Below, piece after piece: positions 1 through 64,000 of a stretch of 64,000 nucleotides of DNA. Source of the DNA: Ginglymostoma cirratum (Eukaryota); contig JAHRHZ010000061.1 in NCBI GenBank assembly GCA_024137785.1, positions 1,948,066-2,012,065 of the forward strand. The letters run 5' to 3'. Position numbers and translations under genes: made by a program. Positions within the stretch are counted from its first letter, which is position 1; each line of letters starts with the position of its first letter. The notes beneath the pieces are model-generated. The model searched no databases. It worked only from the letters and a program-made list of their open reading frames with translations, and was not told where the DNA came from.

Positions 1-350
1 ATCTCCTTCTGGCATTTTTTCTGTGTCCTGGCATCTACTGCCTCCAATGAGATGTCTGTGAACTGCCTTCAGTGCAATTACATCTTTCCTCAAGTAAGGG
101 GGCCAAAAATGTATACATACTCCATGGATGTGGTCTTATCAACACTTCGTTAAGTTGCAACAATACTCCCCTGCCTTCTTTCCTTTAGCAATAAATGCTA
201 AAATGCCATTTGTCCTCCTTTTATTAGCTGGTGTACTTGCATACTAGCTCTCTGTAATTCATGCACAAAGACGCCCAGAGCCCTCTCCATCAAAGCATTT
301 TGATGTTCTTCTCTACTTAGAATGAATTGCTTCTTAATTCTTCATGATAG
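1..350 (-). mobile_element. Degenerate CR1-type LINE fragment (RT C-terminal region)
   Basis: Decayed similarity to the CR1 ORF2 3' region seen in better copies in this window. Confidence 0.6.
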
Positions 351-354
351 AGGG

Positions 355-1380
355 AAGGTAATTGATGAACCAGCCGGAGATGGTAGGGACTAGGACACTA
401 TTGTAAGAAAATCCTGGAGTTGAGACAAATGACTTCTAATAACCACAATTATTTTCCTTTGCTCTCATGATAATTCCAACAAATAAAGAGTTTCCCCCTA
501 TTCCCAGTTACAAATTTTTCTTGATGCCATGCTCAGTCAAACAATGTCAAGGGTAGTCACCTTCATTTCACCTCTGAAATTCAGGTCTGTGGTCCATATT
601 TGGACCAAGGCAGTAATGAGGCCAGAGGCTAGGTGAGCCAGGTGGAACACAAACTAAGAATCAGTAAGCAGGTTGGTATTGAGTAAGTGTCTCTTGATAA
701 CACTGTTGGTTACACCTTCTATCACTATACTGTTGATCAAGAGTAGACTGATGGGATGCCAATTGGTCAGTTTGGATTTTCCCTGCTTTATGTCTGCAGG
801 GTTTACAGCTCGGCTAGCGGCATGGCTAGTTTAGTAGCATGTGTCTTCAATACTATTGCCAGAATGTTGCCAGGGCCCATAGATTTTGCACCGACCTGTG
901 CATTCAGCCACTTCCTGACGTCATGCGGAGTGAATTGATTTGGCTGAAGGCTGTCATCTGTGATACTGAGGACACCAAGATACATTGTCCATTTGGCGTT
1001 TCTGGTCAGAAGGTGACTGCAATTGGGTCAATCTTGTATTTTGTGCTGCCATGATGGACTCCCCTATCAGTGAGAATGTAGAAGATGCAGATATCCTTTG
1101 GAGATTACACCTGATCCATTACTGATGGGATTGTTTAACCCTGTCCATCACTGCCTATGCTATTTTTGCATACAAGTACTATTACAAGTACTATTGCCTT
1201 TTAAGTTCACCACGTTGACACCTTTCATTTTTAGATATGCCTGTGCTGCTCCTGAATGAAGTTCTGCACTTTTCATTGAACCATGGTCGATCCTCTAGCA
1301 TGGTAGTAATGGTAGAGTGAGGATATACAGGGCTTTGAGGTTATAGATTCTGATTAAATACAATTCTGTTGCAGCAACTC
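355..1380 (-). mobile_element. Old copy of the LINE family found at 32060-34628 (EN-RT linker and RT start)
   Basis: Reverse complement aligns by eye to about 33100-34150 (e.g. FTPHDVRKWL...KSMGPGNI vs FTPRDIKKRL...KATGPDII) and continues into the RT core. Confidence 0.75.
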
Positions 1381-2009
1381 ACAAAGGCTCTTTCAGCTAA
1401 CCGAGATGAGCCTAAAATACATAGAAAATAGGGGCCAAAGAAAGTGCTCAGCAAAATTGTACTGGTCCTTCCAATATTTTGATATAAGAAATAGGGAAAG
1501 GCCAAGAAGAATATCAGAGGTGAACAGGAAAAGGATGACAGTCATCATAGAGACATCAAAGAAAGGAGAGACTCAGAATGATTAAAATCAACCTTCATAA
1601 GGTCAAACTTTGCTTTAAGGAAATCAACAGTAAGCTTGAGACATATTGTACAATTTGACCAGATGAAAAAATGACATACTTGAAAAAATGTTTTGTTCAC
1701 AGGTTTGCATTCACGCCTGGGAGGGCTAAGAGAAGGACTGAACCATGCTGCACTCAGCTTGTTTCCTGTGCACAGTGCTGCACTGCTGAATGTGATACAC
1801 CACCGCATCCTGCTCATCTGTTATCTCTGGGTGTTCAGCCTGATAAGATCAAAAGATTATACTTTAGCTACAATGATGAGTGGGTTGGGATGTGTAAGGA
1901 TTTAAATTAAATAACTTTTGATCATGACCACAACTCAGGTCCAATGCTCCTTCTGAATTTAACAGGCAGGTTATGGATGTCTGCTTATCCTGCTCCCTAA
2001 AATTATAAT

Positions 2010-2340
2010 ATAGAACATGGAATTGTACAGCACAGGAATGGCCCCTTGTTGTGCCGAACATAACACTAAATTAAACTAACCTCTTCCTGGTTGACCTTGG
2101 TTAATATTCCTCCATTCCTTACATATTCATGTGCGTATTTAAAAGTCCTTTAAATGCCCCTATTGTATCTACCTCCACTAACCACCCCTGGCAGAACATT
2201 CCAGACTCCTACCTCTCTCTGTGTAAAAAAAACTTGCCCCTCACATCTCCTTTGAACTTTCCTCCTGTCACCTTAAATGCATGCCACCTAGTATTAGACT
2301 TATCAGCTCTGGGGAAATGATTCTGATTGTCAATTCTAAT
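2010..2340 (-). mobile_element. CR1-type LINE 3' end
   Basis: atagaacat tail and 3' UTR like the copy at 5181-5480. Confidence 0.7.
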
Positions 2341-2554
2341 TCTGATTCTGTTTTATCATTGCAGTGGTTGGGAGTGGTGAAATTTTTGAACTTATTGGTG
2401 CAATTACTAAACTTAGAGATCAATAAGCTTTTGTAATTGAATTCTGATGTGTTTGTTGTTTACTGTATGATTAGCCTACATAACATATACCATTGATAGT
2501 TCAGTTCCGTTGAGTTGGATATCTTAAAGTTTATTTATAACACTGCTTTCAAGG

Positions 2555-2820
2555 CTATATTTTTAATTTCAAAAATATACTTTATTCATAATATATATAT
2601 ATGCATAGTCACTAAGCAGTTTGGTCTGTCCAGTGGTATGTGAAGAAACAAACAAATGTTGGATTCTATTCTATCCAGCAAACGAAACAGAAGCAATTGT
2701 TACATGTATAACGTATATTTATGTTTATTTGAGGCCTTTGGTGATCCAATAACTGAAGGGACCTCCATTTAATTTTGGCAGAAAGACCTCAAACAGTGGT
2801 CTTTCCCCACTTCGCCCACA
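2555..2820 (-). mobile_element. Probable L1/Tx1-like LINE 3' end
   Basis: Poly(T) on plus with tttatt (AATAAA on minus) and a gtggtctttccccac terminal motif. Confidence 0.4.
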
Positions 2821-3788
2821 AGGCCATGATATTACAGATGTACGTGTATAACCTGAGTCCTATGCTCACTGATGTTACTATACGTTACACCCACATGTAT
2901 CACTAACTGACCCCATTAAACAGTGAGAGTGATCACAGCAGAGCCAGTCACTTCTGTACTGAAACGTAACATGTCATGTTGTCATGTAATTGTCTTAAAG
3001 GTAAAGGCCAATCTAGTCTGGAATCTACGCCATGCAACTTTTATCATTCTCTAAGAGCAAGAGGATGACTAAGGAAAGGGTTGGGCCATTCCGAAAAGTA
3101 CATGGTAACTTATGCATGGATGCTGAAGAGTGAGCAGTATTCTAAATGAATATTTTTCTTTGACTTCACGAAAGAGAGAGATGAAGCAGACATTCTAGTT
3201 AAAAAAGGAGGTGTGTGAAACATTGGAACCAAATGAGAAGGGAAGCACAGGATGAACTGATGTTGTAGATGGATTAATCATGAACATCAGATGGTTTGAA
3301 TCCTTGGCTGTTAAAGGAAAACAGGGAGAAAATAATGGATGATCTGAGGATCATTTTTCAATCCTTATTAGGTAAAGGAAAGGGCAAAGAAGATTAAAGG
3401 TCTACAAACATTGTACCGATACTTAAAAAATGTACAGGGGATAGGCTAAACATAGGCTGGTCAGTCTGAACTTGATGGTGGACAGTATTGAAACAATATT
3501 GAGAGATAGGATTATCCATTAGCTAGAGAGGCATGGGTCAGTCAGGGATAGTCAGTGTGGTTTTGTTAAGGAAAGGTTATATCGTCTTTCTGAATATTAA
3601 ATGTTTTGAAGAAGTAAATAGGAGGCTTGATGAAATTAATGGAGTGAATATTATCTACATAAATTTTAGTAAGGCATTTGACAAGATCCTACTTTACAGA
3701 CCTGTCCAAAAAAATCAAAGCTTGTGGGAATTGGGCAATATGATGAGTTGGAACCAAAACTGTTTCAGTGACAGAACACAAAGGTTAT

Positions 3789-3856
3789 GTTAATAGTTAA
3801 TAGATTAATGGTTAGGTTTATATAATAGATTAATAGGTTAATGGTTAATAGATGTT
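3789..3856 (+). repeat. Short imperfect tandem repeat (taatggtt/taatagat) inside CR1
   Basis: gttaatagttaatagattaatggttagg...taatagattaataggttaatggttaatagatg. Confidence 0.6.
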
Positions 3857-3949
3857 TTTTGTGGTTGGAAAGCAGCTTCCAGCAATGTTATTCTGTGTTC
3901 AGTTGTTTAAGATATATGTCAATGACTTAATCTTAAACATGGGAGGTAT

Positions 3950-4258
3950 CGTAGAATCATAGAATCCCTACAGTGTAGAAACAGGCCCTTCGGCCCAACA
4001 AGTCCACACCGACACTTGGAGCATCCCACCAGACCCATCCCCCTGTAACTCATCTAATCTACACATCCCTAAACACCATGGGCAATTTAGCATGGCCAAT
4101 CCACCTAGCCTGAAACATCTTTGGACTGTGGGAGGAAACCGGAGCACCTGGAGGAAACCCACGCAGACACGGCGAGAATGTGCAAACTCCACACAGACTG
4201 TTGCCTGAGGATGGTCCCTAGCGCTGTGAGGCAGCAGTGCTAACCACTGAGCCACCAT
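3950..4258 (-). mobile_element. HE1-type tRNA-derived SINE
   Basis: Head gtggctcagtggttagcactgctgcctcacagc, V-SINE-like core, CR1-like tail ending in (ttctat)n; several copies in the window. Confidence 0.9.
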
Positions 4259-4768
4259 AAATTGCAGACAACGGAAAGATTGGCAGCTAGTTGACTATGA
4301 AGAGAATGGCTGTTTACTGTATGGTGACATCAATGATTTGATTAAATGGCTGGAAAAATCAGAAATGGAATTTAATCCTGTAAAGTGTGAAGTTATGCAT
4401 TCGGGAAAAGCAAACAAAGCCAGACAGCAGACAATAACCAGGAGGGTACTGAGAAAAGTAGAGGAAGAGAGAGGCCTTGGTGTGCATATCCTCGGGCCAC
4501 TGAAGGTGATTAGGCTGACAGATAAGGTGTTTTTAAAGACATAAAGGACACTTTCCTTTGTTGAGCAAGATATTAGATATAACAGAAAGAAAACAATTCT
4601 TGAACGATATAAAATTCTGGTTAGGCCACAACTAGAGTTTTGTGTCCAGTTCTGGTCATCACATCCCAGGAAGGACATAATCGATGTTGAGAGAGTACAG
4701 AAGACATTTACATGAATGTTTCCAGGTGTTGAAAATTGCAGCGATGAGGAAATATTGAATAGATTAGG

Positions 4769-5180
4769 GATAACAAGGTGTAGAGCTGGATGAACACAGC
4801 AGGCCAAGCAGCATCAGAGGATCAGGAAAGCTGATCCGCTAGACCCTTCTTCAGAAATGGGGGAGGGGAAGGGGATTCTGAAATAAATAGGGAGAGAGGG
4901 GGAGGTGGATAGAAGATGGATAAAGGAGAAGATAGGTGGAGAGGAGACAGACAGGTGGAAGAGGCGGGAATGGAGCCAGTAAAGGTCAGTGTAGGTGGGG
5001 AGTTAGGGAGGGGATAGGTCAATCCAGGGAGGACGGACAGGTCAAGGAGGCGGGATCAGGCTGGTAGGTAGGAGGTGGGGGTGGAGCTTGAAGTGGGAGG
5101 AAGGGATAGGTGGCAGATTAGGGAGGTGGGGATGAGCTGGGCTGGTTTTGGGATGCGGTCGGGGGAGGGGAGATTTTGAA
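4769..5180 (-). mobile_element. Penelope-like element pLTR (3' part of a copy split by a CR1)
   Basis: Near-identical to 29828-30253; continues at 9400. Confidence 0.88.
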
Positions 5181-5337
5181 CATAGAACACAGAAGATTAC
5201 AGCGCAGTACAGGCCCTTTGGCCCTCAATGTTGTGCCAACCTGTGAAACCAATCTGAAGCCCATCTAACCTACACTATTCCATTATCATCCATATGTTTA
5301 TCCAAAGACCATTTAAATGCCCTTAAAGTTGGCGAGT

Positions 5338-8030
5338 CTACTTCTGTTGCAGGCAGGGCATTCCACGCCCTACTACTCTCTGAGTAAAGAATCTACCTCT
5401 GACATCTGTCCGATATCTATCACCCCTCAATTTAAAGTTATGTCCCCTCTTGCTAGCCATCACCATCCGAGGAAAAAGGCTCTCACTGTCCACCCTATCT
5501 AATCCTCTGATCATCTTGTATGTCTCTATTAAGTCACCTCTTAACCTTCTTCTCTCTAACGAAAACAGCCTCAAGTCCCTTAGCCTTTCCTCATAAGACT
5601 TTCCCTCCATACCAGGCAACATCCTGGTAAATCTCCTCTGCACCCTTTCCAATGCTTCCACATCCTTCCTATAATGCGGTGACCAGAACTATACACAATA
5701 CTCCCAAGTGCGGCCACACTAGAGTTTTGTGTAGCTGCAACATGACCTCATGGTTCCGAAACTCAATCCCTCTACCAATAAAACCTAACACACCGTACGC
5801 CTTCTTAACAACCCTATCAACCTGGGTGACAACTTTCAGGGATCGATGCACAAGGACACTGAGATCTCTCTGCTCATCCACACTACCAAGAATCTTACCA
5901 GTACTCTGTATTCCTGTTACTCCTTCCAAAGTGAATCATCTTACACTTTACCGCATTAAACTCCATTTGCCACCTCTCAGCCCAGCTCTGCAGCTTATCT
6001 ATGTCCCTCTGTAACCTGCAACATCCTTCCGCACTATCCACAACTCCACCGACTTCAGTGTCATCCGCAAATTTACTAACCCATCCTTCTACGCCTTCAT
6101 CCAGGTCATTTATAAAAATGACAAACAGCAGTGGCCCCAAAACAGATCCTTGCGGTACACCACTAGTAACTGAACTTCAGGATGAACATTTCCCATCAAC
6201 CATCACCCTCTGTCTTCTTACAGCAAGCCAATTTCTGATCCAAACTGCTAAATCACCCTCAATCCCATGCATCCGTATTTTCTGCAATAGCCTACCGTGG
6301 GGAACCTTATCAAATACTTTACTAAAATCCATTTCCACCACATCAACTGCTTTACCCGTATCCACCTGTTTGGTCACCTTCTCAAAGAACTCTAAAGTTT
6401 GTGAGGCACGACCTACCCTTCAAAAAACAGTGTTGACTATCCCTAATCAAATTATTCCTTTCTAGATGATTATAAATCTTATCTCTTATAATCCTTTCCA
6501 ATACTTTACCCACAACTGAAGTAAGGCTCACTGGTCCAATATTATCAGGGTTGTCTCCACTCCGCTTCTTGAACAAGGGGACAACGTTTGCTATCCTCCA
6601 GTCTTCTGGCACTATTCCTGTCGACAATGACGGCATAAAGATCAAAGCCAAAAGCCTCTGCAATCTCCTCCCTAGCTTCCCAGAGAATCCTAGGATAAAT
6701 CCCATCCGGCCCAGGGGACTTATCTATTTTCACACTTTCCAGAATTGCTAACACCTCCTCCTTATGAACCTCAATCCTGTCTAGTCTAACAGCCTGTATC
6801 TCAGTATTCTCCTCGACAACATTGTCTTTTTCCTGTGTGAATACTGACGAAAAATATTCATTTAGCACCTCTCCTATCTCTTCAGACTCCAAGCACAACT
6901 TCCCACTACTGTCCTTGATTGCCCTAATTTTACTCTAGGTGTTCTTTTATTCCTGACATACCGATAGAATGGTTTAGGGTTTTCCTTGATCCTACCTGCC
7001 AAAGACTTCTCATGTCCCCTCCTGGCTCTTCTTAGCTCTCTCTTTCGGTCCTTCCTGGCTAACTTGTAACTCTCAAGTGCCCTAACTGAGCCTTCACACC
7101 TCATCTTTACATGAGCCTCCTTCTTCCGCTTGATAAGAGATTCAACTTCTTTAGTAAACCACGGTTCCCTCGCTCGACCACTTCCTCCCTGCCTGACAGA
7201 TACATACTTATCAAGGACGCACAGTAGCTGTTCCTTGAACAAGCTCCACATTTCAATTGTACCCAGCCCCTGCAGTTTCCTTCCCCTTCCTATGCATCCT
7301 AAATCTTGCCTGATCGCCTCATAATTGCCTTTCCCCCAGCTATAACTCTTGCCCTGCGGTGTATACCTATCCCTTTCCATCGCTAAATTAAACGTAACTG
7401 AATTGTGGTCACTATCAGCAAAGTGCTCAACTACCTCCAAATCTAACACCTGGCCTGGTTCATTACCCAGTACCAAATCAAATGTGGCCTCGCCTCTTGT
7501 TGGCCTATCTACATACTGTGTCAGGAAACCCTCCTCCACACATTGGACAAAAACTGACCCATCTAAAGTACTCAAACTATAGTGTTTCCAGTCAATATTT
7601 GGAAAGTTAAAGTCCCCCATAACAACAACCCTGTTACTTTCGCTCCTATCCAGAATCAGCTTTGCAATCCTTTCGGCTACATCTCTGGAACTTTTCGGAG
7701 GCCTACAGAAAACTCCCAACAGGGTGACCTCTCCTTTCCTGTTTCTAACCTCAGCCCATACTACCTCAGTAGACGAGTCCTCATCAAACGTCCTTTCTGC
7801 CACCGTAATACTGTCCTTGACTAACAATGCCACACCTCCCCGTCTTTTACCACCTTCCCTGAACTTACTGAAACATCTAAACCCTGGAACCTGCAACAAC
7901 CATTCCTGTCCCTGCTCTATCCATGTCTCCAAAATGGCCACAACATCAAAGTCCCAGGTACCAACCCATGCTGCAAGTTCACCCACCTTATTCCGGATGC
8001 TCCTGGCATTGAAGTAGACTCACGTCAAAC
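5338..8030 (-). pseudogene. CR1 ORF2 (AP endonuclease plus reverse transcriptase), frameshifted
   Basis: Split among ORFs 6874..7986, 6545..6898, 6382..6705, 6177..6377, 5895..6140, 5669..5929 and 5338..5661. Confidence 0.92.
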
Positions 8031-8120
8031 CACCTTCCTGCCTTCTGGTACACTCCTGCAACCTTGAAACCTTATTCATGACCTCACTACTCTCAACCTC
8101 CTGTACACTGGAGCTACAAT

Positions 8121-9095
8121 TCAGGTTCCCATCCCCCTGCTGAATTCGTTTAAACCCTCCCGAAGAGCATTAGCTAATTGCATCCCCCCCCCCCCCAGGA
8201 TATTGGTACCTCTCTGGTTCAGGTGTAGACCATCCCATTTGTAGAGGTCCCACCTACCCCAGAATGAGCCCCAATTATCCAGGTATCTGAATCCCTCCCT
8301 CCTGCACCATCCCTGTAGCCACGTGTTCAACTGCTCTCTCTCCCTATTCCTCGCCTCACCAGCACGTGGCATGGGTAACAAACCAGAGATAACAACTCTG
8401 TTTGTTCTAGCTCTAAGCTTCCACCCTAGCTCCTTGAATTTCTGCCTTACATCCCCCTCCCTTTTCCTACCTATGTCGTTGGTGCCTATGTGGATCACGA
8501 TTTAGGGCTGCTCCCCCTCCCCCTTAAGGATCCCGAAAACACGATCCAAATCATCACGGACCCTGGCACCTGGGAGGCAACACACCAACAGCGAGTCTCT
8601 CTCATTCCCACAGAATTTCCTATCTGTCCCCCTAACTATGGAGTCGACAATGACTAATGCTCTCCTCCTCTCCCCCCTTCCCTTCTGAGCAACAGGGACG
8701 GACTCTGTGCCAGAGACCTGTACCCCATGACTTACCCCTGGTAAGTCGTCCCCTTCAACAGTATCCAAAACAGTATACTTGTTATTGAGGGGAAAAGCCA
8801 CAGGGGATCCCTGCACTGCCTGCCTGTTCCCTTTCCGTCCCCTGACTGTAACCCATCTACTTTTTTCCTGTACCTGAGGTGTGACTACCTCCCTGTAACT
8901 CCTCTCAATTACCCCCTCAGCCTCCCGAACGATCTGAACTTCATCCAGCTCGAGCTCCAGTTCCCTAACGCAGTTTCCGAGGAGCTGGAGTTGGGTGCAC
9001 TTCCCGCAAGTGAAGTCAGTGGGGACACTAGTGGTGACCCTTACCTCCCACATTCTACAGGAGGAGCATGCAACTGCCCTAACATCCATTCCCAC
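8121..9095 (-). pseudogene. CR1 ORF1 (zinc finger plus esterase), broken by a stop at 8502-8504
   Basis: ORFs 8502..9095 and 8121..8498 are in the same frame; the GDS motif reads VDS. Confidence 0.88.
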
Positions 9096-9399
9096 TGTTC
9101 TGAATTCCCGAACAGACTATTGGAAAAACAAAGAAAAACTAGTAACCTTACCAAATCGGCACTTAGAACATTTTTGTTTTGGTTAGGGGAGGAGGATGGG
9201 TGGGAGACACTACCTAAGTAGTGTTTCGGATAAAGCAACCGCCCAAATATATTACCTCACTTACTCAGCCGTCCCGTGTCCGCTCCTGCTCAGCGTGCGC
9301 TCCGCCTATCCATGAGGTAAGTTTTTAAACTATTAACTTACCTACCCGGCAGCCCCCGGTCCTCACTCTCACTGCTCCTACTGCTGCTGCACAAATGGA

Positions 9400-10001
9400 G
9401 AAGCCTGTGAAGTCCACATTGAGACCATTGGGCTGCAGTGTTCCCAAGCGAAATATGAGGTGCTGTTCCTGCAACCTTCGGGTGACAGCGTTGTGGCATT
9501 GCAGGAGGCCCAGGATGAACGTGTCGTCCAAGGAGTGGGAGGGGGAGTTGAAATGGTTCGCGACTGGGAGGTGCAGTCGATGTCGCGAACCAAGCATAGG
9601 TGTTCCACAAAGCGGTCCCCAAGCCTCCGCTTGGTTTCCCCGATGTAGAGGAGGCCACAATGGGAACAGCAGATGCAGTATACCACGTTAGCAGAGTGCA
9701 GGTGAACATCTGTTTGATGTGGAATGTCTTCTTGGGGCCTGAGATGGGGGTGAGGGGGGAGGTGTAGGGGCAGGTGTAGCACTTCCTGCAGTTGCAGGGA
9801 AACGTGCTGGGGGTGGTAGGGCTGGTGGGGAGTGTGGAGCAGACAAGGGAATCACGGAGAGAGTCGTCCCTCTGGAAAGCAGATAAGGGTGGGGAGGGAA
9901 AAATGTCTTTGGTAGTGGGGTCAGATTGCAGATGGCGGAAGCGTTGGAAGATGATGCGTTGGATCCGGAGGTTGGTGGGGTGGTACGTGAGGACGAGGGG
10001 A
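9400..10001 (-). mobile_element. Penelope-like element, GIY-YIG endonuclease region
   Basis: SANVVYCICCSHCGLLYIGETKRRLGDRF...PVANHFN...QEQHLIFRLGTLQPNGLN. Confidence 0.9.
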
Positions 10002-10330
10002 CATGGAAGACCTGTTTCCTGTAGTGAAGGGAAGTCAATTACCAAGGGTCACAGAAAATGATCGGTAGGAGGATCAGAGGCAACATGAGGAAATTTTTTT
10101 TTCACCCAGATAGTAGTGAGTGTCTGGAATTCACTGCCCTGATTCAGTGGTTGAGACTGAAGCCCTCAACTCGTTTAATGGAACTGCATCTGCATCTGAA
10201 GCTCTACCATCTACAAGGCTGTAGAACAGGTGCCTAAGAAGTGGGATAGGAATAGCAGCTAGTTTACTCAGCCCTAGATGGGTTGAATGGTCTTTGTCTG
10301 TGCTGTAACTTTTCAATGAATCCATGGTTT
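10002..10330 (+). mobile_element. 3' end of the CR1 that starts at about 3040
   Basis: LFP...KGHR and FFTQ-type coding remnant plus 3' UTR, colinear with the part ending at 4768. Confidence 0.75.
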
Positions 10331-10721
10331 CAACTACAAAACAATTGACTTATCTTTCAGCATGCAGCATGGGTTCCCCTGGATTCAGAAAACTGAGCAA
10401 TGAAATAGAAGCGATTTTGAACTAAGTAGGTAGGTATTTAAATATTAATTATCAGTAGAGTAGTGGGGCCAGAGAGAAATAACGTATGCCTCCAAATTCA
10501 GTCATAACATGACGAACCTCAATTTGAACTTGAAGGACAGTACCTGACTTTTTGATTAGGGACCTTATAGTGCTCCAGCTTTAACATTTGCGCTTAGCAA
10601 TTTCAGACCATTAGCTAAAGGTCATTTGCTTCCTTTTGATGTTTGAGGTTTTATTTGTTCTTTATCTGTTTTAACTTTTGGATGGCAGCTACTTATCATT
10701 CTGCCATTCTCACCTCCTCCA

Positions 10722-11560
10722 GGAAGTGTATAAGAAGAGATCGGCAGCTAACATAAAAGGAAATCCAAAATCTTCTGTAGGCATATAACTAGTTAAAGGT
10801 CGTAAAGAGTGGGGAGTGGTGCCAGTTAGGGATCAAAAAGCAGGTATATGCATTGAGGTGGAACATGGCTAAGGTATTAAATGAATTTGCATCTCTCTTT
10901 AGAAAGAAAGGACGACGTAATTATGCAGGCCATTGTGAAAAAGAAGATAGTTCAGACACTTGAAGGGTTTAAAATTAGTAAGGAAGATATTTCCTAGGTT
11001 GTCTATACTGAAATATAATAAAATACTTTAACTGGATTTAATAAAGCAAAGGGTACTGAAGGAAGTGAGAGTGAAAAACTATTGGCCATAATTTTTCAAT
11101 CTTCCTTAGACTCAAGGGTGGTGCCAATGTGCTGCAGATTTGAAAATGTGATATCTTTATTTAAGTAAGTGCTTAAAGATAGGTCCAGGAACTACAGACT
11201 GTCAGTTTAATGTCAGTGGTGGAGAAGCTTCTAGAAATATTTCAGAGCAAAATTTATAGACAAACAAATATAAATTGAGACAAATGTGCCTTTATTAAGA
11301 GAAAATCATATTTAACTAACTTTCTGGAGTTCTTTGAAGACGTGGCAGAGAGGGTTGATGAGGATAATGCTATTGATGCTTAGAAAATGGACATCAAAAA
11401 GGTGTTTACCATACAACTTGTGACCAAAGTTAAAGCTCATGTAATGAAAGGACAGTAGTAATGTGGATGTGAAATTACATGTAGCAATAAGAAAACAAAG
11501 ACGTGGTTTAATGATTTTTCTTTAAGCTGGTGGAAGGTTCATCACTTAGATCCTCAGGAC
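10722..11560 (+). mobile_element. Degenerate CR1 ORF2 fragment
   Basis: IKGNPK, NYRLSV and LTNFLEFFEDV-like remnants. Confidence 0.75.
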
Positions 11561-11844
11561 TCGGTACACAAATAAAGCACAGAAGTGCTACAATCAGAGT
11601 CACACGATTACCAGCAGTAATATCGAGTAAACTGCTGGAACATCGATGAAATGGTTCAACCTGGAGGTGCCGTTTGATACTCTCAAGTGAGAGTATTCAG
11701 GATGCTAGAGGTTTACTATAATGTTCTCTCTGGGTACAGATTTGTGCAGGCACAGATTGTCCTCTTAGACGTACTATGTTGCCATGGCCCCCCAAAGATT
11801 TAAAGATATTGTGCATTCAAATGAAAAGCAATGCCTTTCTTACC

Positions 11845-11990
11845 AAATGCAGAGCAGGAAAAACACAACTGGTCAGACAGCATCCGAGGAGCAGGAAAGT
11901 CCTGATGAAGGGTTTCAGCCCAAAATGTCCTTTTCCAGCTCCACATTTATTGCCTCCAGCTTCCAGCATCTGCAGTCCTTACTGTCTCCA
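11845..11990. mobile_element. Short Penelope pLTR-derived element
   Basis: cagcatccgaggagcaggaaa / cctgatgaagggtttcagccc...ccagcatctgcagt. Confidence 0.7.
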
Positions 11991-12054
11991 AGCCACTCTT
12001 ACTAATACTGTTGTATTGGTGGATACATCTGCAACAGGTGGACTGATGAGGAGA

Positions 12055-12410
12055 ATATAGCATCCCTACAGTGTGAAGAGAGGCCATTCAGCTCATCCAG
12101 TCTGCACTGACCCTCTGAAGGGCTTCCCACCCAATCCCCCACCATATCCCCACAACCCAACATATACCATGGCTAACCCTCCTAGACAACATATCTCTGG
12201 ACACTACAGGGCAATTTAGCATGGCCAATCCACACAGCCTGCACATCTTTGGACTGTAGGAGGAAACTGGAGCACGCAGTGGAAACCCACACAGACACTG
12301 GGAGAACATGCAAACTCCACACAGACAGTCACCCAAGGTGGAATTGAACTCAGGTCCCAGGTGCTGTGAGGCAGCAGAGCTAAACACTGAGCTACCGTGC
12401 CACCCTGTGG
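12055..12410 (-). mobile_element. HE1-type SINE
   Basis: Same family as 3950-4258, with full tRNA head. Confidence 0.9.
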
Positions 12411-13439
12411 CAAGTTAATTTTTCTGTCATGTCAGTTCTTTCATCATCTGTCACAGACATGAATGAATAGTGTATTAGTGGGTCCTACTTCTGTCTACAA
12501 CATTGCTCATTATTCCAGGATTATCTGAAATGCAGAGAAAACCATTGGCTTCCTTTTCCTACCACAAACTGTCTTCTTTAAACCCTGTCCTCTCTCTCTT
12601 CTATCCTCACCTCTAGTGACAAACGTGAGAAGTTCTCAGAACAGTCAGGAAGTTTAAGACTATCTATTCAGCTGCCTCTCTCACTAACCTCAGTTCCCCC
12701 AGGCCATTGGGCTAAGTATCTTCAAATCTGCTGGTCAGTAACATGGAAACTCTCCCTAATCTCCCAGATCCGACAGGAAGAGCACATCACTCTACTAAAA
12801 GCCATCTTTGTTCCTTAACAATTTACAGACCCAGAAAATAACACTGTCTTACTGCTCTAAAAACACTGCTCCAGGATAACGTGGTACCTACGTTTTATAT
12901 TTTTAAAGTTTATTCAAGAGACAGATTGCAATAAAACATATAATCAAAAAAACCCCATTCTACTCACTATTGTATATTTACAGGAAAAAAAACAGTAAGG
13001 TTACACTTTTAAAAAGCCACTTATCTGTACCCCTGCTGTGAGCTCTCAAGGCCTGCTGTGAATTTCACTTTATTTATTTTTCTTAGAACAAACTCCAATG
13101 TCCAGAGATGCTTGAAACTAAACAGCAGAGGCAGTCAGCTATGAACATTTACTGCCTGGTTAGAAAGCTGTGCAGGTTTACTGCTCCATTTATTTTTTCA
13201 CCTCCTTTGTGTCTCAGCCTCTTTTTTAAAGTGCTATTGTTTCTGTCTCTTCTTTTTCCAAAGTTCCAAAATAATGCATTAGCCTGTAAAATAGTAATTA
13301 TTGTTCCAAGAATTCGAAGAAATTAGCTCCAACACTGAAAATACCTCAAAAAAAGGAGCAGTTCTTACCTCCACAATTTTTTTCCATCGTCCATCTTGGA
13401 TTATCCAGAATCCTTTTCTTGAAATATAATGCCCAACTC

Positions 13440-14500
13440 CAGGAGACAGAGGGTGATGGCGGAGCATTGTTTTTCAGACTGGAGACCTGTGACCAGCAGT
13501 GTACCATAAGGATCGGTGCTGGGTCTACTGCTTTTTGTCTTTTATACAAATGATTTGGATATGAACATAGGAAGTATGGTTAGTAAGTTTGCAGATGACA
13601 ACAAAATTGGTGGTGTAGTGGACAGTGAAGAATGTTACCTCACAGTGCAATGGGACGTTGATCAAATGGCCCAATGGGCCAAGGAGTGGCAGATGGAATT
13701 TAATTTAGATAAATGGAAGGTGCTGCATTTTGGAAAGGCAAAACTGGGGAGGACTTATACTCTTAACGGTAAGGTTCTGGAGAGTGTTAGTGAACAAAGA
13801 GACCTTGGAGAACAAGTTCATAGTTCCTTGAAAATGGTATTGCAGGTAGACAGGGGGTGGTGAAGATCGTGTTTGGTATGTTGGCCTCTATTGGACAGTG
13901 CACTGAGTATAGGAGTTGGGATGTCATGTTGCGGCTGTACAGGACATTGGTTAGGCCACTTTGGGAATATTGCGGGCAATTCTTGTCTCTCTGCTACAGG
14001 AAGGATGTTGTGAAACTTGAATGGTTTCAGAAAAGATTTAAAAGGATGTTGCCAGGGTTGGAGGGTATGAGTAATAGGAAGAGGCTGAATAGGCTGGGGC
14101 TATTTTCCATGGAGCATCAGAGGCTGAGTGGTGACCTTCTCGTGGTTAATAAAATCATGAGGGGTATTGGTAGAATAAATAGGCAAGGTCTTTTCCCTGG
14201 GGTAGGGAATCCAAACCTAGAATGAATAGGTCTAAGGTGAGGGGGGACACTTTTAAAAGGGACCTAAGGGGCAACTTTTTCACACAAAGTAATGAATTTT
14301 TTCAGACAGAGTGCGAGGAAGTGGTGGAGGCTGGTACAATTACAACATTTAAAAGGCATCTGATCAGTATATGAATAGGAAGGGGTTAGAGGGACATGGG
14401 CCTAATGGGGCTAGATTAATTTAGGATATCCGGTCGGCATGGATGAGTTGGACCGAAGGGTCTGTTTCCATGCTGTACATCTCTATAACTCTATGACACT
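13440..14500 (+). mobile_element. 5'-truncated CR1 (RT C-terminal half plus 3' UTR)
   Basis: SKFADDNKIGG, WQMEFN, YRTLVRP; ends in (ctctat)-type repeats. Confidence 0.9.
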
Positions 14501-15219
14501 ATGTGCTCCCTGCCCTTGATGTGGTTCTCTCTCTGATTTCTCTACTATCAGTCCTTACATCCCTTCTGAGCTTATTTTATCCATGGGACCTACTTCCTGT
14601 TCCCTCCTGACTTCCTCTCCTGGCTCTCTTGTTAGAGACACAAATTAAAGGTTCCCTCTTCTCAGTTCTGTCCACTGTTGCATAAGGTAATGTAAAAGTT
14701 AATGTTGGAGACGACATTAGGCTTTACCCAATCACATAGAGTCACATGGTCATTGGGTGGAAAAAGTTCAGTCTAACAGAAAGAAACATCACCTCTGGGT
14801 CATGTTAGCTCTTGTAGTTGTGTCTAACCAGTTAATATAACTTATACCTATTGTGATCATGCAATAAATTGTATCTGTTGTTTGGACAAGTATGTCTTTT
14901 CATTAAGGCTCAATGGTTGTTTCCCCTCCACCACTGGTAATTAGATAGGCCTTTGAACTGTGGTTTGGAAGCAGAATGCTGACAATGTTCATGGTGTTGA
15001 TGTAGCTTCAGGCTATGGTGGACTCCCGTCTGAATTGACCCCCTGTTCAGATGGAATCTCACATTAATTCCAGACCCTGAAATCTCCCTTCGGTACCTGC
15101 TCCCCATTATTTGAGCTGTTTCATGGAAACTCCCTCCTCATCCTTCCAGTTAGCATGCTGATGTTGCCAGTGCAGACTATTTATCCTTCACCTCTTATCT
15201 TCACCTATTTCCAGGACAC

Positions 15220-15700
15220 GCCCTGGTGTTCTAGCTTGTCATTTGGTGGATTCCTAGTGAAGGGCTCTGTTAATGGGAGTCCTCCCCCTCAGCAGTGGGG
15301 GCTTGGGATAGGGGTGTGCTGTATGCAACAGGGTTGTGCAGTTATAAGTTAAGTGTGTTCACAGACTCCAGGCTGCCTCTGATATCTGCAGCCTTGTGGA
15401 GTCTGTGGGTCATGTTCAGGTAGATTGCTATGGTCTTTAGTGTCACTTTTGTTAAATTTTAGGTTATACTTCAGTCCCATTCCCTTGAGCTTTGGGGAGT
15501 CTAGTGCTGGGAGAGGTGGGCAGGTTGGAGGACATCTTCATGGGTCTACTCCAGGTGCTGGCCATAGTGGCCACTAACAGGTCCAGGCAGTGGGCCACAG
15601 AAGGGAGATACTGAACCTGACGGCCTGCCACACTGTGATGGTTGCATCTGCATCAGTGTATCATTGGAGAGGGAGCATGGAATGTGTCTGGTACAATTCA
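15220..15700 (+). mobile_element. Highly degenerate L1/Tx1-like LINE 3' fragment
   Basis: G-rich decayed coding remnant; family assignment from pattern memory only. Confidence 0.35.
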
Positions 15701-16599
15701 AATCTTGAGCTGCATCATCTCATCAATTAAAATGACAGCTTAATCTAAAATTTGTAAGGTTCCTTTGGGAATTTTTACTTACATTACAGTGCCCTCAGAG
15801 GGTTGGCAATTATAACATTTGTTTAACTTGTTTAATTGGTTTTATTGTGAAGATAGTAGAAAAGTGGCAACACTCAAACCTAACCAAAAGCCATGAGTGG
15901 TTGCCACTACAAAATATGTCATCATGTTGGCTTCACATCTGCCTTAATCACCCCTTTCCTCAAACAAAAACTTAGCTGGCTTTACAAACTATTATCCAAC
16001 AGCAATCTCCCCTTCCACTTGTGTGAGATTGCCATCTCCTATATCAGTGCCCGTCTTTCTTGTTTGAATGAATCCAAACAGACTTCCGACCAAGTCAAAA
16101 TTTCTTGTTACCGAAGTCACAAGTGACATCCAATGTGATTCAAAACTGCCCCAGGCAGCAAAAACACGAAGCTTATCAGGCCCCAGTTTCTGTCCTCTTA
16201 CTAAGTTATAAACATACTTTATTAATAAGTGCATGGGCTGAGTGTACAAGGAGGAAGATCCATACCTGTTACACATTATTTACAAATTTCCATTAAAAAG
16301 GAAACCATATTGAGAAGCCCCTTCACACTTTAGCTTCAGCCCATTGCTAGTTACCTTCTCCTTCTAACATGTTCCTAACGTCAGGCTCAAATTGCATCAA
16401 GAGTTCATAATGGCATGTTACTTATCAAAACCCTGTTGTTTTTACAATCCGAGCCTCTGCTTATAAAGCCCAAGATTCTGGGTGCTTTATGAACCTTTCT
16501 CATCCTGCCATATCACATTCATGTATACACCCACATCCTTCTGTTCCTACACCCACTTTAGAATTATAGCCTTTCTAACGTGATGCTTCTCCTCATTCT

Positions 16600-17640
16600 T
16601 CCTGCCTACCTGGTCATTTATCACATGCCTATTGGTGGAACCTTGCTGTGTGCAAATCGTTGACCAGGTTTTGCCACATCCCGACAGAGTGATGTAAGGT
16701 ATGTGATTTATAAATATTTTACATTGTTCATTTTGGATTTTTGGAATTTTGAACTAGTGGCAAATGGTTTCCTGTGTGTCTAAAGGGGATAATGATTGTC
16801 TTGTAAATATTTCTGTAGTTATAGAAATTTCTTCCTAAAATAAACAATCTAGTAGTGTCTTGGCGGCAGTGGGCATTTGCTTATATTGGGAGAGTGTTCA
16901 AGTGAACAAAGTAAATAGTAAAATATGAGGACTTCAGATAGAAAGTTCTGGAATTTTTCTTTGGGTTTAGGGAGACATCCATAGCTTAAAATGTTTAGAT
17001 TTTGGGCTTCACTTGGGCAGTATGTAGAAGTCTTGGCCAAAGCTTGAAATGTAAAACATTTGCTCCTGGGAAAGGAAGGTAGTTTAAGAATTTTAAGGAA
17101 GAGATTTATCTCAGTATAAGGAGTTTAGTTTAGTTTAGATGTTCCAGGCCGGAATGTTTGGTTAAAAATCTGATGGGGTTGTGTGAAGCTCAGCTATATG
17201 TTGAATCAAGGAAGAGGTTACCAGATTCTCATGACCAGGAATTGAAATCATAGCTTAGTCAAACCCTGTGTGAGAAAGGAATTCTCTCTAGTATTTGAGA
17301 ACTATAATTAGATGTTTTTGGTTAAGGGGATTGTGGTTTTACAATGTCTTTCAAAATTTGTAAACTTGTATTATATGTAAATAGTTTGGCCTATTCTATT
17401 TTATCTTAATTTCATTTGCATAATAAACTTCTGTTTTATTATAATCTGCAGCTTTATGTATTTGTGTTTCATTGAAAGACCACTTCATTAGAGTCAAAAA
17501 GTCGAAATGATCTATCAATCCAGATGTGACATGTTTGGTAGTAACATCAGCTAGGATCTTAACAACTGTGATTATACCTCAAAAAATATCATTTGTTGTG
17601 AAGCATCCTGGGATGTTGAGATTGTGAAAGGTGCAATGCC
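16600..17640 (+). mobile_element. Deu-domain SINE remnant (16600-16692 plus 17565-17640) split by a solo LTR
   Basis: tggtcatttatcacat...ttgctgtgtgcaaat matches the Deu-domain consensus; tail ...tgtgaagcatcctgggatg...gtgaaaggtgc resumes after the LTR. Confidence 0.6.
16693..17564 (+). mobile_element. Probable solo LTR
   Basis: TGTAAG...TTAACA termini, AATAAA at about 17422, interrupts a SINE. Confidence 0.6.
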
Positions 17641-19507
17641 ATATTCATTAACAATTACAACTTGAGCCATTAAATTAACAACACATAGCAGTATCACAAA
17701 TAATAATTAGTCAAAAACAAGTGGAGTTAATGATATATACCTTACTACATAATTGGAATAGCGACAACAGTGAAAACTGTAAACAAATCATAAATTGTCT
17801 GAATGGTTGCGCCAGACAAAAGAATGGTTTTCTGCAGGCAGCAAGAAAGGAAAACGTGACATAGTGACTGGCTGAATATTAGGTGAGTTTTGGTTTTATA
17901 ATAGAGGGTTAAAATGTTTAGGTTATGTCAGTGGCATCCATGAGACATATAGGTCCTCAGGCAATCCTCTCGTTGCGTTGTATGTGGAATACATTCGCCA
18001 GTTATGAATATTCATTAGTGTGAATATTTTATAAAGATCTCTAAGATAAATTTAGCGGTACAGAACAAAAACTTGTGGCATTTGTGTAGCTTGTAGTACT
18101 TTGATTATGGAAAATGGAAGGAGTTGAAACTAATCATCAGTTCTATGGCTTAAATCTATGAACACAAATGTTCTTATCTCGCCGCCTGCTCTCTGTGCAA
18201 ATGCAGAAATAATTATGGGTCTCATTCAGCAATACACTTACAGCCTCAGAGGAGTGAATGCAACAAAGAAGGACCCTTGCCACCAAGAAAAGTAGCTTTT
18301 GCAACACCAGCCTCAGGCAGCACTAAAGGGAAAAATTGTTGAGGATTTAGCAATCCAGGAAGGCATTATTGAAGATAGGCACTGGCGTTTGGCAATAAAG
18401 TTATGTTCATGATGCAAAGCTGCATTATTTGGTCCTGGAGATCTTTTCTCACCTACCAGTAATTGCAGTGTTGGCAGCTAATGTAAGGTTTCACCAATGT
18501 AAAGCTTCTGCTGCTGTGGATTTGTATGTGTTTCCTTTATATGTTGCTAGTGCTTAGATTTTTAGTTAGAATTGCATGAGAAACAGGAAAGAGCAAAAGA
18601 ATGCAAGTGGCACGGATGCCACGGTTAAAATTATGCCCATTATTTCCTGGCAATGCAGATGATGCAAATTGTGCACTCAAATTTCATACTTCTCCGTTCT
18701 AGCCATAGCCCACTCCGTTTAACTGAGGTTTAGTTGAACATTATGGTCTGTATTTGTCTGACATTCATACAGTGCATTCTTACTGTTTTCTCTTCAAAAG
18801 TTTGTTTTTAAAATATGGGGCATGATTCATTTTGCGCCAGCTTTAACATGTTTTTTTTTAAGTAATCGGTTGAAATTGCCAGAAAGTTCTTTCTCATTAT
18901 CATCTTAGCTGTATTCTGAACCAGCTGATCATTCAATGCTGTTATTGCTGCAGATGGATAAGTCCCAGGGGATGAAGGCTACCCTTTGCTGGGAGAAGAT
19001 GAATGCTTGACTGGGGTAATAATAAGTTGATATAGTAAAGGATAATTTACTTTAGCTTTAAACTGTATTATAATTTCAAAAGAGACTATATGCCTTTAAT
19101 TAGATTATGCTCTGTGCTGTGTAGAATATCACGGTGTGATGCTCCAAACAGAATAAAAGTACACTAATAAGAAATTAGTAATGAATAACTTACGACGACA
19201 GAACCTTACAAACAACATAGTCATGAAAAAGTTCAGCTTAAGAAACATAAGCAAACATTTTAAGGTCTCTGATATGATCAGAATTAGGAAAATATTCATT
19301 CCAAACAGATGCATGTTAAACTGTGCAACACATTGGATATACTACCTCAATTTTTGCCTTGCATACCTCCTCAAAGCTTATATGACACAATGCACAAAGT
19401 GGTCCCAAATGTAGGCCAGAGCCCAGCTCCAATACAGTAATAAGACAAACAACAATATCAAATTATGAAATGACTGCTTCCTTTTCATAACATTGCCACC
19501 ATTTCAT

Positions 19508-19513
19508 TTTATT
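19508..19513 (-). promoter_or_regulatory. AATAAA polyadenylation signal overlapping the stop codon
   Basis: Minus strand reads ACA TTT TAA TAA AAT, which contains AATAAA; whether it is used is unknown. Confidence 0.3.
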
Positions 19514-19660
19514 AAAATGTATTTTCATATATTCTCAAAGGAAAGTGACGAATAAAGCTATAATTTGAATTTCGATTAAAATCCTGACTTGATATGGGAG
19601 TCTCTTGAGTTCTTGATGTAGTGCCAACATTAACGTAGATCTGATTGTCTTCAGGTTCTG
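19512..19660 (-). CDS. Terminal exon: cytoplasmic tail with tyrosine motifs
   Basis: Acceptor tctttcttgttag; EPEDNQIYVNVGTTSRTQETPISSQDFNRNSNYSFIRHFPLRIYENTF*. Confidence 0.82.
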
Positions 19661-22600
19661 CTAACAAGAAAGAGACATACAAAAAGATGTAATTTGTTTT
19701 GTTTAGTTCGTGTTGTGATATGAATACACTTAAAGCACTGACAGCAACAGACAAACCTGTATCAGTTCTCTAAATGAATGCTGGAAAACCCATGCCAAAA
19801 TGTCACTTTTATTAGTTTAAACTATTACAGGAAGTTTCTTTCTGTTCATGAGACTCTTATTTTATGGCATTGCTAGCATGACTATCATTCAGCTTCAGTC
19901 ATTTGAGAAACTCCTCAGCTCAGGCATCAAGAACAGCTCTTTAAACTCAACTTCAAATTTTAGCTGCCTGCCAATTTATTACTTGAAAAAGTAATTATCT
20001 CTTCCTTTCACTAAGGACTATAAATATAAAACTACTCACAAATGAATACTCTCCGATTTATGATCGATTGACTACTGCCAGGAAACACAAGTCATTACTG
20101 TTGCTTATTTACATGTGGATGCAGAATACAGTCTCTCAGAGCTTTATACTCTTGTGATGTTTGCTGTTTCCTGTTTGATATTGGGAAGGTTCGGTGGACT
20201 TAGTAAAAAGGCAAATTGTGCATGGTTTATGGAAGGGATATCTGAATAGATGAATGAGTCCATTTGTTTCTTCACTTCTTATTACCTTACTGCTTTTCTT
20301 CCTGTCGGGTGCTAACTTCTCGCTTGCTTCTCTATAACAATGTGTCAACCACAGATTAAATGCTCTGTGAGTGAATAAATTTGCACTGAACTCTGAGTTT
20401 AATTGTCTAAATCACATATATACTTTTAATGCACACAGGACAGTTGAGAAAGATAGACAACTTTACACGTGAACAAATTGTATTTATATTGATAATGTAT
20501 AAACTAATTACAGTTCTGGGTTATGTTTCTACATAGTCAGAGACAGTTTAAACAAATAATTAATGACACAAAGTCATTGACCTGAAGTGTTAACTCTGTT
20601 TATCTCTTTCCTGGTCTGATGAACATTTCCATCATTTTCTGCTTTTATTTAATGTAAACGGTTACTGGAATTACAAGAGGTTTATTTCCGTAGAGTACAA
20701 TTCTCCATTTTGGCTCCCAAACTTAAATTATTACCTCATACTTCACCGTACCCACTGTGTATCAGACCCACTAACAACCAACAATACGTTCACTTATACA
20801 GGTATGCTGCTGTTAATATAACAAAATGTATCAAGATGCTTGACAGGAATGTTATGAAATAAAATTGAACACAAACTTACACAACATGATGGGAAGCAGA
20901 GTGCTAGAAATTTGATCAGAAAGGTAATTTTAAGGAATGTCTTGACGGAGGAAAGAAAGCTAGAAAGATATAGAGTTTCAGGAGGAAATTCCAGAGGTCA
21001 GGGCCTGGACCACTGTAAGAATGGCCACCACTGAATTTGAAAAAAAGCAGCTTTGTGAATTTAAGAAAAGTGAAGCCAACATCAATGTTGTAGCATAGGA
21101 CGTGCAGAATAAATCAGTCTCTATGCTGCTTCTGTCTTAAACAATCTCACAGAGTACCCCACAATGCCCTCTTGTGACCTTCCCCAATTCCTATAATATC
21201 CTTCTTTGTCGACTCTGTGAATGCCTAAGGCCAACATTGTATTCAGCGGCCATATCCAGTTGTAACTGCTTTGATATGGTGGGTTTCAAATATGAAAAGA
21301 CAGCGTTCTAGATAAGTACAGCCAGCTATCAGTTATACAAGTCAAACAGTTGTACAGAGTGGGTGTAAAATTCATTCATCTCCTGCATACATCCACATAC
21401 TGGAACACAGATTAAGTCTGAAAAATTGTGCAAACAGTAATACTGCATTTATTTCCACAACCTAACTTTCTTGGTTTATAATCAAGGATTCAAATTTCCT
21501 GGATCTTACCTTTTTTTGAGCGCTTTAATAGAAAATAGACAACTGCAGCTATGAGAATTGGACCCAGAGAAGACAACACCCACCATAAATACTCTCTAAC
21601 TGTGAAAAAAATAAGAAAGCCTATGAAGTCTTTGTCATCAGCAGATCATCTGATAACCCACATAATTAAATACTCCCAAGATCAAATAAATGTTACCGTT
21701 CATGATATTTTTGGACTAAGTACACAGAAATATCTGTGAATGTGCAAAGTATAAAGTGAGCACAGGGTCACCAAGTATCAAGCAAGATTTCAGAAATACT
21801 CCAACGTAAGCCGTTAATACATTGTTAATTAACTTCTGAATAACAAAATACTGGGTGAATATTTGGTTTGGAACAAGGCTAGGTATCACTGTTATTTAAT
21901 AGTTGCTTATTGCTGTCCTACAACACTGGAAGTTAGTTCAAGGCGAGATAAAGCAGGGCCGAGAGTAAATAGCAGTTTACGGGGAGATAATTGTGAAGAG
22001 TATGATTCGGTGTAGCAGATAAGGCCTACACCTTCTTTGTGGGACCAGGGAATCCTTTTCACTTGTCACACCAGTTATTAGTTCTTGGGTCAGGTCCTGC
22101 GTGTCCCTCTGACCACTGCCACAAGGTACTACTGCCCACTCCAACTCCCCACAACCACAGAATACCTCACCCCTGCTCCCTGCAGCCTCAGATCCCCGCC
22201 ATTCCCTGCACTGACTTCCATTTTAACATTAACATTAGGTGCTGTTAATTAATGCAACTGAACCTTAACTACCAACGAGGTATGAGGTGTTAACCTATGC
22301 TATGGAATAAGAAATTATTCATCTCCATTTTAACTAGAGTTAGTTACGATTCCCAATTGGTTTCTTAATACTTTCTTTGATTGCGTATACATATAATTCC
22401 TGCAAATAAACCAGCTGGTAGGTTTAGCCAGAGCAATCAGACAGTACGAAGCAGTTTCATTTCAATAAATTACAATTTCTGTGCTTTTCATTTTCAAAGT
22501 CAGTCAATCAACAAGAGTTCTGAGAAATCAGGTCTACTTATCGAATCTGCAATTTTCTTTCAATTCAAATAAGAGTGGAAATAGAATGAATCCTAAAACT

Positions 22601-25163
22601 CCTGGACTATTCCATTTTCTCATTACAAAAAAGGACGGAAAGATTTTAAAGTGAAGACCGTAAGAGAACTTTAAAATTGAAATACCTTCCTGTTGTTCAT
22701 CAAATGGTATGGTGAGTTTCCTAATGAGAGGGATTTGCAACATCGACTGATTCACATGACATGAATATACATCCCCTGCCTTCCAATGGGAGAGGTTGAC
22801 ATAACTTGTTGCAGAATTGTTATCATTTGAGGTAATAATAGGTCCAGAGTCAATCCATACTGAGCCTTCTTTTCTTTCTCTTCTCCACCTCAATTGTACA
22901 TCACCAGGATAGAGGTTCTCTGCTTTACAAACCAGTTGTACACAAGAGCAATTTTCAGGCTGAGGAAGAAATGTAACTTCAACCACTGGAGGAACTTGAG
23001 AAAAAAGATAAAAAAGAGAGTTGTGAATTGCAGACTCTTAGAAGCCCTACCATGTGGAAGCAGGCCATTTGGTCCATCAAGCCCATACTGACCCCGGTGA
23101 AGATCATCCCAACCAAACCCATTCCCCTACCCTATCCCTGTGACCCTACATTTCATTTCCCACAGCTAATCCATCTATCTGACACATCCCTGGACATTAT
23201 GGGCAACTTAGCACGTCCAATCCACCTAACCTGCAGATTTTTACATAATTTTGGAAAATAAACTACTTCATTTTCAATTAATTTTTTTAAAAAATTAATT
23301 TCTATATTGTGGATGGCTATGATGGCTGTGATGTTGTTCCCGCAACTTAATACTGTACATTAATACATTAAACAGGCAAATATTTAGGTTATGATGTTGT
23401 TAATAACATTTAGAATTTTTTTTACAAATACATTTACAATTCATTCCAACTTGTGACCAGCAGAAGTAATTAGATGAAAATACAACATATATATGTGATT
23501 AATGCAATAACAATTATACCCATACATTTTTATATGATACACACATACATAACAAAATAACTCGTACCTGCTACTATGAGGCTTGTTTTGTTTCCTTCTA
23601 TTTCTATAGTAGGTGGTGGTATATGAAATGCAATCTTACAATAATATAGATCTGAATCATTCATTTGGAGATCTTGGATGATAAACTGAGTAACGCTGGC
23701 ATTGAGCTTCAAAATGATGCTCGTTCGATCATCACAGAGAGGATTCGGTATCAGCTTCTTATTTATATAAGTTATACTACATACAGGATTTTCGACTTGT
23801 TTACTCCTCCACCAGGAAACATGCATCATTTCAGCCTTCTTACGAAGGTACCAGTTGGAAAAAGTGATGTTAACACTTTCGCCCTTGAGTGCTCGGAGAA
23901 CAGCTGGAGTTTGGAAAACTTGGTCTTCACAATATATTACAACTGTTCCGAAGAAAAATCAAACTGAATTAGCATCATTAATTAAAAACTAATCAAAATT
24001 ATCTCTGAGAATTTGCACACCTATTTGAAGACATAGGACTTTAATAGATTGAAATAAGATCCTTTACTGAGGAAAACATTACATGAATTCAGCAGATCAA
24101 CATTTGCAGGGTGCATTATTTTTCTTTTGAATCAAAATTCGTCTGTAGGCAAGAATGCAGTTAAGGTATGAAATCCCAATGAATAGCACAACGAATCAAG
24201 AATCTCTTATGCAAAGACATGTCACTGTTTAATGTTATAATGCACATTTATGACAGGGAGATGTTTATATATTCATTTCAAAGAGCAAGATGTTTGTAAT
24301 GTCAATGATCTTTGTCGCAAGAGTTTATAATGTCATTGTTTGGTTCAACAAGAATTTGGCCTTGTCTCTTCTCAATTTAAATTAGGAAGCTTGAGAATGG
24401 TAGAATTGAGATTGCTGCCCCAAACTGACCGAATAGGGTGTTTCTCATTCCAACAATAACCGTTGTAAAGAACTTGCACAGTACTGTTCAATTGCCAACA
24501 TCAGAGAATCTTGTTGATCAGTGCATAGCTCTTACTGTCTTGGATAGCTTACTTAAAGATAAAACAAAATTGTAATGACATATTGCCTACACAGAAGAGT
24601 TTTAAACAAGTTTAATGTCTGCATAAGGATAAAAGTGTCTGCTTAAAAAGCACTGCTCACTTACTACCATGCTCACCATGGAGATATATTCACAATACCG
24701 CTAATGCAGTGAGGTTTAGGATGAAAGTTTTGATTTTGATTACATTTGGTTAAATTTGTATGAAAATGTCATAGGCAGTGGGGAAAGTGGAATTCTAAAA
24801 TTAATACCATTGCACACACCTCAACAAATTGCTTCTGACATTTCAAACACTTCTTTTTTCAAAATCAATACAGATTCCCATCTAAATAATCTAGTTTCCT
24901 GTGAATGAAGACAGGTCAACATTTGGTGCTACCGTGTACAATATTTAGGCCGGCTGAATGTTTGACAAAAGAATTCCTGCAAAGGAGCCTTAATACAAGA
25001 AATTCAAAGATCAAAAAGTGACAATCAATATCAGCAGATACTTTAAAATGTTAGGTAGACTGTTCTTTCAGATTTGCTAGCTTTATCAGCACAAAGAAGC
25101 ATTCTTACCCAAACTAATCATGAGGAGAATCCACTTAGCGAAACAGTTATCAACTGAAGACAT
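19512..25163 (-). CDS. Spliced IgSF type I membrane receptor (leader-V-C1-TM-cytoplasmic), CD28/CTLA-4/CD28H-like V domain; about 325 aa; join(25163-25109,23942-23568,22994-22686,21599-21510,19660-19512)
   Basis: Five exons with GT-AG sites, all junctions phase 1, 55+375+309+90+149=978 nt with no internal stop. Protein: MSSVDNCFAKWILLMISLVVIYC-EDQVFQTP...DSDLYYCKIAFHIPPPTIEIEGNKTSLIVA-VPPVVEV...LVCKAENLYPGDVQLRW...YSCHVNQ...-VREYLWWVLSSLGPILIAAVVYFLLKRSKK-AEPEDNQIYVNV...IYENTF*. An extra small cytoplasmic exon cannot be excluded. Confidence 0.85.
20790..21030 (-). mobile_element. Old L2-type LINE 3' fragment in the intron after the TM exon
   Basis: Similar to 38590-38790 and 40600-40930. Confidence 0.5.
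21510..21599 (-). CDS. Exon 4: transmembrane segment
   Basis: Acceptor tttttttcacag, donor AAG|gtaaga; 90 nt; YLWWVLSSLGPILIAAVVYFLL followed by basic stop-transfer KRSKK. Confidence 0.9.
22686..22994 (-). CDS. Exon 3: Ig C1-set domain
   Basis: Long polypyrimidine acceptor, donor AAG|gtattt; 309 nt; LVCKAENLYPGDVQLRW and WKAGDVYSCHVN match C1-set motifs (LxCxxxxFYPxxIxxxW; YxCxVxH). Confidence 0.92.
23035..23237 (-). mobile_element. Partial HE1-type SINE (3' half) in the V-C1 intron
   Basis: gtggaagcaggccatt...gggcaacttagcacgtccaatccacctaacctgca. Confidence 0.8.
23568..23942 (-). CDS. Exon 2: Ig V-set domain
   Basis: Acceptor ttttcttcggaacag, donor CAG|gtacga; 375 nt; VFQTP A strand, GESVNIT B strand, VSWWR C strand, IQDLQMNDSDLYYC, GNKTSLIV G strand. 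Confidence 0.93.
25109..25163 (-). CDS. Exon 1: signal peptide MSSVDNCFAKWILLMISL
   Basis: ATG with A at -3 (gcaaaATG), hydrophobic core, phase-1 donor G|gtaaga; joins in frame to VVIYC-EDQ of the V exon. Confidence 0.8.
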
Positions 25164-25199
25164 TTTGCTCAGCACATGTAGAATCGAAAAGTTGAGAAC

Positions 25200-25500
25200 T
25201 AGTTCTGGTATGATAGGTGGGTGTGTGCAACCAACCTTCTGCTAAAAAAGTAAAGTAGATTGCTGCGGGTTTGTACATCAGCCTTCCTGTCTGGATTGAC
25301 CTTATGATGTTTATTTTTAAATGCACCTCAACAATGAAATAACTTCTTAAAAAGAATCAGTGAAAATCATGTCTAAGTGTGACAATTTATTATTTGTTTC
25401 TGCTATAGCCAGCCGATCTTGTGTACTTTGCATTAGTTTTCCCGGCATCTCACGTATACAACCAAACCTATTTCATTTCAGTATTTCAGAATAACTGGGT
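25200..25500 (-). promoter_or_regulatory. Probable proximal promoter of the IgSF gene
   Basis: Unique sequence directly upstream of the ATG; ETS-like CAGGAAG (25289-25283) and GAAA-repeat IRF-like run (about 25469-25489) on the minus strand. Confidence 0.35.
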
Positions 25501-25989
25501 ATGTTGATACGAATTCTTTCCTTTTACTCCCTTCTCAATAAAGGAACACCTCTTCTAGCGGTGCGTTCCAGGCTCATACCACTGTCTGCCTGAAAAACTT
25601 CCCTCACACATCCCCCTTAAACTTGCCCCCTCTCACCTTGAACCTGTGCTCCCTTGTAATTGAAAATTCAACCCTGGGGAAGAAAAAAATAACTAAATGG
25701 TTAGAGGAATCGTCTTTGATAAAATTTATCATTCCAATAAATGAATGAGGAAGGGGGATAAATTAAATATTTGCCCAAATAAAAGTGTCAGACTGCAGTG
25801 AGCAATTATCCTGCCCTTTTCAAACTGATGTAGTCGGTACACAAATTAATCACTTGCTGATTCTGGTATACTGCCCAGCATGAGGTGTGTGGTTGAATGG
25901 CTGCAAACCTCAGCTGGAGCCAAGTTTCATCCAGGATGGAATGGATTTAGATCTAAGCTGTATGACTTAAAGTCAACCTGCTTTTCTTC

Positions 25990-27935
25990 TGCTAAACAGT
26001 GTGGGGGATGAATTAAATATCATCAATATCACTAAAGAAGTAGCATTAGGCAAATTAGTGGGGCTAAAGGTAATTAAGTCCCCTGGCCCTGATGGCTTGC
26101 ATCCTAGGATCCTAAAAGAAGTAGCTCCAGAGATGGTGGGTGCATTGATTATACTTTTCCAAAAAGGTATGGATTCTGGAGAAGTACCAGAGAATTGACC
26201 AACTGTCAATGCGACTTTCCTTTCTAAAAGGGAGGGAGGGTTAAAGCCAGGAGCTGTAGGCCAATTAAGCTAATATCTATTGTTGGAAAAATGTTGGAAT
26301 TAATTATTAGGGAAGTAATAGCAGCGCATCTGGAAAATCATAATCCACTCGAGCAAAGTCAGCATGGCTTCAAGAAAGTGTAATTGTGACTGACTGACGT
26401 ATTAGTGTTTTTCAAGGAAGTCTCAACCAGAGTGGATAGAGAGGAACCAGTAAATGTGCTGTATTCTGACTTGCAGAAGGCATTTGACAAGGCACCTCAA
26501 ATCGTAAGGTAAGAGCTCACAGTGTTGGAAATAGCATTGATAGAGAATCGGCTAATGGGCTGGGAACACTGGGTGGGGATAAAGGGTTCTTCTTCAGGTT
26601 GTCAACCCATGACCAGTGGGTTCCAAGGGGATCAATGCTGGGACCATAATTGCTTACAACATATGTTAATTACTTGGAGGAAGGAAGTGAATGTACTGTA
26701 GCCAAATTTGCAGATGACACAAAACTAGGTGGAAATGTAAATTGTAAGAGTGCTGAGTAAGTGAGCATGAAGTTGGTAAATGGAGTATAATGTAGGAAAA
26801 TGTGAAGTTGTTCGTGTTGGAAGAGAGAACAAGAGAGCAAAGTATTATACAGGCAGCATGGTGGCTCAGTGGTTAGCACTGCTGCCTCACAGTGCCAGTA
26901 ACTCCAGTTCAATTCCAAGCTCAGGCAACTGTCTGTGTGGAGTTTGCGCAGCCCCCCTGTGTCTGTGTGAGTTTCCTCTGGCTGCTCCAGTTTCCTCTCA
27001 CAGTCCAATGATGTGCAGGCTAGGTGGATTAGCTATGCCAAAGTGCCCAGGGATGTTTAGGTTAGGTGGGTTTTGCAGGGGTAGAGGAATGAGTCTGGGT
27101 GGAATGCTCTTCAGAGGGGCAGTGTGGACTTGTTGGGCTGAATGGCCTGTTTCTACACTGTAGGGGTTCTATGATGATGCCCCAAAATAATTTTAAAATT
27201 TAACAGCGTATTATTTAAATAGAGAAAAACAGCAGAAAGCTGCATCACAAAGGGACTCGGGGATACTGTGCATGAAACACAGAAAGCTAGCAGGTGAGGC
27301 AGGTAATCAGGAAGGCTATTAGAATGTTGGCCCTTATTTCAAGGTGGTTAGAATATTAAACTAGGGAGGTCTTACTGCAACTGCACAAGGTGTTGGTGAG
27401 ACCACATCAGGAGGACTGTGAGCAGTTTTGGTCTCCTTATCAAAGGAAAGATATTTCATTGGAGGCAGTTCAGAGAAAGTTCACTAAGATAATGCCCATT
27501 ATGGAGGAATTGTCTTATGTGCAAAGGCTAAACAGGCTGGGACTCCACTCCTTGTAGTTTAGAAGACTTAGAGGTGACCTCATTGAAACATATAGGATTC
27601 TTAAGGAGCTTGACAGGGTACATGCTGAGAGAATGTTTCCCCTCATGTGAGAGTCTAGGGCCAGAGGACATAGTCTCAAAATAAAGGTGCGCCAATTTAA
27701 GGCTGAGCTGAGGAGGAATTTCTTCTCTCGGAGTGTTGTGAATCTTCAGAACTCCTTGTCACAGAGATCTGTCAGAGCAGAGACCTTGTGTATTTTAAGG
27801 CTGAGATAGATAGCTTCTTGATCAGTAGGGGACGCAAGGGTTACAGGGGAAGGGCAGGAATGTCAGCCTTGATCCTATTGGATAGGGGAGCAGGCTTGAG
27901 GGACTGCATGGCCTACTTCCATTTCTATTTCTAAT
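25990..27935 (+). mobile_element. Degenerate CR1 ORF2 plus 3' UTR, with an inserted SINE
   Basis: KSPGPDGLHPRILKE, KFADDTKLGG, MEYNVGKCEV. Confidence 0.88.
26849..27175 (+). mobile_element. HE1-type SINE inserted in CR1
   Basis: Full head and tail; gtattat repeated at 26842-26848 and 27208-27214. Confidence 0.9.
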
Positions 27936-28284
27936 GGTTATTAATTAGTACATCTCACCTAATTAATATTCAGCTTCCTGCCTTACCAAACATGTCAAAC
28001 AAAGTAGACATTGAGAATTCTCAACATAACATCTAGAGTGGACACATGGTGACTTTAGCTTGGCACATGCTCTAAAGGACTACCATGCTGGTCACTGGGC
28101 ACCAATACTTTAGGGCACTCTCAATGGGCACTGGCCAATGCATCCCAAATTCACCCACATTGGCATATGACATGTGCCAGAACTAAGAACCTTTATGGTA
28201 CATCTCTAATCCACTTACAGGATGTTTCTGCACTTTAATGATCTACCTTAGCCTGGTCTGGCAACAAGACCCGCTCCATAATAA

Positions 28285-28510
28285 CACTATGTACTATCTA
28301 CAAGATGCAGTGCAGAAATTCATCAAGGCCCCTTTGACAGCACCTTCCAAAATGACAATAACTAACATCTAGAATGAAAAGGACACAGATACAATGAATC
28401 GCCACCACCTGCATGTTCCCCTCAAACCATTCACCATCCTGACTTGGAAATATATCGCCATTTCTTCAGTTTCACTGCATCAAAAACCTGGAACTCACTC
28501 CCGACAACTT
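28285..28510 (+). mobile_element. 3' fragment of the 32060-34628 LINE family
   Basis: Matches 34260-34480. Confidence 0.75.
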
Positions 28511-28542
28511 ATAGCTATTGAAAATCAATGAGCGCCGTATGT

Positions 28543-28600
28543 GAGATAACAAGGTGTGGGGCTGGATGAACACAGCAGGCCAAGCAGCATCATAGGAGCA
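28543..28600 (-). mobile_element. 58-bp Penelope pLTR tip with TSD
   Basis: Nearly identical to 29828-29882; flanked by ccgtatgt at 28535-28542 and 28601-28608. Confidence 0.8.
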
Positions 28601-29825
28601 CCGTATGTCATGTGTCTTCAGGCAGGCCCATTGCTAATCAGGCAATTAACTGGGCAGCAGTGAGCCTTGCATGCAATCAGACTCTCGACGGGGTGGATGT
28701 CCCCCCGTCAAAAACTGCCAGCCAATCAGAGGCCAGCAGATCTTTCTGACTCAGCAGCACCACCAGGGAAACTGTGGCTACTATTAGTAATTCATCCACG
28801 CACCCAAGGCACAAGATCACTGAACGACTGGGGGAAAACAGATGGATGCTGTGGGAGAACAGGTCTCCGAAGGGGGGATGTTCAGCAACATGGGCAGGGG
28901 TTGGTACTCAGGGGACTTTACCCCTGTCCCCACCCCTGTAACTGAAGTTGGATCTCTTAAATAAGCACTGTGTGCCTATGAAGCCCATAGGCAACTCTGT
29001 TGGAGTTTTATTTTTGGACTTCTCACATGGCAACTCCTGCCCACTGATGCCTGAATGAAAACTGGCAGTTGCGGGATGCAGCCCTTGAAGGCATTAATCT
29101 CCCACTTATAGGCTTCAATTGGCAGGAAGGTTACCCACAAGCCATCTTGTTGTGGATTTGATCGGGGTCAGAGGTGGGACATTGACCAGGTACCACCCTC
29201 CAACTTGACACTGAATGAAATGCCCTCTCACCACCAAATTTGCTACAGTAAGTGAAGTACATAGGTGAGTTACTAGATTTGGAGGGCACATGGCAATAGA
29301 GTTCAATTCAGAAAGTGGAAAATTCTATATTTGTGTAGGAAATCTGTGAAGTCGTAAGCCCTCATTTATAGTTAGCCCTTAAACAATATTTTGTTTGAAT
29401 GTCAATATGTTAACAGGGCCTGTAATCTTGTGCATTACAAGATTTGTTTTAACATTGCGTCCCATGTGGTTCGTGTTACTTTGGAGATGCCTGCCCGATC
29501 CTCTAACTCTCCAACTTGATACTGTCACATCATGCCTATAACTTTCTGATGTATGGCTTCACCCTCAAAAAGGCTAGTTGCCAAGGTCTGCTCAGGGAGA
29601 TATTTCCCCTTAACTTTTCTTGCTGCTGCGCAGACCCTCTGAGCTGCACAACTTAAAGGTAACATTTTCAGGCAAGGTTTACCCATGAGGCTCCACCCTG
29701 CCTGCTTCAACCATCATTTGTTCTGGGCCACATCGTAGATGCTTGCTGATAGATCATTATGGATCTGCTGTTCGCAGCAATGCTCCTACTTGTTGACCTC
29801 TCAAACAGGCAGAGATGCCCTTCTT

Positions 29826-31277
29826 AAATAACAAGGTGTGGAGCTGGATGAACACAGCAGGCCAAGCAGCATCATAGGAGCAGGAAAGCTTCACGTTTCG
29901 GGCCTAGACTCTTCATCAGAAATAGGGGAGGGGAAGAGGGTTCTGAAATAAATAGGGAGAGAGGGGGAGGCAGATAGAAGATGGATAGAGGAGAGGATAG
30001 GTGGAGAGGAGACAGACAAGTCAAAAAGGTGGAGATGGAGCCAGTAAAGGTGAGTGTAGGTGGGGAGGTAGGGAGGAGATAGGTCAGTCCAGGGAGGATG
30101 GACAGATCAAGGGGGCGGGATGAGGTTAGTAGATAGGAAATGGGGGTGCAGCTTGATGTGGGAGGAGGGGATAGGTGAGAGGAAGAACAGGCTAGGGAGG
30201 CGGGGACAAGCTGGGTTGGTTTTGGGATGCGGTTGGGGGAGGGGAGATTTTGAAACTTGTGAAATCCACATTGATACCATTGGGCTGCAGGGTTCCCAGG
30301 CTGAATATAATTTGCTGTTCCTGCAGCCTTCGGGTGGCATCATTGTGGCATTGCAGGAGGCCCAGGATGGACATGTCGTCCGAGGAACGGGAGGGGGATT
30401 TGAAATGGTTCGCGACTGGGAGGTGCAGTTGTTTGTTGCGAACTGAGTGCAGGTGTTCTGCAAAGCGGTCCCCAAGCCTCCGCTTGGTTTCCCCGATGTA
30501 GAGCAGGCCACAACGGGTACAGCGGATGCAGTATACCACATTGGCAGATGTGCAGGTGAACATCTGCCTGATGTGGAAAGTCTTCTTGGGGCCTGGGATT
30601 GGGGTGAGGGAGGAGGTGTGGGGGCAGGTGTAGCACTTCCTGCGGTTGCAGTGAAAAGTGCCGGGTATGGTGGGGCTGGAGGGGAGTGTGGAGCGGACAA
30701 GGGAGTCACGGAGAGATTGGTCCCTCCGGAAAGCAGACAAGGGTGGTGAGGGAAAAATGTCTTTGGTGGTGGGGTCGGATTGCAGATGGCAGAAATTTTG
30801 GAGGATGATGCGTTGGATCCGGAGGATGGTGGGGTGGTACGTGAGGACAAGGGGGATTCTTTTTTCCCTAACCTGTTCTTCCTCTCACCTATCCCCTCCT
30901 CCCACATCAAGCCGCACCCCCATCTCCTATCTACTAACCTCATCCCGCCCCCTTGACCTGTCCGTCCTCCCTGGACTGACCTATGTCCTCCCTACCTCCC
31001 ACCTACACTCACCTTTACTGGCTCCATCTCCACCTTTTTGACTTGTCTGTCTCCTCTCCACCTATCCTCTCCTCTATCCATCCTCTATCCGCCTCCCCCT
31101 CTCTCCCTATTTATTTCAGAACTCTCTTCCCCTCCCCCATTTCTGATGAAGAGTCTAGGCCCGAAACGTCGAGCTTTCCTGCTCCTATGATGCTGCTTGG
31201 CCTGCTGTGTTCATCCAGCTCTACGCCTTGTTATCTCGGATTCTCCAGCATCTGCAGTACCTACTATCTCATTATCG
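29826..31277 (-). mobile_element. Penelope-like element: GIY-YIG region with inverted pLTR, 14-bp TSD
   Basis: ORF 30192..30740 (VVYCIRCTRCGLLYIGETKRRLGDRFAEH); 30866-31235 is an inverted copy of 29828-30195; TSD gagatgcccttctt at 29812-29825 and 31278-31291. Confidence 0.93.
31141..31172 (+). ncRNA. Minimal hammerhead ribozyme motif in Penelope pLTR
   Basis: CTGATGA-AGAGTCTAGGCCC-GAAA-CGTC: core boxes, stem II (one mismatch), palindromic ACGT, GUC triplet. Confidence 0.7.
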
Positions 31278-32059
31278 GAGATGCCCTTCTTGATCCGTCG
31301 CAGGGCTTTGAACTTCCTCCCATTTCTCATGCACCACAGGTTTTTTTCTTGTCGACATTCTCCTCCTCCCCCCAACTCTGGGAAGGTCACAAGCAGAAGA
31401 TCGGAAAGGAGGATGATCTGCAGTGGTCAGAGAGCGGGAGGTTCCTGAGGCAAGGTCAACGATGAGCAGAAGGTCCAATACTATTTGTAGAAAGGTCAAA
31501 TTTTCTTTCATAGTTTTTCATTTATTTTTTATTCTGGACGTTATTTATCTCACCAATATAAGAATTTAATTATGCAAAATATCTCAATGTTGTAACGTTT
31601 CTCGGCTCATCTTACACTAAACAAGTCCTGCAGAACTTCATTCTGAATTTGACATTGACTTCTGTGGGAGTTAATGTTTCACTTATTTTCATATAAAGTC
31701 GCAATTTTCAGGAACACAATCACAACTTTAGGTGAAAACCTGCCGTACATCACAAACTAAATCACTGAATTTTAAAAGGGATGCAAAAACATCCCTGTTG
31801 AGGCTGTTCACACATAAGTCTTTGAAGGCTGCAAAGAAGTTAACAAAGAATTGAATGATGAGGCCACTGATTTGAAAGCGATTGCCAGAAGAACTGGAGG
31901 GGTCGTGAAGAGAAACATTTTTATACAATGGGTGGCTAGGATTTAGAATGCACTGCCTGATTGGGTGATTGGTAAAGATTCAATATTAGCCTTCAAAAGG
32001 GAATTGGATCTGTCTTGTTTCAATTACTTCTCCTTCTCATTTAAAGTCCTTAATCTTTA

Positions 32060-34628
32060 GGCAATGGCCTAGTGGTATTATTGCTAGACTATTAATCCAG
32101 AAACCCAGCTGATGTTCTGGGGACCTGGGTTCAAATCCCACCACGGCAGATGGTGGAATTGGAATTCCAAAAAAAAAGTCTGGAATTAAGAACCTACTGA
32201 TCACCGTGAAATCATTGCCGATTGTCAGAAAAACCCATCTGGTTCACTAATGACCTTCAGGGAGGAAATCTGCCACCCTCATCTGGTCAGGCCTACATGT
32301 GAGTCCAGACCCACAGCAATGTGGTTGACTCTCAACTGACCTCTAAAATGGCACTCAGCAAGCTACTCAGTTGTCCCAATCGCTACAAATGAAACCGGAC
32401 GGATCACCTGGCATTGACCTAGGCACCAGAAAATACAAAGGCAGACCCGCAAAGTCCTCCTCACCAACATCTGGAGGTTAGTGCCAAAGTCAGGAGAGCT
32501 GTCTCACAGACCAGTTAAGCAACAGCCTGACATAGTCATACTCACAGAACCATACCTTACAAACAATGTCCCAGACACCACCATCACCATCCCTGGATAT
32601 GTCCTATCTCACCGGCAGGACAGACCCAGCAGGGGTGGCGGCACAATGGTATACAGTCGGGAGGGTGTTGCCCTGGGAGTCCTCAACATTGACTGCGGAC
32701 CCCATGAAATTTCATGGCTTCAAGTTAAACATGGGCAAGGAAACCTCCTGCTGATTACCACATACTGTCCTCCCTCAGCTGACGAATCAATACTCCTCAA
32801 TTTTGAACAACACTTGGAGGAAGCACGAAGGATGGCAAGGGCACAAAATGTACTCAGGGTGGGGGATTTCAATGTCCACCACCAAGAGTGGCTCGGCAGC
32901 AGTACTACTGATCAAGCAGGTCGGGTCCTAAAGGACATAGCTGCTAGACTGGGCCTGCGGCAGGTGGTGAGGGAACCAACAAGAGGGAAAAACATACTCG
33001 ACCTCATCCTCACTAATCTCCTAGCTGCAGTTGCATCTGTCCATGACAAAATCAGTAAGAGTGACCATCGCACAGTCCTTGCGGAGACGAAGTCCCGCCT
33101 TCACATTGAGAACAACCTCCATCATGTTGTGTGGCACTATCACCGTGCTAAATGGGACAGACTTCACACAGATCTAGCAACTCCAGACTGGGCATCCATG
33201 AGGCACTGTGGGCCATCAACAGCAGCAGAGCTGTACTCCAGCACAATCTGTAACCTCATGGCCCGGCATATCCCCTGCTCAACCATTACCATCAAGCCAG
33301 GGGATCAATCCTGGTTCAATGAAGAGTGCAGGAGGGCATGCCAGGAGCAGCACCATCCATACCTGAAGATGAGGTATCAACCTGGTGAAGCCACCAAACA
33401 GGACTACTTGCATGCCAAACAGTGAAAGCAGCAAGTGATGGACAGAGCTAAGCAATCCCACAACCAATAGATCAGAGCTAAGCTCTGCAGTCCTGCCACA
33501 TCCAGTGGTGAATGGTGGTGGACAATTAAACAACTCACTGGAGGAGGAGGCTCCACAAATAACCCCATCCTTAATGATGGAAGAGCCCAGAGCATCAGTG
33601 CAAAAGATAAAGCTGAAGCATTCGCAGCAATCTTCAGCCAGAAGTGCCGAGTGAATGATCTCGGCCTCCTGCAGTGGTCCCCAGCATTATAGGTATCACT
33701 CATCAGCCAATTCGATTCACTCCACGTGATATCAAGAAACGGTTGGAGACACTGGATACTGCAAAGGCTACGGGCCCTGACATCATTCCAGCAATAGTAC
33801 TGAAGAATTGTGCTCCAGAACTTGCCGTTCCCTGGCCAAGCTGTTCCAGTACAGTTACAGCACTGGTATCTACCCGACAATGTGGAAAATTGCCCAAGTA
33901 TATCTGGTACATAAAAAGCAGGACAAATCCAACCCGGCCAATTACCACCCCATCAGTCTCCTCTCAATCATCAGTAAAGTGATGGAGGGTGTCATCAACA
34001 GTGCTATCAAGCAGTGCTTGCTCAGAAATAACCTGCTCAGTGATGCCCAGTTTGGGTTCCGCCAGGGTCACTCAGCTCCTGATCTCACTACAGCCTTGGT
34101 TCAAACATGGACGAAAAAGCAGAATTCCAGAGGTGAGGTGAGAGTGACAGCCCCAACAACACTCAAGAAGCTTGACACCATCCAGGACAAAGCAGCCCAC
34201 TTGATTGGCACTCAATCCACAAGCATTCACTCCCTCCACCACTGAAGCTCAGTAGCAGCAGTGTATACTATCTACATGATGCACTGCAGAAATTCACCAA
34301 AGATCCTCAGACAGCACCTTCCAAACCCACGGCCACTTCCAACTAGAAGGACAAGGGCATCAGACATATGGGAACACCACCACCTCCAAGTTCCTTTCCA
34401 AGTCACTCACCATCCTGACTTGGAAATATACCGCCGTTCCTTCTCTGTCGCTGGGTCAAAATCCTGGAATTCCCTCCCTAATAGCATTGTGGGTCAAGCC
34501 ATAGCAGGAGGACTGCAGCAGTTCCAGAGGCAGCTCACCACCACCTTCTCAAGGGCAACTAGGGATGAGCAAGAAATGCTGGCCAGCCAGCGACGCCCAC
34601 ATCCCATGAAATGAATAGAAAAAAAAAC
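32060..34628 (+). mobile_element. Single-ORF LINE (APE-RT) with tRNA-like 5' head, internal RT deletion and A-rich tail
   Basis: A box TGGCCTAGTGG 32065-32075, B box GGTTCAAATCC 32128-32138; APE ORF 32481..33425 (GDFNVH, LDLILTN, SDHR); RT start NYHPISLLS/QFGFR; RT core missing at about 34150. Confidence 0.85.
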
Positions 34629-35439
34629 TATTCATACAAAAACAGCACTGATTTTCTCATTGATTTCTCCCATAGTGACTGAGAGAATGATCTCTCTTCC
34701 TCAGTTATTTCAATCTCCATCTCAACTGCACTCCAGATGTATTTCCCTGCCAAATCTTCTTCCTCTTTTATATTCTATGCTCAACATATATAAACCAACA
34801 GCTCATCAAGATTTTTATAAATATTTATCACTAATTACCACATTTTAGCGATTGGTGTACATAAACCCTAAGAGCTGAATCTTATCAGTTTTTGGCAGTG
34901 TAAATTTCATCAAGATTTGCGGCGAGTTTCACTCCATGATGCCTAATGAGTTCTCTTTGTCCCAAACCTGGCTCATTAACTATCTACTGCAGCACTATTG
35001 CGCCACTCACTTCCAATGCTAGCTCAGTTCTACCAGTCGCCTTTGCCAGAGAAACTCGCCAATGCCCAGAATAGACCAGCATCTCTGATTCGCGTCAGTG
35101 CCCAGGGATGGCAGAGGTTGAGTTCCACTGGTGTTCTGGGCTTGAGATATTGCTTCCCAGTGCCCAAGATGATGACTTGGAGGAGCATGAAGTAAGATCA
35201 AATTGGTAGGTTCCTGCTCTGACTTTCAAGTCAAGAATTGACGCTATCTAATTTCTTTGCAGCAGATGATAGGATAGCAAGCTGCATATTAATGAGGGTG
35301 AGATTGGAATTAATTAGGTTGATAAATAGTTATAATCCCATAGACATCTCACTGTTGCATGGTGAAATCTCATCTAGCTATTGCTCCCAACCTCGACAAA
35401 GGCCTCAGTGGGACTTTTCCCACAATTCTCCCAGATTGC

Positions 35440-36600
35440 TGCCTCGTGACAGACTAGTACAAAAGGTGAGGTCACATGGTATCAGGGGTCAGCTGGCAAG
35501 ATGGATACAGAACTGGCTGACACATAGGAAACGAATGATAGAGGTGGAAGGATGTTTTTAGAATGGAGGACTGTGACTAGTGGTGTTCCACAGGGATTAG
35601 TGCTGGAACCTCTGCTGTTCGTGATCTACATAAATGATTTGGAGGAAAACATAGTTGGTCTAATTAATAAGTTTGCGGCCAATGCAAAGATTGGTAGAGT
35701 TGTCAATAGTGAGGAGGATTGTCAGAGGATACAGTAGGATATTGATCAGTTGGAGGCACGGGCAGAAAAATGGCAGATAGAGTTTAATCAGGACAAATGT
35801 GAGGTAATGCAATTTGGAAGGTCAAGTACGGTGGAAATTATACAGACAATGGCAGAACCCTTGGGAGTTTTGATATACAGAGGAATCTGGGTATTCAGGT
35901 CCACAGATGATGGAAGGTGGCAGCGCAGGTAGACAAGGTAGTAACAAAAGGCTTATGGTATGCTTCCCTTCATTGGAAGGGGTGTTGAGTATAAGGATAG
36001 ACAAGTTATGCTGCAGCTTTATAGAACTTCAGTTAGGCCACACTTGAAATATTGTGTACAGTTCCGTTCACCACACCACCAGAAGGATGTGGATGCTATG
36101 GAGTGGGCACTGAAAAGGTTTACCAGGATGTTGCCTTGTATGGCAGATTTTACCAATGAAGAAAGGTTGGCTAGACTGGGTTTGTTTTCACTGGAAAGCA
36201 GGAGGTTGAGGGACAACCTAATAGGAGCTTATAAAAACGTGAATGGCGTGAATTGAGTGGAAAGTATGAGGTTCTTTCCCAACGTGGAGGGGTCAATTAC
36301 TAGGGGACACAGGTTCAAGGTACAGGGGGTGAAGTTTAAAAGATATGTGCGAGGCAAGTTTTTCACACAATGGATGGTGAGCACCTGGAACGTGCTGTCA
36401 GAGGAGGTGGTGGAAGCAGACACAGTAGCAACATTCAAGAAGCACCTGGACGAATACATAAATAGGAAGGGAATAGAGTGATACGGATCCTGTAAGTGAA
36501 GACAATTTTAGAATGGAAGGGCAAGATGTGTAGGCGCAGGCTTGGAGGGCTGAAGGGCCTGTTCCTGTGCTGTATTGGTCTTTGTTCTTTGTTCTTTGTT
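35440..36600 (+). mobile_element. 5'-truncated CR1, ends in (tctttgt)3
   Basis: [27 protein letters not shown]. Confidence 0.9.
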
Positions 36601-37257
36601 ATTTGCTCACCATAGCCCACATCATTCAGGGCCCAATACAATTCTGCCCCACAATCTATTTGGAGCTCCAGCGATTCTAAGTTTTCATTATTTAAAAAGC
36701 AATATTTGGTTTTATCCCTTTATTGCATTTAAAAAGGATGGTTTTAGAATTAGCAACATTGATCATTTGCACTGCAGCTTTAAGATGTTTAGAAATTAAT
36801 AAAAACATTGACTTAAACAGTAGTTATGACCCATGAGCAAATAGAGAGGCAAAGAGGTCGAATATCTCTAACCTAAATATTTCTCATTACAATGATTTGG
36901 CTACTCAATAGTAGTGGTTTTGACTATCTTCAGCATCCTCCCGCCTCTCTGTCTCCAATGTTATCCCACTCACCACCACAACTAGTGAATCAGATCTAAC
37001 ATTGGTAAGCTAAAAGGTCACAGACTATTTTGGCTTCCTTAAGTGTCTACTTGTGTCCTGTTGGCCAACCCACGCAGAATCTTCAGAATCAGCCAATAAT
37101 TTTTTAAAACCATCAAATTTAATGCATGAATTTGAAATTAGGGAGGTCAACACTCAAGAAAATTGAACAGCTTTGTGAGATAATGACAAAAGAATTTATA
37201 ATTTCTTCACTTTTAAAATCTTGGGGCAGCAGCAATCAGGTCCTGGGGATTTGTCAG

Positions 37258-37740
37258 TCATAGAGTCATAGTCGTAGGATCATATAGCATGGAAACAGAC
37301 CATTCATTCCAACTTGTCCATACTGACAATGATCCCAAACTAAGCTAGTCCAACCTGCATGCACTTGACCCATATCCCTCCAAACATTTCTTATTCATGT
37401 CCTTATCCAAATGTCTTTTAAACGTTGTAACTGTACCCACTTCACCATATCCTCTGGAAGTTCATCCCACACAAAAACGACTTCTTGTGGAAAGAAAATT
37501 GCCTCTGTGTCTTGTTAAAATCTTTCTCCTCTCAACTTAGAAGTATGCCCTCTAGCCTTGAAATCCCCCGCCCAAGAGAAAAGACACCTGCCATTCACCA
37601 TATCTATATCCTTCTTGATTTTAAATACCTCTATAAAGTCACTGTGCAGCGGTATACACTTCAGTGAAAAAAGTCCCAACCTTTCCAGCCGCTCCTTATA
37701 ACACAAACCCTCCATTCCTAGCAACGTCCTGGTAAATCTT
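37258..37740 (-). mobile_element. CR1 3' end
   Basis: RLERLGLFSL...RGH; same subfamily as the copy starting at 51328. Confidence 0.85.
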
Positions 37741-37761
37741 GGTGAGCTCCAATCTTTGGTT

Positions 37762-38012
37762 TGTAATTAGGTTGTATGTATAAACTTAAAAATTTTATCA
37801 TTTTTCTTGAAATAACTCCACACAGTCCAGTATCCTGTCACCAACTCACCCTTTATTCACACATAAGCAGTCATTAACTTTAGTACTGCCTCTTTCAGAG
37901 ACAGATATCAGAATCTCTGACACTGTCTCTTTTTATATATCAGCCAGGGCTCCCTGACAGCCCAAAGAACTCATATTCTATGAAGTCCAGCTGCTGACCT
38001 CATTACAATCAC
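37762..38012 (-). mobile_element. Possible short solo LTR
   Basis: AATAAA on minus at about 37851 and a TATA-like element; termini not firmly defined. Confidence 0.35.
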
Positions 38013-38094
38013 TGTATTTCTCCGTTGGGAGGACGGACAGAGAATAATTTCACAACAAGTCTGTCATTTTCTAATTTGCTTTTGCAGTACATTT

Positions 38095-38432
38095 TTTCTT
38101 CATATATTCATGGGATTTGTGAATTGATTTTAGGCAGTATTTGGTACCCATTCTTAATCACCCAGAGGACAGTTGAAGATCAACCACATTGCTGTGGGTC
38201 TGGAGTTACAAGTAGGCCAGATCAGGTAGGGATGGCAGATATCCTTCCATTAAGGACGTTAGTGAACTTAATGGAATTTCATAATCCAAACAACAGTGTT
38301 TATGCAATCACCATTAGAATAATTTTTTATTCCAGGTTGTTCTTGAATTCAAATTTTATCATCTGCCATTGTTGGATTTGAACTCAGAACTGGATTACTA
38401 GACCAGTGACAGTACCACTATGCCAACACTTC
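38095..38432 (-). mobile_element. SINE made of the 5' head and 3' tip of the 32060-34628 LINE
   Basis: caaccacattgctgtgggtctggag is the reverse complement of 32302-32328; tRNA-like head near 38360-38430. Confidence 0.75.
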
Positions 38433-38824
38433 CCCTTATTTGCAGAATTACCCACTTTTATTAATACAGTACCCAATAAACTTTATCTGTAAAATCTGTC
38501 ATTTGGAAATGAAGAGAGATGGATAACTGGAAGTCACTCCCTGATTAGACAGACCAAGATAACAAAACATCTATATTTGTCATGGCACCAACTTGCATTT
38601 ATATAATATCTCTTATGGAGTAAAGTATCACAAACTGCTTCACAAGAGAATTATCAAGCAAAATTTGACACAGCTAATTGGTGACCAAAAGCTTAGTCAA
38701 ATAGGTTGCTTTTAAAAGCATGTTAGAGAGGGTGGGGGGAATTTAGAAATAGCGTTCCAAAGCTGAGGGCTAGGCAGCCGAAGGCAATAGTTGTGCACTT
38801 TCAAATTACATTGAACTAATATTA

Positions 38825-39077
38825 TAGGATCCCTACAGTGTGGAAGCAGACCATTCAGCCCACACTAACCCTCCAAAGAGCAGCCCACCCAGACCCAGCC
38901 CTGTAACTCTGCATTTTGCATGGCCAATCCACCTAATCTGCATATCTTTAGAGCGTAGAAGGAAACCCATACAGACATGTGGAGAATGTGCAAACTCCAC
39001 ATAGACAGTGGCCCGAGGGTGGAATCAAACCCAGGTTCCTGGAGCTGTGAGACAGCAGTGCTAACCGCTGTGCCACT
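38825..39077 (-). mobile_element. HE1-type SINE
   Basis: Same family as 3950-4258. Confidence 0.88.
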
Positions 39078-39759
39078 CAGTCTAAAATTTAACTAATTGC
39101 ATTGTTGACGCTAGGAAATAGCAGCTCTCCCACCTTGGGAATCATGGAATCATTTTTAGAAACCCAGAGAAGGCTTTGAAATGTTATATTCATGCTGTAC
39201 CTGAACTGGTACTTACTCAACTAAAGAAAAGAAATTGTTGTAAACTGATGTCCTTGATTTTTAATGCATGGACAAATTTGTTGTTTTAAAAACATGTTTT
39301 TTTCTAACGACAATTGCTGAAGGTTAACCAGCATTACACAAATAAAAACGGAAGAAAGTCAGACCAGTCTCTGACCTTTAAAGTAGTCTGCATTTTACCT
39401 GACTCTTAGAAGGACCCAAAGTGGGGGTGGTGAGTGAGGTAATACTGATGTATTGAGAGGAGGAAGGATGTTTGCTGAGGGCAGCCATAGCCACATCAGA
39501 AAACTACCTACCACTTAATAGTCAAAAGTCCTTAATAAGAAAGATTGTCCGGAACAGTAATATCAATAATAAAATCATCTTCATTTATGTAGCACCATGA
39601 GATCATAAAACTTCTTTCATTTTGTCAAGAAAATGCTTCCCAGATTGACAGAAAACTTTTTGATCAAAGAAGAGAACAACGGTGACATCACTCACGGATG
39701 TCAATGTCACCTCTGCTTTCTGAGAGGGGAATCTTTAAACCTTGCTTAAAGCCTTCACA

Positions 39760-40590
39760 GGGGCATCCCAAAGAATTGGTCGCAGCCTCAACCTGAAGTA
39801 GGCTCAATTCCTTTACCAACACACCACTCAGCATCCCTCCATTGAGACCAATGAAGAAATTCTCCCAAAAGTGAAACATTCTCCCTACACGGGCAGCTAT
39901 CTCTCATCCAAGGATGACATTGATGTGGAGATCCAACACCACAACCAATGCATGAGAGCTGCCTTCAAACTCCTGAGGATGAGAGTCTTCAGCTGTGACA
40001 CCCGTACTGATACCAGGATCCTTATGTATAAGCCTCTTCTATGTGGCTCCGAAACTTGTCATATGGTCTAGATGTCACCTCAAAACCATGGAGAAGTACC
40101 ATCAATGCTACTTGAGATGGATTTTCCACATTAGCTGGGAGGACAGGTGTGCTAACGTCACTGTCCTTGAAGGATGCCTGAGCTCTGACTGCCAAAATAA
40201 ATGCTCTTCACCAAGAAATGAGAGGAGGACAAAGGAAGCTCTTTAAAGATTCCCTGAAGGCTTCCTTCAAGAAATGCAACATAGACATCAATGTCTGGGG
40301 GTTTCTCGCTCAGAAGAAACAGAGTTGGAGAAACATCCTGTATGAAGAGACACAATATTTCAAGAACACCTATCAGTAGGATGGAAAGGAACTGGAGAAA
40401 GGAATGCCAGAGATCTTGATGCCAAGGATCACTTCCACCTCCTGGAAACACCTGGCAGATGTGTGGCCTGAGATGTGGCCCTAGGATCAGGCTCATCAGA
40501 CATGAAAGGACACACAGAATCCATCGCCATTGACACAGACTTTCGTGATGGTCAATCGTACTTATTAGTGAGAGATTACTGACGACAACA
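39760..40590 (+). mobile_element. Degenerate RTE-clade LINE 3' part
   Basis: PYTGSYLSSKDDIDVEIQH...AAF, LLCGSET, and C-terminal CGLRCGPRIRLIRHERTH-type zinc finger. Confidence 0.7.
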
Positions 40591-40599
40591 AAAACATCC

Positions 40600-40930
40600 C
40601 AAAGCATGTCGCAGGAGCATTACAAAGCAAAGTGAGTGTCATGTCTAATAGGAGCTATCAGAGCTGATGAGCAAATGATCGGTTGAGAAAATAGGTCTTA
40701 AGGAATGGCTTAAATGAGGATAGAGATGTGGTGAGGTTTAGGTGAGGAATTCCACAGCTTAGGCAGCTGAAGGCATGACTAAGTAGAGATGTGCAAGCGT
40801 GTGACAGTGGTGGAGCATAATAATCCTGAAGGCCTTGTAAGGTTGGAGGAGGCTCTATAGCTAAATAGGAGTGATTCCACGGAGGGATTTGCAGCAAGGC
40901 TAACAATTTTAAATTGAGGACGCACTTCAC
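40600..40930 (-). mobile_element. L2-type LINE 3' fragment
   Basis: HAFSCL...SLSSFKPFLKTYF in ORF 40658..40930. Confidence 0.6.
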
Positions 40931-43116
40931 AAGATTGAGCTTAATGCTTTTACGGTAGTCTTTTCACCCCACAATGCAAACTCTAATGGAGCAGCTAAAG
41001 CTACAGTTTCAACTTAACTGCCTTCCAATTAGTCCTTTGAGTCAGGCCATCGGTAATTGTAAGAAATCATCTGGACCTCCCAGTAACAGCTCAGACCAGA
41101 CAGGCATTCCAAGAGAGATTACACAGTTACAGGAAATCAGGAAAGGTAAGACAGAGCTTGCCAAAGGAAATATTGTAAAAAATAAGGGAGACCAGAAGGG
41201 TGTTCAAAGAGATCTGCAGCTGGTGAGAAAATCTCTTTACCCAAATTCAAAAGGTTTATTGGGCAGAGCAGTGGAAGCTGGCCAGCTCCCTGTGAGTCAG
41301 GCTGATCCAAAGAATAGGAACACAGAAAGATTCCAAACCAGGCAGAAATATTAGGCAGTAGAGGAGGCTGGCCTTCCATGCTGGAAGTCCAGGAACTCTG
41401 AATAACAAACAACATCTTTCTGTAACTAGAGGGAGAGCAGGGAGTCTCTCAGATGGGGACACAGATGATGAGGGGAGATGCCTTAGCTAGTGGAGGAGAC
41501 ATGGGGTAGCAGAACTAAAATTGGACATCCACCTGAGGGCAGTGGTATCCCAAAGGATATGGATCAGGTAGCGGACAAAGCCCCTCCTAAGGTAACAGAA
41601 TCAATCATTTTGTACCCTTGAAGTTCCACTGTACTGGCGGCTGCCAAAGGAGAGGCTCAAGTAGAAATGAAACAGAATCCAATACAAAGCACAGTCAGCT
41701 GTTGAGTGTCTACCGGATGCTGGATACATCTGAACATAGCCTCGAGGAGTCTGTTGTGAAGGGGGAGGGTCACTGGATGATCATCCAGTTGAAGCATCAG
41801 TTACTAAACTGGCAAGCACCAGAGTCTAAAGCACAAAGGCCCAGTTAATACTCCTCCAGAAAGAGCAGAGGAAGGATTTGACTACTGTGCTTGTGAAATT
41901 TAAAGAAGGGATTCTCCAGGGTGTATCTCACTGATTGTCCTGATGTGGAGATTGGAGAACCATGTGGGTTTATCATTTAGTCCCCGGGGCTGGGGATGGA
42001 AGTGGGAACGGTGTGCAGTTGTGGCTTGTTAGAGAGATATCAACAATCCTCTAAAAAGAAGCAATAATACAAAATACTGATTGTTAGTTTTTATTTAAAT
42101 TCATAGGATGTGGGTATCACTTGCTAAGATGCATTAATTGCTTATTCCTAATTACCCTCACGTGGTTGGTGGTGAGCTGTCTTCTTAAACAGATGCAGTC
42201 CATTTTGTGTAGTTAGTAGCACTGAAAGAACACCAGTGTGTGCCTTTCCTGTATTTCCCTTTTCTTTAGTATGGCTGAGAGAATGATTGTATACTTTCTT
42301 TAATTTGTCACTACTCTTCCCACTTGTGTTTTAAGAAATGAAATAGAATTATTTTTGTTTTGCCAAGGCTGAAGGTATGTCATTATGGCCTGAGGGCATA
42401 AACAGAAACCCCAAAGAAAACTATTCTCTAATTTCAAATTTAAATTTTAAATTAAGCATGGACAGACTCACTGGACTCTAAAAATGGCAAAGTTAATCAT
42501 ATGATCACATTTTTCAGCAGATTCTGAACCCCATGCATTGTGTAGAATAACTACGGCTGACTCAAAGGACCTGGAGACAAGTCATCTGTTTGCAGCCAGT
42601 TCTGGACAAAGGAAACGATCAATGCCAATTATGCTGTAATCAGCATTAGTACTTTTACAGCTGCCTCGTCACCTCGCAATTGAAACTCCAATGAGGGAGA
42701 CAAAGCTACACTATTGGCTTGATAACCTTCCAGTTAGCCAAACAAGATGGACCATCAGCATCTGAAATGCCTGCTCTTGTCACATGACAAAAATCAGAAC
42801 TGGTTGAATTGATTTCATACCTAGTTCTGGAATTCTAAGTCAGTTGCCTTAACATCACAAGATGATCAACTGCAGGCCTTATCAGCTAGAAGGTCTGCTG
42901 CCTAGCTCTTTCTCTCTATTTCAAAACTCTCACCTTGAGAAAGAGTCTCAGACTATTCTTTGATTGCAAGAAATATTACAGCATTTTCATCTGCTTTCTA
43001 GCTCCCATTAAAGTAATTTACTACACAATCAGGCAAAGGACTGACCAGGAACAAAAACAAAGTTGCTGGAAAAGCTCAGCAGATCTGACAGCATCTGTGA
43101 AGGAAAAAAACACAGT

Positions 43117-43149
43117 TAATGTTTCAGGTCCGGTGACCTGTCCTCAGAA
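43117..43149 (-). ncRNA. Hammerhead-like motif in a short pLTR-derived element (about 43050-43180)
   Basis: CTGAGGA-C-AGGTC-ACCG-GACCT-GAAA-CATT, with a perfect 5-bp stem II. Confidence 0.6.
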
Positions 43150-43229
43150 CTCGGAGCTTTTCCAGCAACTTTGTTTTTTTCCTGGTCAGTCTTTTGGCTT
43201 ATTGTGTAGAAAATTACTTTCCTGGGAGC

Positions 43230-43990
43230 TAGAAAGCAGATGAAAGTGGTAATAGGGAAGGTAAATGGTCTGTCAGCCTAGACTTCAAACAGAATGAAGT
43301 ACAAAAATGGGGAGGATTTGCTAAATCTATACAAAGCTCTATTCACAGCTGGAATACTGTGAACAGTTTTGATTTCCTTATTTAAGGAAAGTTATATTGG
43401 CATTGGAGGCAATCGAAAGGAAATTCGTAATGTTGATTCCAGTTATGGAAGGGTTTTCTTATGAGGAGAGGTAGAGTAATTTGGGCCTGTACTCAATGGA
43501 GTTTAAAAGTCTAAAAGTGTTAAAACATTTAAGATTTTTACCATCAAGGATTTGTCCAAAATCCCTCTGTTGCTCTACACCTCTCAACATCCTACTATTT
43601 ATCACTCATACCTTTGCCTTATTCCCATTCCCATTACCTCACACTTGTCCAGGTTGATTGCTATTTGTTACTTTTCTGCCTGCCTGGCTCAGTCAGAAAT
43701 CACATGACACCAGGTTATAGTCCAACAGGTTTACTTGAAAGCACAAGCTTTTAGAGCGTGGCCCCTTCGTCAGGCCGAAAGCTTGTGATTTCAAATAAAC
43801 CTGTTGGACTATAACCTGGTGTCCTCTGATTTCTGACCTTGTCCATACCAGTCCAACACCGGCTCCTCCACAGCCTGGCTAGTCTTCTGGTATCTTTCTG
43901 CAGTCTACAGCTTTTACTGTCGACTACACAACCAATTTTTGTATCCTCTGTCAATTTTTTCACCGTGCCCCCTATATTTAAGCCTAACAC
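43230..43990. mobile_element. CR1 fragments (+ about 43230-43535; - about 43545-43990)
   Basis: EYCEQF/FSYEER remnants on plus; EDTKIGCVVDS on minus. Confidence 0.7.
43693..43870. mobile_element. Palindromic Penelope-derived miniature element inserted in CR1
   Basis: gtcagaaatca...caccaggttatagtccaacaggttta is inverted relative to taaacctgttggactataacctggtgtc...tgatttctgac; central decayed CTGACGA...AAAGCTT hammerhead-like motif. Confidence 0.75.
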
Positions 43991-44060
43991 TGAGCCCAGC
44001 AGAACTTACTGAAAAAAACCTTGCAGTTGCACAAACACTCATCAAATGTTTGCTTCTTAC

Positions 44061-45370
44061 CACTAATACAATGTTGGACCCAAAAATGCTAAAATGCACA
44101 TAGATTGTGTTAACCACAGGGCCTATAACAACCCTCATTATCACGTCCCTCAAAAAACTTAGTCTCAGCTTTCCCTTAGAAAATGCATGGCTTCAGCAAA
44201 GGTGATTTATCTTGTTAATAATTTAAAATGTTATATAATTTCAATTATTTCCTGAAGCACATCAATATTTTGGGAGGATAATTTGTTGCAGACGAGTAGA
44301 TTCAAAACAAATTAACAAGGCTCTAACTGCTAAAAGAATGTATTAAAAGTGAGTTCAGGGCATAGTTAATTTATGCCAAGGTAATGAGGAATATGTATCT
44401 ATTCTCCAGGAGATCCATCCCAACCCCTTGACATGTATGGAGATTCTCCACCAGCATATGATACTGAGATTAGGTATTGCCTTCAAAATACCTTCAGACA
44501 TTGTGATTCTGAAGTTGTAACAAAACAGAAAAAATGTCAACACATTGAGAAACCAACTCAAACCCATCATTTCCTGCGATGAATTGAACAGCTCATATAA
44601 ACCACACCGAGTGAGGAGACTTGACTATTCACATAGGTTAATTATTCAATTGGAGCATCACCAGAGTTTCCAATCTAGTGCCATAACCATGAGTCTCCCT
44701 GACTTCCAAAAACTCAAAAGCAGAAAACACCTTAGAGGCAATTGTGGATCTGGATTGGATTCACGGAAATACTGATATAAATGCTTAGTATTCACAACCA
44801 CCTGTAGGAGAGGGTTTCTTCACATTACTTTTGCTGAAAGGTTAATTTTGACACTTTGGATGTTTGTCAATCATGTTAGGATGGGAGATGCTGGCCACGT
44901 CAGTTTGAAACTCACATGGGAACCTCCAGCACCAGCACCATCCTGACATTCACAAATCTGTAGCTGGCCAATATAGAGGGGACAGCAGAATGGAAAGATA
45001 CTTTCAAGTCAGGATGGTGTGTGGCTAGGAAAAGCAATTGCAAGTAGTGGCCATTTAGCCCTTCAAGCCTGCTCCATCATTCATTATGATCACCGCCGAT
45101 CCAACTCAATAACCTGTTCCAACTTTATCCCTATGTCCTTGGATTTCTTTAGCCACAAGTGCTATATCCAACTCCCTCTTTAAAATAGACAATGTTTTGG
45201 CATTGAGTGCTTTCTACGGTAGCGAATTCCACAGGCTCACCACTCTTTGTGTGAAATTTCTCCTCATCTCAGTCTTAAATGGATTACCCACTAAGACAAT
45301 GTTGGACCCGTATATGCTAAAATGCACATAGATTGCATTAACCACAGTGCCAACCCTCATTATCACTTCC
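44061..45370. repeat. Direct repeat pair of about 85 bp (44061-44148 and 45289-45370)
   Basis: cactaa.acaatgttggacc...atgctaaaatgcacatagattg..ttaaccacag...caaccctcattatcac.tcc in both copies. Confidence 0.85.
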
Positions 45371-45814
45371 ATTCGACCAGCGCCCTGACTGGTCCATGTT
45401 AACCAGCAGTACAGATTACTGCCATTCATGCCAAGATACCCAGCACTTGGACCAGGGCCTTCCAGGCTCAGAGATGTTTGGGGGCATCCTGAAAGGGTAT
45501 TTGTATTCTCCCCTATGAAAATCAGCGGGACTTCTATCAACCACACTGCACCATTGGTATAACAGACAAAATACACAAACGCCAGGCACTCAGGGAGTGC
45601 ACAAAGGACTGGCGCACATTTGATTGAAATATGGCATTATTTTGTTTGTAAATTCAGTTTGAAGTCTTTACTTTATGGTAGAAAATGTTACACTGTGGCC
45701 AAACTGCATTTGTGGTGATTGGTAGCAGAGCAGAAAGAATGTGTAGGACTGTTGATGAAAAGGGAAATTGTTGTTGTGTATAGAATGAAAGAATTTAAGA
45801 AGTAGGGACAAGAA

Positions 45815-47143
45815 CCTTGGGCAACCACCTAGAAACCAATGTCCATTTCAAGCCCACTGACTCCCACAGCTACCTGGAATACACCTCCTCCCACCCACCC
45901 TCCTGCAAAAATGCCATCCCCTATTCCCAATTCCTTCGCCTCCGCCGCATCTGCTCCCAGGATGAGACATTCCACTCCCGTACATCTCAAATGTCCTCAT
46001 TCTTCAAGGACCGCAACTTCCCCCCACAGTGGTCAAGAACGCCCTCGACCGTGTCTCCCACATTTCCTGGAACACATCCCTCACGACCCGTCCCCGCAAT
46101 AATAACTAAAAAAGAATCCCCCTCGTCCTCACATACCACCCCACCAACATCCGGATCCAACGCATCATCCTCCGACACTTCCGCCATCTGCAATCAGACC
46201 CCACCACCAAAGACATTTTTCCCTCCCCACCCTTATCTGCCTTCCGGAGGGACCACTCCCTCCGCGACTCCCTTGTCCGCTCCACACTCCCCTCCAGCCC
46301 CACCACACCCGGCACTTTTCCCTGTAACCGCAGGAAGTGCTACACCTGCCCCCACACCTCTTCCCTCACCCCAATCCCAGGCCCCAAGAAGACTTTCCAC
46401 ATCAGGCAGATGTTCACCTGCACATCTGCCAATGTGGTATACTGCATCCGCTGTACCCGTTGTGGCTTCCTCTACATCGGGGAAACCAAGCGGAGGCTTG
46501 GGGACCGCTTTGCAGAACACCTGCGCTCGGTTCGCAACAGACAACTGCACCTCCCAGTCGTGAACCATTTCAACTCCCCCTCCCATTCCTCAGATGACAT
46601 GTCCATCCTTGGCCTCCTGCAATGCCACAGTGATGCCACCCGAAGGCTGCAGGAACAGCAAATCATATTTAGCCTGGGAACCCTGCAGCCCAATAGCATC
46701 AATGTGGATTTCACAAGCTTCAAAATCTCCCCTCCCCCAACTGCATCCCAAAACCAGCCCAGCTCATCTCCACCTCCTTAACCTGTCCTTCCTCTCACCT
46801 ATCCCCTCCTCCCACATCAAGCTGCACCCCCATCTCCTATCTCCTAACCTCATCCCGCCCCCTTGACCTGTCCGTCCTCCCTGGACTGACCTATCTCCTC
46901 CCTACCCCACTACCTACACTCACCTTTACTGGCTCCATCCCCGCATCTTCGACCTGTCTGCCTCATCTCCACCTATCCTCTCCTCTATCCATCCTCTATC
47001 TGCCTCCCCCTCTCTCCCTATTTATTTCAGAACCCCCTTCCCCTCCCCCATTTCTGATGAAGGGTTTAGGCCCGAAACATCAAATTTTCCTGCTCCTATG
47101 ATGCTGCTTGACCTGCTGTGTTCATCCAGCCCCATGCTTGTTA
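45815..47143 (+). mobile_element. Penelope-like element (RT thumb region, GIY-YIG, pLTR), 5'-truncated
   Basis: TNVHFKPTDSHSYLEYTSSHP...IPYSQFLRLRRIC; VVYCIRC...YIGET; acaagaa flanks at 45808-45814 and 47144-47150. Confidence 0.93.
47051..47082 (+). ncRNA. Minimal hammerhead ribozyme motif in Penelope pLTR
   Basis: CTGATGA-A-GGGT-TTAG-GCCC-GAAA-CATC. Confidence 0.65.
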
Positions 47144-48249
47144 ACAAGAATAGGCCAAGTGTCTTTGGTAGGAAGAATCAATCATCAGAACATTTTTATA
47201 AAAGTGAGAGGCCTGTTTATATTAAGGGTTTACATAATATTTTATAAGAAACATGACTGTACCTCATCATCTGTTTCACCTATTGCACTCCACCCATTAC
47301 ACACACTCAGATCAGATAGCTCCCATTGATGATGTGATAAATTTCGACATTCCTCTTGGGCTGTAATATCTCATATCTTTTATGTTGCACAGCCAAGGCC
47401 TTTATGCGTACAGCAGATGTCAGTGATGACAGTTGCTAAAAGATCTAAATCCGTCTGTGGGGCTTTGAGATAGAGAATCAGCAATGATGATGTTGATTGG
47501 CAGAGTGGATCTGATGAGCCAAAGTACCTACTCCTGCTATTATTTTCTATGTTTCTATCATTTTTCTCAGCAGAACATCATGAAATGAGTTATTAAAGTG
47601 CGTTCCTTGTCATTTTCACTGATGTAGATTGGATGGTAAAACCATGATTGAAATGCGAAAGAACTGGATGAGTTAACAAGGCTGACATGTACCAGCAGAG
47701 TGGGATGGTGGACTCAAAAGTAGTGGGATGGTTTGTGGCTAACATTCTGAGAAAGGACAAGAGCTCCACAGGGCCACATATGCACTGAACTTCCTTTTGG
47801 AGTTCTCCCATGAAATCAGGCACTCCCTGCTCCTGATACATCTGTATGATTCATGTCAAGAATGATTCTTCCTTGCGGATTGTTGGGTGGAAATGAGAAG
47901 TCAGTCCTGACTGTGGGTTCACAAATATCTCATGACCTTACAGACATCAGTTATTGATATTAGTGATGGCAATGGATTGTTGGCTTGTGCAGTTGCCCTC
48001 TCCTGGCTCTCTCTCTGTTCTCAGTCAGTGCCTGTTCTTGTTGATTGAAAAGACTTGATGACATTATTGATAATGGATCATTATTTTCTTGCTTCCCATG
48101 CATTGTTCTTGATAGAACAGATTTTGCTCGCGGCTTTGAGATGGTCCTTGAAATATTTCCTTTGGTCACCAATGTAAATGTGCCCCCTTTCATAGCTGTG
48201 GTTAGAACATCTGTTCAGGCAGTATTGAGTTGGGTATTATGTTATGTTC

Positions 48250-48640
48250 TGTCCATCTCAGCTGATGTGAGATTATCATGCCCTCTATAATTGGCTTATC
48301 TTTGTTTTGGAGAACACTCATGTTTGTTCTTTCATCTTTCCTTTCGATTCACCTCTATGCAGCATAGATAGCCCTCTAGGGTTTTGATGCAATTCCTATA
48401 AGTTGTCCAAGCTTCCACAATGTGGGAAATCTTGGGGAGAACTACTGCCCAATGCGCTTTAGTATTAGATTTGGCATCACAACTCTCAAAATCTTGAATA
48501 TATAATTTACCAAAGACTGGGCTGCTGCATGGAGTTCGTTGGTGCACCAATTTATCAATGTGACTTCTCTGGAACAGACAACTTCCGAGAAGTGTGGGAG
48601 ATTTCTGGACACATTTTATGAATAACTATTGGGACCATCA
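48250..48640 (-). mobile_element. Degenerate RTE-like fragment
   Basis: EAWTTYRNCIKTLE resembles the RTE C-terminal region. Confidence 0.5.
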
Positions 48641-48667
48641 AATCCACGATTAGGGAAGGAGTAATTG

Positions 48668-49012
48668 TTTTTATTCTTTCACCGATGAGGACATCACTGG
48701 CTAGGCCAATATTTAATGCCCAACCCTAACTGCTCAGAGGGTAGTTAAGAGTCAACCACATTGCTGTGGGTCTGGAGTCACATGTAGGCCAGACCAGGTA
48801 AGGATGGCAATTTCCCTTCCTAAATTACATTAGTGAAACTGTTGGATTTTCTGAAAATTAACAATGGATTCATGGTCATCATTAGACTCTTAATTCCAAG
48901 GTTTTATTGAATTCAAATTCCACTATCTGCCATGGTAAGATTCAAACTATGGTTCTGAGAACATTACCTAGATCTCTGAATTAACAATCCAGTGATAATG
49001 CTAGTAGTCACC
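48668..49012 (-). mobile_element. SINE made of the 5' head and 3' tip of the 32060-34628 LINE
   Basis: Reverse complement matches 32060-32345, then jumps to 34552-34625. Confidence 0.85.
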
Positions 49013-49234
49013 AGGAAAGCTACAACTGGACACACGGTTAATATAGCACGGACATTCCAATGGCATGTGACAAGCATCTCAGCTGTAGGGAAAAGCATGA
49101 GTCAGTAGCCAGCACTGGAGACCCACCTCGTAGAAAATGAATATATTGGAATAGAAATTGAATCAAAGGATTCTATAAGGAAAATCTACCAACCATGTAA
49201 ACCAGATTCAAATCTAAATACAGGTTCATTTCAG

Positions 49235-50640
49235 TCACAGGAATATAGGAACAGGAGTAGGCCATTCATTCAAGCCTTTGCCACCATTCAATAAGATCAT
49301 GGCTGATCTGTGGCCTAACTCCATATGTCTGCCTTAGGCCCATAGCGCTTGATAGACAGTTTTTTTTAATAAAGTGAAGCAATCTCAGATTTAAATTTAA
49401 CAATTGAATCAGCATCAACCACCATTTGAAGAAGAGAGTTCTAAACCTGTAGTGCTCTTCGTATGTAGAAGTGCTTTCTAACATCTCTCCTGAATGTCTT
49501 GGCCCTAATTCTTAGACTATGACCTCGTAATTCTAGAAACTTCAACCAGTTAGAAATATTTTATCTTTATCTGCACTGTCTTTCCCTGTTCTTATCCTGA
49601 AGACCTTGATTAGATCAACCTTAACCTTCTAAATTCTTTGAATAAAGGCCTAATTTGTCTAATAATGTAACCCCTGAATTCTAGGTATCATCCCTGTGTT
49701 AACCTTCCTCTAAGGCCAAAACATCCTTCCTAGGGTGTGGTGATCCAGCTAGGGTTTTGTATAACTACAGAACAATGTCTGTATGCATATATTCCAACCC
49801 TTTAGATATGAAGACCAGTACTCCATTAGCCTTTGTGACTATCTTCTGCACCTGAGCTATGCACCTAAACACCCAAATCTCATCGGACATCCACTGTATT
49901 TAACTTTGTGCCTTCTAAAAAATACCCTGATCTACCTTTTCTTCATTCCAAATTGCATAATCTCACTCTTGCTTATATTAAAATCCATCTGCCACAGCTC
50001 TGCCCACTCACCTAAACTAACAAAATCTTGTTGTAACTTTATGCTGTGGCCAACACCATCTACAATGCAGGCCAATTTTGAATTGTCAGCAAATTTGCAT
50101 CCAAGTCCATGAATATTGTGATTAATTGAGGCCCTAACAGAGATTCCTGTGGGACATGACTAGTTCTGTCCTGCCAATTTGACAACCTACCTATTATACT
50201 AACTCTCTGTTTCCTGCCACTCAACCAATTTCCTGCCCATGTCAGTAATTTAGAATTAGATTTACCTGTATTGTCAAATGTACTCACATAAGTAGGGTGA
50301 AAAGTTTATAAGTCGCCACATATGGTGCCATCTTAGGTACCAAGGTAGCTTGGTACAGATTCTTAAGCATAAACACTTAGGGGAAGAAAAATTACAAAAA
50401 TATTAAAATAAAAGGTCCAGCAAAAGAAAATTAGAAAAATAGAGAAAAACGAGTTCTTTCCAACCCTGACTAAGCCAGGCTTCTCCTTGAGGTCAGTAGG
50501 TGCCAGGAGCCCAGGTCCATACTGATGCCGGGAGCCTGGGTCCACGCTCAATTCCATGGGCTTCCACCTTAGGTAACAGTCTTTTTTGTGGGGCTTTATC
50601 AAAAGCCTTCTGGAAATCCATAGTGACGACATCCGTCAAC
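49235..50640 (-). mobile_element. Degenerate CR1 with an unrelated insertion at about 50280-50550
   Basis: WAGNWLSGRKQRV...VPQESLLGPQL; 3' UTR at about 49240. Confidence 0.8.
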
Positions 50641-51899
50641 TTCCCTCTTGAATTTCCACCGAATTCAAAAAATTCCGTGGTTTGTTACTCTGAGGACCAC
50701 ACAGAGAGCTTTTTTTTTCCATTTTAAATATGTTATATTACTAAGTTGAAAGATATTCCTTGTAGAACAGCTTTTAAACAGGCAAGTAAAGTGATGTACT
50801 CAACAGGAAGAATACATTACTTGCTTTTCTGCAGGTCAGTTATGGCTATCTTATTTTTAAATCAATGTCAAGGATGCATCAAACTGCAGTATTACTGTGT
50901 TATCTTTTTGTTCATCTACATACCTGGAACTAACTGATAACAATGATTGAAATTCAAGAAACCATGCAAGCAAAATCCAAGCTCGAATTGCAGACATCGT
51001 GTTCTAACTTTATGCAATGGTCAACACCATCTACAATGTGGCCCAATTTTGAGTTGTCAGTAAATTGGCTGAGATGTAAAAATATATTTAAAATTGATAG
51101 CAAACTCACATAACAAGTCCATCTGATAACACATGTGCGAAGAAAGATAGAAGGAACCAAATCTTTACTGTTTTTAAGAAGGTGGCTGAGAGATGACCTA
51201 ACATAGATATATCAGCTGGTAAATGTTACCAAAATATAAACCTGAAACACAACTTCAAATTAAACAATGACTGTTTGACAAGAAGAAACAAGTTCAAATT
51301 GTCAAAAGGAAAATCTAGGGATTATGGCATAGAGTAATAGAGTCATACAGAAGGGAAATAAACATTTCAGTCCAACTAATCCATGCCGACCATAATCCCA
51401 AACTAATCTAGTACCCCCTGCCTGCGCTTGGCCCGTATCTCTCCATAGATTTCCTATTCATGTACTTATCCAAGTGTCTTTTAAACGTTGTAACTGTACC
51501 AGCATCCACCACTTCCTCTGGAAGTTCATTCCACACACAAACCACTCTCTGTCTAAAAAAATTGACCCTCATGTCTTTTTTTTTTAATCTTTCTCCTCTC
51601 ACCTTTAAATGTGCCCCCATTCTTAAAATCCCCCACCCTAGGGAAAAGACACCTACCATTCGTCTTATCTATACCCCTCATGATTTTATAAACCTTTACA
51701 AATTCAACCCTCAAACTCTTACACTCCAGTGAGAAATATCCCAGCCTCTCCTTATAACTCAAACCCCTCATTCCTGGCAACATCCTGGTAAATCTCTTCT
51801 GAATCCTCTCCAGCTTAATAATATCTTTCCTTTGCAAGGCAACCAGAACTGGACACAGTACTCTCCAGAAGAGGCCTCACCAAGATATCCCAACTCTTA

Positions 51900-52322
51900 G
51901 TAAAGTAAAAAAAAACTGCAGATGCTACACCCAAGGTAGGCAAACAGGAGGCTGGAAGAACACAGGAGGCCAGGCAGCATCTGGAGGAAAGGAGCAGTCA
52001 ATGTGTCGGGTATTACCCTTCTTCAGGACTGCTTCAAAGGAAGTGGCACCGGACTGGAAAGGCCCAGCGCTGGAAGAGGTCTGCACGTGTATAACAGCAA
52101 TGGTAGTGTGGGGGACTTGGAGGTGACTGGAAACAGGGTGTGGATCTTGAGTAGAGAGTGGGTTCTCTGATTGGAGGTGAGTAGAGGAGAGTCTTGCAAA
52201 CTTAACGATCTTTAATGTCTGATATGAAGCAGTCCTGAAGAAGGGTAATACCTGAAATGTTGACTTTTTCTTTCCTCCAGATGCTGCCTGGCTTGCTGTG
52301 TTCTTCCAGCCTCCCATTTGTC
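51900..52322. mobile_element. Non-autonomous Penelope-derived element with inverted arms, 14-bp TSD
   Basis: Arms at about 51940-52036 and 52225-52322 are inverted; TSD tatcccaactctta at 51886-51899 and 52323-52336. Confidence 0.85.
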
Positions 52323-53636
52323 TATCCCAACTCTTATACTTAAAGGTCTGAGCAATGAAAGCAATCATGCTAAATGCCTTCTTAACCACCCTAAATATAT
52401 GTGATGCAAACTTCAAAGAATTATCTAGCTGAACACCTAGGTTTCTCTGTTCTACTACACTACCCATGGCCTTACCATTAATTATATAAGTCCTGCCTTT
52501 GTTTGTTTTATCAAAATGCAATACCTCGCATTTATCCAAATTAAACTCCATCTGCCACTCTTCAGCCCACTGATACAATTGATCAAAACCTCTTCGTAAT
52601 CTTGGATAACCTTCTTCACTGTCCACAATATCTCTCACAAAATCACAATGATTTTGGTGTCATCTGCAAACTTATTAACCATGTCTTCTACATTCCCATC
52701 TAAATCACTTATCCAAATGACAAACAAACATGTTTCCAGCACCAATGCCTGTGGAACAAGCCTGCAGTCCAGAAAACAACCCTCTACCATCACTTTCTGT
52801 CTCCTGCTGTGAAGCCAATTTTGTGTCCAATTGGCAAGCTCACACTGAATCCCATGTGATCTAATTTTATGAATTAGTCTACCATGCGAAACTTTGTCAA
52901 AGGCTTTACCAAAGTCCAAGTAACCAATGTCTACCGTTCTGCCTTCATAGATCTTCTTGGTTACTTCCTTAAAAAACTCAATCAAGTTTGTGAGGCACAA
53001 TTTTCCTTACACAAAACCATGTTGACTATCACTAAATATTCCTTGCCTCTCCAAATGCGTATAAATCTTAACTTTTGAATCAATTCCAACAACTTACCCA
53101 CCACCAAAGTCAGGTTCACAGGTCTATTGTTACCGGGATTCTCCTTACATCCCTTCTTAAACAAAGGCACAACATTAATCACTCTCCAGTCATCCAGCAC
53201 TTCACCTGTAGTTATTTCTGTCAGGGGCCCAGCAATTTCCACCCTACTTCCCAGAAAATCCTAGGATACACTAGATCAGGTCCCAGGTATTTATCCACTG
53301 TTATATTTTCTAAGGCCTCCAGCACTTTCTCTTCTGTCACATGAACTATTTTCAAAACATCAATATTTATTTCCCTGGGTTCTCTAGACTCCATTTCTAT
53401 TTCCACAGTAGAAGCTGATGCAAAATATTCATTTAATCTCTCTCCCATCTCCTTAGGTTCAACACAAAGACAACCCCTTTGATTTTTAACGGGCCCTACT
53501 CTTTTTCTCATTGCTCTCTTGCTCTTAATGTATTTGTCGAATCTTTTTGGATTATCCTCACCTTTGCTTGCAGAGGCTATCTCATATCTTTGTCATCCTG
53601 CACTCTTAAGAATGCTCCTGCACTCTTTATGCTGTT

Positions 53637-54278
53637 TGTGACAATGCTGCGCCTTTAAAAGGTTATTTTATCCTGCTTTTTTTTTGAAGAGATGTTATAA
53701 GGCTGAGGTACGAGCAGTCTACCAAAACCACTAGAGTAAACACCTTGTGAGGCCTTGGGGTATTTTTTTTTTAAATTGGGACAATTGACGCAGCCTGGCT
53801 GGGTGTGGCCAGCTCTCACAGACCAGGTTTTCTAGTTTTTTAAGTTTTTACGTTTAGCTTTAAGCAATTGCTGTTATGGGCTTGAAGAAGTATCTTTTCC
53901 CTCTCGTGGTTACAGCTAGAAGCTGGGGTTTCTCTTTACTGCTGGGTTACCTGTGAGACAAATCTATATTTCTGGATTTTCTTTTTTTGCCAAGGTGGTG
54001 TTTGTGGGATGTCACTATATCGGAACAGTTAATTAGTAATAGCTACCTCATCTATTATTCTGTTAAATCTTCCAATAGAGTTAAGTTATTCTAAATTCCC
54101 CTTACATTGTTTGTATTTTAACGATAATATTTAAATAAATTATGTTTTGCTTAACGTCGAGTAGTACAACCATTCATGGAACACAGCATGTTATGTTTGC
54201 GTTAAAAATAAGAAAAAAAGTTTGGGTCTAGGCTACCTTCTTAAAATATTTTGAGGCGGTCTGATCTGGTCCATAACA
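53637..54278 (+). mobile_element. Solo LTR inserted in CR1
   Basis: TGTGAC...ATAACA termini, AATAAA at about 54134; CR1 sequence resumes on both sides. Confidence 0.7.
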
Positions 54279-54910
54279 TTTCAAGAGATTCATTTGAACC
54301 TGAGTGTATATATCTAATATAGACTTCTTCTTATTCTTGACCAGAACTTTGGCAAGAATTTCTTCACAGAAAGTCATGGATTTTGAGATTTTGAGATAAA
54401 AGCAACCAGAGAAATTCTTTCATTGGTGACCCGTCTTAGTGGCAAACAAGCCCCTGTGGGTTTCATTGTTGATTTGGGTCTTGGCAGAGCACTTGGAAAT
54501 TATAGGGTTACCTTCAATAACACATTTCAGCAAACACACATTGGGAGACATTGAGGAGGAAAAAGTACTGAATGAACCAATGATTTATTGTCATGTGCAT
54601 TTACAGTGAAGTACAACAAAATGCAGTGAAAAACTTACATTTGTCTCTATAATCCAGCACCATTTTGATAGTTTAAGAATGAGAGAAAATGAAAAGATAT
54701 AGCTTAAAGAGAAGTCCATGTATATGTGAGTTCTGAGCTAGCTCAGAACCAGCATTGCTTTGCCAAACCCAACTAACCTCAAAGTCACCAATCTTCAAAT
54801 GCCATCTCTCGCTGTTGGACCAATTCACTTTTGCAACTGCCCATACCGAGCACACCAAAGTCGGGCACAGTCACCGAGGTTCATGTTACCGTGGTGCCCT
54901 CCCACTACCA

Positions 54911-55100
54911 CTTCACCGCCTTGGGGCTGTCTGTTCCCACTCTCACCACATTGGAGCTGCCTGTTCCCTCTCTCACCGCCTTGGGGCTGCCTGTTCCCTC
55001 TCTCACTGCCTCAGGGCTGCCTGTTCCCTCTCTCACCCCCTCGAGGCTGCCTGCTCCCGCTCTCACTGCCTCGGGGCTGCCTGTTCCCAGCTCTCACCAC
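54911..55100 (+). repeat. 30-bp minisatellite, about 6 copies (ctcaccgccttggggctgcctgttccctct)
   Basis: Tandem copies visible directly; they create the repetitive ORFs at 54755-55240. Confidence 0.9.
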
Positions 55101-57089
55101 CCCCAGGACACGCTGCCTGCATGATGCTCGGGGGTCACAGTCCACGCGCTGCTGCAGGGCTCACTGCTCTGGGGACTTGCTGCCTGCACCTACCACCACA
55201 GTATTTTAATTGGCTTTCCCTAGGCTCAGGGCTCCTTTGATCGCAATTAAATTGCTTGCATGGTCTCCACCAAGACACGGTTTGATAAGAAATAAGTAGA
55301 TTGCTTTGTTTATGACATGGACCAGAAGATTAGTCTGCTCGAATAACACTTTTCCTGACAGGACCATACTCAGTAAAATAGCCTGGACCAACCTTCCAAA
55401 TACAGGACCCTGCTGTGTGCATCGTATCTTCGAGAAACTCTGTGACCAGCCCATAACACCACCTGGACAGCCAGACCAGGAAGAAACAGCTAAAGATCTG
55501 TTGACTACCAATGAGAATGGAGCACAAAAATTAATCTTAATGTGAACAGTAAGAAGATGTTTTATGAGGCTATGTATAAGAGAGCTGTTGCAAGGTGGGT
55601 TATAAATGCTTCCAGAGGGAAGCTGTTCCAATGGACTGGATTGTCTGATGGCTGTGAGGGTTCTGCTGGTGGGGGCTCCAAGTGATTGGCGGGGACGGTC
55701 AGCCCTGTTTTGGTGGGAGTCAACAGGAAGTGATGACATTTTGTCGGCAGTAGCCAATCAAGTAGCTGCTGCCCTTATTAAGGATGGCATCCGACTCTTT
55801 CAAGGGCTGCCAGGCACTCGTAAGGTCAGGAATGGTGGCCACGGCTGGAGCTCTACCTGGAGGAGAGTTCACCAATTGCTGTGTGCCCTCACGGTCAGGT
55901 AAATTGAATCTCCTGGCTCCAGCAAGAACAGTTACTCACTTGTTTTCTCACTACTTCTTCAGCCTCCTCACTACATGCATAGGCTTCTCGGCAAGGCAGT
56001 TCTTCCCTGTTTTGAAAGGTCCTGTTAGCTAATTCTTAATCTCAGATAAGTAATTTCTACAAAATTATGCTATGCAGTAATCGTGCTATGACAGATTCTA
56101 ACTTTTCTTGGCCGCCATTCACAAATAAACGGAAAAGATGCTAAATAATTGATCTTGATGTTGGTGTCCCAAGAAGTAAGTAACATTGTATACTGGGTGG
56201 AAGGAGCATACCGAGGATTAAGGAGCTTTAAAAAAATTGCTATCATGCAGAAGCACTGAAGCATAGAAGAAACAATTGTTGTATGAAAATTTTTGAAGAT
56301 ATGCATAGACAAAGGTTCACAGAAAAGCAGGATTGAAATGATACAGGAAATAATGAAGTTCAAGATAGTATTCTTACTGTGGTCAAACGATAATATAAGA
56401 TGGTATGATCTGTTACCAATGTGACCTTAATCTGATAAACAAAATAGGTCACAGAGTGAGATGACAAGAAGCTCTAGGTAGATTGTTTCTTCATGGATCA
56501 GTTACCAATGCACTGCCATCGGCAGATCCTCAAAGACCTTTTGCCTGCCTGCACTGACCATGGCAGACTTAAGGACTCCTATAAGCTCCTTACCACGGAC
56601 TATGTGACAGCTATACTTACAGACCTGTTCCGCTCAAGATTCCGGTCAATTATGGGCCACAAAGTATCGATGACAGGGGATTTGGTAATAATAATAAAAA
56701 CCAAAAGTGCTAGAGAAACTCAGCAACCTGTGGGGACAGAAATGGTTTAACGTTTGGAACCCAATCTGACTCTTCTTCAGAACTCAAGGGGGCTTGGAAA
56801 TGATGGTTTTTAAGCTGTCGACAGAAGGGGAAGAGGAGCTGATGTTGAGGATGTCGACAGCAAAGACAAAGAGAGTGCTAATGGCAGGAGAGGAGATACA
56901 TGGATGTAGAATAAGTAATAATGGTAGCTGTGAATAGTGGCTCAGGAGTGCAGAAAGCAGATGCATTGAAGCAGGACACAGATAGGTGAAGCAAAAAGTG
57001 TAATGAAAATGGATGACAATGCTCATGTGCTGGGGTTATTGAACTTAAATAAGATGGAGGTCTTCATTAAGATGGAGATCAACACAATC

Positions 57090-59280
57090 GAATCCAAAAC
57101 TGGGATCCTGAATCTAAATAAAGAGAATGATGATGGTATGAAGTGTGAATTTGCAAGGACAGATCAGGGGATCTTACTGAAGGAGGTATCACTGGATAAA
57201 CAATGATTATTGTTTAAAGAACATGTGTTTGAATTGTAACAATTAGTCTTTCCTGTCTGGCACAAATGGCTCAACCGTGGCTTACAAAATAAATTAGAGA
57301 TAGTATTAGATCCAAAGAGGAGACATGTAAAAAGCAGCAAGCCTTATAATTGAGAGGACTTTTGAATTTAGCTAAAGGGAACAAGTTTAACAAGAAGTGG
57401 AAAATAGAGTATGAAAGGAAAATCCCAGGGAACAAAGAAACAGATGATAAAAGCCTCTATAAATATCTGAAGGGAAAAGGATTAGTAAAGACAAATGTAG
57501 ATTTCTTACAATGGGGAAATAAAGAAATAGCAGAAGAACAAAACACACAACTTTGATTCTGTCTTCACAAAAGAAGGCACAAATATCTCCCTGAAATGTT
57601 AGGAAACCAGGAATATAGCATGAAGGAAAATTTGAAGGAGATCAGTCTTAGTAAGAAAATAGTGATGGGGAAGTTAATGGGGTTAAAGACTGACAAATTG
57701 CTAGAGCCTGAAATCTACTTCCCAGAGTACAAAAGGAAGTGGTCCTGGAAATATTGGATGCATTGATGATCATCTTCAAACATTCTGTCGACTCTGAAAC
57801 AGCTCCTCTAGATTTGATTTACTATTTAAAAATGGAGGGAAAGGGGAAAAAAAACCATTACAGACCAGTTAAGCTTAACCCTAGTAGTGGGAAAAATGCT
57901 GTTACAAAAGACTTGATAACAGAAATTTGCAAAGATTGGACAAAGCCAGCATGGGTGTATGAAAGTCAAATCATACTTAACAAATTCATAGAATATTAGC
58001 ATCCCTACAGTATGGAAGCAGGCCATTCTGCCAATTGAATCGCATGATCCTCTGAATGGCATTCCACCCTGACCCACCCACCAACCACTCCCTGTAACCC
58101 TGCATTTCCCAAGGCTAATCCACCTAACCTATTTATCCTTAGACACTATGGGCAATTTAGTATGGCTAATCCACCTAACCTGTACATCTTTGACTGTGGG
58201 AGGAAACTAGAGCACCTTAAATAAACCCATGTGGACATGGCAAGAACATACAAACTCCACACAGTTGCCTGAGGGTCCCTGGTGCTGTGAGGTGGCCGTG
58301 TTAACCACTGAGCCACTGTGCCACCCATTATTAATTGCGTTTTTTGAGAATGTAACCAGTAGAAAAGATAAGGGATTTAGAGGAGGTGGTTGTATTTGGA
58401 TTTTCAGTAGGCTTTTGATAACGTCCCTCATATGAGGGTTATGGGCAAAGTGAATCCAATGGGATCACAGGTAATCTATTAGCATGGATCAAAAATTGGT
58501 TGACGAACAGAAGGCAGAGAGGAGAAATAATGGATCTTTTTCCATACGGCAGGCAGTAACTAGTGGGGTACCATAAGGGCCAGAGCTTGGGCTCCAGCTA
58601 TTCACAATAACCTGAACAAAGAAACTAATTATAACATTTCCAAATTTGGTGACACAAAACTGGAGGGTATTGTGAGATATGAGGAAGATGCAGGGAGGCT
58701 TCAAGGTAGTTTAAACAAATTGAGTAATTGGACGGACACAAGCCAGTTATAGTACCATGTGGGTAAATGTGAAATTATCTGTGTGAAAGGGAGAGTATTG
58801 TTTAAATGGTGAAATGTGGATGTACAAAGGAATTGAGGTGTCCTGGTACACCAGTCAATAAAAGTAGGAGCCAGGTGCCGGAAGTCAACAGGAAGGCAAA
58901 TGGTATATTGGCCTTCATTGCAGGAGGATTTAAGAAGTAAGGATAGCTTACTATTGGTAATAAGGGCCTTGGTCAGACTATACCTGGAGTATCGCATGTA
59001 GCTTTGGCCTCCCTACCTAAGAAAGGAAATACTTGCCATAGAGGGAATGTAGTTTCACCAGGCTGATACCAGGTATGGCAGGTTTGTCCTATATGGAGAG
59101 AATGGTTCAACTGGGCCTGTATCCACTAGAGTTTAGAAACATGAAAGGGAATCTGATTGAAATGCATTAAATTCTAACAGGGCTGGGCAGACTGGATGCA
59201 GGGTGGATGTTCTCCCTGGATGGCAAGTCAAGAACCAGGAAATAAACTTTCAGGATTCAGGGTTGAGGAATGAGATGAGG
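57090..59280 (+). mobile_element. Degenerate CR1 ORF2
   Basis: PWLT, YRPV, TSGVP and FTRLIPG-type remnants. Confidence 0.8.
57992..58326 (-). mobile_element. HE1-type SINE inserted in CR1
   Basis: Same family as 3950-4258. Confidence 0.88.
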
Positions 59281-59504
59281 AAAATGAAAAATACTTATCA
59301 CTGAAACAAGTTACTGAATAACTTACTATGGCCTGTTCTGCTAAATGCCTATGCAATTACTGTTGTACCATCCAATGGACATCTGCTCTCCTCTGGCCTG
59401 CTGCTCTAACTGATGGGATCTCCCTACTGATCCTGATACTGAAGCAAGAAGAAATACAGTGAGCAAATTGTGTTAGCACTAGCATCACCGCTATATACTA
59501 TAGG

Positions 59505-59818
59505 GACTACGTCTCCCTCTTATACAAAGGATGTTGTGAAACTTAAAAGGGTTCAGAAAAGATTTACAAGGATGTTGTCAGGGTTGGAGGGTTGAGCTAT
59601 AGGGAGAGGCTGAAAAGGCTGGGGATACTTTGCATGCAGCGTTGGAGATTGAGGGGTGACCTTATAGAGATTTATAAAATCAGGTGAGGCTTAGATAGGG
59701 TAAATAGACAAGGTCGTTTCTTCTGGGTGGGGGAGTCCAAAACTAGATGTCTGGTTGGCATGGTTGAGTTGGATCGATAGGTCTGTTTCAATGTTGTATA
59801 TGTCTATGACTCAATGAT
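59505..59818 (+). mobile_element. CR1 3' fragment with internal deletion
   Basis: Matches 14000-14220 joined to 14430-14495. Confidence 0.8.
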
Positions 59819-62800
59819 CCAAGTCCACGTCCATTCGCAATATAATAATTGAAACCTATACACCCGGATGGATATTCCTAGTGTTTTGGCAATAAATCAA
59901 TTGTGTGGCAGAGACTTTTTAAGAAGTTCTTCACCTGTGTAATGCACAATGCTTACACCAAAGCTCTATATTTCAGTGAATCCAAATGAAGCATTTTATG
60001 AAGAAACTCAAGGCAGTCCAGAAGATAGCTATTCTGGAGGGGTTGGTGTTGGGAGTGTAGACTTCAGGGAATTGAGTGAGGAAACAAAAGTATGCTAAAT
60101 GTGATATTGTTGCGCTACTTAACTTGTCAATAAACTTCTATTTAATTTAATACATATCGTCGAAGACAGGGTTAATACTGAACTTTGCAGTAGACTGAAA
60201 TTGCTTCCTTAAAGACAAAAATCTTTCATTAGCTGCATTATCTTGAAAGCTCCATATCACGTATCATCGTTCATTTCCAAAAAAGGAAGTGTTGGCAGTA
60301 GTTATTGAGAGTTACTTACCTGATTCGGCAGCATGACAAATGTCCATCCTTAACTTCACGTAAGTTCTTCATTTTATTGTCTTTTGTGGCTTTTTTGGAG
60401 GGTATTAAATATCATGATAACATAGAGTAGAAACCAGATTTTTATAACTGACATTTTACTACCTTTAGACAGTATGGACGAAAAGGACAAATTTGCAGAT
60501 AAAAACTCTGTTTCGTAAATCGGTAAAGTGATAGAAAGAGCAATGGTTACAGCTTTGCCACTGATATTTTAAGTACTGCAAGGAACACTTCACTGTGCCT
60601 ACATGATTCTGTGAAAACTACGATTAACATTCTCATTTTCCTGTTTGACTATATCGATAAATTCTGTTGGTTTTTTTCATATGAACGAAGGTTTATCGTG
60701 AAGCACTAGTTTGTTAATTCAATTTTAACTACTAAGCAGGGCTTACGTTGGGAAAGGGGTGTCCATTGAATTTAATTTGGGATCCTGTAATTATTTTGAA
60801 GAAATGAACTGCAAATGCTGAAAATTTGAAATAGCTTTATGCTCCCATTAAGATTTCAGGTCGAGCAATATGTCATAGACTGTAATAGCTCTTGAGTTGT
60901 GTTGGAACATATCACAGCAGGGCTTACATTTACACACTGTAACACATTTTATGTTAAAATTTAGAATTGAAAAGTCCTCAGTTCACAGTTATAAAAAGGA
61001 AATCCATATTTTACAATGAAAAATGCACTTTCAGCATGTAACCATTTATAATGATGAATAATATGAAAACATGCATAATCCATATGTGCATATTTTATGA
61101 TCTCAACTTGTTGACAAATATCAAAATTACTAAAATCAATTTTCAGAGTATTTGACATGCCATGGTTTCCCACAGTAACTGAAATGTCTGTGTTCATGTA
61201 AAAATTTTAGAAAAAAATTCTAAATCTTTATATTTTACAATTATGTGCCTAAATGTAACCATTGAGTTTTTTTTTGTCATTTAAAGCTACAATTAAAGAT
61301 TTTATTTGGAGGCTACAGCATTTCCCAGACTGTGGACATATTTTTGTCCAGAGATTTGACTCTGACTATAGTTATATCTGACAATTTTTCAATCAGCAAT
61401 GGATATTATTTTCTCAGATGAATCTGTGGCATTTAGCCACGAATAGAATGATTCTCAGGCTCGTAAAATTGATTATGTTAATTTTCTAATTAGTATCATC
61501 AAAGAAAGCTGAAAGACACATCTGAAGTGTTTTTTTTAAATATGCAAGGTTGTCAGTGTGCTTTTAAATTGGTCCTTGGAGACACACACATGTAAACTCC
61601 AAATAGAAAAGTTGCTAAAACTAATGTTTGCAGAGATTGCCCAGAAAGTTCAATGGTGTCAGTGCTGGGATACCCTACTCAAACCCGTTATTATCACACC
61701 CATGTCCTGCACTCTCACTGTTGACATGATCTTCTGACTATGCATCCTTTCCAATACCAGGATCTACTGCTACCTCCATAACATTGCATATTTCCACATT
61801 GCCTCACTTCATGTGCTGTTGAATTCTGGCCTCCCCGATTTTCATTGCCCCCAATTAGATGCAGTGTCCTCACCTGCCTGGGGTCTAGCTCTCAAATTCT
61901 TGAACTAAACTTTACTATCTCTTTGCCTTTCTTTCCTCCTTTATGACGCTCCTTAAGATCAATATTTGAGCCAGTTTTTGCTCACCAGTCACAATATTTA
62001 CCTGGCACAGTAGCAATAGAAACATTTCACCAACTGTGATTTCCCCTGATAACCACAAACCAGATACACTTTAAACATTTTGACTTCTGCTGAGGGTATT
62101 CCCAAATTAAAGCTATTTACTTATGTCTTCCTCGTTTGTCTTCTTCCCCCTTCTTTAGTCAACAGGGTGTTGGTAACAATACTTCTCAGGCATCAATCAA
62201 AAAGTAGTGCATGACAGGAGATCAGCTTGACAAATCCAGAACAGTATTTGTTCTTAGATCATCCATCTCTTTCCTACTATTAGTAACAATTTGGTTACTT
62301 TTTCTCTACTAAGCTTTAGAAAAGGTAGGTTTGTCACGTAAATCTATCAGCTCTTCCTCTCTGAGATACTTGAAAGCATCTCCAGGGAAGTCAATTTACG
62401 TTTTTCAATCTCTCTCACTGTCCTTTGTTGCCGTTGTAGTAAATGCCTGACAACTGGCATTTTTTTATTGACCGGCCCCACATGTTCCTGATGCGAGCTG
62501 TGTAACTCAAAGTTTATAGTATCCTGTTTTGTAGTTAGGTACCAGATTTGCTGATAGTGCTCCCACGAAGCATTTTTAGGAATTTCACAAAGTTAAAGAT
62601 GCTAGACAGATGTCGGTCATTAACAGCCGAGAAGCCTCAATAAGGAAATCCACATCCTGTACTCCCAAATAATATGTCTGCACAAATTCACAAAGGTGTG
62701 AGACCAAAGCATTGCAGCCCTGCTGCCAAATTGCAGAAGCTCCACCACAGTCAAAGACAGGAGCATTCTTTAGAGCAAGTAGAGCCCAAGAATGTTCTTT

Positions 62801-64000
62801 GTGCTGCTCAGACAGGATGGATGAGGAAATACAAAGATTCTTCCACAATGGTGAAGTGTAAGGGACCATAAGGAATGAGTAGACGGCTTTGGATGGAAAT
62901 GGCTGTCATTGATGGAGCATGGGGGTTGTGTGGGGGTGACGGGGAGTGAGGGCTGGAGGAATATTTTGTGCTTCGTGCTTTTATTTTCATTTTTGACCAT
63001 GGTGCCTGAACCCAGGGGCTGGTTTTCTGGCCAGTGTGTCTCAGGAAGTGGCAGCCTCCTGTGTTCTTCCCGGCTTGCCCGACCTGACTCCCAATCCAGT
63101 CGGCTCCTCCAGAGAAAATAAAAGGTGCAGGCCGCCATTTTTACAACTCAGATTCATGGAAGTGGGATTTTCCCACATCTGCACTCAGGAACAAAAATCA
63201 GGGCCTGAGTACTGAACTCCAACTCCAAAATGTTGTGTACCTACTGCTAGGTCTTGTCAGTTTTAAAGTTGGTAAAGGATAATAACATAAGTTAAAGTTA
63301 TAGAGGATCATGGATTTCAATCCCCAAAGCCAGGTAATGTTTCCAGTCTATTGCTTAAAAAATAGAATTTGACATATCCAGTTACTGCATTCCTTTACAT
63401 GTTCCTTTAATACAAAACACTGTGTCCTCTGTTTTCCCATGAGTACTGCCAAGGATTTCAGCTATTAATTATGAAAAATAATATGGATTGTGGCTCAAGG
63501 GCATGGAAGATTGCTTTCTTGTTTGAATGTGATACCATATAATCTAATGATTCTTTTACATTTTATATCCATTGCATTTAGAAACTTATTAAAATAGGAC
63601 AATTCTGCATTTAAATGTACATTAATCTGAAATGGAACCTTGAAATAATACGTAGAAATTCACGTAAGCTTTCCTTATTCAATTAAAGTTTACTAATTGA
63701 GTTTAATAATTAATAATTTGGTGAATTTCCATATTTGAGTATGCTTTCTAGGAATGTTTACACTGCTTGTGAAGGACATCAAGCTGCACGAATAAAAGTT
63801 GTGTTCTGTAACATTGTTGTGGGTATAAATTGAAAATTTACTGCTGTTAGTACTAAGCCAATGCAGTAAATGAACGTACTTCTCATCTAATTGTAATTCT
63901 CATGAAATGCCATTATAATTAGTACTTTAGTTACAAAAAAAGCCTAAAAATGCACAAAATAAATTCTTGAACCTAACAAACTATCAGCCGTATTGTGTTT

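What the first reader, a model, noticed from the sequence alone, without database searches (positions are those of the whole stretch)
19512..25163. CD28/CTLA-4-type V domain joined to a C1-set domain in a non-rearranging receptor
Seen: an intact leader-V-C1-TM-tail gene. The V domain reads PVCSITY...PLC...FIIQDLQMNDSDLYYCKIAFHIPPPTIEIEGNKTSLIV. Known: CTLA-4 reads EVCAATY...SIC...[38 protein letters not shown], so the triple-proline FG loop, the second Cys pair and the G-strand sequon all align. Characterised CD28-family receptors have only one V domain. C1-set domains are mostly confined to Ig/TCR, MHC, B2M, tapasin, SIRP and some B7-family proteins. Inference: this is a germline VJ-type V plus C1 receptor bridging costimulatory receptors and antigen receptors, an architecture proposed for pre-RAG ancestors. 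It may be an uncharacterised shark B7-binding receptor.
Basis: partly seen in the sequence, partly recalled or inferred. Interest (0 to 1): 0.85.

Follow-up and report, generated by a model that had tools for sequence, protein, structure and literature searches.

The report
Shark CD28-like receptor with C1 domain
This is an intact shark gene, with some transcript support, for a receptor whose tip resembles the T-cell co-receptors CD28/CTLA-4 but which also carries an antibody-type constant domain; it belongs to an unnamed gene family of cartilaginous fishes that the latest survey of CD28 relatives does not list.

Summary
A five-exon minus-strand gene (leader, V, C1, TM, tail) lies at 19512-25163, with all introns phase 1 and GT-AG. 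Pfam calls V-set (3.8e-10) and C1-set (1e-9).

- **V domain:** its best solved relatives are CD28 and CTLA-4. The PPP loop, the C'-strand Cys and the NxT sequon align with CTLA-4; the second extra Cys falls three places off.
the B strand has no canonical Cys, in any of the seven orthologues whose models include that strand. The G strand reads GNKT, not GxG. The tail exon starts at 19657, giving 324 aa.
- **Orthologues:** uncharacterised gene models in eight elasmobranch species, and one in a chimaera.
- **Nearest paralogues:** a second chondrichthyan V-C1 lineage ("family B") with EIPPP, GxGT and an ITIM-like tail.
- **Tail:** the conserved motifs IYVNV, NYSF and IYENTF include two YxN sites, which suggests CD28/CD28H-like GRB2/GADS signalling.
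- **Transcripts:** one probably RNA-derived contig splices C1 to the tail and skips the TM exon in frame, giving a soluble form.

Deep V-domain phylogeny is unresolved. The "pre-RAG bridge" idea and B7 binding remain untested.

This scan had already reported two adjacent paralogues of the same family on neighbouring DNA (s1-879090, s1-879532). I found no paper describing the family.

The parts
25109..25163 (-). Leader exon: ATG at 25163, MSSVDNCFAKWILLMISL plus 1 nt. Phase-1 donor GT at 25108-25107.
   Evidence: Sequence read and translated. 15/18 residues identical to the whale-shark and bamboo-shark orthologues.
23568..23942 (-). V-set exon (124 codons). It has no B-strand Cys. It carries the extra Cys pair PVC...PLC, YYC, the FG loop HIPPPT and the G strand EGNKTSLIV.
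   Evidence: Pfam V-set E 3.8e-10. Best PDB matches are CD28 1.7e-4 and CTLA-4 2.7e-4. AlphaFold model pLDDT 82, Foldseek top hit CTLA-4 at 8.6e-9. A few poly-A RNA reads lie on 23734-23930.
22686..22994 (-). C1-set exon (102 codons): LVCKAENLYPGDVQLRW...YSCHVNQS, with an extra CxC (ENCSCVQ) just before strand B.
   Evidence: Pfam C1-set E 1e-9. PDB matches are Ig constant domains, UrIg2 and MHC II beta. 49% identical to the Callorhinchus orthologue. Contigs of two probably-RNA runs cover it.
21510..21599 (-). Transmembrane exon (90 nt, phase 1 to 1): REYLWWVLSSLGPILIAAVVYFLLKRSKK. It is a symmetric exon, so skipping it keeps the frame.
   Evidence: Sequence. Predicted as a helix in the orthologue model. 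28/29 identical to whale shark. Skipped in one contig and in NCBI isoform P0028.
19512..19657 (-). Cytoplasmic tail exon: PEDNQIYVNVGTTSRTQETPISSQDFNRNSNYSFIRHFPLRIYENTF, then stop. There is an alternative NAG acceptor 3 nt upstream (exon start 19660).
   Evidence: Joint 22686>19657 in a 222-nt contig. The motifs [IL]YVN[VF], SNYSFIRH and IY[EQ]N[TA][FL] are conserved from orectolobiform to lamniform, carcharhiniform and heterodontiform sharks.

Best explanation
**What it is.** The gene encodes a type I membrane glycoprotein of 324 aa: signal peptide, a CD28-family-like V domain, a C1-set constant domain, one transmembrane helix and a tail of about 50 aa. I call its lineage 'family A'. It is an unnamed lineage with orthologue models in eight elasmobranch species and a chimaera. 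Family A and a sister lineage ('family B', with EIPPP, GxGT and an ITIM-like tail) descend from one V-C1 ancestor. According to earlier notes of this scan, they sit together in a tandem cluster in this genome.

**How it probably works (inferred).**
- The V domain binds a cell-surface ligand through the face that carries the PPP FG loop.
- The C1 domain acts as a rigid spacer and possibly as a dimerisation module. It has a conserved extra CC/CxC.
- After ligand engagement, the conserved tail tyrosines in the YxN context (IYVNV, IYENTF) are phosphorylated and recruit GRB2/GADS-type SH2 adaptors, as in CD28 (YMNM) and CD28H (Y-x-N-[VIMT]). This would give a positive, costimulatory-type signal.
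- Skipping of the symmetric TM exon yields a secreted V-C1 form that could act as a decoy, as soluble CTLA-4 does.

**Shown:** gene structure, domain identities, orthology and conservation, the nearest relatives, and one TM-skipped transcript contig.
**Inferred:** the ligand, signalling, dimerisation and the cell type that expresses it.
For: - **Intact exons and splice sites:**
- **Domain calls:** Pfam V-set and C1-set above cut-off.
- **V-domain relatives:** by phmmer the V exon scores highest against family B (46-63 bits), then single-V CD28-family proteins (33-40 bits), then solved CD28/CTLA-4 (24-25 bits), then Ig VL (21 bits).
- **C1-domain relatives:** the C1 exon scores highest against family B C1 (34-48 bits), versus 24 bits for the best single Ig domain in the PDB. 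Both domains therefore point to a shared V-C1 ancestor.
- **Phylogeny:** family A is a clade with 100/99 support that includes Callorhinchus. A+B monophyly is not rejected (p-AU 0.29).
- **Orthologues:** uncharacterised gene models in Rhincodon, Stegostoma, Chiloscyllium plagiosum and C. punctatum, Carcharodon, Heterodontus, Scyliorhinus canicula and S. torazame, Heptranchias and Callorhinchus.
- **Tail motifs:** conserved across sharks. They match the YxNx consensus that PMC11599192 gives for CD28 and CD28H.
- **Transcripts:** a contig joins 22686 to 19657 (GT..AG, in frame, TM exon skipped), another contig covers the C1 exon, and a few poly-A RNA reads lie on the V exon with the strand expected for a minus-strand gene.
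- **TM-skipped isoforms elsewhere:** NCBI models of the bamboo shark (P0028) and of family B in Callorhinchus (P0033) show the same skip.
- **Fold:** the orthologue model folds as two beta-sandwich domains plus a TM helix.
Against: - The similarity to CD28/CTLA-4 is modest (E about 2e-4). For CD28 it is confined to the E-F-G part of the domain.
- Foldseek ranks PD-1 and antibody V domains almost level with CTLA-4.
- The deep V tree does not resolve where family A attaches (80/63 with chondrostean CD28X-like sequences).
- Several CD28-family hallmarks are missing: the single-V ectodomain, GxG, the YxxxxT TM motif and a stalk Cys.
- Expression evidence in this species is thin. There were 12 reads and two short contigs, from runs whose RNA nature is partly a guess.
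- The only junction seen skips the TM exon, so the membrane form is not directly shown here. No V-to-C1 junction was seen.
- No ligand, binding or signalling data exist.
- The homodimer prediction gave no answer.
Confidence: 0.7

Rival explanations
1. It is an antigen-receptor-like or SIRP/NITR/UrIg-type non-rearranging VJ-C1 receptor. On this view the PPP loop and the CTLA-4-like cysteines are convergent, and the gene is not a CD28-family relative.
For: - The full-length orthologue model matches TCR beta/gamma chains and Ig light chains best.
- C1 exon hits are Ig constant domains and UrIg2.
- Ig VL domains score only 3-4 bits below CD28/CTLA-4 for the V exon.
- Public pipelines call family members 'Ig kappa light chain-like', 'Ig lambda-like' or 'SIRP-like'.
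- The deep tree is unresolved.
Against: - In a scan of 1.84 billion representative proteins, the first hits outside the V-C1 family are single-V CD28-family proteins, not Ig, TCR or SIRP.
- The YxC-x6-PPP spacing, the NxT at the GxG position and the YxN tail motifs all match CD28-family signatures in PMC11599192.
- A coelacanth SIRP-like protein scores only 16 bits for the C1 exon and does not appear among the V-exon hits listed, which stop at 21 bits.
- UrIg2 does not appear among the V-exon hits.
Confidence: 0.17
2. It is a B7/butyrophilin-type ligand (V-C-TM) rather than a receptor.
For: - B7-H6 and butyrophilin chains are among the top Foldseek matches to the two-domain model.
- B7-family proteins have the same V-plus-C ectodomain plan.
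Against: - No B7-family protein appears in the sequence searches with the V exon.
- The V domain has a J-like G strand and a PPP FG loop, which are features of the receptor side.
- The tail carries conserved tyrosine docking motifs.
Confidence: 0.04
3. It is mainly a secreted V-C1 protein. On this view the TM-less splice form is the functional product, acting as a soluble decoy or opsonin-like molecule, and the membrane form is minor.
For: - The only exon junction recovered in this species joins C1 directly to the tail exon and skips the TM exon in frame.
- TM-less isoforms are also modelled in the bamboo shark and in family B of Callorhinchus.
- UrIg shows that secreted non-rearranging VJ-C1 proteins exist in sharks (PMC12227049).
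Against: - The TM exon is intact, has consensus splice sites and is 28/29 identical to whale shark.
- The cytoplasmic tyrosine motifs are conserved, which makes sense only for a membrane form.
- One contig at depth 5 is not a measure of isoform ratio.
Confidence: 0.09

Closest known systems
CD28 / CTLA-4 (and the wider CD28 family of Quiniou et al. 2024: CD28H, CD28HL1-3, CD28X, ICOS, PD-1)
   Same: - V-set domain with YxC-x6-PPP in the FG loop.
- An extra C'-D cysteine pair, as in CTLA-4.
- An NxT sequon where CTLA-4 has GNGT.
- Type I topology.
- A short tail with YxN motifs (CD28 has YMNM; CD28H has Y-x-N-[VIMT]).
- A soluble isoform by TM-exon skipping, which I recall (not checked here) is known for CTLA-4.
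   Different: - It carries a membrane-proximal C1-set domain, whereas the survey states that all nine members have a single V domain.
- The canonical B-strand Cys is lost.
- The G strand is GNK instead of GxG.
- There is no YxxxxT TM motif and no stalk Cys.
- The FG loop is HIPPPT, not MYPPPY or EIPPP.
- The ligand is unknown.
Chondrichthyan V-C1 'family B' (for example Callorhinchus NP_001279395, Carcharodon XP_041066805; auto-named 'Ig kappa light chain-like' or 'Ig lambda-like')
   Same: - The same L-V-C1-TM-tail plan.
- It is the nearest relative of both the V exon (46-63 bits) and the C1 exon (34-48 bits).
- A shared YSCxVNHSxLxxP motif in C1.
- The same extra Cys pair in V.
- TM-skipped isoforms.
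- Probably on the same chromosome: the family A and B models of Carcharodon and of Stegostoma each list a contig of identical length.
   Different: - Family B keeps the canonical Cys, EIPPP and a J-like GxGTxLxV.
- It lacks the CC/CxC in C1.
- Its tail ends in an ITIM/ITSM-like IYxLLGQ instead of YxN motifs.
UrIg / UrIg2 (non-rearranging VJ-C1 genes of elasmobranchs; PMC12227049)
   Same: - A germline-joined V exon followed by C1-type domains.
- Found in sharks.
- The C1 exon matches the UrIg2 chain (9dmx) at E 1e-11.
   Different: - UrIg and UrIg2 have three to eleven C domains and Ig/TCR-like V domains.
- The V domain here does not hit UrIg2 and carries CD28-family motifs.
- There is a single C1 domain, and a signalling tail.
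SIRP family and B7/butyrophilin family
   Same: A V plus C1-type ectodomain on a single-pass membrane protein. Their structures are among the Foldseek matches.
   Different: - There is no sequence-level affinity. A coelacanth SIRP-like protein scores 16 bits for C1 and is absent from the V-exon hits listed.
- B7 proteins are absent from all sequence hits.

Membership tests
CD28 family (as defined in PMC11599192) | [quoted passage not shown] | tested here: not met
   A C1-set exon (Pfam 39 bits) lies between the V and TM exons. It is spliced into transcripts and present in all orthologues.
CD28 family (as defined in PMC11599192) | V-domain sequence similarity to family members | tested here: met
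   The best PDB hits are CD28 (1.7e-4) and CTLA-4 (2.7e-4). The first non-V-C1 hits among 1.84 billion representatives are the paddlefish 'CD28-like' and great-white 'CTLA4-like' proteins. The similarity is modest.
CD28 family (as defined in PMC11599192) | P-[P/L/A]-P motif in the FG (CDR3) loop, spaced YxC-x6-PPP | tested here: met
   The sequence is YYC-KIAFHI-PPP. It aligns with the PPP of CD28 and CTLA-4. P109 is invariant and P110-P111 nearly invariant in alignment A1.
CD28 family (as defined in PMC11599192) | GxG bulge in the G strand (CTLA-4, CD28X, chondrichthyan members; not universal) | tested here: not met
   The G strand reads G-N-K-T, and G-N-[KAS]-T or G-D-T-T in the family A orthologues. 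Family B has GxGT.
CD28 family (as defined in PMC11599192) | YxxxxT dimerisation motif in the TM, and a membrane-proximal stalk Cys | tested here: not met
   The TM reads REYLWWVLSSLGPILIAAVVYFLLKRSKK. Neither Tyr is followed by Thr at +5, and there is no Cys between C1 and the TM.
CD28 family (as defined in PMC11599192) | Tyrosine-based signalling motif in the tail (YxNx and/or YxxM) | tested here: met
   IYVNV and IYENTF are both YxNx. They are conserved in Rhincodon, Stegostoma, Chiloscyllium, Carcharodon, Heterodontus and Scyliorhinus. Binding was not tested.
CD28 family (as defined in PMC11599192) | Location in one of the family's conserved synteny blocks | not testable with these tools
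The 64-kb window holds no other Ig gene, only repeats.
C1-set immunoglobulin domain | C1-set profile match with the Cys-Trp-Cys core and a YxCxVxH-type F strand | tested here: met
   Pfam PF07654 scores 39 bits against a cut-off of 21. The motifs LVC...LRW...YSCHVNQ are present. PDB hits are Ig constant domains, UrIg2 and MHC II beta.
Classical V-set fold | Canonical B-F intradomain disulfide | tested here: not met
   There is no Cys in ESVNITFSNWY. The same holds in the seven family A orthologue models that include the B strand, and Scyliorhinus has also lost the F-strand Cys. The domain is still predicted to fold with confidence (pLDDT 82).
Non-rearranging VJ-type receptors (UrIg, NKp30, SIRP, NITR, PRARP) | V and J-like G strand in one exon with the consensus GxGTxLxV | tested here: inconclusive
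   One exon runs through the G strand to the splice donor, so no rearrangement is needed. The motif is G-N-K-T-S-L-I-V, with the second Gly replaced. No specific sequence affinity to UrIg2 or SIRP V domains was seen.

The most novel reading that the evidence does not exclude
The V-C1 genes (families A and B, plus their neighbours in the cluster) are surviving descendants of the ancestral form of the whole CD28 family. That ancestor would have been a germline VJ-C1 receptor, and the single-V costimulatory receptors arose from it by losing C1. Costimulatory receptors and antigen-receptor chains would then share one VJ-C1 ancestor that can still be inspected in cartilaginous fish.
Probability: 0.12. 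Interest if true: 0.85.

Novelty: new variant of a known kind. Interest (0 to 1): 0.6.

Why it matters
The 2024 survey of the CD28 family concludes that all members have a single V domain, and it could not trace the family's origin.

A conserved chondrichthyan lineage joins a CD28-family-like V domain to an Ig-type C1 domain. It comes in variants with YxN tails (this gene) and ITIM-like tails (family B). Earlier notes of this scan add a variant with an activating-type anchor.

If real, this extends the family's architecture. It gives a concrete set of genes for testing whether costimulatory receptors and antigen-receptor chains share a VJ-C1 ancestor. It also adds candidate paired activating and inhibitory receptors to shark immunology.

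Practically, the public names of these genes are wrong and should be corrected. They include 'Ig kappa light chain-like', 'HLA-DM beta-like', 'class I Gogo-A-like' and 'SIRP-like'.

Tried and rejected
- **Word-indexed search with the V exon:** The search for homologous proteins found no candidate. Its length window excludes full-length relatives, so the blank means nothing.
- **Joined model not searched:** the spliced 324-aa model was not sent to any tool. The exons were searched apart by reference, and the orthologues P0001 and P0042 served for full-length work.
- **Synteny:** The only indirect evidence is that the family A and B models of Carcharodon (118,536,060 bases) and of Stegostoma (82,076,947 bases) list contigs of identical length.
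- **Homodimer test:** the orthologue ectodomain (P0042 residues 24-250, two copies) returned 'no answer'. This is neither support nor evidence against.
- **Foldseek and the protein atlas:** Foldseek with the V model and with the full model, and the atlas, do not separate CD28-family V domains from other V domains.
- **Second Ig gene in the window:** tblastn, an HMM scan and a Cys-Trp-Cys pattern scan found none.
- **PRARP (Fu et al. 2019):** the paper is not held. Papers I could read list PRARP among VJ-domain genes, beside NKp30; from memory, not checked, it has a V domain only. This rival was set aside, not tested.
- **SIRP, NITR and B7 membership:** rejected on sequence scores.
- **Pseudogene or chance ORF:** rejected on intactness, conservation and transcript contigs.
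Full report
**Observation**

The minus strand of 19512-25163 carries an intact five-exon gene. I worked the exon borders out from the sequence, from frame translations and with a script.

| Exon | Coordinates | Notes |
|---|---|---|
| Leader | 25163-25109 | ATG at 25163 |
| V | 23942-23568 | |
| C1 | 22994-22686 | |
| TM | 21599-21510 | 90 nt |
| Tail | 19657-19512 | stop TAA at 19514-19512 |

All four introns are GT-AG and phase 1, the usual pattern for Ig-superfamily genes. Pfam scores the V exon as V-set (40.4 bits, E 3.8e-10) and the next exon as C1-set (39 bits, E 1e-9). Both are above the curated cut-offs. The window holds no second Ig-type exon set. tblastn, an HMM built from the family and a Cys-Trp-Cys pattern scan find only this gene among many LINE-type ORFs.

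phmmer of the V exon against all PDB sequences ranks CD28 first (E 1.7e-4) and a CTLA-4 chain next (2.7e-4, aligned over residues 9-122). Antibody light chains follow at 2e-3 and weaker.

In the printed CTLA-4 alignment, vCsitY pairs with vCagtY, ckiafhiPPP with [10 protein letters not shown], and GNkT with GNgT. The second extra Cys lies three residues off.

An AlphaFold model of the V exon, built with the family alignment, is confident (pLDDT 82). Foldseek puts CTLA-4 first (8.6e-9, 26-28% identity). PD-1 and Fab V domains are practically level with it, so the fold search agrees but does not discriminate.

1. The B strand (ESVNITFSNWY) has no cysteine. The canonical B-F disulfide is therefore absent, and the YYC cysteine is unpaired.
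2. The G strand is G-N-K-T, not the GxG of CTLA-4 or of a J segment.
3. The Cys in VVIYC|EDQ stands where other sharks have G or S, directly before a conserved EDQ. It is most likely the last residue of the signal peptide. This is inferred from the alignment; no signal-peptide tool was run.
4. The tail exon begins at 19657 in the one transcript-type contig available, which gives 324 aa. Both forms exist as NCBI isoforms X1 and X2 in Chiloscyllium.

**Relatives**

A full HMMER scan of 1.84 billion representative proteins with the V exon gave 27 hits at E up to 1e-3.

- The best hit is a 326-aa 'uncharacterized protein LOC122555561' of Chiloscyllium plagiosum (3e-62, 82% identity).
- Next come seven V-C1 proteins of sharks, rays and Callorhinchus (1e-12 to 2e-7). 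They are auto-named 'immunoglobulin kappa light chain-like' or 'Ig lambda-like chain'.
- The first single-V proteins follow: paddlefish 'CD28-like' (1.9e-5) and great white shark 'CTLA4-like' (1e-4).

A word-indexed search with the bamboo-shark protein found orthologues in Rhincodon, Stegostoma, Carcharodon, Heterodontus, Scyliorhinus canicula, S. torazame and Heptranchias. All are uncharacterised or misnamed. The window's V exon is 90% identical to the whale-shark protein and 86% to the zebra-shark protein, so the genome is an orectolobiform shark. Earlier notes of this scan call it nurse shark; I did not verify that.

I call this orthologue set family A and the 'kappa-like' set family B.

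**Family A features**

- None of the seven orthologues whose models include the B strand has the B-strand Cys (F, Y or S instead). The Heptranchias and Callorhinchus models are cut short before that strand. Scyliorhinus has also lost the F-strand Cys.
- All elasmobranch orthologues have [IV]PPPT and GN[KA]T or GDTT. The chimaera model reads IPQPV and GNST.
- All have a CC or CxC just before the QLVC of the C1 B strand.
- Six of the seven elasmobranch genera keep the tail motifs [IL]YVN[VF], SNYSFI[RH]H and IY[EQ]N[TA][FL]. They are degenerate in Heptranchias.

Per-exon identity to the great white shark is 75/124 (V), 69/102 (C1), 17/29 (TM) and 31/47 (tail). The Callorhinchus model A0A4W3K8J4 is 49% identical over C1.

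**Family B features**

Family B keeps the canonical Cys, EIPPP and a J-like GxGTxLxV. Its tail ends in IYxLLGQ, which resembles an ITIM/ITSM.

**Relationship between A and B**

With one method (phmmer), the scores are as follows.

| Query | Family B | Single-V CD28-family proteins | Solved CD28/CTLA-4 | Other |
|---|---|---|---|---|
| Window V exon | 46-63 bits | 33-40 bits | 24-25 bits | |
| Window C1 exon | 34-48 bits | n/a | n/a | 24 bits (best single Ig domain in PDB); 16 bits (coelacanth SIRP-like) |

Both domains thus have family B as nearest relative, which argues for one V-C1 ancestor rather than two independent domain fusions.

An ML tree of 54 V domains recovers family A (100/99, including the chimaera) and family B (97/94). 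The deeper nodes stay open. Family A sits weakly (80/63) beside the chondrostean 'CD28-like' sequences. AU tests do not reject A+B as one clade (p 0.29), nor A+B with the CD28X-like and CD28HL1-like sequences (p 0.094). The tree has no mammalian CD28, CTLA-4, ICOS, PD-1 or CD28H references, because no tool call returned them as sequences.

**Which CD28-family member is closest?**

I read Quiniou et al. 2024 (PMC11599192). By their signatures:

- The paddlefish and sturgeon 'CD28-like' hits fit CD28X (YxC-x6-PPP-x4-GxG, and a YEDM tail).
- The great white 'CTLA4-like' hits fit CD28HL1 (EIPPP, and a Y[E/Q]SFDYF tail).
- Family B fits the CD28H/CD28HL pattern YxC[polar]xxxEIPPP.
- The window gene has HIPPP, and its IYVNV fits the CD28H tail consensus Y-[EGVTA]-N-[VIMT] as well as the YxNx half of CD28's YMNM.

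'CD28-family-like V' is therefore supported, but 'CD28/CTLA-4-type' specifically is not. The same paper states that each of the nine family members has a single V domain, and it lists no V-C1 form.

**Transcripts**

Four runs of the same species label were laid on 19400-25300.

- A 222-nt contig (depth 5.3) from a run guessed to be RNA joins 22686 directly to 19657. The skipped stretch ends CT..AC on the plus strand, which is GT..AG on the gene strand. This confirms the C1 donor and the tail acceptor, and it skips the 90-nt TM exon in frame.
- A 209-nt contig of another such run covers 22787-22995 of the C1 exon.
- Poly-A RNA raw reads put a few reads on the V exon (23734-23930). All have the first mate on the plus strand, as expected for a minus-strand gene in a standard stranded library.
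- No V-to-C1 junction and no TM-exon read was seen, but only 12 reads were laid in all.

The refuting outcome 'transcripts always skip C1' is not what is seen, since C1 is in the transcript. NCBI isoform X3 of the bamboo shark (297 aa) lacks exactly the TM exon, and so does isoform X2 of the Callorhinchus family B gene. TM-exon skipping therefore looks like a family trait.

**Context**

Two earlier notes of this scan describe paralogues on the same DNA.

- **s1-879090:** a V-C1-TM-ITIM gene 78 kb before this window, said to lie next to a B7-like gene.
- **s1-879532:** a V-C1 gene with an activating-type anchor 2.9 kb beyond the window's end.

I could not read those stretches. What I could check agrees with a cluster:

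- Family B exists and is the nearest relative of this gene.
- The family A and B models of Carcharodon (118,536,060 bases) and of Stegostoma (82,076,947 bases) list contigs of identical length, probably the same chromosome.

**Mechanism**

*Shown:* the architecture, the conservation and the splice forms.

*Inferred:*

- The V domain binds a cell-surface ligand through the PPP-bearing face, by analogy with CD28/CTLA-4 binding to B7 and CD28H binding to B7H7.
- The C1 domain raises the V domain from the membrane and may pair. The conserved extra cysteines leave an odd number of Cys in the ectodomain.
- The two YxN tyrosines dock GRB2/GADS-type adaptors, giving a positive signal.
- The TM-less form is a soluble competitor.

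The homodimer prediction returned no verdict. The full-length orthologue model shows two beta-sandwich domains, a TM helix and a disordered tail. Its best structural matches are TCR and Ig light chains, butyrophilins and B7-H6, which is the generic V-C1 plan.

**Literature and novelty**

Searches for CD28H, shark, C1 domain, nonrearranging, VJ domain and PRARP returned only three relevant items: the CD28 survey, the UrIg/UrIg2 papers and the shark MHC paper. None describes this family.

UrIg and UrIg2 show that non-rearranging VJ-C1 genes are already known in sharks. They differ in V type, in the number of C domains and in lacking these motifs.

Gene models for family A are public but unnamed. 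I rate the gene a new variant of a known kind. It is of real interest to comparative immunologists, but it rests on computation alone, and this scan has now met it for the third time in one cluster.

Noticed in passing
window 23052-23213 (intron between the V and C1 exons): A short repeat is covered at very high depth in the probably-RNA contig sets (summed word depth 264-352, single contigs up to 850). The flanks differ between contigs, so it looks like an abundantly transcribed SINE-like element. Two positions (23073 T>C, 23082 C>T) differ from the window in most copies.
   Followed up: no
window 6874-7986, 32481-33425, 51925-53511 and many others: The gene is surrounded by LINE/retrotransposon ORFs (endonuclease-like and reverse-transcriptase-like fragments on both strands). 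No other host gene was recognised in the 64 kb.
   Followed up: partly
P0043 (Stegostoma tigrinum LOC125457215, 479 aa) versus window 53221-53511: The zebra-shark gene model starts with about 170 residues that resemble the LINE ORF at window 53221-53511 (MESREPREINIDVLKIVHVTEE...). The public model has probably fused an upstream transposon fragment to the receptor gene.
   Followed up: no
P0030, P0046, P0049 and family B proteins P0004, P0005, P0007: Automatic names of family members are misleading. Examples are 'HLA class II DM beta chain-like', 'class I histocompatibility antigen Gogo-A*0201 alpha chain-like', 'tyrosine-protein phosphatase non-receptor type substrate 1-like' and 'immunoglobulin kappa light chain-like'.
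   Followed up: partly
P0018, P0051, P0052, P0056 and P0013, P0050: Great white shark 'CTLA4-like' models and their basking-shark and catshark relatives carry the CD28HL1 hallmarks of PMC11599192 (EIPPP; Y[E/Q]SFDYF). Paddlefish and sturgeon 'CD28-like' models carry the CD28X hallmarks (YxC-x6-PPP-x4-GxG; YEDM). The public names do not match the 2024 nomenclature.
   Followed up: partly
P0046 (Scyliorhinus canicula orthologue), cytoplasmic tail: The catshark orthologue has about four tandem copies of a unit of roughly 17 residues (NRNLGQNQGAASTRQH...) inserted between the YVNV and NYSF motifs. It has also lost both canonical V-domain cysteines.
   Followed up: no
P0011 (Ambystoma mexicanum XP_069483859, 488 aa): The axolotl model has two tandem V(PPP, GN[EG]T)-C1 units before one TM. 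It is either a four-domain receptor or two fused neighbouring genes. This suggests that PPP-type V-C1 genes also exist in amphibians.
   Followed up: no
window 19508-19514: An AATAAA hexamer on the gene strand overlaps the stop codon (TTT TAA TAA AAT). If it is used, the 3' UTR would be extremely short. The transcript contig ends before this point, so it is untested.
   Followed up: no
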